40,866 bases of DNA, from positions 1-40,866 of IMG/VR virus record IMGVR_UViG_3300045187_000097. One strand, 5' to 3'. The notes beneath the pieces were generated by a model. It searched no databases. It was not told the DNA's origin and saw nothing but the letters and a program-made list of their open reading frames with translations. Origin of the DNA: a virus (Duplodnaviria; Caudoviricetes). Position 1 is the first letter of the stretch. Each line of letters begins with the position of its first letter. This document shows, piece by piece, positions 1 to 40,866 of the stretch. The translations under genes and the position numbers were made by a program.

Positions 1-573
1 AACACGAATCAGCCAATTGTTATTAGCTTCTGGAAGCCCAATTCGATGGGTACGTTCATAATTTGCTGAAGTTTTACCTGACATCTGAGTATCAAGCATT
101 AACTCCCACGATCCGCCATCGGTTTGTACTTCAATGGTGTAATCAATCACAATACCCGAGACATCACCATTTTTAGGATCTTGTTGTTTTAAAGCACCAA
201 ATCTAACACGTACAATCACAGCATCAAGTGTAAGATTAGTCACACCTTTCACCCAAGGCGTATCACTTTTAAGTTCAACACCCACAGCAGTTTCAGATGC
301 AATACTTTCAAAGCCTTCCATATAAGTTTGGTCATTGGTCCCTGATCGAAAATCTAGAGTGACATCTTGAAAGTTTCTTGCACCACTGTCGTTTTCAACG
401 GGTGTGTCATCTAAATAGATAGACTTGTAGCCATTGGCTAAACCTTCAACTTCCCCTTCACTCATGCCATATTGTAAACGTGCATAAGTTTTAGATGCCG
501 TTGTATCGTTAGCAACCTTAGGTTGTCTTTGGCTTTGACTACCACCTTTCGCACCTTTAACTGTTTCAAGCAT
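1..573 (-). CDS. Tail tip / host specificity protein J (lambda gpJ-like), 5' part; runs off the window edge
   Basis: Not in the ORF track. Manual translation from ATG at 573 gives MLETVKGAKGGSQSQRQPKVANDTTASKTYARLQYGMSEGEVEGLANGYKSIYLDDTPV..., a typical gpJ N-terminus. It follows L-K-I. Confidence 0.9.
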   Translation of the reverse strand, partial: MLETVKGAKGGSQSQRQPKVANDTTASKTYARLQYGMSEGEVEGLANGYKSIYLDDTPVENDSGARNFQDVTLDFRSGTNDQTYMEGFESIASETAVGVELKSDTPWVKGVTNLTLDAVIVRVRFGALKQQDPKNGDVSGIVIDYTIEVQTDGGSWELMLDTQMSGKTSANYERTHRIGLPEANNNWLIRV

Positions 574-590
574 ACTTTTCACCACGCAAT

Positions 591-612
591 AAAAAAGCGC
601 TTTACGCGCTTA
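591..612 (-). terminator. Intrinsic terminator-like hairpin between tail I and J
   Basis: aagcgc-ttac-gcgctt-type stem followed by a T-run on the minus strand. Confidence 0.55.
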
Positions 613-626
613 TATTCTTCTTAAAA

Positions 627-1256
627 TTATTTCTTACCACCACTGCTGCCACCGCCTGTATAACCAGCATCAGCAGAACTAAAGGTATCGACTGCAAACT
701 GACCCGCATTTACAATGAATCCACCGACTTCGCGCTGACCATACAGAATTGGAACTGGATTACCTTGTGCAATAGTGGTCACAGCTCCACCAAAGCTTTT
801 ATTAGCCCTGTTTCCGTCTTGGTTTTGATCTTGTGCATCCGCTTTAGGAGTAAGCATTTGTGCAATTCCGCCTACAACCATTCCTGCGCCTGCACCTATT
901 AAAGCAACTCCTAAATTTGACGTTACTCCACCTGTCCAAAACCCTGCAACAATCAACACAGCACCAAGCACAAGCTGTAAAACACCACCATTACCACCAG
1001 CTCCCATAACTTTTGGCACAATCTTGATAACTTTGGCACCAGTATCAAAATCGATCTGATCTTCACTGATGTTTTCATCATCTTGAAAAATGGCAAAAGC
1101 TAAACCTTGTTCATGCGCATTCAGCATGAATTGTTCAAAGCCTGGTACTTGAACGGATAAGGCTTTGACTGCTTCACGGGTACTTTCAACAGCAAGCTTA
1201 AACTCCTTACCAAATTTCTTTCCCAATACGCCATAGAGTTTGATCGTTTTAAGCAT
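627..1256 (-). CDS. Tail assembly protein I (lambda gpI-like)
   Basis: N-terminus IKLYGVLGKKFG, ubiquitin-like first half, Gly-rich hydrophobic segment, GNPVPILYG motif; synteny. Confidence 0.9.
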   Translation of the reverse strand: MLKTIKLYGVLGKKFGKEFKLAVESTREAVKALSVQVPGFEQFMLNAHEQGLAFAIFQDDENISEDQIDFDTGAKVIKIVPKVMGAGGNGGVLQLVLGAVLIVAGFWTGGVTSNLGVALIGAGAGMVVGGIAQMLTPKADAQDQNQDGNRANKSFGGAVTTIAQGNPVPILYGQREVGGFIVNAGQFAVDTFSSADAGYTGGGSSGGKK

Positions 1257-1992
1257 CTTTGTGCCTCACTATTTTGACAACACGTTCTTGCCATTGTTGC
1301 CCAAAGATTTCACGCACGGACTTTCGACCATAAGGATGATGTAGGATTAATGGTCCACCAAAACATGCAGTGCTTTCTTCTGATTTGAGTTGCCATTGAT
1401 CGCCCAACCAGATCACAGCATGGTTCGGGTGTTCTGTACGTCCAACATTACACACCAACATATCGCCATACTGCGGTTGACTGACTTCATAAAATCCCGC
1501 TGCATCTAGGTTTTCTAAATAAAGCGATTTATGATTTTTATCACTCCACCAATTATCCAAACGCTCAAAATCAATGAGTTTAATATTTAACTCACGACGA
1601 TAAAAATCACGAACAATTGAATAGCAGTCTTGGTAGCCATGATGATAGTCACGACCAATGAGTGGTGCTTTATAACCACAGGGTTCATAGACCTGAAACT
1701 CAACTTCAGGATATGCACAAATCACCCATGGCTTTTCATGAAGTTCAATTTGCAATAAGTCTAAATCAGACGCGCGTGCTGTCGCATTTGGATGTGAGTG
1801 GACATAGGCTTGAATCTCACCTTGATCTTCGGCATTCGCCAAATCTTCATGGTGGATTTGAAATTGACCGTGTTCAGCAACATTGCGACACGCGATATAA
1901 CAACCAGAAACAATCACCCCGCAAGATTCTGCGGGGAAACATTGTTTAGCATGAGATAGAATCACTGCTTTGAGTTTTTTATTTAATTTCAT
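1249..1992 (-). CDS. Tail assembly protein K (JAB/MPN + NlpC/P60)
   Basis: ESCG, HSHP...SDLD JAB motif; DCYSIVRD and NHAVI..LHH NlpC motifs. Confidence 0.92.
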   Translation of the reverse strand: MKLNKKLKAVILSHAKQCFPAESCGVIVSGCYIACRNVAEHGQFQIHHEDLANAEDQGEIQAYVHSHPNATARASDLDLLQIELHEKPWVICAYPEVEFQVYEPCGYKAPLIGRDYHHGYQDCYSIVRDFYRRELNIKLIDFERLDNWWSDKNHKSLYLENLDAAGFYEVSQPQYGDMLVCNVGRTEHPNHAVIWLGDQWQLKSEESTACFGGPLILHHPYGRKSVREIFGQQWQERVVKIVRHKDA

Positions 1993-1994
1993 TT

Positions 1995-2753
1995 TTACAC
2001 CATTGAAGATGCAGGGAATCCACCAAAATGAAGTTCATTCTCACGACAACGGCAACCTGATGTTCGATAGTTACATCGATCTAAAACAGGATTATCTGTC
2101 GATTCATCTTTTTCGGTAAACATTGCTGCACCAATGTAGCCACATTCTTCACTTCGATATTCCCAGTTGCAGTAATTTGAGATTTGTCGTGTAGGAATCT
2201 TTAGCCCTTCAAAATCCACTGGATTAGAAAGTTCAAAGGTTACCTGCTGAGCATTTTCAGAAGTCTTTTGTTCAATAAACCAAATCTGCTCACGTTTCTC
2301 GCTTGAATTCGCACTGGTATTCCCAGTACTAAAGTTTTCTGCATCCAGATATTTGGCTAAGGTGGTGATGACTTTAAGCTTTGCACCTGCAAAGTCGCCA
2401 AACTGTAAACAATATGCAGTGACTGCTCCCTGTATGCCATTAATATTGTTGGTCATACTTAAAGTAGGTGCGGAAGCCTTACCATCACTTCGCATTTCTA
2501 AACCACTGACTTGTAATGCCATGGGTTCAAATGTCTGACCATCAAAGATGATGTTACGATGCCAAACTTTTTTATCACCAGTATCAGTAACCATCGGACC
2601 ATCAGAACCAATCGAGCTATAAATCTTTTCCCAATCTTGGAATGAAATATGTCCGTGGAAACGCAAGATGCCAGCACCTAAAGCGCTGGCATCTAATTCA
2701 AATAAGGTAATTAAGCCATCTACATAAAGTTTCTGAAAATCACTATTTAACAT
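1995..2753 (-). CDS. Minor tail protein L
   Basis: LFELD...LRFHG, TTLAKYLDAENF, C-terminal Cys cluster (CNWEYRSEECGY...CNYRTSGC), FGGFP; start probably at the ATG at 2753. Confidence 0.9.
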   Translation of the reverse strand: MLNSDFQKLYVDGLITLFELDASALGAGILRFHGHISFQDWEKIYSSIGSDGPMVTDTGDKKVWHRNIIFDGQTFEPMALQVSGLEMRSDGKASAPTLSMTNNINGIQGAVTAYCLQFGDFAGAKLKVITTLAKYLDAENFSTGNTSANSSEKREQIWFIEQKTSENAQQVTFELSNPVDFEGLKIPTRQISNYCNWEYRSEECGYIGAAMFTEKDESTDNPVLDRCNYRTSGCRCRENELHFGGFPASSMV

Positions 2754-3072
2754 CTTCATTCACCACAATATCGAGGTTCAAACCCTCATCATCATAAATA
2801 GCCTGGATAGATTGAATTGAAATCCCTGAACGATTCTGCATAGAAACAATATAGGGAATCAGCCAACTGATAAATTGTGCTTCTTTTAATGAGATACGGC
2901 TTAAATCAGGCTCTTTATCCTTTTTTAAGCCGATTAATACATCATCTGTCGCCTTGTTATAATCAATCGATAGGTAATCTATTTTTGATCCAAACTCATA
3001 AGCAGATGCATCAATTTTAGCCATGAGTGCTGCAGTAAAACTTGCTTCGATTCGTGTAAATTGCTTTGACAT
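2743..3072 (-). CDS. Hypothetical protein inserted between tail M and L
   Basis: 109-aa ORF with RBS-like AGGAAC upstream; overlaps the L start. Confidence 0.7.
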   Translation of the reverse strand: MSKQFTRIEASFTAALMAKIDASAYEFGSKIDYLSIDYNKATDDVLIGLKKDKEPDLSRISLKEAQFISWLIPYIVSMQNRSGISIQSIQAIYDDEGLNLDIVVNEDVK

Positions 3073-3091
3073 TTTTAATGTTCCTTCAAGT

Positions 3092-3113
3092 AAAAAGCCC
3101 CAACGAGTGGGGC
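3092..3113 (-). terminator. Intrinsic terminator after tail M
   Basis: gcccca-acgag-tggggc stem followed by a T-run on the minus strand. Confidence 0.6.
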
Positions 3114-3129
3114 ATGAAGTTAAGTGGAT

Positions 3130-3474
3130 TTAGGGGTAAAAGACTTGGGTGAATGTGGTTGAGATTGTCCAGATCATTCCACCCACTTGACTAGGTGAAT
3201 AGCTTGTATCTGTTTTAACTCTCACTTCACCATCTAAAGGAGCATTCCAGAGAAATGAATCAGCACCTTTATGTCGATCAAAAAAAGCTTTGATTTGAAG
3301 AATCTCATCTTTTGTTGATGTGCGTTTGTATGCCCATTCTCCCTTTCTATTATTAATGCCTACTGAGATATTTTGTTCGTAGCCATCTCCAAATTTAGAA
3401 GTCAAAGTATTGAAGTTTTGTTTGCTTGAGTTCCCATCCAAATCACAAGGGAATGTAAATTTTTCATTGCTCAT
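3130..3474 (-). CDS. Minor tail protein M
   Basis: KFGDGYEQ...GINN, FFDRHKGADSFLW motifs. Confidence 0.9.
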   Translation of the reverse strand: MSNEKFTFPCDLDGNSSKQNFNTLTSKFGDGYEQNISVGINNRKGEWAYKRTSTKDEILQIKAFFDRHKGADSFLWNAPLDGEVRVKTDTSYSPSQVGGMIWTISTTFTQVFYP

Positions 3475-3488
3475 AAATTGCGTCCAAT

Positions 3489-3515
3489 AAAAAACCCACT
3501 CAGGTGAGTGGGTTT
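3489..3515 (-). terminator. Intrinsic terminator
   Basis: aaacccactca-gg-tgagtgggttt inverted repeat. Confidence 0.7.
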
Positions 3516-3555
3516 GATTAAGCTAAAAATTCAATTTATACAGATTTAAATCCTA

Positions 3556-4011
3556 TCAAGACTGTAAAACATATTTAGCATTAAATACTAAACCGGGTAA
3601 TACCGTATCTGGCTTATCATTGAAGCAAACATATTTAACAACCATGCCCGAAGGGTTTACTACATTGTATTGTGTGCCTGATTTAGAAACATACACCAAC
3701 GAACCATTATCAAGTTTTTGGAGACCCGTGTTTACTACATGAGATGATTGTGTAAATGACTGTCTGATATTTCCAACTGCGACAAAATAACTACAACCAA
3801 GTTTGATAGAGGTTTCAGCTGCTTTGCGAATCGAATACTCTCTTCTTAAGTAAGGTGGTGTAGATTGATTGATTCTAGATGTAACTTCAAATACATTGTC
3901 ATCTATGATGGTAGCTTTAACACCCAAATTACCAGGACCGCCTGCTTCCCTGTAAGATGTAGCACAACCAGTAATTATTACAGTCAAAATAGCTATTAAA
4001 AGTATACGCAT
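3556..4011 (-). CDS. Putative lipoprotein (moron)
   Basis: MRILLIAILTVIITG-C lipobox; bracketed by terminators; start probably at the ATG at 4011. Confidence 0.75.
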   Translation of the reverse strand: MRILLIAILTVIITGCATSYREAGGPGNLGVKATIIDDNVFEVTSRINQSTPPYLRREYSIRKAAETSIKLGCSYFVAVGNIRQSFTQSSHVVNTGLQKLDNGSLVYVSKSGTQYNVVNPSGMVVKYVCFNDKPDTVLPGLVFNAKYVLQS

Positions 4012-4187
4012 TTTAATCAACTCTTAGATTTTTTAATTAGAACAGTAACTTAATTTCAATATGATAAAAAATTTACATATTTAAAATATTTTGAGATGAA
4101 TTATACACTATTTTATTAATCAAAATTGAATATTTGTAAGAGTGAAACCTCCTGAAGGGGGTCTGATTCATAGCTCGACATTTTTAG

Positions 4188-4209
4188 AAAAGCACCTTAG
4201 GGTGCTTTT
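4188..4209. terminator. Bidirectional intrinsic terminator
   Basis: aaaagcacc-tta-gggtgctttt. Confidence 0.65.
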
Positions 4210-4211
4210 AT

Positions 4212-4793
4212 TTATAAACCACTTGCATCTCGTGATTTTCTTTCTTTTGAACAGCTATTGATATTTGATAACTCGTAAGTAATCGTCACATAACCTGTAT
4301 TTCCACTATCAGCAATCGCATTCAGCATTAAATCTTCAATACCATTTGATTCATTAACACCCCACATTGCAGTCAATGTTCTTTCTTCTTTGTACAATCC
4401 CATCATCCAATCATTATGCTCTTTCCAAATACTACCTACTCTTAAAAAATCATAATCTCTTGTTGGTTTTCCATACTTAGAAGTTAATAGATTCTTTAAA
4501 TCTAAAAATTCAGACTTTATTGCATCACCATATACATTAGTATTTAAAGTTTTTCCCACCCCTACAACCTTACATAATCCTGACTTTGGCGTAATTAACA
4601 TGCCATAGCTAATTAAACCTGCAACTGGCTTTGGAATTTTTGTAAACATATAATAATTATCACTAATTCTTATTGGATCCCCTGCTATTCTTTTTACTTC
4701 TATTAACGACATTCCTGTTTTTAATCCAAATGGTGCTTCAGCATTAGCAAGTCCTGAAAACAAAAGCCCCCCTATTAAAAATAATTTTTTCAT
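4212..4793 (-). CDS. Secreted/periplasmic hypothetical protein (moron)
   Basis: Signal peptide MKKLFLIGGLLFSGLANA|EAPFGL; start at ATG 4793 with a GGAG RBS rather than 4871. Confidence 0.75.
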   Translation of the reverse strand: MKKLFLIGGLLFSGLANAEAPFGLKTGMSLIEVKRIAGDPIRISDNYYMFTKIPKPVAGLISYGMLITPKSGLCKVVGVGKTLNTNVYGDAIKSEFLDLKNLLTSKYGKPTRDYDFLRVGSIWKEHNDWMMGLYKEERTLTAMWGVNESNGIEDLMLNAIADSGNTGYVTITYELSNINSCSKERKSRDASGL

Positions 4794-4840
4794 TCTAAAG
4801 CACTCCTTGAAGTGCTTATAAAATATCAATAAATTAAAAT

Positions 4841-4860
4841 AAAAGCCACCGAGGTGGCTT
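4841..4860 (-). terminator. Terminator after tape measure gene
   Basis: aagccacc-ga-ggtggctt. Confidence 0.6.
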
Positions 4861-4874
4861 CCTCTGATCAATAA

Positions 4875-7800
4875 CTACCAGCCTTGACGTTTTGACATCA
4901 TAAAGCGTTTCTCTATCTTAGCATCCATCATAGCCTCATTTTTCTTTTGCATCTCCCTTAAAACCAAATGTAATTCATTCCCATCCCATTGAGATGTTGC
5001 TTCTACAGGCTGAGAAGTTTGATTAATAATGATGACTTTTGGTTGGGCTGACATGCTATTGCTGCGCTGAATAGAATCAAACTGCCTTCTTTCAACATCA
5101 GCATTACTCATTCGAGAAACACCAATCAAGCCGCCATCTCTAAACTTTTCAGTAGGTTGCTTGTTAGGTAGAGAGAACTGATACTTTGCAGCATTAAACT
5201 CGCTTTGAAAAGGCAGTTCACCTGTCTTGTTCATGTAATTCAATGCAACTAAACCAAGCTTTGATACTGCTGCTTGGCGAATCATAAATTCACCATTTGA
5301 TGCCATGATCGGAATATCATCACTTGTTCCAGTACCTTTGCCTGTGATGTGTCCACCAGTAGCAAAACCTTGAGGTGTAATTGCTTGAATCATCGCCAAA
5401 AATGTTCCTTGATCCAAAGCAGCCTTAGCCCCTGCTGCTACTTTCTGCCACACAGTACCTGGTTCTTTAGCATAAGCATCTGAAACAGAGGACCATAAAT
5501 TCATACCAGCTTGAGTGAGTGCAAAACCCTGTTGCATTGCAAACATTGTTTTGTAAGCTCCTGAGCTTTCTCCCAAAATCCCCCTAAACATATTTGCAAA
5601 TGAACCAGTTAATTGCTGAGCTTGGGTTAACTGCAAGTTCAACGAATCCTTTTGATACTGATTTTCGATATCAATCATCCGCTGATTATGTGCAGCCCAA
5701 ATTTGCTCACGAACCTCTGCCAATTTTTCCAGATCAGCACCTGGTTCTTGCTTTTGTCTCTCAACATCAGCAATTTGTGTGTCAAAAAGATTCTGTGATA
5801 CATCCATTCTATTAAAGCGCTCTTGACCCACTTGGTATCGTGCAGAAGAACCATCCATTTGAGAACGGACCGAATCCCAGCCCATGGACGCATCCTTTAG
5901 TCGACGATTCATGTCTACTTGATTCTGTAGTTCAAGCATCTGTGTTTTAAACGCTTTTTCAGCAGGATCGTCATTACTCTGAGCAATAAGTCTTTTTTCT
6001 ATGTCATATCTAGCCTTAGCTAATTGAAGCTCTGACATGTAGAATTCAGTTGATTGAAGTAAACGTTGGTCTTTAGCAAGTTTAGACTTTTCAAGTTCAA
6101 ACGCAAATTGATCATCAATTGACTTTTTATGGAGAGCCTTAACCTCATCGCTATATTTACCATCAGCATCTAATTGTAGCTTAGCTGAATCACGCTGATA
6201 AATTAGCTTTTGGTCCTCGGTATATTTGAAACCATTCAACTCATAATCTTGTTGAAGATTATTGAGCTTCGTTTGTGCTTCAAATCGAGTGGTTAACTGA
6301 GCTTCATATGATTTCTTTTCATCGCTTGATAAGGCTGAATTTTCACGAATTTTCTTGAGTTGGTCCTTATATTCTTGCTCCTCTTGAAGACCTTTCGACA
6401 TAAAATCCTTACGGATTTTTTCAGCTTCCTCTTGAGTTTTTTCAAGCATTTTAACTTGATCATTTAAGAGCAATTCATAGTCTTTAGAGCTCCCTGAAAA
6501 ACCACTCATTCCTCCCATGTAGCCATAATAATCTTTGATGTACTGATTATTATATTTACCAAGGTTTTTACCTTTTTGGACATTACCCTCGCCTGCATGG
6601 TATGCACGAACTGCTTTCTCTACATTTCCATTGAAAAGCTTCAGTAGATATGAAAGATATTTTGCAGCACCTTCGGCAGATTGCGCTAAGTTATAGCGAT
6701 CTTTAACACCATACTGGTCACCAGTTCCTTTAAGAAATTGGAAACCACCTGCAGCACCAGAACCTTTGTTATATGCATTTGCATTACCACGAGATTCAAT
6801 CATATGAATCGCAGACAACATTCCGCTTGGTAGCCCATACTTGCCTTCTAATCCACCGAAGTTATATTTAGCAGCATTTGCCTTAACTTTTTCGTTGACC
6901 TTTAAGACTTTAAGTTGCTTCTCAAGCTCCTCAGTACGATCTTTTTCAGATTTGGCTTGTTGTTCGTCTAGATTTTTGATCTTTTGCTTAATTGAAAGAT
7001 CCGCCATCATTAAGCTAAACGCACCAGTATCAACTGCCTGATCTTTGCCAAGTAAACCTTGAGTTTGCTTAAGTTTTACATAGGCTTCAGCATATTCCTT
7101 AGATATGCCTTTTGCTCTTAATGCTAATACTTCACTATTACTAGAGATGCTACTCAAAGTATCGTTAATGAACTTTTGAACCTCAGCACTTAAACCTTTT
7201 ATTTGTGCAGCAGAACCTACGGCTTCTTTTCCAAACTGAGCAACTCCCTCTGCTCCGGTTTTAGCTGCTTTGGCATGATCAATATGTTTATTGGAGGCAA
7301 TGCTTAGAATTTGGTTTTGTTTCTCAATTTCAGTGTTACTACTCTTGACAGTAGATCCAACTTGAGCAGCTAATTTGAGAGAATGCGGACTAACAATATT
7401 TTGCTTTTCAAGGTTGGCAAATGCTGTTTTTGCTCGCTCTCCACCAGCTTGTAACTCAACTAAATAAGTTTGCAAAGCTTTCGCTTGACCAGTTTCACCC
7501 TGACCATTCAGATCACTTATATATTGTTTAAGTGAGACAAAAACTGATGCTATTTTTTTGTTTTGGGTTTCAATAGCATCAGCGGCATCTAATGCCTTTA
7601 ACTTCAATTGCTCAGCATTCAGTTGACTGTATTTTTCACGCAACTCATCAACACTCAAACCTTGCTCTTCTAATGATGTATTAACATCCTTAGATGAATC
7701 TTTCATCAATAAAAAGCTTGATGCGACTCCAATCCCTGCTACAACCAAACCTACTGGACCACCCAGTGCAAGATATAAAGAACGTGCTGCTGTTGTTGAT

Positions 7801-8858
7801 GCATTCATGGCGCCAGTTTGGGTTAGAATCGCCGCAGTTGCCCAACCAGCTTTTATACCAGTTTGAACAAATGCGGCAACTAAACGCCCACCATAAATTG
7901 AAGCCGCAATTCCACCTAAAACAGCAAGCTTATCTACATGTTCGCCAAGAAATCCTAGTCCTGCGGCCAAAGTTCCTGTTAATTTAGTCGTTTCATTTAG
8001 TTTGCCAAGAAAAACTGTTGTTTTGTTTGACAGCTGAGTTAAGCCATCTGCAAAACTGTTCTCCATGTTGTTGGCAAGTTTTTCATTCTGTTCGCGAGTA
8101 GCAACCAATGTTTTAATTAGATCTTCAAGGGATGCTTTACCAGTTGCTCCAAGTAGACGAATTTCAGACTCAGTTTTTCCTGTGGTTTTTGCCATGTCAG
8201 CAATAATATTATCAGCACCAGTTACAATCGAAATCCATGCGTCTGCATCAATTGTGCCTTTAGCCATCGATTTTGATAGTGCATCCATTGCAGATTGCGC
8301 TTGATCAGCTCGTGTTGCATTAGCTGTAAAGGCAAACGATAAAGAATCTGATAAGTCTAAAGTTTGCTTGGTACTGTAGCCAAGTGACTTCATCCCACCC
8401 GCAAGTGAAAGATAAACCTCTTGAGCTTCGTTTAATGCCCGAAATGTTGTATTTGCGGTTACCAGCAATCTTTCTTGGACTAAGTTGTACTCTTGAGCGC
8501 TAGATGTCGCATTTCGTATACGTGCCGCCATCTGTGTGTAATTATCAGCCGCAGCAATACCTTTGCTGATAGAGATGTAACCAGCCACAAATTTAGCCAT
8601 TTCTTTGATGGCTAAGCCATTTTGATTGACTTGCTTTTCCTGATCACTTAAAGCCTTAGTCGTATTATTCACAGTAGTATTGAAGTTTTGAGTAATGTTG
8701 CTTGTGACTTGAATAGTTTTGCCAAGCTTCGAAGTTGAATCACTCGCCTTTTCACCACCAGTAAAGATTTTAACCAACTCTTTACTTAACTCTTCAGCAT
8801 TCTTTTTAGCTTGTTCAGAGCTGATTTCAATTACTAAACGGCTTGTTTGTTCTGTCAT
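4875..8858 (-). CDS. Tape measure protein with an internal lytic transglycosylase (SLT) domain
   Basis: 1327 aa, Ala-rich helical; tape-measure N-terminal domain (ADNYTQMAARIR); SLT motifs IESRGN, GGFQF, AYHAGEG; GFATGG..GTGTSDDIP..SNGEF C-terminal motif. Confidence 0.95.
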   Translation of the reverse strand: MTEQTSRLVIEISSEQAKKNAEELSKELVKIFTGGEKASDSTSKLGKTIQVTSNITQNFNTTVNNTTKALSDQEKQVNQNGLAIKEMAKFVAGYISISKGIAAADNYTQMAARIRNATSSAQEYNLVQERLLVTANTTFRALNEAQEVYLSLAGGMKSLGYSTKQTLDLSDSLSFAFTANATRADQAQSAMDALSKSMAKGTIDADAWISIVTGADNIIADMAKTTGKTESEIRLLGATGKASLEDLIKTLVATREQNEKLANNMENSFADGLTQLSNKTTVFLGKLNETTKLTGTLAAGLGFLGEHVDKLAVLGGIAASIYGGRLVAAFVQTGIKAGWATAAILTQTGAMNASTTAARSLYLALGGPVGLVVAGIGVASSFLLMKDSSKDVNTSLEEQGLSVDELREKYSQLNAEQLKLKALDAADAIETQNKKIASVFVSLKQYISDLNGQGETGQAKALQTYLVELQAGGERAKTAFANLEKQNIVSPHSLKLAAQVGSTVKSSNTEIEKQNQILSIASNKHIDHAKAAKTGAEGVAQFGKEAVGSAAQIKGLSAEVQKFINDTLSSISSNSEVLALRAKGISKEYAEAYVKLKQTQGLLGKDQAVDTGAFSLMMADLSIKQKIKNLDEQQAKSEKDRTEELEKQLKVLKVNEKVKANAAKYNFGGLEGKYGLPSGMLSAIHMIESRGNANAYNKGSGAAGGFQFLKGTGDQYGVKDRYNLAQSAEGAAKYLSYLLKLFNGNVEKAVRAYHAGEGNVQKGKNLGKYNNQYIKDYYGYMGGMSGFSGSSKDYELLLNDQVKMLEKTQEEAEKIRKDFMSKGLQEEQEYKDQLKKIRENSALSSDEKKSYEAQLTTRFEAQTKLNNLQQDYELNGFKYTEDQKLIYQRDSAKLQLDADGKYSDEVKALHKKSIDDQFAFELEKSKLAKDQRLLQSTEFYMSELQLAKARYDIEKRLIAQSNDDPAEKAFKTQMLELQNQVDMNRRLKDASMGWDSVRSQMDGSSARYQVGQERFNRMDVSQNLFDTQIADVERQKQEPGADLEKLAEVREQIWAAHNQRMIDIENQYQKDSLNLQLTQAQQLTGSFANMFRGILGESSGAYKTMFAMQQGFALTQAGMNLWSSVSDAYAKEPGTVWQKVAAGAKAALDQGTFLAMIQAITPQGFATGGHITGKGTGTSDDIPIMASNGEFMIRQAAVSKLGLVALNYMNKTGELPFQSEFNAAKYQFSLPNKQPTEKFRDGGLIGVSRMSNADVERRQFDSIQRSNSMSAQPKVIIINQTSQPVEATSQWDGNELHLVLREMQKKNEAMMDAKIEKRFMMSKRQGW

Positions 8859-8935
8859 TTGGATTACCTTTAGGCGTAAAAAAGCGCCTAAAGGCGCATT
8901 GCGGACAATAAAAAACCAACCATTTGTGGGTCGGT

Positions 8936-9109
8936 TTAGTTGAGATTAAATTTGCTTTCTAGGATTTTAATAAACAGATTTAACAATCTAATTCCAGCGT
9001 AAATTAAAGCCATATATCCAAAGAAATAAATAAAGCTTGATGGGTTTAAGTTAATTGCTTCCATTACTACTCCTAGCATCTGGATTGAAAAACTGGTATA
9101 TTCAGACAT
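8936..9109 (-). CDS. Small single-TM protein, possible type I toxin
   Basis: GAGGAG RBS 10 nt upstream of ATG 9109; 57 aa with hydrophobic FIYFFGYMALIYAGIRLLNLFI. Confidence 0.55.
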   Translation of the reverse strand: MSEYTSFSIQMLGVVMEAINLNPSSFIYFFGYMALIYAGIRLLNLFIKILESKFNLN

Positions 9110-9185
9110 ACAGATATATCTCCTCTTTTCTTTGCGGTTAAGTGGATGTAAAAAACCCCGAAAGCGCCAACTCTCGGGGTTTTGT
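9109..9185 (+). ncRNA. Putative antisense sRNA over the RBS of the small TM gene
   Basis: + strand promoter TAGCAT(9074-9079)-17 bp-TATATT(9097-9102) with an extended -10 TG; ends in terminator aaaaccccga...tcggggtttt (9152-9183). Confidence 0.45.
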
Positions 9186-9247
9186 TTTGGTCTATAGAAA
9201 ACCATACGAATATAGTTCTCTCTTATACGTGTAGCTCTATTGAAAGA

Positions 9248-9571
9248 TCACTTCTGTTTGCTCGCCTCTTCCAAAAACAGGTTGTCTAAAGCAAAGATAC
9301 AATCATTGAAAATCCATCTAGGTACTGGTGATTCATACTGATCACAGTAATCATTCACAGCCCCAAGACTTAAAGCCATAGGAATGCATTGCTCATACTG
9401 TCTAGAACGAGCAATCACGTAATAAGCTGAAAGAATGGAGTGAGCTGTGTATGAATATTCAGGCGGTAGATAGTAGTCAGGCAATGGCTGACCTAGCTTT
9501 TGATAGACTTCTCTTGCTTTTTCGATGTCCCACTTCGCTGTTTGGTACTTGTAGAGCTGGATGACTTTCCC
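9248..9571 (-). CDS. Tail assembly chaperone GT C-terminal extension (-1 frameshift product)
   Basis: The -1 frame after GGGAAAG is open: VIQLYKYQTAKWDIEKAREVYQKLGQPLPDYYLPPEY...ALDNLFLEEASKQK. Confidence 0.85.
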   Translation of the reverse strand, partial: GKVIQLYKYQTAKWDIEKAREVYQKLGQPLPDYYLPPEYSYTAHSILSAYYVIARSRQYEQCIPMALSLGAVNDYCDQYESPVPRWIFNDCIFALDNLFLEEASKQK

Positions 9572-9972
9572 AATGTTTCAGCCTTATCTTCGTTGGCTTC
9601 AACTTGAATCTTTTGTGCTTCTGCAAGGATCCACACAATAAGCTCAATTGACTCATTTGTACTTGTGCAAAGAAGTTCAGCATTTTGCTTGGAATATTCA
9701 AAAATATTCCCTTCTTCATCTTCTAAGCCTTGCCAGTTCAAGACTAAATGTGAAACCGCCTTACTGAATGATTGGGCAATTTCACGAGAGCTTTCATCTG
9801 TAATGTCCCGGACACCTTGAATCTCTTGCTCAATACGAGTGCTACGCAACTCCATGCAATGCTTGAATGATGGCTTATCTATTCCTGCAATAAGAAATTT
9901 AGCACCATCTTTGTAATCAATCAGCTTGCTTGGAATTTTGGTTTGTTCTTGTTCTTCGATTTTAATTTTCAT
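9493..9972 (-). CDS. Tail assembly chaperone (gpG-like)
   Basis: Between tail tube and tape measure genes; LVLNWQGL motif; slippery site at ...ETLGKS. Confidence 0.85.
   Translation of the reverse strand: MKIKIEEQEQTKIPSKLIDYKDGAKFLIAGIDKPSFKHCMELRSTRIEQEIQGVRDITDESSREIAQSFSKAVSHLVLNWQGLEDEEGNIFEYSKQNAELLCTSTNESIELIVWILAEAQKIQVEANEDKAETLGKSSSSTSTKQRSGTSKKQEKSIKS
9565..9571 (-). other. Programmed -1 ribosomal frameshift site G GGA AAG
   Basis: Identical to the lambda G/GT slippery heptamer and in the correct frame (TTG GGA AAG). Confidence 0.88.
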
Positions 9973-9974
9973 GC

Positions 9975-10889
9975 TTATGGACCTGCCACGATAGGAATAC
10001 GTTTAAGAGTAGGTGCAGCATCTGCCAAAGTGAATGAAAATTGAGTGTTAAGAATGTCGCCTGCTCCACCACTCGGTAGAGGTGCTGAAACCAACACATT
10101 TGGAAGTGACAATGTGTATTTATTCCCATCTTTATCTTTCAGGCTATATTCAAGGCTAATCGGCTCATTCAAGAACTGTTTTTCATATAACTCAGCGGTG
10201 TTTTTAGACCATGCAACTGTGAAGTTACCACTGCCTTTCATGATGGTTTCCAAAATTCCAGAAATATTGTTTTCATAATCCAAGCACTTTTGAATCTGCA
10301 TTGTATTATCAATGGTCAATTCAATCTGAGTGACGCACATCCCCGCTTTCTTTTCACCTTCAATCAAAATATCGCCGGTTGAAAGACTTGTAAATGGAAT
10401 TGCATCTCCTGCAGGTGTTACGGTACCAGTAGGTGCAACCTCATATGCAGTACGTTTCATTGCCATAATTGAGAATTTAGAAGTCACAATGCCACTATCA
10501 GGGATGCTCAAGGTCCATTGATTGATATGACAGCCTGTGAAAACTTGATAGTTATCGATATCAGTAAAACCGCGAATAATCGAAAGTGTTTTTCGACTAG
10601 TACCACCAAATGTTAAGACGTTACTATTCCAAGCATTGAAGGCAACAAGCTCTAAGACACCATCTTGAATGCCATAAGCCCATTCAGATTCAATATCACC
10701 TTGTACTTCAACACCAGTCACTAAAGTACCAGCTGCAATTCGTGAATCTTTGATTGTTTGTGATTCTGTGGTTTGTGCCGATGCATCCAAACCATTGGTG
10801 GTAAATGCAAATGTATTCCAAGTTGTTGCAATCACACCGGGTGATGCTTCAAAACCAACTCGGGTTAGCTGTTTAGCTCCAGAACTCAT
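9975..10889 (-). CDS. Major tail tube protein
   Basis: MSSGAK...E..PG N-terminus, YQVFTGCHIN..LSIP..GIVT; synteny. Confidence 0.85.
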   Translation of the reverse strand: MSSGAKQLTRVGFEASPGVIATTWNTFAFTTNGLDASAQTTESQTIKDSRIAAGTLVTGVEVQGDIESEWAYGIQDGVLELVAFNAWNSNVLTFGGTSRKTLSIIRGFTDIDNYQVFTGCHINQWTLSIPDSGIVTSKFSIMAMKRTAYEVAPTGTVTPAGDAIPFTSLSTGDILIEGEKKAGMCVTQIELTIDNTMQIQKCLDYENNISGILETIMKGSGNFTVAWSKNTAELYEKQFLNEPISLEYSLKDKDGNKYTLSLPNVLVSAPLPSGGAGDILNTQFSFTLADAAPTLKRIPIVAGP

Positions 10890-10912
10890 GAAGTTCTCCT
10901 TAATTTAGGCAT

Positions 10913-10935
10913 AAAAAAACCACTCATTTGAGTGG
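10913..10935 (-). terminator. Intrinsic terminator closing a moron
   Basis: ccactca-tt-tgagtgg followed by a T-run. Confidence 0.6.
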
Positions 10936-10954
10936 CGTTAAAAATATTTATAAC

Positions 10955-11266
10955 TTAATTGTCAATAAATTGAGATGCTCCTTCCTCTAAAATATCTACT
11001 AAATACTTAGTGTTAAAATCATCCATTCCCATTTTTCGACAACATTTAGCATTTTCTTGAATTTTTTCTAGAGTATTTAACTCCTTAAATTTGAATATAT
11101 CGAAGCCATTTGGCTCTAATATTGTTTGGAATAGAACATTGTAAGAAAAGAAGTTATTAGGTGGATAAAAACTTACATTATTAATTTTGTTAATTAAATA
11201 TAATTCAAATTTAGTTTCAATCTTTTGAAATATTTTAGCTTTTTCAGAATCAAGTAAGTTATCCAA
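10955..11266 (-). CDS. AT-rich hypothetical protein (moron)
   Basis: TTG start with GGAGTAGGA RBS; own terminator; very AT-rich. Confidence 0.65.
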   Translation of the reverse strand: MDNLLDSEKAKIFQKIETKFELYLINKINNVSFYPPNNFFSYNVLFQTILEPNGFDIFKFKELNTLEKIQENAKCCRKMGMDDFNTKYLVDILEEGASQFIDN

Positions 11267-11345
11267 TTCCTACTCCCACTAAGTAAAAACTATATCCTTA
11301 TATGTAATATTATACTTGAATTTTTTATCAGCAATTAAGTGCAAT

Positions 11346-11756
11346 TCAATTCACTCTAAATTCAGCGCGTACTATTTTAGCGTAAAAATTGTCATCATCT
11401 ATATCTTGTGGTGCATGAACTTTATAGACTTCTAAATGTGAAACACCAAATGATTGAAGAAAATCACGCCACTGGTCACACAGGTTTGTCATCGCGATTG
11501 TGCCGGTATTTTTTGGTGCGAAACATTGTATAGAGATTAGTCCAATATCACGGATACAAGGTCCATTCCCAATTCCAGCTATTTGGCTATCTCCATACTG
11601 AATATAGACCCTACACCACAACTTATTTGTAGGTGGAACAAAAGGTTTTCCATCTACCGTTGGTTGGTTTGGAATTCGTAAATTTGCCTTTTCCACACCA
11701 ATAAACTGACCAATCTTTTGATAAATCGCAATCTCAGCTTCGCTTAAAGTCATCAT
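11346..11756 (-). CDS. Tail terminator/completion protein
   Basis: WCRVYI...GLISIQCFAPKNTGT pattern; directly upstream of the tail tube region. Confidence 0.75.
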   Translation of the reverse strand: MMTLSEAEIAIYQKIGQFIGVEKANLRIPNQPTVDGKPFVPPTNKLWCRVYIQYGDSQIAGIGNGPCIRDIGLISIQCFAPKNTGTIAMTNLCDQWRDFLQSFGVSHLEVYKVHAPQDIDDDNFYAKIVRAEFRVN

Positions 11757-12133
11757 TTGTATTTACTCGATACTGAAAGAAAGGTTAAACCATAAATACC
11801 TAATGGCGCTTGCTGTGAATGACCATTCTCTAGTCTTACTGCGTAAGGCAGATTGTTTTGAATATAAACCGTGTCGCCCAATTTCAATTGCTTAAGTTTT
11901 TCTGATTCACTCAATAAGGTTTTATTACCTTGTGAATCTTTTAGGTTTTTATCAGAAGTGGTATCAGGATTATTTACAGATATTCTGTGATTTCCTCTGA
12001 ATGCACCCTGATCTACAGGAGATCGAACAATAACACCTTGAAGCATTTCGGTACTGATCTTTTTTAAGTACTGCTCAGAGTCATTTTTAATCTGAATTGC
12101 AAAGTTTGTTGGTTTGGATCCTTTCCAGCTCAT
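11753..12133 (-). CDS. HK97 gp10-like neck protein
   Basis: SPVDQGAFRGNH...NNLPYAVRLENGHSQQAPLG. Confidence 0.8.
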   Translation of the reverse strand: MSWKGSKPTNFAIQIKNDSEQYLKKISTEMLQGVIVRSPVDQGAFRGNHRISVNNPDTTSDKNLKDSQGNKTLLSESEKLKQLKLGDTVYIQNNLPYAVRLENGHSQQAPLGIYGLTFLSVSSKYK

Positions 12134-12144
12134 ATTTCCTCCAT

Positions 12145-12171
12145 AAAAAAATCCACAAATGTGGATTTTTT
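12145..12171. terminator. Bidirectional terminator
   Basis: aaaaaatccac-aaat-gtggattttt. Confidence 0.65.
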
Positions 12172-12178
12172 ACTTAGA

Positions 12179-12343
12179 TTAATGGGCTTTCTTATTTCCC
12201 CCACCATCTTGTTTATTTACTGTTGCCCAAGCAATACGTTCTGCTTCTTCATCAGAGCGACCTAATTTCTTTTCGCTCTCATAAATATGTTTTGCCTGAC
12301 GCTTTTATTTTGCTGTATAAGCAGATTTATCTCCAATCGACAT
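12179..12343 (-). pseudogene. Small ChaB-like / 'GDKSAYT..QKRQA' family gene with an in-frame stop
   Basis: MSIGDKSAYTAK*KRQAKHIYESEKKLGRSDEEAERIAWATVNKQDGGGNKKAH; TAA at 12305-12307; strong GAGGAG RBS; terminator downstream. Confidence 0.75.
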
Positions 12344-12481
12344 AGTGATTTCTCCTCTTACATCAAGTTCAATTTATAGCATAGACTGGATACCAATGTG
12401 TTTCATGGTGTTTGAATAAACACAGCTAATTAAAGAACTAAACATTATTCAGGTAATAAATTACACAATCTAATTGGTCCT

Positions 12482-12844
12482 TTACTTACGCAATTGACAA
12501 AACAAAATACTTCCACTCGGATCTTCAGCAACATTTAAAACTTTAAATTGACCTTTGCTTGTCAACCAAACATCATCAATTTGAGGCTCTTGGCTGACTT
12601 CATTTTGAAGTATAATGGCTTTTATATCCTCGACTTGATAATCGATAGGCTTAACCAAATCTCGCTTATATGAGCCAAATACGCCACGTCCTGAGTATTG
12701 CTTAACAATCACTGTGGGGTAAGTCTGTGAGTCAAAATCGAAATCACCAGATTGGATTTCTTTAGAACATGTGAAAGTGGTGATTGTATCTGCAAGCTTA
12801 GTATTAAAAGCCTTAGCCACTTTAGATTGAATCTTATCTCTCAT
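12482..12844 (-). CDS. Head closure / head-tail joining protein
   Basis: YSGRGVFGSY...P.IDD...DP....QLRK pattern; synteny. Confidence 0.7.
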   Translation of the reverse strand: MRDKIQSKVAKAFNTKLADTITTFTCSKEIQSGDFDFDSQTYPTVIVKQYSGRGVFGSYKRDLVKPIDYQVEDIKAIILQNEVSQEPQIDDVWLTSKGQFKVLNVAEDPSGSILFCQLRK

Positions 12845-13215
12845 CCTCGATACACCTTGAATGTAAATCCTTTGGGCTTTAGATCTAACGAATTTATGAA
12901 TGCTTTGGCAATCTGTTCAAATTCTGAAATTTCACGACTACCCTCAACAAAAGATTCCTCAACTTCAACTGAGTCGGCTTTTACACGTTCACTCGTTGTT
13001 TGTCGTGAAACACCAGAATAAATCACACCAGTTTTAATACCTTTCACGATTTCACATGCTGCATCTTGCAATAAAGGATCAATTGGATCAGGAACAAAAC
13101 CAATTTCATTCTTCATCCATGTATTGGCTAACAGTATTAAACGAGCTTTATCACCTTCAGGCGCAAAGTCGCTCCCCAATATACGATTTGCATCATCTAC
13201 TGTGATAAAGCTCAT
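12841..13215 (-). CDS. Head-tail adaptor/connector protein
   Basis: SFITVDDA N-terminus, DAACEI, VKADSVEVEE; position after the capsid gene. Confidence 0.7.
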   Translation of the reverse strand: MSFITVDDANRILGSDFAPEGDKARLILLANTWMKNEIGFVPDPIDPLLQDAACEIVKGIKTGVIYSGVSRQTTSERVKADSVEVEESFVEGSREISEFEQIAKAFINSLDLKPKGFTFKVYRG

Positions 13216-13222
13216 GACTCAC

Positions 13223-13561
13223 CTATTTTGTTTTGGTTGTTTTCGGTTTTTCTTCATCCGTTTTATCGGCATTTGCTTCCAATTCGGTGATACGGGCTTT
13301 CATCGCATCAATGTTGTTTTTAAATGCAATAAATTCACCTTGAGCGATTTGAAGCTGTTCTAGACAATCTTTTAATTTAATCTCAGCTTCTTTTAATTGT
13401 TTCTTGTCTTCTAAACTTGAGCCAACATCTGAAGCCTGGTTAGTCAAATTGGATAATTTTGAATCACCATAGAGTTCGTGTTGTCCATGAATAAAGTCGG
13501 ACTCGTTGATTACACGGTATCCATTACCATCTTTGATTTGGACTGTATTTAATAAAGTCAT
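13223..13561 (-). CDS. Hypothetical head-region protein with coiled coil
   Basis: VINESDF motif, coiled-coil C-half; follows the capsid gene. Confidence 0.65.
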   Translation of the reverse strand: MTLLNTVQIKDGNGYRVINESDFIHGQHELYGDSKLSNLTNQASDVGSSLEDKKQLKEAEIKLKDCLEQLQIAQGEFIAFKNNIDAMKARITELEANADKTDEEKPKTTKTK

Positions 13562-13572
13562 TTCTATTTTCC

Positions 13573-13599
13573 AAAAAATAAGGGCGATTTCTCGCCCTA
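13573..13599 (-). terminator. Terminator after the major capsid gene
   Basis: agggcga-tttc-tcgccct followed by a T-run. Confidence 0.6.
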
Positions 13600-13603
13600 T
13601 TGG

Positions 13604-14740
13604 TTAACCTAAAAGTAGTCCGATATGTCGCGGTGCAATAGCTTTGACACCCCAAGCCAAACTGACTTCATAGACAACTTGTTTGTATTGGCGATAAACC
13701 GCAATTTCAAATGCCAATCCAGTAACAGGATCTACAATTTGCGTACGATCATCTGCACTATCTCCGCCCTCAGGTAAAGCAGGAGTACGTGTTGCTAATG
13801 CAATTGCTGAACGTGAAAATGCGAGGTTTGGTACATAGTTATTACCAACACTAACTGCAGCTTTATCAGCTGGAACTAAAGCCAATCCATGATTAAGAAT
13901 TAAGTTCGATCCTGCTAAACCACCAGACACATATTGAGTACCATCACCCGCAAATGTCACAATATCTCCACCAAGAATTGTTCCAGTCCCGGTGCTTACA
14001 GCAATAGACTTATCACCAACTGATGAACTGCCATTTACAAGATAACCATCACCAGTCCCTTTAGCATGTACACCGACTGCATGCGAGTGGCGAATCGCAA
14101 AGTTCATAATACGGTCAGTCATACCATTTCGTAGCATGTCATCACGACCGGCTTCATTGACCTTGAATAATCCTGCTTGCTTACCACGCAAATTACCAAT
14201 TGCTGCATGACCTAACACTAATTGCAGATCATTACGCGGCGCACCATTGTTTTCCAAGATACCTAATGTTCCAGCAAAATCAGTCATATCAGCTGCAGTG
14301 CTGAACGGCGTTTGTCCTGCGGCACCATAAGCAATTGATGCATTTTTATAAGCTTCTAGCCAACAGTCTCGTTCGATTTCATTCACCAACGTTCGCATAG
14401 CTTGAGCAAAACGATCGGTTTGAATTGCGGCAAAGGTACCTGCATTTTGTAGTGAACGAGTTTCTTCACCATTCCAGCGGATCGGTACATTTCGTGACTT
14501 GGTAATTTTAGCCACGATGTTATCTACCGTACCATCACCTGCGTCTGGTGCATGTACACCGGGTTTAGTATCTTGTGCTTCTGCAACGGTTGTTACTGGA
14601 ATTTTTACATCATCACCAACTGCAGCACGTTCAATACCAGTATCACGTGTAACTGCAGGAATAAATCCAGTAATCTCACGAGAAACAATATCAAGTGCTG
14701 CATATAGCGTTGGTAATAAGCCATTTAAATTATTAGACAT
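13604..14740 (-). CDS. Major capsid protein (P22 coat-like)
   Basis: 378 aa after the scaffold gene; GDDVKIP, NLAFSRSAIALATR, YEVSLAWGVK; Gly-rich insertion domain. Confidence 0.88.
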   Translation of the reverse strand: MSNNLNGLLPTLYAALDIVSREITGFIPAVTRDTGIERAAVGDDVKIPVTTVAEAQDTKPGVHAPDAGDGTVDNIVAKITKSRNVPIRWNGEETRSLQNAGTFAAIQTDRFAQAMRTLVNEIERDCWLEAYKNASIAYGAAGQTPFSTAADMTDFAGTLGILENNGAPRNDLQLVLGHAAIGNLRGKQAGLFKVNEAGRDDMLRNGMTDRIMNFAIRHSHAVGVHAKGTGDGYLVNGSSSVGDKSIAVSTGTGTILGGDIVTFAGDGTQYVSGGLAGSNLILNHGLALVPADKAAVSVGNNYVPNLAFSRSAIALATRTPALPEGGDSADDRTQIVDPVTGLAFEIAVYRQYKQVVYEVSLAWGVKAIAPRHIGLLLG

Positions 14741-14756
14741 TCACTAATCTCCAAAA

Positions 14757-15533
14757 TTAATTTTCTGTAATTTGTCCGCCATCTTTCATGAATGCTTGTT
14801 TTTCTGGTGGTGCTAACTGTTCAAAGCTTTGACGTGACATCGCTTTGCCACCCCCTTGTCCGCCTTGACCTGAAAAACCACCACCACCTGCTTGTGAACC
14901 TTTTAGAATAGAATCTTTATGTTGGTATCCACCGATTAAGATTTCTAAAGCTTCATCAAAAGCAGCTTCATCACCATGATTTGTACGGGAATAGATTTTT
15001 TGACCTTTACTGTCATATGCGATAGGTTTGCCATCTTCGACCTTGAAGTTTTGACCAAACATGGCTTGAACCATATCAACAGGAACAGCGACTTTTTCTT
15101 GGATAAACTTAGAACGAGCAAATCCACCACCGATCAATTCATTATGTAATTGCTGTTGAAATGCATCACGTTCAGATGTGATTTGACCAAGTTGTGTTTC
15201 ATAAGTTTGTTTCACAGAATCAATTGCTTCAGTTCGTACCCGTTCTGCTTCCCCTGCATCAATCAACTTTTTATCATCAAAGTTTTTGATGGTGTTTAGA
15301 GCATTTCGGGCTTTTTCAGCATCTAAACCTTCAAATGTTTTTAAACTTGCTTCCGCTTGTTCTTTAGCAATTCGATGATTTTTTGCTTCTGATCCGAGTT
15401 CATTAATTTTTGCAATCGCATGTGGTGCATCAAAGGCAATCTCTGTTCCATCTTCATGGAGGTATAAAGGTTTACCTTCTTCATTCACTTCTGCGTAAGT
15501 TTTATTTTCGATTTGAATCGTTTTAAGTTTCAT
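14757..15533 (-). CDS. Capsid scaffolding protein
   Basis: Coiled-coil EAKNHR, Gly-rich GSQAGGGG linker, short C-terminal helix; directly upstream of the capsid gene. Confidence 0.8.
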   Translation of the reverse strand: MKLKTIQIENKTYAEVNEEGKPLYLHEDGTEIAFDAPHAIAKINELGSEAKNHRIAKEQAEASLKTFEGLDAEKARNALNTIKNFDDKKLIDAGEAERVRTEAIDSVKQTYETQLGQITSERDAFQQQLHNELIGGGFARSKFIQEKVAVPVDMVQAMFGQNFKVEDGKPIAYDSKGQKIYSRTNHGDEAAFDEALEILIGGYQHKDSILKGSQAGGGGFSGQGGQGGGKAMSRQSFEQLAPPEKQAFMKDGGQITEN

Positions 15534-15597
15534 AGGTTTCCACCATTTTTAATTAAGCTTCCGCTCGTTGCGCCTTATTCATCCGAATTCAGGCAAT

Positions 15598-15620
15598 AAA
15601 AAACCGCCTTTCGGCGGTTT
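15598..15620. terminator. Intrinsic terminator
   Basis: aaaccgcc-tttc-ggcggttt. Confidence 0.7.
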
Positions 15621-15639
15621 AATAGTTAATAATAAATTT

Positions 15640-15828
15640 TTAAGCAATTAATGATAATTCTATGATTGCAAACTCATAACCTTCTGACTCCAGACTTTTT
15701 CCAAGAGCAATAACATGTTCAATAGCTTTTTCACGAGAACTAAATAGACCAATATTTACCACATTATGTTCCCGCCCATCATCAATTTTAAGATCAAAAG
15801 TTTTGAGATAGAAATATGATTTCTGCAT
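15640..15828 (-). CDS. Small hypothetical protein (moron)
   Basis: AGGAG RBS; IGLFSSREKA motif; own terminator. Confidence 0.65.
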   Translation of the reverse strand: MQKSYFYLKTFDLKIDDGREHNVVNIGLFSSREKAIEHVIALGKSLESEGYEFAIIELSLIA

Positions 15829-15922
15829 TTTTTAACTCCTATCATTAATAGAAATTTAAAACTAATTAAATTTATACCTTAAATCTTCATTTAGAAGATT
15901 GTAGAATTTTTACAATATGTAA

Positions 15923-17035
15923 TTACAATCCAAAATTCTTAAAAGATTTGAAATCTTTTTCTTTTAATTCTTTCAGAGTAAAATTTCGTCCAGAAATGGG
16001 ATCAACAAATTTATCAATCGAATACTTACCTTCCTTATAAAACTTAAATCTTGTAGGACCTAACCATTCTTTTTTAAAAGAATCATCTTGTCGTCCAAAC
16101 CATTCTTTATAAGTCGTATTCGCATCAACTTGTCCAATCTTTCCATCTCGCTGATCTTTTGGAATACCCTTTACAGGGCGGTTATCCGCAACAAATGGTC
16201 TTGTACCATCTAATTTTCCATCTTTGTCACATCCGACTTGAACTGTACGACAGCGAAAATGGTATGGTGGTCTTTGATGATTGGCATCTAACTTCTGTAC
16301 ACGACCATCCCGACTAGCACAGATAGGTGTTGTACGACCATCTAAAGTAGCTATATCTTTAGTAAACTCAAAGCCAAGTGTTCGCCATGTTTCAACATAA
16401 GTATTATTACTTATGTGAGCCCTTGCTGTTCTAACTTCAGCATCAATTACATTCCGAGTTTGATTCAACAAACCATCAGCATAATTACGCGCTTTGGTTC
16501 CTTTAATACGCTGAATAATTTCCTGATTTGTTTGCCCATTTGAAACACCATCACGAATAACATATTCAGCTTTTTTTCGAACACTTTCAGCGACATTCGG
16601 AAAGATATAATCCAATAATTGACCACCAGCGTAAGGTGTTTTCTTTGCCTTATTCAGCAGAGTTTTACCACTAATTACTGGAGCTCTTTTATTTGCCAAC
16701 TTATAGATATATGCTGATTCATAAGAAGCCAAAGCAATCATCGAAATATCAAGAATTTCAGGAAGAATAGTAGAGATTGACTGTTGCCAATTCGTCATTA
16801 CTCCCTGAATTTCTTTTAATGATGCTGTTGTATATTTCCCACTCGTTAAAGTTGTTTTTTCTGCTTCGTTTAAATCATCCAACAAATCACGGAGTTGTTT
16901 TAGCATCTCCAATGATAAGTCATCAAAATGATTTAAAATTTCATGAATAGAGCTTGAGGATAGGCGTTGAAGATAAGAATTATGCTGATTTAAGGCATCA
17001 ATTATCGCTTGTTGTACCTCTAGATCGTTCATCAT
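15923..17035 (-). CDS. Head morphogenesis / minor capsid protein (Mu gpF / SPP1 gp7 family)
   Basis: ATLDGRTTPICASRDG...PPYHFRCRT motif. Confidence 0.9.
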   Translation of the reverse strand: MMNDLEVQQAIIDALNQHNSYLQRLSSSSIHEILNHFDDLSLEMLKQLRDLLDDLNEAEKTTLTSGKYTTASLKEIQGVMTNWQQSISTILPEILDISMIALASYESAYIYKLANKRAPVISGKTLLNKAKKTPYAGGQLLDYIFPNVAESVRKKAEYVIRDGVSNGQTNQEIIQRIKGTKARNYADGLLNQTRNVIDAEVRTARAHISNNTYVETWRTLGFEFTKDIATLDGRTTPICASRDGRVQKLDANHQRPPYHFRCRTVQVGCDKDGKLDGTRPFVADNRPVKGIPKDQRDGKIGQVDANTTYKEWFGRQDDSFKKEWLGPTRFKFYKEGKYSIDKFVDPISGRNFTLKELKEKDFKSFKNFGL

Positions 17036-18473
17036 CTACACCTTGATATGGCTGATAGCTACCTAATGGCTTACTCATCCGATATTCTTCAATCTTCTTC
17101 TCAATTTCTTCCCATTTAGCATCTGAGAAAGTGCCAGTTTGCTCATATTGAAAAAGAATTTCTGGTGGTATTAACTCACCTTGGACCATCTCTAAAATCA
17201 GTTTTGAACGTTCAACACTGTATTTTTGTTTATTAAAATCTTGAGAAATAACATAAGTCAGTTCATCAGGCTTTAAATCGTGATCAGGCAAGGCAAACTT
17301 GGCACACCAACGTAACGCCATTTGTAATGCTTCGCTGATATTAGATACTGCCAGTGAAACAACTGAATGCTGTATAGAATCCTCATTATCTGCTTGTGTC
17401 GCAGTTTTATTAGCAGAACCTACCTCAATTAGGCGAGCACCCATTTCTTTCATTTGTAGCCATTTATCAGTCATTAATTGCTTGGCTAAGTTGTTCTCAC
17501 TCGCTTGAGCAATCTCAACCTTAGTTGGAAAACCATTCCGAGCGCCAATCGCTAACTTGTCCTTTTTAATGATTTCATATTGCTCAGGAGTGATACTCGG
17601 CATTGATACAATCGGTTGACCCACAATAAATCCTGATTCTTCCACATCTGCAGAATTACGATAATGAGCAAGATTTAGATCAGCCAATTCAAGCAACGGC
17701 GGATTATTAATTTCGTCTGTATTATCGATCGCACCACAAAATGTAAATGGAATATAGTTCCAATGCTTACCGTGATAATCTGTAGGATAGTAAAGCGGTC
17801 CAGCTTCATAAATTTGTTTTTCATTCCGCTCATAAAGCTGTACGGAATAAACAAAATCATCCTGATCTTTCTGTAATCTCAAAACACGGTACTGAGTATC
17901 ACTCGTACGACCAAATCCATCATCATCAAGCTTTGATATATTTTCTTCAATCACGACCAAAGATAATTTTTTCTGATTTCCAACAACGATGAAATCCCAA
18001 TTAATAACAGATTGAGCTTTCAATGTATGAATCATTGGAAATGCATTCTTTTGCTTATCTTCAGCCCGATTACGACTAGGCTCAACTTGTGGAAAATCGA
18101 CATACACACCACAACGATAATGCTTAAAAATCAATCGAAGCATTTGTTGGGAGCTTTGATAAATAGAACGTCCTGCACCATCCGCATTTCGCTCTAAATA
18201 CTCAAGCTCGTCCGGTCTTTTAAAATCAGGCAATTTATTAAATGCTGAACCAATATGACTAATCAAAGTCCGACCAGTCGCACCATAGAAAACCGCTCGA
18301 TCCAAATACTCCTTATAACGGTCCTCATCCCCATCACCGAAAGTGAAAGGCACTGGTAAATATGTTTTACCTTTTTTCTTTATTGCGTCCTGTCCATCAC
18401 AAACATCATCAACTTTATTCCAGGTATCAATGTTTTTAATATATTCAGGATGCTTTGAAGTTACACCTGTCAT
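16998..18473 (-). CDS. Portal protein (DUF4055-type)
   Basis: HPEY, YLDRAVFY, PPLLELADLNLAHYRNSAD; follows terL. Confidence 0.88.
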   Translation of the reverse strand: MTGVTSKHPEYIKNIDTWNKVDDVCDGQDAIKKKGKTYLPVPFTFGDGDEDRYKEYLDRAVFYGATGRTLISHIGSAFNKLPDFKRPDELEYLERNADGAGRSIYQSSQQMLRLIFKHYRCGVYVDFPQVEPSRNRAEDKQKNAFPMIHTLKAQSVINWDFIVVGNQKKLSLVVIEENISKLDDDGFGRTSDTQYRVLRLQKDQDDFVYSVQLYERNEKQIYEAGPLYYPTDYHGKHWNYIPFTFCGAIDNTDEINNPPLLELADLNLAHYRNSADVEESGFIVGQPIVSMPSITPEQYEIIKKDKLAIGARNGFPTKVEIAQASENNLAKQLMTDKWLQMKEMGARLIEVGSANKTATQADNEDSIQHSVVSLAVSNISEALQMALRWCAKFALPDHDLKPDELTYVISQDFNKQKYSVERSKLILEMVQGELIPPEILFQYEQTGTFSDAKWEEIEKKIEEYRMSKPLGSYQPYQGVDDERSRGTTSDN

Positions 18474-19765
18474 CTTCTTCTTCCAAAAATAGAAATATCT
18501 TTAAGGCTAGTCACAGGTTTTATGATCGGGAACCGCTTAGCCAAAGGATAACCACCCGCATCGCCTACATGGTCTAATCCTGCAGTTTTATCAGGCATCC
18601 CGAATTTGTCATAAACTTGCTGTTCTAGAGTTTCAGTGAAACGAGGACATTTATTTGTATTAACTCTCAACGTACGCTCACCATCGCCATTTAGAATTAA
18701 TGCATTCACCGCATTAATACGATCTTTAATCGCGGGGTTAGTTCCATCAACCTCAACCCTAAAACCCTTGTCTCGTAAAATTTGGTGATCTGATTCACTG
18801 CTATTTTTTGAAGATGTGGCTTGACCAGCTGCATCAGGAATTACTGTCATTTCATGAAATGGAAAACGCTCAATGAGTAATGTTGCCATGGTTGGTGTAT
18901 CTCTCACCCCAACTATTTCATCCAAGGCAAGAGGCTTACCATCACGCATGACATAAACAACTGCAGCCATTTTTAAAACGTTAAAGTCCATACCAATGAT
19001 CAAATGCTCTCTAGGTTGAATCTCTTCATCTGTATGATTGAGCTTTCGATCAAAATCAGGATAAACCGCACCACTGGTCAAGTTCACAAACTGACCTTTT
19101 AAATACGCTGAGATTAACTGTGGCGGGTATGATTCAAACAAAGATGAAATATAATCATCTGGTAAATTGTTTTCATTGTCATAAGTTGAAGCTTGTATCA
19201 TTCCATATAGCTTTCGTTTTGCTGCCGTTGAGTTTGCCTCTTTTACGAATTGCTCATAAGTAAATTTGAAACCCTCAGGTGTGGTCGCAACATCGATTCC
19301 ATTCATTAGACCAGGATGTTTCACACGCATACGCGCAATAATTTTACGCCATGCCTGTTGAGCCTTGTCCTTATTCATGACATCGAGTTCATCAATTAGA
19401 GAGTGACCAACCTTAAAACCTACGATCGTTTGCGGTTTCTCCATTGATCTACAAATAACAGTACTGCGGTACTGTCGACCGTAGTACAGATCAACCTCTT
19501 TATTCGATTCGTATATTTTTGTCTTCAATCCCCAGTCAAATGCAACTTCATCTATGGTTGGAAAAAAGATATCTCGGATCTGCGGATATGTTGGGGCAAA
19601 ATAACCTAAAGGTACTTTTGGAAATTCCCAAGACTTATCACAGAGGCTTGAACACCCTACCCAAGTCTTGCCACTACCAAACCCTGCAACAAAGGCACGA
19701 AATTTATTCGGAAGTTGTAGAAACCTCGCCTGAGGCACGTTCAGCGTCGGGTTGATATTCGGCAT
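18470..19765 (-). CDS. terL: Terminase large subunit
   Basis: Walker A AGFGSGKT, Walker B LIDELD, ATTPEG, nuclease IGMDFN and DHVGDAGGY; start probably at the ATG at 19765. Confidence 0.95.
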   Translation of the reverse strand: MPNINPTLNVPQARFLQLPNKFRAFVAGFGSGKTWVGCSSLCDKSWEFPKVPLGYFAPTYPQIRDIFFPTIDEVAFDWGLKTKIYESNKEVDLYYGRQYRSTVICRSMEKPQTIVGFKVGHSLIDELDVMNKDKAQQAWRKIIARMRVKHPGLMNGIDVATTPEGFKFTYEQFVKEANSTAAKRKLYGMIQASTYDNENNLPDDYISSLFESYPPQLISAYLKGQFVNLTSGAVYPDFDRKLNHTDEEIQPREHLIIGMDFNVLKMAAVVYVMRDGKPLALDEIVGVRDTPTMATLLIERFPFHEMTVIPDAAGQATSSKNSSESDHQILRDKGFRVEVDGTNPAIKDRINAVNALILNGDGERTLRVNTNKCPRFTETLEQQVYDKFGMPDKTAGLDHVGDAGGYPLAKRFPIIKPVTSLKDISIFGRRR

Positions 19766-20246
19766 CTTGTTTACTCGCATCTACAACTTGAATGGTGACT
19801 TTCACTGGCGTCGGATCATCTGCACCATCTCCATCACCTGTTTTGATTCGTTCAATTTCAAGTTGCTTTAATTGAATATCCAGGAGCTGAATCTCATAAC
19901 CATGCATCTCATCTTTGAATTGTTTGATCAGCTTGGTTTTTAGAATTCTATTAACCTTTGGATCGTTATATATATTCTGTAATTCCTTGAGACGTACTGC
20001 TTTATTTGCTAAAGGGATATCGAAAACATTCGTCCTAAAATCATTTCTAGTTTGATGAAATAGATTCTTTAGTTTTTTGCTTAGATTTTTTCCCGCAAGT
20101 TTTGTTGGGTCATAAGCAGCGCACTGCCTTCTATCTATTTCTATCCCGTATTCTTGTTTGACAGCATGTGCAACCTGTTGGGGTGTATCAAAGCAAGCAA
20201 GAGACTGAACTATAAAGATTTTTACAGGCTCCCTTAATGTTGCCAT
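19704..20246 (-). CDS. terS: Terminase small subunit (DUF2280-like)
   Basis: FIVQSLACFDTPQQV...YDPTK..G.NLS; directly upstream of and overlapping terL. Confidence 0.8.
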   Translation of the reverse strand: MATLREPVKIFIVQSLACFDTPQQVAHAVKQEYGIEIDRRQCAAYDPTKLAGKNLSKKLKNLFHQTRNDFRTNVFDIPLANKAVRLKELQNIYNDPKVNRILKTKLIKQFKDEMHGYEIQLLDIQLKQLEIERIKTGDGDGADDPTPVKVTIQVVDASKQDAEYQPDAERASGEVSTTSE

Positions 20247-20304
20247 AAATACACCTTTGTCAAACTACGTCAAACAAGATAGCCAAAAAAAAGAGCCTCA
20301 AGGC

Positions 20305-20946
20305 TCAGTTAATTAGACATGTTCCGCAGCATTTTGTTATTTCCAACTCTGAAACAAACGGCGGGTTTTGAGCGACTGCGACCATGCGCTTAACGTCCTC
20401 ACTTGCTCCCCAGCGTTTGACCACTCCTATAAATTCCTCAACGTCATGACCTGCTAAATAATGTTTTGGTAAGCCTGTATGATCGCTGTAGAGTATTTCC
20501 CCTTCCTCATCACGCTCTACACCTATATGGTACAGCTCATGCTCAATCAAAGCACAAAATTCACGATCATTCGCACGTTCACAAAAGCTTGCATCTACAG
20601 TGATGAGATAAACTGGAACAAACCCAAACCAATCACGCATTTGTTGTTGTTGCCGAGCTTTACGCCATCCGCCCTGGTTAAACATAACCTTTTCACATTG
20701 ACCTAATACCATTCTCTTTTTAGCAACGGCGGCAGATGACGCCCAAGCGAAAGCTAAGAATGTTTCGTCATCATGAAGTAATTCAGCTATGTGGTCATGG
20801 TCGGGATTATGTAATGTACCGCCAAGCGTTAGAAAATTGGTTACTACCCATTCTTTTAGATCCGCTGCAGGTGCCAAGCGAATCGCTTCCTCTTCCTCAG
20901 CTTGATCAATCAGGTCTGTTGGTGGAAATGGTCTGATCTGTTCCAT
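20305..20946 (-). CDS. Putative phage metallopeptidase
   Basis: HELYH (HExxH) plus GHDVEEF motif. Confidence 0.8.
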   Translation of the reverse strand: MEQIRPFPPTDLIDQAEEEEAIRLAPAADLKEWVVTNFLTLGGTLHNPDHDHIAELLHDDETFLAFAWASSAAVAKKRMVLGQCEKVMFNQGGWRKARQQQQMRDWFGFVPVYLITVDASFCERANDREFCALIEHELYHIGVERDEEGEILYSDHTGLPKHYLAGHDVEEFIGVVKRWGASEDVKRMVAVAQNPPFVSELEITKCCGTCLIN

Positions 20947-21382
20947 TGAAAATATGCCTCTTCAAATTCTTAAGCCACTGACTAGAAAAATTAGCTTCGA
21001 TCTGTAATGGTCCATCTTCCTGAATTTTATATCTTGGTGCTGACTCTAATCGGATCACGGTGTAACCCATATCGGCAGCAACATCGTAACGTTCCATACT
21101 CCAAGCTTTATCTTTTAGGTTACCTTTGCGACCTACCGACCATGGTCCGCCTGAGATCTCAACTAAAATTCTTTGTTCAATAAGATGAAAATCGAATCGC
21201 CAATGTTTAGTTGATTCAAATTGGAATAATTTTTCATACTTAATATTCAATACAATCAGCGATTGCTCAAAGTCTTTAAAAGCTTCTAAGTATGCTTCTT
21301 TTGCCTTAGGCAATGGTCTTGTTCTTGATTTTGTTTTAACTGACTGTTTTTTAGTTAGGATGGTGTATTGGCTTATATCCAT
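20906..21382 (-). CDS. PD-(D/E)XK / DUF559-like endonuclease-fold protein
   Basis: WRFDFH...ILVEISGG; paralog of 29208-29621; start probably MDISQY at 21382, downstream of a terminator. Confidence 0.7.
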   Translation of the reverse strand: MDISQYTILTKKQSVKTKSRTRPLPKAKEAYLEAFKDFEQSLIVLNIKYEKLFQFESTKHWRFDFHLIEQRILVEISGGPWSVGRKGNLKDKAWSMERYDVAADMGYTVIRLESAPRYKIQEDGPLQIEANFSSQWLKNLKRHIFNGTDQTISTNRPD

Positions 21383-21397
21383 AAAGGCATCTTCATT

Positions 21398-21421
21398 AAA
21401 AAACCTCCCGAAGGAGGTTTT
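21398..21421. terminator. Intrinsic terminator
   Basis: aaaacctcc-cgaa-ggaggtttt. Confidence 0.7.
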
Positions 21422-21428
21422 ACTTACG

Positions 21429-21875
21429 TTACCAAGGGCAACTTTCTTTTTCACCATTAGCAACATTTTTATATTTCGGGAAACTACGTTTCCACATTCC
21501 AGTTGCCGCCACCAATTCCACTTTAATACTGTTTGAATCTGCAATTTTTGATAAATCTACATCTAATCCATATTTTTTAGTTTTTGGTGACGAACCAAAA
21601 TAAATAGAATATTTGATATGGTTAATATCTTTGGTTTTATCAAACCCTTGATCAACCCCAACTCGCGCATGATTTAAGTATATTTTTGAATGGTCTAAGT
21701 TGTAGTAGCATTTCTTAAAAAATTCATCAAAACTACTCTCAACTGTATCCAACTCCTTATCAACAATGAATTGATATCTAGTATTGCTTTTTTCCTGAAG
21801 TTCTTGTGAACTCTTAGGCATACCTACACAAGCTGTCAGAGTAAAAATAAATGAGATAATGATGATTAATTTCAT
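21429..21875 (-). CDS. Putative lipoprotein (moron)
   Basis: MKLIIIISFIFTLTA-C lipobox. Confidence 0.75.
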   Translation of the reverse strand: MKLIIIISFIFTLTACVGMPKSSQELQEKSNTRYQFIVDKELDTVESSFDEFFKKCYYNLDHSKIYLNHARVGVDQGFDKTKDINHIKYSIYFGSSPKTKKYGLDVDLSKIADSNSIKVELVAATGMWKRSFPKYKNVANGEKESCPW

Positions 21876-21914
21876 ATTTTTAGTTAACTATTGAGATTAT
21901 TGTTAATAAAACTA

Positions 21915-22103
21915 TCATTGACGATATGTAGTTTTCAACTCCAATTTAATATTCTTCACATACTTATTAATCTGCTTAACCCTCAACTCGCACTGATTCC
22001 TAAACTCCCAAGTGGAATTAAGATGATTAAGTGAGTGTAAGCGTGCTTTGTCTTGTCCAAGTAGTTTTAGATTCTTTAGTACTTCGACTCGATTCATCTT
22101 CAC
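21915..22103 (-). CDS. Hypothetical phage protein
   Basis: 62-aa helical ORF with GAGGA RBS. Confidence 0.55.
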   Translation of the reverse strand: MKMNRVEVLKNLKLLGQDKARLHSLNHLNSTWEFRNQCELRVKQINKYVKNIKLELKTTYRQ

Positions 22104-22118
22104 TTTCCTCTAGGCATT

Positions 22119-22142
22119 AAAAAACCCCAACAGTGTGGGGTT
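22119..22142 (-). terminator. Intrinsic terminator
   Basis: aacccca-acagtg-tggggtt followed by a T-run. Confidence 0.6.
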
Positions 22143-22156
22143 AAGTTTTACAAATA

Positions 22157-22387
22157 TTAGAATGGCTTTACGCTTACACTAAGAAGAATTTCATTTTCTC
22201 TAGTTTGAGTAGACTTATAGTTGTAACTTTTTGACTCACAGTATTCTTTAAATTTTTCAAGAGCATTATCCTCAATTGAGTATTCAGCAATTTCTAGCTG
22301 GACCACATTGCCACTAATGAAATTAGGATCTTGAGTAATTCCATAAAAAATATCTTCAAAAGTAGTTTTGAAAGTAGTTGGACGCAT
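22157..22387 (-). CDS. Hypothetical protein
   Basis: AAGGA RBS; own terminator. Confidence 0.65.
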   Translation of the reverse strand: MRPTTFKTTFEDIFYGITQDPNFISGNVVQLEIAEYSIEDNALEKFKEYCESKSYNYKSTQTRENEILLSVSVKPF

Positions 22388-22495
22388 CGCGATTCCTTAT
22401 GAATCTAAAAATATAACCACCATTCTAGCACAATTTTCATGCAGTTTGATTTCGCAAAAAACCATAACTATTTGTATTATATGCATATCTTAATT

Positions 22496-22576
22496 TTAGA
22501 TTGGTTTTACCTTCCCACACTTCCCACACTCTCTCACCGTAAAGAAATCTGAATATTCCCAAATATGACGGCAGAA
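22496..22576 (-). pseudogene. 3' remnant of a small Cys/His zinc-finger-like gene
   Basis: FCRHIWEYSDFFTVRECGKCGKVKPI*; no start, in-frame stop upstream; paralog at 23903-24016. Confidence 0.6.
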
Positions 22577-22743
22577 GGTCTTTTATTGGTTGCTACTTAA
22601 TCGCTTGCAATTAAATCTATGTAAAAATCACTTTACAATCCAGTTCTCTCCTAGGTTAGTGCAACATAGCCTCCTCAAATTAAAGTTTAAATTAAAGAAG
22701 AATTAATATTTAATATAGCTATCTAAATTTATGACAAATTTTT

Positions 22744-23187
22744 ATGATTTCTTATTCATTGTTGACTTCATCAGATGTTGATGAATGTGCTGAACTATAT
22801 ATATTAACTTACAAAGAAAAGCCATGGTCAGAAGAGTGGGATTCTAGCCAACCGATAAAAACCTTTATTCGAACACATCTTCAAAATAATTTTTTCAAAG
22901 GTTTTATTATGAAAATTAATGAACAAATAATAGGTGTTTGTATTGGTTTCCAAAAGCCTTGGCCAATGGGAATAGAATATTATATTGATGAATTTTTTAT
23001 CCATCCTGCTTTTCAAGGAAAAGGTTTTGGCAAGAAATTCATGACTGAAATCGAAAAATATTGTCTAAATGATGGATTAAATGCAATATTACTTAATACA
23101 CAAAAAGGTTATAAATCAGAGACTTTTTATAAAAATAATGGTTTCAGTGAACATAATGGACTGATAATATTATCGAAAGATTTATAA
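22744..23187 (+). CDS. GNAT family N-acetyltransferase
   Basis: EPWSEEW, YYIDEFFIHPAFQGKGFGKKF (acetyl-CoA motif A), FYKNNGF. Confidence 0.9.
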   Translation: MISYSLLTSSDVDECAELYILTYKEKPWSEEWDSSQPIKTFIRTHLQNNFFKGFIMKINEQIIGVCIGFQKPWPMGIEYYIDEFFIHPAFQGKGFGKKFMTEIEKYCLNDGLNAILLNTQKGYKSETFYKNNGFSEHNGLIILSKDL

Positions 23188-23250
23188 ATTATTGTTTTCT
23201 TAATTAGAATGCCAACTATTTTCCATGTAAGCCTAATTATTATTTATGCA

Positions 23251-23295
23251 AAAAAATACCCACTTCATTCAGAGTAAAAGTGGGTATATAAATCA
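23251..23295 (-). terminator. Large-loop terminator-like hairpin (copy 1)
   Basis: atacccac...gtgggtat stem followed by a T-run on the minus strand; second copy at 26007-26050. Confidence 0.5.
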
Positions 23296-23302
23296 AAATA
23301 TT

Positions 23303-23364
23303 GTGGATTACCATAACTTGGTCCACTATAGCAGAAATATGCCATACCCTGCATATACATTCAA
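23303..23364 (-). promoter_or_regulatory. pR'-like late promoter, copy B
   Basis: TTGAAT-17-CATATT followed by a -10-like TATAGT element and a gtgga...tccac hairpin; near-identical copy at 24385-24446. Confidence 0.55.
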
Positions 23365-23550
23365 GTAGATAGAATTTCCTTAAAATATGTTTTAACTTTT
23401 ATAATTTTTTTCAGTTACAAAGTGTGGATAACTTGATTTTATGAAAGCTAAACAGCACTCAATGCCATGCTGAATTTAAGCAATATAGATATCATTATTT
23501 TTTAGTAATTTCACGCAATAAATTACCTTTCCCAATTTTCTGTAGGCATT

Positions 23551-23574
23551 AAAAAACCACCTTTGAGGTGGTTT
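23551..23574. terminator. Intrinsic terminator
   Basis: aaaccacc-tttga-ggtggttt. Confidence 0.7.
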
Positions 23575-23586
23575 CGAAGGTTATAT

Positions 23587-23817
23587 CTAAAAACTATAAT
23601 CGTTAGGTTCTTGGCCAGAAATTCTTTTTGACAATTCTACATCTGAAGGTACTCCAAATTCTTTTTTAAGATTTATTGAATAACATTCTATACGAATAAA
23701 ATCATAGCAGTTGTCGAATGTGTTTTCTAATCCACTACCCTTTAAATATGATAGATATTTTTCTTTAAGCAACTTCCTATTCTGATCAGCCCAATATAAA
23801 TCATTTGATTTGCTCAT
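23587..23817 (-). CDS. Hypothetical protein (moron)
   Basis: 76 aa, AT-rich, own terminator. Confidence 0.6.
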   Translation of the reverse strand: MSKSNDLYWADQNRKLLKEKYLSYLKGSGLENTFDNCYDFIRIECYSINLKKEFGVPSDVELSKRISGQEPNDYSF

Positions 23818-23902
23818 TGCCTTTAAACTCTGATTAAAATTTAATTAAAAATATACCAATCAAACATTCAAATCAAGTTCAAAATAAAGCTATGTTGCTG
23901 TT

Positions 23903-24016
23903 TTATATATATTTATATATCAATATATACTCATTAACTTTGCGACACTCTCTCACCGTAAAGAAATCTGTATATTCCCAAACGTGTCGGCAGAGGATTT
24001 GTTTTATCACCTTCAT
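23903..24016 (-). pseudogene. Small zinc-finger-like gene with a replaced 3' end
   Basis: MKVIKQILCRHVWEYTDFFTVRECRKVNEYILIYKYI*; lacks the final Cys seen in the copy at 22496. Confidence 0.55.
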
Positions 24017-24104
24017 TTTGTCACCCGAAATGTCAAAACATTTCCATTAAAAATCATCTTCTTGTGAAGTAACTTTAAATAAAAATGTCAAAGGTTTTGG
24101 CAAC

Positions 24105-24131
24105 AAAAAAGCCCACTGAAAAGTGAGCTTT
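24105..24131 (-). terminator. Intrinsic terminator
   Basis: aaagcccact-gaaa-agtgagcttt. Confidence 0.6.
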
Positions 24132-24141
24132 AAAAAATAAA

Positions 24142-24357
24142 TTATTTAAGATTTACAGGGAAACAGTTTGCATTTGTATAATTAGAACTCATGCTTCTTT
24201 GATTGTGATACCGACCACGATCATAATCACTCATTGTTGATGTAATATTATCAGAATATGACTGATTAAACCTACAATAAGCATCTTTGCCACCCATATC
24301 GTAAGAGCTAACACATGAAACTAAAAATAGTGGTGTGATAAGTGCTAAGTTTTTCAT
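24142..24357 (-). CDS. Small putative lipoprotein
   Basis: MKNLALITPLFLVS-C lipobox-like; two further Cys. Confidence 0.65.
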   Translation of the reverse strand: MKNLALITPLFLVSCVSSYDMGGKDAYCRFNQSYSDNITSTMSDYDRGRYHNQRSMSSNYTNANCFPVNLK

Positions 24358-24384
24358 TTAAATTTAATATTTCTATAAGCTTGA

Positions 24385-24446
24385 GTGGATTACCATAACT
24401 TCGTCCACTATAACAGAAATATGCCATATGCCTTGCGCAAGGTCAA
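24385..24446 (-). promoter_or_regulatory. pR'-like late promoter, copy A
   Basis: TTGACC-17-CATATT, then -10-like TATAGT; palindrome CCTTGCGCAAGG (24431-24442) at the -35/spacer. Confidence 0.6.
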
Positions 24447-24471
24447 TACTTCAAGATAATTCAATAAAGAT

Positions 24472-24690
24472 TTATTTCGCATCTATTGATTTCAAAAAAC
24501 CCTTTCTCATCTGTCTCGCTCTACGAATTAGACCTAATATCTCTTTACGATCTATTATTTCATCATCGCTATAAGGTAAGTTTCTCATCAGTTCATTGAT
24601 TGGCAGATTGCTATTCTCGATGAGATAACAGTCTTGCTCAGTAGTCCAGTTCGATATTGGAAATTGATGTTTTTTGCGTTGTCTTTTCAT
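24472..24690 (-). CDS. Hypothetical protein, possible Myb/HTH-like
   Basis: WTTEQDCYL...EIIDRKEILGL pattern; basic. Confidence 0.6.
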   Translation of the reverse strand: MKRQRKKHQFPISNWTTEQDCYLIENSNLPINELMRNLPYSDDEIIDRKEILGLIRRARQMRKGFLKSIDAK

Positions 24691-24858
24691 ATATGTATTT
24701 TAATCAAATTTCGAACATTTAAAAAGTTCATTTTTATATGCTTTATTTTCAAAAAACAATCAAATAATTAAAGATGAATCATTGAAATCAAATAAAAAAT
24801 ACTCGTTGATTGGAGAAAACGGGCATATAAAATTATTAAGGTTTTGTAGCAAACTAAT

Positions 24859-25110
24859 TTACTTCCAAAAAACTGAAAATACAAAGTTGTTCTCTACTGT
24901 GTTTACTTTAACTTTATATCCAGCATCTTTGAATTCTTCACTCAATTTTTCAACTTCTTTAAAATTTATCAACTTCGAAATACGTTCACTTGCATATAAC
25001 TCACCTTCATCAGCTCGAACTTTAATTTGATTTTTAAAATATTTTTTAAATTGTTCAATTGAACTTAGGTCAATTAAATTTGAACTATTTGCTATATCAG
25101 CTGATAACAT
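24859..25110 (-). CDS. Hypothetical protein
   Basis: GAGGG RBS; 83 aa. Confidence 0.65.
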   Translation of the reverse strand: MLSADIANSSNLIDLSSIEQFKKYFKNQIKVRADEGELYASERISKLINFKEVEKLSEEFKDAGYKVKVNTVENNFVFSVFWK

Positions 25111-25496
25111 TGAAAACCCTCAATAAAATTAGTAATACAGTTTAAAATTTCAATCACAGTCAGTGATGTATTTCTTAAACTGTATATAACAATCATCTAT
25201 ATTTTAATTACTTTGAGGCAATGACGACATACGGTCAGATGACCATCTGTACAGTAGTGCGTGTCAAATACCTGATGTGAACCTAAGAAGCATTTAAAAT
25301 ATTGAACCATATTATTTACTCCTTCTAAAGCATATGTTTTTCTAAGCTAATAATTAAAATTGAGATTAGAAATAATTAAAAGTTATACAACTCGAGACAT
25401 AACGACTATGCACAAAGAACATGCATATATTAAAATGCAATATGTCATCTATTTTAATAACACTATTATTCTTATTTATCTGTTGGTATTTTATTT

Positions 25497-25526
25497 AAAA
25501 AAAAGCCTATTCAATACAAATAGGCT
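25497..25526 (-). terminator. Terminator after the csp gene
   Basis: agcctatt...aataggct followed by a T-run. Confidence 0.6.
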
Positions 25527-25542
25527 CTTGGAAACTTTCAAA

Positions 25543-25752
25543 TTAGACCAACGTTATACCACTTGCTTGTGGTCCTTTTTTTCCCTCAGTAATCGTAAAT
25601 TGTACACGTTGACCTTCTAATAAAACTCGAAAGCCGTCAGCTTGGATTTCACTAAAATGAGCGAATACATCTGAACCATTATCTACAGCAGTAAAACCAA
25701 AACCTTTAGTTTCATTAAACCATTTAACAGTACCAGTTGATAAATTTGACAT
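25543..25752 (-). CDS. csp: Cold-shock domain protein (CspA family)
   Basis: [14 protein letters not shown] (RNP1), DVFAHFS (RNP2), GKKGPQA. Confidence 0.95.
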
Positions 25753-25782
25753 ATTTTTCTCGTATAATTAAGTAAAAGTTTT

Positions 25783-25995
25783 TTAGTTCAGCATTTTGTA
25801 TTCTTGATCAGTTAACACTGCAACAAAAGCACCCTCAACAACAACCCACCGATTTTCAGGAATCCATAACTTCTTTCTTTCATTAAGTATCAGAAATAAT
25901 TGATTTGGATTTTCTAAATCTAATGAAAAATCTAGCCCTAATGTTATTGCAGCTTTCAAAAAATCATTAGTATTTCTAATAAAGAAAGACTTCAT
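25783..25995 (-). CDS. Hypothetical protein
   Basis: AAGGA RBS; 70 aa; upstream of csp. Confidence 0.65.
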   Translation of the reverse strand: MKSFFIRNTNDFLKAAITLGLDFSLDLENPNQLFLILNERKKLWIPENRWVVVEGAFVAVLTDQEYKMLN

Positions 25996-26006
25996 TAAAG
26001 GTCCTT

Positions 26007-26050
26007 AAAAAAATACCCACATAGAGGTGGTTCAGTGGGTATATAAATCA
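26007..26050 (-). repeat. Large-loop hairpin (copy 2)
   Basis: aaaaatacccac...gtgggtatataaatca, same arms as 23251-23295. Confidence 0.55.
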
Positions 26051-26378
26051 TGAAACAAAGCAAATGAAAGATATACTAAGTCCAATACGTTGAAAATATT
26101 ACATATTATTTTTATGTGATCAATGATAGCAATATGTTCAATAATTTTATTTTTCCTTTAAAATCAATAACCTTACCCATAATTAGATACAAAGTGTAAT
26201 ATTAATATACATACACACAACAATTTTTTGTGATGAAAAACACTAAATTTTCAATAATTTAGATTGAATATACTTTATTAAATATGATCTTTTGTTGTCT
26301 TGTATTTCATACAATTTGATTGCCTTACTAAGCACTGTTCTATACTATTTTTATGAATTATGAGTTTCTCTGTCTTTT

Positions 26379-27641
26379 ATGTCTGATTTACAACTTTCTT
26401 TGAGTGAATACTTATCTACAGTTCAAGAGGTTATACGTGTAGCTTTTGAAGAATCTGTTTGGGTTAAAGCTGAAATTAGAAACCTAAGTATCAAAGGTGG
26501 TCATTACTATTTAGAATTAGCTGAAAAAGAAGAAGACACAGATAAAATTATTGCAAGTTGTAAGGCAACAATTTGGAAATTCAGTGCTGCAAAAATAGTT
26601 CTGAAATTCGAACGTGAAAGCGGTATAGAATTATCTAGAGATTTAAATGTTTTAATCAAAGTTAAAGCTGTATTTAGCCCTCAATATGGCTTTTCAGTAA
26701 ATATTGAAGCGATTGATTCTAGTTATACGCTTGGTGATATTGCACGGCGGTATCAACAAATTTTAGAAAGATTAACTGCTGAAGGATTAGTTCACAAAAA
26801 TAAATCAATTCCAACCCCTTTTGATATTCAAAATGTCCTGGTAATCGCTCCTGAAAATGCTGCCGGTTTAGGTGATTTCAAGAAAGATGCTGATGCACTT
26901 CAAAAAGCCGGTGTGTGCAATTTTGTATACCACTCTGCCACATTTCAAGGAAACACCGCACCATTAAGTATTGCTGAATCACTGTCGAATGCTTTACGGC
27001 AATGGGCTAAAGCATTTAGTTCTCCCCCGGATCTAATTGTAATTATTCGAGGTGGTGGTGCAATTAATGATCTTGCATATCTGAATGACTATGATTTAGC
27101 GGCCCTACTCTGTAAACGTTCAGTCCCTATCTGGGTCGGTATTGGCCATGAAAAAGATCGGACCATTTTAGATGAAGTAGCTCATCGTTCCTTCGATACT
27201 CCAAGTAAAGTCATTGGAGGAATTCGAAATTTAATCGTGGATCAAGTACAAGACGTAATAGATTCTCTAAATAAGATTAAACTTTTATCACAACATCAGA
27301 TATCAGCTTACCAAAGCCAAAATGATCAATATATTAAAGTGATCAAAACACTGGCACATGGGCAAATTAATGACGCTAATAAGAACTTAGATTTGATGAA
27401 AAGTACGATTCAATATTTAGCCCAACAACAACTTAAATTGGCCTCCACGCAAATTGATGGTTTACTTCGAGAAACTCTATTGCAAAATCCAAAAAATGTT
27501 ATGGCTAAAGGCTATGGTATTGTGAGAAGCAATGGACAAGCAATTCGATCTATTCAACAAATTTCAAACGATAGCATCCAAGTTGAATTACAAGACGGTT
27601 CTATTGATGCAAAAGTAATAAAGGTGCACAGTAATGACTAA
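26379..27641 (+). CDS. xseA: Exodeoxyribonuclease VII large subunit
   Basis: OB-fold VWVKAEIRNL..GGHYYLEL; DLIVIIRGGG, GIGHEKD, TPS; C-terminal P..VMAKGY. Confidence 0.93.
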   Translation: MSDLQLSLSEYLSTVQEVIRVAFEESVWVKAEIRNLSIKGGHYYLELAEKEEDTDKIIASCKATIWKFSAAKIVLKFERESGIELSRDLNVLIKVKAVFSPQYGFSVNIEAIDSSYTLGDIARRYQQILERLTAEGLVHKNKSIPTPFDIQNVLVIAPENAAGLGDFKKDADALQKAGVCNFVYHSATFQGNTAPLSIAESLSNALRQWAKAFSSPPDLIVIIRGGGAINDLAYLNDYDLAALLCKRSVPIWVGIGHEKDRTILDEVAHRSFDTPSKVIGGIRNLIVDQVQDVIDSLNKIKLLSQHQISAYQSQNDQYIKVIKTLAHGQINDANKNLDLMKSTIQYLAQQQLKLASTQIDGLLRETLLQNPKNVMAKGYGIVRSNGQAIRSIQQISNDSIQVELQDGSIDAKVIKVHSND

Positions 27642-27831
27642 AAAAGAATTAACCTTCAAAGAAGGCTATGAAGTTCTCAAGAAAAATGCAGAACTATTAG
27701 AATCTCAAGAAGAACCTGATATCGATAATTTAATGAAAATTGTTGAAGAGTCTATGTCAGCTTACAAAGCCTGTAAATCACGAGTGGATGCGGTTCAACA
27801 GGCATTGAATGAGACTTTTAAAAATGAATAA
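27634..27831 (+). CDS. xseB: Exodeoxyribonuclease VII small subunit
   Basis: LTFKEGYEVL...LE...CKSRV helical hairpin; overlaps the xseA stop. Confidence 0.85.
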   Translation: MTKKELTFKEGYEVLKKNAELLESQEEPDIDNLMKIVEESMSAYKACKSRVDAVQQALNETFKNE

Positions 27832-28659
27832 TTATGATATTGTTATAGTTTTTACCCCTTGTAGAAAAACTATTATAATTACTCCATATATTACAATCCC
27901 AATCATTATAAATATATACCATGGTACATTTTTATAATTACTAATTAGATTATTTGAAGAATGTAGAAGTGAAAATAAAGAAGACCCAACCAGTGCCATA
28001 TTAAAGATTAACAACAGTATTAATTTGAAATTTTCACCCCAACCCATATATACAGTTTCGATTTCATAAGGATAATAATATAAAAATATCCCAATATAAA
28101 GCAATATGATAAAAATTGATAATATCAATGAAATAATTTTAGAAGAAGTATCAACAATAGTCATAACAATAAACAAAGTTATCATGTAAAGAACAAATAC
28201 TAACCCTTCTAAGAATATTATCTTCTCGTAATAACTCATTATAAATCTTGAAAAAATCACACATGCAATGAATAGTGCAAGCATTGTAGATTGATTCAAA
28301 TTAAATTTAAAAAATTCTTCTTTTAAGTTAAAAGTAGAATTACTTACAACTTTATTATGAAAACTTGCTTCAGAAATAGCATTTTGCAACTCAACAAGCC
28401 CCTTGGATTTAATTTCAAATATATTTTCATCATTCATCCAAAGTTTTTCATCAAATATTTTTTTTATTTTTTCTCCATGTGGCTCTCTGATATCTATGAT
28501 CAATAACAGTCTTGCTCTTAATTCACTTTTTTTACTTACATAACAACATTTACCATCTAGTAAAGAAATCTCACTTAACCATTCCTTCAATTCATTTTTA
28601 GGGTTTTGTAAATTGGATTCTAAGTTTTCAATGTTCATTTTTATATCTTCTAAAAGCAT
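27832..28659 (-). CDS. AT-rich membrane protein (soluble N-terminus + ~5 TM segments)
   Basis: Multiple hydrophobic segments in the C-terminal half; directly downstream of Q. Confidence 0.7.
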   Translation of the reverse strand: MLLEDIKMNIENLESNLQNPKNELKEWLSEISLLDGKCCYVSKKSELRARLLLIIDIREPHGEKIKKIFDEKLWMNDENIFEIKSKGLVELQNAISEASFHNKVVSNSTFNLKEEFFKFNLNQSTMLALFIACVIFSRFIMSYYEKIIFLEGLVFVLYMITLFIVMTIVDTSSKIISLILSIFIILLYIGIFLYYYPYEIETVYMGWGENFKLILLLIFNMALVGSSLFSLLHSSNNLISNYKNVPWYIFIMIGIVIYGVIIIVFLQGVKTITIS

Positions 28660-28704
28660 TGTATGAATTATATCAAATCCAAAACTTCAAACGCTTTTAA
28701 AAAT

Positions 28705-29205
28705 TCAACTAAAATCTATAAATCCATATTTACAATGCAAAGCAGCCAACCCACACTTCACATCAGAACGTGCATCATTTTGAGTACGTTTTTGTGTCAC
28801 CATCTCTGACCAGGAACAACCATAAAAGTATCGACTAATCACTGCATCCATCCAATCATCTAATATTTCAGATTGTCCTTGTAGATCTAAAATTAAACGT
28901 TGTACAGCTCTCGCCTCGTTATCATTTATTTCACATGTTAGACGAGTCTTTCTTGGCTTTGCTTGTCCAAGATCTTCCATGAGATAACCAGTAATAATTT
29001 TTAATCTTTGTTCAGGGCTCAATTTTTTATATTTCTTCTCTTTTACAGCATTATCCATAGCTATAGCGATTGGATTTACACTTTTTCCTGTAGGTCCTGT
29101 ATTGGTATATAACCAGGCACCAAATTGATATAACCAGCCTTCTAAGTCAAAACGCGACCAATCAACTGTTTGTAAAATATGTTGTGTTGCGACTGCCGTG
29201 CCCAT
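28705..29205 (-). CDS. Late antitermination protein Q-like
   Basis: LEGWLYQFGAW, CEINDNEARAVQRL, RYFYGCSWSEM; last gene of the early-right operon. Confidence 0.75.
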   Translation of the reverse strand: MGTAVATQHILQTVDWSRFDLEGWLYQFGAWLYTNTGPTGKSVNPIAIAMDNAVKEKKYKKLSPEQRLKIITGYLMEDLGQAKPRKTRLTCEINDNEARAVQRLILDLQGQSEILDDWMDAVISRYFYGCSWSEMVTQKRTQNDARSDVKCGLAALHCKYGFIDFS

Positions 29206-29207
29206 CT

Positions 29208-29621
29208 TTATAAATCCCCTACCATCATCTCTATCTGTTGAACCGCTAAACCTGATTTGACTTGCTCTGTACTAAACCGTAATACCTGATATCCCATTAA
29301 CACAGCAGCGTTGTATTTCTCCATATCACAGATATATCCCTTACCTCGAGTGTGACGTCCGTTACTCCAAACACCGCCTTCAACCTCAACCAATATCTTC
29401 TTGCCTACAATGTGAAAATCTGCACGCCACTTACGTTTTGGATAGAATTTATATTCCTGTTCAAAGCTAATTTTTAAAACTCTTAACTGGTTGGCCAATA
29501 TTGATTCACCGATACTTTCACCTCGATGATCTTTAACTCGAGTACTGCTTTTGTGCTTTGATTTCTTCCTGGTTTTAGTACCATAAAGCTTTTGATATTC
29601 AGCAATTGAGATGCTTTCCAC
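29208..29621 (-). CDS. PD-(D/E)XK / DUF559-like endonuclease (possible resolvase)
   Basis: EQEYKF...WRADFH...ILVEVEGG.W..GRH...DMEKYN. Confidence 0.8.
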   Translation of the reverse strand: MESISIAEYQKLYGTKTRKKSKHKSSTRVKDHRGESIGESILANQLRVLKISFEQEYKFYPKRKWRADFHIVGKKILVEVEGGVWSNGRHTRGKGYICDMEKYNAAVLMGYQVLRFSTEQVKSGLAVQQIEMMVGDL

Positions 29622-30542
29622 TTAAGCCACACCTCTGCTCTTTGATTTAAATCCAACCATTTTCAGCTGTGATTTCCAGTTTTGGAGTTCATTGGGATCC
29701 GATAGTTTTGCAGCAATCCGGCTTGCCAGTTTTTCAAAAGATTCACCTGGCATACTGAATTGATTTATGACGTCTGGAAGTTGAGCGAGTTTATTGGCAA
29801 AAACATAAATCTGCTGCGGTGATGAGAAAAATACAGAATCAGAATCACCGCTTGATTTTCCATTTTGCGCTTTGTCGTATTTGTGACGGTTTCTCAAAAG
29901 TGTGTCAGCGAAGTGGTAAATCAAAAGATCATCACAAAGATCCTTGTCGGCATTGAAAAGTTCGAATGCTCGTTTTTCACGTTCAAACCAACTTGCTTCG
30001 ATAATCGACTTTGGCACTACCGTGGGATCGGCTTGATCTAATTCCCAACAAAGTTTTTTCAAACAAAGCCAGTCTTTTTTATTTTTAGATTCTAATGAGA
30101 GATTCCTTGGGAGATTCTGTGTCCCAAAATTGGTACTGGTCTCGGTACCAAAATTGGTACTGGTTCCAGTTCCATTATTGGTACTAGTACCGTTTTTGGA
30201 ACCAGTACCTAAATTAACACCAGTGTCGTTTTTGGTACTAGTCCCCTTTTTGGTATGGGTATCTGAACTATCTTCACGTCCAAATACACCAATTAATTGA
30301 TAGACTTTTACGCCATTCCCTTTAATTTCACCTGTGAATTTAATCAAACTTTTGAGTTCAAGTTCGTCTAAAACTTTGATGATCGTTTTGCGATTTAATG
30401 TTGTATCTTTCTCTAATCGTTTTAAACTTGGGAAGCACTTATGATCATCCCCAGCTCGATCTGCAAGAGCTAAAAGCACAAGCCTTTCACTTGCACATGA
30501 GACTGTAGCTTTCCAAGCCCATACGGTCGCATCTAAGCTCAT
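29622..30542 (-). CDS. Replication initiator (lambda O-like, N-terminal wHTH)
   Basis: LVLLALADRA...CFPSLKRL...NRKTI wHTH; central Thr/Gly repeats coincide with DNA iterons. Confidence 0.85.
   Translation of the reverse strand: MSLDATVWAWKATVSCASERLVLLALADRAGDDHKCFPSLKRLEKDTTLNRKTIIKVLDELELKSLIKFTGEIKGNGVKVYQLIGVFGREDSSDTHTKKGTSTKNDTGVNLGTGSKNGTSTNNGTGTSTNFGTETSTNFGTQNLPRNLSLESKNKKDWLCLKKLCWELDQADPTVVPKSIIEASWFEREKRAFELFNADKDLCDDLLIYHFADTLLRNRHKYDKAQNGKSSGDSDSVFFSSPQQIYVFANKLAQLPDVINQFSMPGESFEKLASRIAAKLSDPNELQNWKSQLKMVGFKSKSRGVA
30121..30260. repeat. Replication origin iterons
   Basis: ccaaaattggtactggt x2, ttggtactagt x2 and degenerate copies, inside the initiator gene. Confidence 0.75.
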
Positions 30543-30835
30543 AATTCACCGACCTTTGGCTTTACATATCCACCAAATGAAATGACCTGTTCAGCTTTGA
30601 TCAAACACGTAATAACCTGGTGTGCTAACCAAATTGTGATCTTGAATCGATAAGCCATCTTTTGAGCCAATTCCTCTTTGGTTACAGCTGCATTTTCTTC
30701 ATTGTAACCACGCATTCTTAAATTGCCTTTTTTGATATCATGAATGTGATTCAACAAAAGCAACGTAGGTTCATAAAAAGATTGGATTTCTTGAGTCTGT
30801 TTATGCTCAGGTTTACTTTGAAAATGACTATTCAT
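30539..30835 (-). CDS. Hypothetical protein (possible wHTH)
   Basis: 4-nt overlaps with both neighbours in the early-right operon. Confidence 0.7.
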   Translation of the reverse strand: MNSHFQSKPEHKQTQEIQSFYEPTLLLLNHIHDIKKGNLRMRGYNEENAAVTKEELAQKMAYRFKITIWLAHQVITCLIKAEQVISFGGYVKPKVGEL

Positions 30836-31077
30836 GAAACCTCCGCAATCGATTGCTCAATTTCATCTAAACGGCGTTTATGAAAAAGCTCAGGCAAAGT
30901 GGCAGATCGTATTTCATTTTCTTTAGCCAATTGCCCATTTTCCAATAGATATAGATCGTTCGGTTGATATGCTTTTACAGTCTGTAAATTATTAATTTTG
31001 ATATGATTCATAAATACAACCACATCACCTTTCATGAATTTGCTTATATAATTTTCATGTGATAGATTCGGTGTCAT
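30832..31077 (-). CDS. Hypothetical protein
   Basis: GGAG RBS; FMKGDVVVF...IRSAT motif. Confidence 0.7.
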   Translation of the reverse strand: MTPNLSHENYISKFMKGDVVVFMNHIKINNLQTVKAYQPNDLYLLENGQLAKENEIRSATLPELFHKRRLDEIEQSIAEVS

Positions 31078-31124
31078 TCGATACTCCTTGAAACCAATGA
31101 GTTATTGAAAGCGTGATAAACTAC

Positions 31125-31156
31125 AAAAGCCTGATTTAGCCCATCAGGCTTTTTTT
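31125..31156. terminator. Terminator-like hairpin at the end of the cII-like gene
   Basis: aaaagcctgat-ttagccc-atcaggctttt. Confidence 0.6.
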
Positions 31157-31407
31157 ATGTCTAAAATTTGATTTGGCTCAATTCGATCAGGATTCCCAAC
31201 CAGTCCCAAGCTTTCCCTTTTCTTCCTATTTTTATTCGCTCTTTCAAGCATTAAGCTAACTTCATGGAATTCACCCATGATTGCTTTTTCTAATAGGATC
31301 ACCGCTTGATGTGCATAGTCTTTTCCCCTTACGTCTGCTACCAGTCGCAATCGCTCCATCATGTCAGGGAGCATCTTCAAACGAAGATCTTCTTTTTCGA
31401 GGCTCAT
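31144..31407 (-). CDS. CII-position regulator (ribbon-helix-helix-like)
   Basis: Directly downstream of cro; DLRLKMLPDMMERLRLVAD. Confidence 0.6.
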   Translation of the reverse strand: MSLEKEDLRLKMLPDMMERLRLVADVRGKDYAHQAVILLEKAIMGEFHEVSLMLERANKNRKKRESLGLVGNPDRIEPNQILDIKKA

Positions 31408-31459
31408 TTTTCTCTCTATGTAAATTAATTAAAAATAGAAATCTTATCTTTAAGATTAT

Positions 31460-31678
31460 TTATTGATTGCTAGGATATAACTGAAAGTGATGATGAATCT
31501 CAGCTTCTGAAACCTCCCCCTTACTAGCATCTGCCAAGGCTTTGCGCAGGTTTCTTCGCGGTTCTTTATATCCATAGAACAAATGTGTCTTAATATAACC
31601 AACTGTAGTTCCGGCATCTTTTGCATATTTTTCTAAACTTGCTGGATTTTGTTTGAGAATGAAATCTCTAAAATTCAT
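31460..31678 (-). CDS. cro: Cro-like repressor
   Basis: YAKDAGTTVGYI HTH; divergent from cI. Confidence 0.8.
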   Translation of the reverse strand: MNFRDFILKQNPASLEKYAKDAGTTVGYIKTHLFYGYKEPRRNLRKALADASKGEVSEAEIHHHFQLYPSNQ

Positions 31679-31706
31679 AAATTAATCCTCACGTATTAAT
31701 TTAAAT

Positions 31707-31762
31707 ATTACCTTTTAGGTAATGCAAATACAACCTTTTTTCTTGTTTACCTTTTTGGTGAT
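31707..31762. promoter_or_regulatory. Right operator OR with PR
   Basis: 17-bp sites ATTACCTTTTAGGTAAT (31707-31723) and TTTACCTTTTTGGTGAT (31746-31762); minus-strand -35 TTGCAT at 31727-31722. Confidence 0.75.
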
Positions 31763-31810
31763 GAAACTACAATTAACAAATGTGATATGTCACAATAGAT
31801 TCGGAATATT

Positions 31811-32476
31811 ATGGACAGCAAATCAATTAGATATCAGAACACTCGCCTGCTCGTTGAACAGGTAGGTGGTGTATCCAGTTTTGCTGATAAAATTGGAAAA
31901 GGACAATCTCAAACAAGCCAATTTGCAGGCACAAATCCCATCAAAGGTATTGGAAATAAAGTAGCTCGTGAAATTGAAGATGCTTTTGATAAGCCTCATG
32001 GTTGGTTGGATCATCTTCATGATGAAAAACTAACATCGAAAAATGTGAATGTTTCTGAACCGATACCACTAGTAGGTAAGTTAATTCCAGTAATTTCATG
32101 GATTCAAGCTGGTGCTTGGACTACTGTTGAAGCTGTACCTGCAGGTACACAGTTTGAAGAGTGGTTACCGCCAAATCCCAAATGCGGAAAACATGGTTAC
32201 GGATTATTAGTATCTGGTGAATCTATGCTTCCAGACTTTCGCCCTGGCGATAAAATATATGTAAATCCTGACTTTCAAATAAATGATTTAAAAACAGGTG
32301 ATTTAGTTATTGTCGCTTGCGATGATGAAACAGAGGCTACTTTCAAAAAACTAATAGTAGAAAGTAATGGTATGTATTTAGAACCTTTAAATCCAAAATG
32401 GCTTGAGAAAATCATGGAGCTTCGTGAAGGTTGTAAATTGGTTGGAAAAGTTGTTGGACTTTATAGAGACGTTTAA
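31811..32476 (+). CDS. cI: CI repressor (HTH + S24 autopeptidase)
   Basis: N-terminal HTH; Ala-Gly cleavage site IQAG; catalytic GESM and TFKKL. Confidence 0.93.
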   Translation: MDSKSIRYQNTRLLVEQVGGVSSFADKIGKGQSQTSQFAGTNPIKGIGNKVAREIEDAFDKPHGWLDHLHDEKLTSKNVNVSEPIPLVGKLIPVISWIQAGAWTTVEAVPAGTQFEEWLPPNPKCGKHGYGLLVSGESMLPDFRPGDKIYVNPDFQINDLKTGDLVIVACDDETEATFKKLIVESNGMYLEPLNPKWLEKIMELREGCKLVGKVVGLYRDV

Positions 32477-32495
32477 TTAAAAAGGGGATTTCGCA

Positions 32496-32684
32496 ATGGA
32501 TTTTTTACATCAACATTTTTCAGAAATTTTATCATTTATTGGTGGAATATTTGCTGGTGGTATTGGTGGTATAAGTTTTACCAAATATTTCAACAAAGTT
32601 GATAATTCACAAAAAGTAAGTCAAAAAAATATTAATGCTGGTGGCGATGTTGCTGGTGGTAATATAGATAAATCGATAAGATAA
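32496..32684 (+). CDS. Small membrane protein with glycine zipper and C-terminal repeat motif; putative defence effector
   Basis: AAGGGG RBS; ILSFIGGIFAGGIGGISF hydrophobic helix; tail SQKNINAGGDVAGGNIDKS shared with the next gene. Confidence 0.75.
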   Translation: MDFLHQHFSEILSFIGGIFAGGIGGISFTKYFNKVDNSQKVSQKNINAGGDVAGGNIDKSIR

Positions 32685-32747
32685 AATGACTTCTCAAAAA
32701 AATATTGAAGCTGGTGGCGATGTTGCTGGTGGTAATATAGATAAATC
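32621..32747 (+). repeat. 54-bp direct repeat (32621-32674 / 32694-32747), 52/54 identical
   Basis: tcaaaaaaatatt[aat/gaa]gctggtggcgatgttgctggtggtaatatagataaatc; offset 73 nt. Confidence 0.95.
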
Positions 32748-33264
32748 ACAAAAAACTTATAATATCAACTTGTCAGGGAATGGAAGCGTTTCTCTACTTC
32801 AACCCTTTTTAGATATAATTGAAAAATTAGAAAAAGGGCAAAAAATTGATATTGAAGATGAATTAGATGATATTGAGCATTTTTCTCAACATCATCGCAC
32901 AGATACCAGAGGTCTTGTCCAGAAATTAAAAGATTCTGGTAGAGAATATATGATTGACGAAGCTGTACGATACAAAATGAAAGCTTCTAGATTTATTTTA
33001 CGTAATCAAGATAAACCAGCGTTACAGTATTTAATCGCTAGAATCCTAAGTAGGATAAAAATTACTTATGATTCATTGGTTGTACCACTTATACAAGCAG
33101 ATGCTTCAGTTCAAGTAATTGAAGAAATAATTTTCAAAGAAGTAATTACTCCTATACAAAATACTCTAATTGGGACACCATTATCTTCAAATGATGATTG
33201 TGTAATTCACCTAATGTATTTTTTAGCTGGTAATTGCCATATTTGTTGGGATAAGAAATGCTAA
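32686..33264 (+). CDS. LmuA-like / ABC-three-component C-terminal domain protein without an enzymatic effector
   Basis: GLVQKLKDSGR and C-terminal LMYFLAGNCHICW resemble ABC-3C CTDs; first of a CTD-MC-ATPase trio. Confidence 0.7.
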   Translation: MTSQKNIEAGGDVAGGNIDKSQKTYNINLSGNGSVSLLQPFLDIIEKLEKGQKIDIEDELDDIEHFSQHHRTDTRGLVQKLKDSGREYMIDEAVRYKMKASRFILRNQDKPALQYLIARILSRIKITYDSLVVPLIQADASVQVIEEIIFKEVITPIQNTLIGTPLSSNDDCVIHLMYFLAGNCHICWDKKC

Positions 33265-33758
33265 TTTATCACCCAGCTTTTGATTCAAGTAACTGTTGCT
33301 ATAGATTAATAACACTTTTTAAGAATCTTTCTTCTAATACTATACTAGAAAAAGATAGATTGAAAATAATTGATTTTTATGTTGTTTTCCCAAAAAAACT
33401 CAGCGCAACTAGAGTTCCAAATGAATTTAGAAAGCTTAAATCTGAATTAAAAAAAATTGATGATACATATAGACCGTGTAGTAACCCATTTTTTATGGCA
33501 AAAAAAATTGGAGGAATTCAAGAACAAGTATTAAATAAACTTGTTAGTAATAAAATTTTGAATTTTGATACGAAGTCGGACTCTTATAGTAGAGGTGAAA
33601 ATTTTTCTAAATTTGCTATTGAAGGAACTTTAAGCCCATTACTTTCTAAAGAAATTGAAAAAATTTTTCTTGAATATCTAACGACTTATCCATTAATGGG
33701 TAAAGATGGTATTAAACACAGAACTCTTTTGATGGAGTATAGATATGACAACATATAA
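33258..33758 (+). CDS. LmuC-like / ABC-three-component middle component
   Basis: MLIYHPAFD..C.YR N-terminus, IIDFY..FP, G.DGIK.RT.LMEYRYD C-terminus. Confidence 0.75.
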   Translation: MLIYHPAFDSSNCCYRLITLFKNLSSNTILEKDRLKIIDFYVVFPKKLSATRVPNEFRKLKSELKKIDDTYRPCSNPFFMAKKIGGIQEQVLNKLVSNKILNFDTKSDSYSRGENFSKFAIEGTLSPLLSKEIEKIFLEYLTTYPLMGKDGIKHRTLLMEYRYDNI

Positions 33759-35637
33759 TACATTTACGATTAATAATTTAACTGGCTTAAAATCTAATAA
33801 AATAGTTATTAACCTTGATCTTAATGATGGTTTAAATGTCATTTATGGTAATAATAGTGTCGGAAAATCAACAATATTAGATTTATTAGCTTATTCACTT
33901 GGTGCTGAAAATATTAATTTTAAACCTGCTGCTTTGGCTTGTGACTTCATATTTTCTGAAGTCAAAATTCAAGAATCAATAATTACTGTTAAGAGGGAAA
34001 TTAAAAACTCTAGAGCTCCTCTTTTAATTTTTTTTGGTAGTGTTAAGGAATCTCTAAAATCACCAGAGAATGAATGGCTGAAACTGCCTTATAACTCTAC
34101 AGAAGAAAAAGCAGGTTTCTCTAAATTTTTTTTAGACTATTTAAATTACCCTTCAACTGTTTCTACTGAATCAAGTATTACTACTCATCAAATTTTACGA
34201 CTATTATATGCAGAACAAAAAAATAATTATTTACCGATTTATAGAGAAGATCCTTGGGATAACTCTGAGAAAAGAACCGCAATTAGGGATTATATACTAG
34301 GTATATTTAGTGGTGAATTATATGAGTTACAATTAGAGCGTAGAAGAACTGATAAAGAATTAGTTTCTACTATTAATCGCATTCAATCCTTTTTCCAAAT
34401 TATTGGTAGAACCTCTGAACACTTAATTGAAGAATTTTTAATTTCTGAAAAGTTTGACTTAGAAAAACGAAAAAATGAAATACTTGAAAAAATATATAAT
34501 TTGAACAGAGAGATTACTACAATAAATGCATCTAATAATCAGACTGATGAACAAACTAAAGTAAAAAATGAACTAAGTGCACTTAACAAAGGAGCGCTTT
34601 CAATTGAAGATAAGTTAAATGATATAAAATATGAAAATACGGATTTAGATAAATTTAAGGCTGAGTTGAATGTTAGACTTATCGATATAGATCATGCAAT
34701 TAGTTCTAATTTAATAATAAATGATATAGATTTTGAGTTTTGCCCTTGTTGTCATGAAAAAATAATAAAATCCACAAATATTAATACATGTAATCTGTGT
34801 AAAAGTCCTACTGGATCCTTGAATAACAATATAAATTTACTACAAATGAAAACTGAATTGAATTTTCAAATTCAAGAGATTGAAAAAATTATAAAAGATA
34901 ATATTAGTAATTATAATGGTTTAAATAACGAATACATTGTTATTAAAAAAAACTTAAATAAGAAAGAGCAAGAGCTTAAGCTACTAACATCAAGATGGCA
35001 TACTGATTTTGAAATTGAGAGTATAAAAGCATATAAAGAACTTGGCGAAATTGAAACTGAAATTTCTAGTATCTCTTCTAAATTAGAAATAGCCCAAGAA
35101 GTAAAGAAACTACAAACTCTTCGAGATAACCTTCAAAAAAATCTCAACAGTATTAATGATAAAATAAAAATATTACAAGATCATTCTAAAAAAGAATTGT
35201 ATCGTTTGTTAGATAAATTAAACAAAACGCTTAAATATTTATTATCTCTAGATACTGGATTACAAACAGAATTTATGGATCCAGATAATCATATTTCCAT
35301 AATATTTGAAGATAACAATATAACAGTTAATGGCACCAGTCATTTTTCCCAAAGTTCATCTATCTTACTAAAGCATCTCTTTCATTTAGCTTTAATATTA
35401 GTTGCTAATGATGAAACATCTATGCGTTTACCTAAGTTTTTAATATTAGATGGTATTAATGATGGAGGATTAGAACAATCTCGTGCTGAAAATTTACAGG
35501 CCATTATTGTTAAGGTATCTCAAATGATGAAACCACCTTTTCAAATAATTTGTGCCACCTCCGAAATTTATAATCCTATGAAACCATTTATTACTAAACA
35601 ATATCTTAATGGAGAAAAATCTCTAGACTTAAGATAA
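33745..35637 (+). CDS. LmuB-like SMC/Rad50-type ABC ATPase
   Basis: Walker A GNNSVGKST, YAEQ Q-loop, coiled coils around CPCC/CNLC hook, FSQSS signature, Walker B FLILDG.NDGG. Confidence 0.85.
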   Translation: MTTYNTFTINNLTGLKSNKIVINLDLNDGLNVIYGNNSVGKSTILDLLAYSLGAENINFKPAALACDFIFSEVKIQESIITVKREIKNSRAPLLIFFGSVKESLKSPENEWLKLPYNSTEEKAGFSKFFLDYLNYPSTVSTESSITTHQILRLLYAEQKNNYLPIYREDPWDNSEKRTAIRDYILGIFSGELYELQLERRRTDKELVSTINRIQSFFQIIGRTSEHLIEEFLISEKFDLEKRKNEILEKIYNLNREITTINASNNQTDEQTKVKNELSALNKGALSIEDKLNDIKYENTDLDKFKAELNVRLIDIDHAISSNLIINDIDFEFCPCCHEKIIKSTNINTCNLCKSPTGSLNNNINLLQMKTELNFQIQEIEKIIKDNISNYNGLNNEYIVIKKNLNKKEQELKLLTSRWHTDFEIESIKAYKELGEIETEISSISSKLEIAQEVKKLQTLRDNLQKNLNSINDKIKILQDHSKKELYRLLDKLNKTLKYLLSLDTGLQTEFMDPDNHISIIFEDNNITVNGTSHFSQSSSILLKHLFHLALILVANDETSMRLPKFLILDGINDGGLEQSRAENLQAIIVKVSQMMKPPFQIICATSEIYNPMKPFITKQYLNGEKSLDLR

Positions 35638-35680
35638 AAGGTAATTTTTTCTTGCATTAAATTACCTTTTTGGTAATACT
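35636..35680 (+). promoter_or_regulatory. Left operator OL with PL
   Basis: ATTACCTTTTTGGTAAT (35661-35677) between TTGCAT (35652-35657) and AATACT; half-site AAAAGGTAAT at 35636-35645. Confidence 0.75.
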
Positions 35681-35697
35681 TATCTCACAAACAAAGA

Positions 35698-35734
35698 AAA
35701 AGCACATCGCTCTCTTACCTTCGATGTGCCTTTT
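35698..35734 (+). promoter_or_regulatory. Leader hairpin after PL (attenuator/terminator-like)
   Basis: gcacatcg-ctctcttacctt-cgatgtgc followed by ctttt. Confidence 0.45.
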
Positions 35735-35752
35735 ACAACTTGCGAGATAAGT

Positions 35753-36220
35753 ATGAACACAAAACCAAATTCAATCAATCCCATTGTTACACATCGTGTA
35801 CAGCCTTTTAGCTTCTTTAAAATCGCCACTGTTAGTGGACTATTGACCGCTGGGGCAATCGGTCTTGCTTATGACCAAAAAACGACTGAATACAAGCCAC
35901 CAGTTGCCATCCCAAATGTTACACCCTCTACTTACACTGTTGATGCTTTAAAGCTCACTTCTGGAACTTCGGGCAAAGCGGTTATCAAACTTGATAGCTT
36001 CCTAGTTTTAGTCAGCTTTGATTTTGAATCTCATCCAGATAGTTACGGCGTACCAGGTTCTGAATTTACAGCCGTTGATATTACAAATTTGGCGGTTGAA
36101 CAAATTAAAGATGTGAACGGTAAAGATTGGAATGATTTCACCGATTACAACGATCACAGAAATATCAATCAGATGATTGTTGGTTATATCGAACGTAATC
36201 GATTAGTGGAGGCAAACTAA
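35753..36220 (+). CDS. Hypothetical early protein with an N-terminal hydrophobic segment
   Basis: First gene after PL; start probably at ATG 35753. Confidence 0.7.
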   Translation: MNTKPNSINPIVTHRVQPFSFFKIATVSGLLTAGAIGLAYDQKTTEYKPPVAIPNVTPSTYTVDALKLTSGTSGKAVIKLDSFLVLVSFDFESHPDSYGVPGSEFTAVDITNLAVEQIKDVNGKDWNDFTDYNDHRNINQMIVGYIERNRLVEAN

Positions 36221-36522
36221 TGACCTCTATTCCTCAAAAGAAAACTGAATTTATCAGCAATGAAAACGGCGAATTCCGCATGCGTATCTATTCATACGAA
36301 TACATCCAAAAAGATGGCGAAATTTATCGAGTAAGTAAATCTGGCTATTTGTTTCTGATCGATTTCGCAGAGCACTTAGAGAAGCCTTGGATTCGCATTA
36401 GCTTTGAACGTGAACGTAAATTTCAAAAGCGTAAAGCATTGGCTATTGGACTTCAAAATTCAAATATCCCCTCTTATGAACGTCGTGCGTTTAAAAAACG
36501 TATGGGCTGGGTTGGAGCATAA
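36220..36522 (+). CDS. Hypothetical early protein
   Basis: TAATG coupling; GGAGG RBS. Confidence 0.7.
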   Translation: MTSIPQKKTEFISNENGEFRMRIYSYEYIQKDGEIYRVSKSGYLFLIDFAEHLEKPWIRISFERERKFQKRKALAIGLQNSNIPSYERRAFKKRMGWVGA

Positions 36523-36524
36523 TC

Positions 36525-37307
36525 ATGACAAATTCGAATAATACAAATATGGACCTTTGGAATTCTTTATGCATAACAGATCCAAAGAAAGTTAAGCCGA
36601 TTACAGGTAAATCTTATAAAGGCTCATCACCTCAACCCTATTGGTTAGTTCAACGTGCTACAGAAACTTTTGGTCCTTGTGGTCAAGGTTGGGGAATTGA
36701 AATAGTTCAACAAGGTTTTCAGCAATGTAATACCGAAACAATGATGCATTATGCGACAGTCCGTGTTTGGTATATGCAAGACGGTAAAAAGTGTTCAGTA
36801 GAACACATGGGCGGAACAATGGCTATGTATAAAACCAGTACAGGTAAAATGATTTACGACGAGGATGCCCCTAAAAAATCAGTCACAGATGCAATGGTTA
36901 AGGCACTTAGTTTTATTGGTTTTGCTGGCGATATTTTCTCAGGCATTTGGGATGACTGGAAATATCAGGAAATGGCTGCAGCTCATTACAATGAACAAAA
37001 ACAACAGCCCTCTCAAAATCAAAATAATCAACAAAACTCTAGGCAGACTCAACAACCTAATAGCAATCAAAACAACCAAACTAATGGTCAGCAACAAAAA
37101 CCTTTGGCTCAGCGTTTTAACGATGCACTTTTAGCTATAAAAGATGCCAAAAATCCTCAAACCCTTGATAAGGCAATCAACACGTTTAAAGGTACTCAAT
37201 ATGAGATTGGTATTTCGAATGCATGTCGTGCTCGAGCTGATCAAATGGGATGGAATACAGCACCACCGATTAACCAAGTTCAACAACAAAATCAAATGCA
37301 GCACTGA
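36525..37307 (+). CDS. Rad52/Sak-like single-strand annealing protein
   Basis: ETFGPCGQGW, KKSVTDAMVKALSFIGFAGDIFSG; Q/N-rich linker. Confidence 0.65.
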   Translation: MTNSNNTNMDLWNSLCITDPKKVKPITGKSYKGSSPQPYWLVQRATETFGPCGQGWGIEIVQQGFQQCNTETMMHYATVRVWYMQDGKKCSVEHMGGTMAMYKTSTGKMIYDEDAPKKSVTDAMVKALSFIGFAGDIFSGIWDDWKYQEMAAAHYNEQKQQPSQNQNNQQNSRQTQQPNSNQNNQTNGQQQKPLAQRFNDALLAIKDAKNPQTLDKAINTFKGTQYEIGISNACRARADQMGWNTAPPINQVQQQNQMQH

Positions 37308-37319
37308 GGAAAATAAAAA

Positions 37320-38639
37320 ATGAATATTTTGAATGGAAATGAAGCATTTGCGGCGTTAATGGCTGGTAAAAATATTATGTGTCGTGCTGCAGGTGGGTTG
37401 ATTGAATTTGATGATCTCGATCAATTTCCTGCAACCGTGTTCGCAATGCCTGATTATGAGTTCTGTATCAAGATAGATGAGATCTCAATAAATGGCTACA
37501 CATTCTTAAAACCTTATTCATTGGAAGAACTTTCAGCAGGTCAAGACATTTTTTTACTTGGTAATACTGGGACCATTGTCAAAGGTCAATTTATTCCTGA
37601 TTATGAAGAACTGGTATTAGCAGTAAAAAATGGATCTGTTCAACGTGATTTTGATAATGCTCAGAATCAAGCGAAAGCAATGCAAAGCTTATTGGGCATT
37701 ACCAATGATTTAGTTTTAAAAGTTGTAGATTTTCATGAGTTCATGAAACCTGCAGCAAAATCTAAAAAAACTACACGTAAAAAATCCAGTGATTGTCAGA
37801 CTGAAAATTTAACGTCTGAGGTAAATGCTCATAAAAATGATCAGGTAAACATAACTGATCCAGCGCCTAAAACACGCCCTGCTTTTACAGTAGATGAAGT
37901 TGCTGAAATTGAATCAGATCCAACTTTAATAATTGAAAAATTTGCTGCGCAGATTGCAAGCTGTACGACTACAGAAGCTGTACTTTCATTACGCCCGGTG
38001 TTTTTTGCTAACGGAAATTTACAGCGTGAGCACACTCAACATTTATGTAAATTAACTGAAGAAAAATTACTTGAGTTAGATCCTAAACAATATGCCCCTA
38101 AAGCAACAAATCTTGATTATCAAATTTATATTGATGGTATTAATGCATGTAACTCTGAGGAAGAAATTAACACCACCCTTTATGATTTGAATGATCAGGG
38201 TTTTAGTGAAGAACAAATTTCAGAAATTACCCTTGCAAAAAAATCAAAACTTAATGAGTTTCAAACGAATGCATTAATAAATATTGAGGAAAAACAATAC
38301 AATAAATTGCTTTCAGAACTTCTTGAGCGCGCAGGAAAAGCCAATTCACCTGCAGAAGCAAATGCCTTGTATAAGTATACGACGAGTTGGTCTGAAGATC
38401 AGCGCAAACCGTTGGTTTTAGCGATTCATAAAAGATTAGCTGAACTGAGCCCACCTGAAAAATCTCAATCATCTTTGATGGTTCGTATTCAAGAATCAAA
38501 GACATTGATTGATCTTGCAAAGCTTGAAGAGGAAATAATCCAGTGCGACCCGGCTATTCATGAACGTTTATTGAGTTATGCAAATCAGAGACGGACTGAT
38601 TTAACAATGGCGACTGACACACCTTGGGAGACAAAATAA
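37320..38639 (+). CDS. Hypothetical phage protein with repeated helical units
   Basis: 439 aa; GAGGA RBS; recurring I..C.(T/S).E..  helical pattern. Confidence 0.75.
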   Translation: MNILNGNEAFAALMAGKNIMCRAAGGLIEFDDLDQFPATVFAMPDYEFCIKIDEISINGYTFLKPYSLEELSAGQDIFLLGNTGTIVKGQFIPDYEELVLAVKNGSVQRDFDNAQNQAKAMQSLLGITNDLVLKVVDFHEFMKPAAKSKKTTRKKSSDCQTENLTSEVNAHKNDQVNITDPAPKTRPAFTVDEVAEIESDPTLIIEKFAAQIASCTTTEAVLSLRPVFFANGNLQREHTQHLCKLTEEKLLELDPKQYAPKATNLDYQIYIDGINACNSEEEINTTLYDLNDQGFSEEQISEITLAKKSKLNEFQTNALINIEEKQYNKLLSELLERAGKANSPAEANALYKYTTSWSEDQRKPLVLAIHKRLAELSPPEKSQSSLMVRIQESKTLIDLAKLEEEIIQCDPAIHERLLSYANQRRTDLTMATDTPWETK

Positions 38640-38878
38640 TGAATACACCATTAGATTTAAATTCTGTTTTATTTGCACAGCTTGAACGATTAAGTGCTAC
38701 AGATCTCAAAGGTGAAGAGCTTCAGGCAGAACTTCAAAAGGCAGACGCTATTGAAAAAATAAGTGAACAGGTTATTAAAAATAACAACATGCGTTTAAGT
38801 GCTGCAAAATTAGTTGCTGAATACAGAGGCTTAAAAAATGCCGATTCAGTTGAAATTCCGCAAAATTTAATTGGGTGA
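38639..38878 (+). CDS. Hypothetical protein
   Basis: TAATG coupling; LNSVLFAQLERL motif; precedes the HNH gene. Confidence 0.7.
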   Translation: MNTPLDLNSVLFAQLERLSATDLKGEELQAELQKADAIEKISEQVIKNNNMRLSAAKLVAEYRGLKNADSVEIPQNLIG

Positions 38879-38881
38879 TTT

Positions 38882-39484
38882 ATGCCAAAGGGATCAGCAA
38901 TAAAATATACCCCAGAGCAATTAGATTTCATTAAATCAAACTGCTCATTGGGGCGAAAAGAATTAACGGAATTGGTTAACACCAAATTTAATGAACAATT
39001 TAGTGTTGATCAGATCAAGTCATTATGCACTCGTAATAAATGGAATACTGGTCGAACAGGTTGTTTTCAGAAAGGATCTGTTCCATGGAATACTGGCACC
39101 AAAGGGCTTACTTCAGCGAATAAAACAAGCTTCAAGAAAGGACGTCCTACATGGAATGCTAAACCTCTAGGTTATGAGCGGATATGCTCTAAAGATGGAT
39201 ATGTTTTAGTAAAAATAGGTGAACCAGGTAAATTTGGATTAAAGCATAGAATTGTTTGGGAAAAAGTTAATGGACCAATTCCAGAAGGACAAGTAATTGC
39301 ATTTAAAAACCAGGATAAAACAGATTGTCGAATAGAGAATTTGATTCTAATGAGCAAAGCTGAAATGGTTCGGTATAGCCAAAGTTTTCACAAACTTGCA
39401 ACACCTCAAAACAATGAATCTTGTTTGTTAATGGCAAAGATTAAAAATGTTAAACATCAATTAAATAAAAAGGTGAATGCATGA
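38882..39484 (+). CDS. HNH endonuclease-family protein
   Basis: FQKGSVPWNTG/FKKGRPTWN repeats, KHRIVWEKVNGPIP...NQDKTDCRIENL. Confidence 0.8.
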   Translation: MPKGSAIKYTPEQLDFIKSNCSLGRKELTELVNTKFNEQFSVDQIKSLCTRNKWNTGRTGCFQKGSVPWNTGTKGLTSANKTSFKKGRPTWNAKPLGYERICSKDGYVLVKIGEPGKFGLKHRIVWEKVNGPIPEGQVIAFKNQDKTDCRIENLILMSKAEMVRYSQSFHKLATPQNNESCLLMAKIKNVKHQLNKKVNA

Positions 39485-39562
39485 AAGTTATTCTTAAAAT
39501 TCATCCTTTAATAAGTACGACATATTTAATTTGGGATGAGCTGAATAAATGGAGGAAGATTG

Positions 39563-39850
39563 ATGGGTATTCTTAAATATATTATCACTGTCGAAAGCGA
39601 TAGTCCTCCACAAGTAATGCTCGGTCAAAATATTGGTGGTGGAATTGTTAAAGAATTGAAGGAAGTGGAAGTTGAATTAGTTTCTGCAGCACAGCTCGCC
39701 GAAAAATACAGTCTATCCACCACGACAATTAGAGACCGTCTCGCATCAATAGATCAAGGTACACCTGGCAAAGCGTTATACAACCCTCGCTTAGCCCATG
39801 ATTTACTCAGCACTAAAAATAAAAAAAGAGGCAGACCGAGAGCTAATTAG
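39563..39850 (+). CDS. Excisionase-like DNA-binding protein
   Basis: VSAAQLAEKYSLSTTTIRDRL HTH, basic RGRPR tail; convergent with the integrase. Confidence 0.65.
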   Translation: MGILKYIITVESDSPPQVMLGQNIGGGIVKELKEVEVELVSAAQLAEKYSLSTTTIRDRLASIDQGTPGKALYNPRLAHDLLSTKNKKRGRPRAN

Positions 39851-40866
39851 CTCTCACTGTCATTAAACATCTCAACTAAATCCTGCGCATCCGGATTGTA
39901 ATAAGTGTTAATTAATATCCCAATTGTCTTATGTCCCGTAATTTTTGCTAAAACCTCAACCGGTAATTTGCGAACCTTAACCATCCTAGTAATAGCTTCA
40001 TGTCGAGTATCATGAAAGTTGATTTCAGGAAGTTTTGCTTTTTTCTTAACCCTCATCCACATTGCACAAAATATATTCTTATCAATTGGCAATAATTTGT
40101 CATTTTCTGCAGGTATCAATGAGAGCAAGCGTTTGGCTTCTTTTGAAAGTGGTACGTTACGAGACTCACCGTTTTTAGTCATTGGCAAATGAATAAAACC
40201 ATCACGTAAGTCTGCTCTACGCATAGATAATATCTCACCCTGCCTCATTGCTGTTTCAAGAGCAAACAAAAAAGCCCACGCGACATATTGTCTAGAACTG
40301 ACAGGTGTTGTTGTACTGTCCCACTGCAACACTTTCAATAGAGTTTCTTGTTGTTCTGGAGAAATTCTTTGATCTCGTGATTTTTCTTTATTTGGCATTG
40401 TTACTGAGTGCCAAACGTTAGACTCAATTAAAAACAACTCTTTCATTGCATAGGTAAACACTGCAGAATAAATTGCATGTTCATTTCTTAATGTAGCTAC
40501 TTTAACTTCTTTTTTTCTATTATTGCGCCATTCTGCAATATCTGCAGGCTTAAAATCATAAATTGACTTTTCAGCCAGGTTTGGAGCGATACGGTCTAAG
40601 TTTTTTATTTTAAAGTTGATGGTACGTGCCGATCGCATATGTCGACCATGTTCTTCATAATATTTATTACATAATTGTCGAAATGGATAAGCAGGTTTTA
40701 TACCTTGTTCAAAATCAGCTTTACCAGTTTTAAGTTCAAGTAGCTTAAGTGATGCCCATTGTTCACATTCTTTTGCAGTATCTCTGGTCGCTGAATATCT
40801 CTTATTATCAAAAGTTACAGTTATACGCCAACTTGATCCACGTTGTATTGGTTTTGGAAGCTTCAT
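39847..40866 (-). CDS. int: Tyrosine recombinase / phage integrase
   Basis: Catalytic R (AMRQGE), K (TKNG), HDTRH, GHK, Y (TYYNP). Confidence 0.95.
   Translation of the reverse strand: MKLPKPIQRGSSWRITVTFDNKRYSATRDTAKECEQWASLKLLELKTGKADFEQGIKPAYPFRQLCNKYYEEHGRHMRSARTINFKIKNLDRIAPNLAEKSIYDFKPADIAEWRNNRKKEVKVATLRNEHAIYSAVFTYAMKELFLIESNVWHSVTMPNKEKSRDQRISPEQQETLLKVLQWDSTTTPVSSRQYVAWAFLFALETAMRQGEILSMRRADLRDGFIHLPMTKNGESRNVPLSKEAKRLLSLIPAENDKLLPIDKNIFCAMWMRVKKKAKLPEINFHDTRHEAITRMVKVRKLPVEVLAKITGHKTIGILINTYYNPDAQDLVEMFNDSES

Follow-up and report, generated by a model that had tools for sequence, protein, structure and literature searches.

A Lamassu-type phage cassette with a motif-paired membrane peptide, possibly wired to its sensor by prion-like signalling

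In the solved Lamassu systems, LmuA disengages on activation and oligomerises. Haudiquet et al. (2025; PMC12663957) describe a group, Clade O, of more than 100 sequences that has seemingly lost the LmuA effector while LmuC and LmuB are intact, and the available text of that paper mentions neither amyloid nor transmembrane. The closest amyloid antiphage system is Bab/Agp of E. coli (10.1101/2024.11.07.622273), which, according to the available part of the paper, acts by abortive infection and consists of adjacent prophage genes with a shared motif at the effector C-terminus and the sensor N-terminus, a membrane-targeting helix in the effector and a TPR-GreA/B-PIN sensor; Lamassu is not mentioned in that part. 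The BASS motifs (10.1101/2020.01.06.895854, PMC8086366), as far as the available excerpts go, are Gly/Asn-rich, Pro-poor stretches of 20 residues paired in adjacent genes and sometimes doubled on the effector, their receptors being NLR NTPases and their effectors Bell, TIR or CHAT proteins.

The window (the whole stretch analysed, 40,866 nt of the Caudoviricetes record IMGVR_UViG_3300045187_000097) contains a locus that compares with all of these. An earlier note, made from the sequence alone, had placed four tightly coupled genes here, and all four open reading frames were found, with intergenic distances of +1, -7 and -14 nt in the order ORF62, LmuA, LmuC and LmuB. The features are as follows.

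31811..32476, + strand, CI-like repressor gene (Peptidase S24), a context gene whose end lies 19 nt before the peptide gene
32496..32684, + strand, peptide gene (ORF62), 62 aa, with a hydrophobic helix, a basic linker and a C-terminal motif; proposed separate effector
32526..32582, + strand, hydrophobic Gly-rich helix, peptide residues 11-29, predicted N-out/C-in
32619..32675, + strand, motif copy 1, peptide S42-S60
32686..33264, + strand, enzyme-less LmuA, 192 aa, with an N-terminal motif and a helical C-terminal domain (CTD9)
32692..32748, + strand, motif copy 2, LmuA S3-S21
32911..33249, + strand, Pfam CTD9 (PF20285), LmuA residues 76-188, E 8e-29
33258..33758, + strand, LmuC / ABC-3C middle component 5 (ORF166), 166 aa, Pfam MC5 E 2.6e-28
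33745..35637, + strand, short LmuB (ORF630), SMC-like ABC ATPase, 630 aa, PADLOC LmuB E 5e-38

Taken as a whole, we lean slightly towards reading the locus as a member of a widespread Lamassu lineage with prion-like amyloid signalling, in which an SMC-type DNA-end sensor would give rise to LmuA oligomers on which a minimal one-helix membrane peptide polymerises, the motif being a plug that accepts other effectors (e.g., a phosphoesterase).

The last three genes are a short Lamassu/ABC-3C system, in agreement with the earlier note: profiles for CTD9, MC5 and LmuB all matched, with only the PADLOC LmuC match to ORF166 being weak (E 0.0027), and the best two matches of the LmuA model in a wide structural search were solved LmuA C-terminal domains (9HQX_A, Z 9.1, rmsd 3.3, 112 aligned; 9NXX_A, Z 8.3, rmsd 3.6, 114 aligned), the next match having a Z of 6.0. 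A Foldseek search with the same model gave no match at E 0.001, and a sequence search of solved structures with LmuA returned nothing meaningful. With the short (type II) Lamassu of the CTD9-MC5 type the window shares the LmuA C-terminal domain, LmuC and a 630-aa LmuB carrying Walker A (GNNSVGKS, with K41) and two CxxC motifs; Walker A is present in 72 of 77 LmuB frames. In place of the fused enzyme, seen for example in lipase-effector members, the window has an additional gene, the fourth, and the motif pair. The Walker B of the window reads LILDG (DG or DN in relatives) vs. a published descriptive consensus of hhhhD[Q/S/T/E], a departure that is not special to the motif-paired variant, since lipase-fused CTD9 loci also read DN.

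LmuA was expected to lack an enzymatic effector, and CTD9 is indeed the sole domain found in its 192 aa. The motif does not run straight into this domain, as had been thought, because two predicted helices (residues 38-67) lie ahead of it, although the space left is too small for an enzyme. Apart from the ATPase, Pfam and PADLOC detected no catalytic family in the trio. As no enzyme is fused to the LmuA N-terminus, where canonical Lamassu carry one, the window system is a Lamassu variant like the published effector-less clade. By description rather than by tree position, and within the available text on Clade O, we infer that the window family is this clade, in which case the peptide may be its missing effector and would solve the puzzle stated there of a clade of >100 sequences without one. 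The LmuA profile family comprises 482 clusters at 50% identity (E up to 1e-10, fused forms included). An inactive 'Lamassu missing a known effector' (PMC13586616) was considered as the same system and set aside, as the available text labels it LmuBC_SMEK on a P4 satellite, probably another subtype.

The peptide and LmuA share a motif, identical at 18 of 19 residues between peptide S42-S60 and LmuA S3-S21, as first quoted. In the DNA the two copies are a direct repeat of 54 nt with 96% identity and a spacing of 73 nt, and 16 of 18 codons are the same. Across relatives the consensus is [VT]xQx[NG]Nx[VA]GGDx[AV]G[RG]D[IK]; the motif is rich in G and N (14% each) and poor in P (0.4%), and in an alignment of 137 relatives Q4 of LmuA reaches at least 90% conservation. 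The earlier description of the motif as RHIM-like did not survive, since the G-phi-Q-phi-G core, the signature that defines RHIM/PP/BASS3, is absent; the RHIM label was therefore ruled out. Compared by eye with the sequences listed in the available part of PMC8086366, the motif resembles members of cluster C01 that end in AGRD (e.g., ..VTQNVKAGRDAYVSGRDMTV..), a cluster that we assume from its label to be BASS1. In the majority of C01 motifs the middle section is longer, and their partners differ, the window motif going with Lamassu instead of NLR receptors. Double motifs on the effector side, known from BASS, also occur in the window family (12 sequences), and the motif is often met in unicellular members of Pseudomonadota and Bacteroidota.

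A recent tandem duplication splitting a fused helix-motif-CTD gene, or a decayed Lamassu minus its effector, would account for the near-identity of the two window copies in DNA and codons, and a fused form does exist. Relatives make such an accident exceedingly improbable, and a recent-duplication artefact was effectively refuted. Loci came from two candidate lists, of 200 and of 446, each ordered by similarity to the window protein and cut at its best 80, a choice that makes the sample lean towards motif-bearing forms. Of the enzyme-less CTD9 loci so gathered that could be evaluated, 169 of 173, spread over ten or more phyla, carry the motif pair. The small gene is thus conserved as a separate gene, and homologues are seldom fused or unpaired (one fusion and one unpaired locus among the 173), so that the outcome named in the earlier note as a refutation, homologues mostly fused or without the pair, did not occur. 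The paired genes are separated by a median gap of 5 nt, with the motif at the effector C-terminus and the receptor N-terminus, i.e., the polarity and adjacency of amyloid pairs. MC5 and LmuB follow the short LmuA in all 70 representatives with enough DNA, and the pairing is absent from long fused LmuAs (0/12).

Within loci the two copies co-vary, as the earlier note had predicted, with own-partner scores exceeding those of other partners (motif score 63.5 vs. 35.1). The own partner ranked first in 22 of 43 representatives below 50% identity (permutation z 17), and when 41 matched pairs, kept disjoint, were compared, own beat swapped 31 times (sign p 0.0015). Two results count against the preferred reading: co-variation is weak among close relatives (13/21 pairs at ≥ 55% identity), and in the first nearest-neighbour pairing the own motif won in 18 of 27 cases (p 0.12). 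Four loci (L004, L062, L065 and L074) carry wholly different motif variants, present in both partners of each. Of 964 identical residues, 475 (49%) had the same codon in both copies, against an expected 51%, so synonymous sites are saturated; as the copies nevertheless co-vary, selection at the protein level, and not chance duplication, is indicated. On this sequence evidence the pairing is ancient, and the motif pair very probably constitutes a functional link.

Three exceptions bear on the role of the peptide. In L043 peptide and LmuA are fused in frame, with intact matches to LmuC and LmuB; in L071 a metallophosphoesterase with tandem motifs takes the peptide's place; and L092 has a short LmuA without a partner, which counts against the preferred reading. 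Judged by the gene content of the first two, the effector slot behaves as modular. If the peptide only anchored or tuned the Lamassu complex, with killing or DNA restriction left to LmuABC or a host factor, its predicted single-pass topology with a cytoplasmic motif, the poor conservation of its helix sequence and its absence from L092 would be explained. Such a role is nevertheless very unlikely, given that neither motif nor peptide accompanies the CTD9 LmuAs that carry an enzyme (0/12), that an enzyme replaces the peptide in L071 and that the trio has no catalytic family besides the ATPase. The peptide is likely to be the effector itself.

Its residues 11-29 have a mean Kyte-Doolittle value of 1.67. 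Homologues (40, of 50-92 aa) and partners in general (80 of 83 with ≤ 100 aa, median 61) are small with one hydrophobic helix, whose C-side flank is more basic than the N-side in 77 of 80 representatives; GxxxG occurs in only 37 of these 80 helices, a point against the preferred reading. Pfam, PADLOC and NCBIfam contain no family for the peptide, and scanning 117 peptides against Pfam yielded nothing beyond weak, scattered matches to membrane helices. An atlas search retrieved unnamed small-protein clusters, a reciprocal search from the peptide only four viral loci, all already in the collection, and no longer proteins containing it were found, which is weak evidence. In Bab and HET-S a helical bundle of about 80-100 aa (Bell / Babybell / HeLo type) keeps the toxic helix caged. 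The peptides have no such bundle, and this, too, is counted against the preferred reading; for Bab, the available text gives a caged helical domain of some 80 aa, in contrast to the one bare helix here.

A peptide without an auto-inhibitory domain might instead be constitutively toxic and neutralised by the LmuA motif until DNA sensing frees it. The translational coupling of the genes and the disengagement of LmuA in solved systems would suit such guarding, but the activating species in known Lamassu is the released LmuA oligomer, and the in-frame fusion in L043, with LmuC and LmuB intact, fits oligomerisation and not release; we regard guarding as very unlikely.

The reading we favour, with some reserve, is by analogy that released LmuA oligomers nucleate a beta-stack on which the peptide clusters, damaging the membrane and aborting the infection. 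Extending established Lamassu biology to this clade, LmuBC would hold LmuA as a monomer and sense foreign DNA ends, and LmuA, once released, would oligomerise through its C-terminal domain and so gather several N-terminal motifs into a seed. The peptide would lie in the inner membrane, its motif facing the cytoplasm, and would add onto this seed, and its clustered helices would leak or depolarise the membrane. This logic of a receptor oligomer templating a beta-motif onto a membrane-damaging partner is that of HET-S/NWD2 and metazoan RHIM, from which the window differs by lacking both the G-phi-Q-phi-G core and a HeLo domain.

Alternatively, the motifs could pair as a few beta-solenoid rungs, an LmuA oligomer with a fixed number of peptides forming a small pore and no self-propagating amyloid. 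Pairing, co-variation and fusion data are explained equally well by such a finite adaptor, closed rings are predicted for CTD9 lipase LmuAs, and structural comparison of the L071 repeats gave weak matches to bactofilin-type solenoids (TM 0.38-0.40). Identical motifs on both partners without a capping feature, however, invite open-ended stacking, and polarity, double motifs and the likeness to amyloid signalling motifs also speak against it, so that we consider a finite complex unlikely and a templated cross-beta polymer reasonably probable. The only structural hint of such a polymer comes from AlphaFold2 models of a double-motif homologue peptide: the best shows identical four-strand patterns in its two repeats, but only one of five reached a pLDDT of 67.5 (the others 50-53), which counts against the polymer. 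A structure search with this model gave no significant match (HET-s entries 2RNM and 2MUS were among six rows, at E 8.7 and 9.9, and carry no weight as evidence), and a wide structural search gave helix matches only (Z ≤ 2.5).

No description of a motif-paired Lamassu was found in the literature on Lamassu with amyloid or prion and on amyloid antiphage signalling, the scope of which leaves the original ABC-3C classification paper and preprint supplements as places that might mention the small gene. If the proposal is true, the system would be the first in which immune DNA sensing is coupled to amyloid, and the peptide would be among the smallest amyloid-gated death effectors. Amyloid immune signalling would then reach beyond NLR and TGP sensors to a DNA sensor of the SMC type, and this in ordinary unicellular bacteria. 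Clones that leave out the small gene upstream should seem inactive.

Copies in relatives occupy defence-type locations, adjoining the repressor in Acinetobacter prophages and lying between gpA and portal in a P2-like prophage of E. coli. Of 5,426 complete E. coli genomes, 19 have a copy of the cassette in a P2-like prophage, and one copy from the E. coli P2 hotspot lies at NZ_CP069882.1 4278530-4281714; being large and present in such prophages, the family is directly testable. The annotated phage set held no match, and the five plasmid matches cover the C-terminal domain only, the four examined being hydrolase-type long LmuAs, which were used as controls.

In the window, the cassette is likely co-transcribed with the upstream CI-like repressor gene: no terminator-like sites were found in 31400-35900, and a promoter scan gave fewer sites than in shuffles. 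The ribosome-binding site of ORF62 (AAGGGG) is good. The operon is covered by contigs of three metatranscriptomes, in two of which the cover is absent or thin over some flanking phage genes; such contigs cannot show transcription, and they had been selected with this stretch. One DNA assembly and one RNA assembly each contain a 95-nt contig that bridges the spacer between the motif copies, and the DNA run may be the source of the window.

The cassette comprises four plus-strand genes, and these, together with both copies of a Gly/Asn-rich motif, were found as the earlier note had described them, with one motif copy at the C-terminus of the small peptide (S42-S60) and the other at the N-terminus of LmuA (S3-S21):

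32496-32684 (+), 62-aa peptide
32686-33264 (+), LmuA (ORF192)
33258-33758 (+), LmuC (ORF166)
33745-35637 (+), LmuB (ORF630)

The proposed Lamassu/ABC-3C identity of the last three was borne out by profile matches (Pfam CTD9 for ORF192, the middle component MC5 for ORF166 and LmuB for ORF630). Modelled with AlphaFold2 from 137 sequences (mean pLDDT 89.6), ORF192 forms helices from residue 38 onward, no secondary structure is assigned to residues 1-20 (pLDDT ~79), and the model's two best structural matches among 48,161 solved chains were Lamassu LmuA C-terminal domains (CTDs). The protein leaves no space for an enzyme. Two CxxC motifs were present in all 77 LmuB frames examined, in which the Walker B was mostly DG or DN, unlike the published short-Lamassu consensus.

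An LmuA profile built from 15 close relatives retrieved 587 clusters at E 0.001, and 146 of the best 150 had a length of at most 210 aa. The motif glutamine Q4 was one of 15 columns conserved at 90% or more in the 137-sequence LmuA alignment. Loci were gathered from viral, genome and metagenome collections and four plasmids, the genome and metagenome scans contributing, out of 200 and 446 candidates respectively, the 80 most similar to the window protein in each case. Removal of 6 duplicates and 5 loci cut by contig ends from the 204 loci (window included) left 181 short, enzyme-less LmuAs and 12 long ones fused to an enzyme; 8 short loci with < 260 nt upstream were excluded (173 evaluable). 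Named hosts were Pseudomonadota, Bacteroidota, Verrucomicrobiota, Thermodesulfobacteriota, Planctomycetota, Myxococcota, Acidobacteriota, Elusimicrobiota, Armatimonadota, Bacillota and one cyanobacterium.

Pairing, i.e., an upstream ORF ending in a motif that matches the LmuA N-terminus (score ≥ 30), was found in 169 of the 173 short loci and in none of the 12 long ones (best score 28), whose hydrolase type was confirmed in 4/5 scanned (Pfam). With near-copies removed the figures were 83/85 (70% identity) and 43/45 (50% identity). On re-reading the initial misses, a partner was present in L196, both motifs were present in L032 (LmuA frameshifted), L043 joined helix, one motif and CTD in a single frame, and no partner was seen in L092; the small gene of L029, scored positive, is frameshifted. 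A separate small gene carrying the paired motif is thus conserved, as had been proposed, with one fusion and one partnerless locus. The latter (L092:542-1162, Prevotella MAG) encodes a short LmuA of the CTD9 type whose N-terminus is rich in N/Q, and the partner may be located elsewhere or lost. Partners are hydrophobic (median 61 aa, median gap 5 nt), and since a basic side follows the helix in 77/80, their motif is predicted to be cytoplasmic. In L017, L019 and L050, ~40 additional residues precede the motif in the LmuA frame, hence the partner lies 120-180 nt from it. In a quick unrooted LmuB tree (77 rows), nine fused systems formed one side of a branch.

The expected within-locus co-variation was recovered. 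Peptide motifs scored 63.5 against their own LmuA vs. 35.1 against others (n = 43), the difference being small for the peptide N-terminal part used as control (18.8 vs. 16.5), and loci with quite different motifs carried the same variant on both partners. With relatedness controlled, the own partner outscored the swapped one in 31 of 41 disjoint matched pairs (p 0.0015); the effect was strong among distant pairs (18/20) and weak among close ones (13/21), and a first pairing scheme gave 18/27 (p 0.12). Because identical motif residues shared codons no more often than codon usage predicts (49% vs. 51%), the likeness is, judging by codons, maintained at the protein level. The window copies have 16/18 identical codons and, like those of L062, look recently homogenised.

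The consensus reads [VT]xQx[NG]Nx[VA]GGDx[AV]G[RG]D[IK]; the RHIM core is absent, so that the label RHIM-like was dropped, and by eye the motif is similar to motifs of the published cluster C01 and to some of C06. In twelve peptides the motif is doubled, and for one such peptide the best model showed an identical four-strand pattern in both repeats. As 4/5 of the models of this peptide were poor and no significant match was found among solved structures, we infer amyloid behaviour from architecture and precedent.

In solved Lamassu systems, LmuA is kept monomeric and, upon sensing of DNA ends, is freed to oligomerise via its CTD (PMC12663957; 10.1101/2025.06.23.660979), and dimers and larger rings are predicted for CTD9 members (10.1101/2025.03.14.643221). 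In Bab/Agp and HET-S/NWD2, the sensor bears at its N-terminus a motif that converts the copy carried by its membrane-targeting partner. Joining the two, released LmuA would seed a beta-stack, peptides would add to it, and their clustered helices would damage the membrane, a course of events we regard as reasonably probable by analogy. An LmuA oligomer gathering a fixed number of peptides, with no self-propagating amyloid, appears unlikely. The main gap in the seeded beta-stack is silence at rest, the peptide helix being uncaged; that the LmuA motif instead neutralises a toxic peptide until DNA is sensed seems improbable.

Two loci suggest that the gene upstream of LmuA fills the effector slot. 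In L043:3360-4046 (Polaribacter MAG), a single helix-motif-CTD9 ORF, followed by LmuC and LmuB matches, has its junction within the GGDVAG core and may be a recombination between motif copies or an assembly collapse. In L071:2132-3481 (Riflebacteria MAG), the gene preceding a short LmuA encodes a calcineurin-like metallophosphoesterase of 450 aa with two motif copies at its C-terminal end, which would be an enzymatic effector using the same motif plug. A peptide that serves only to anchor or tune the Lamassu complex is quite improbable.

Motif-paired Lamassu is real and conserved, and joins two known kinds of system, Lamassu and, on our reading, amyloid-type motif signalling. It is apparently undescribed: our literature searches, with the ABC-3C classification and several supplements outside their scope, turned up no publication that connects amyloid motifs with Lamassu. 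Haudiquet et al. (PMC12663957) note an effector-less short Lamassu clade without explanation, which the enzyme-less CTD9 family fits by description only.

With an integrase-like gene, a repressor and early genes, the window resembles a temperate phage or prophage, and its host is probably Acinetobacter, to which the closest named LmuA relatives belong (78-84% identity). The cassette is AT-rich (GC 27.5% vs. ~37% on both flanks) and starts 19 nt past a CI-like repressor gene. Distant versions with different motif variants (L004, L027, L180 and the window) likewise follow a repressor-like gene in prophages of the Acinetobacter type, which hints at a defence slot behind the repressor. In E. coli (L204:6001-9185, NZ_CP069882.1) the same four genes occupy a published defence hotspot of a P2-like prophage, flanked by the replication endonuclease and the portal; most of the query was contained in 19 of 5,426 E. 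coli genomes. One RNA-run contig skips 73 nt between the repeats (window 32636-32710), which would yield an in-frame fusion as in L043; the other three runs did not show the skip, most likely an assembly collapse of the 38-nt exact repeat. Further genes in the window include:

22744-23187 (+), presumably a GNAT-like acetyltransferase, within an AT-rich cargo stretch
25543-25752 (-), presumably a cold-shock-like protein, within an AT-rich cargo stretch
26379-27641 (+), exonuclease VII large subunit (Pfam)
27634-27831 (+), 65-aa gene, which we take to resemble the exonuclease VII small subunit
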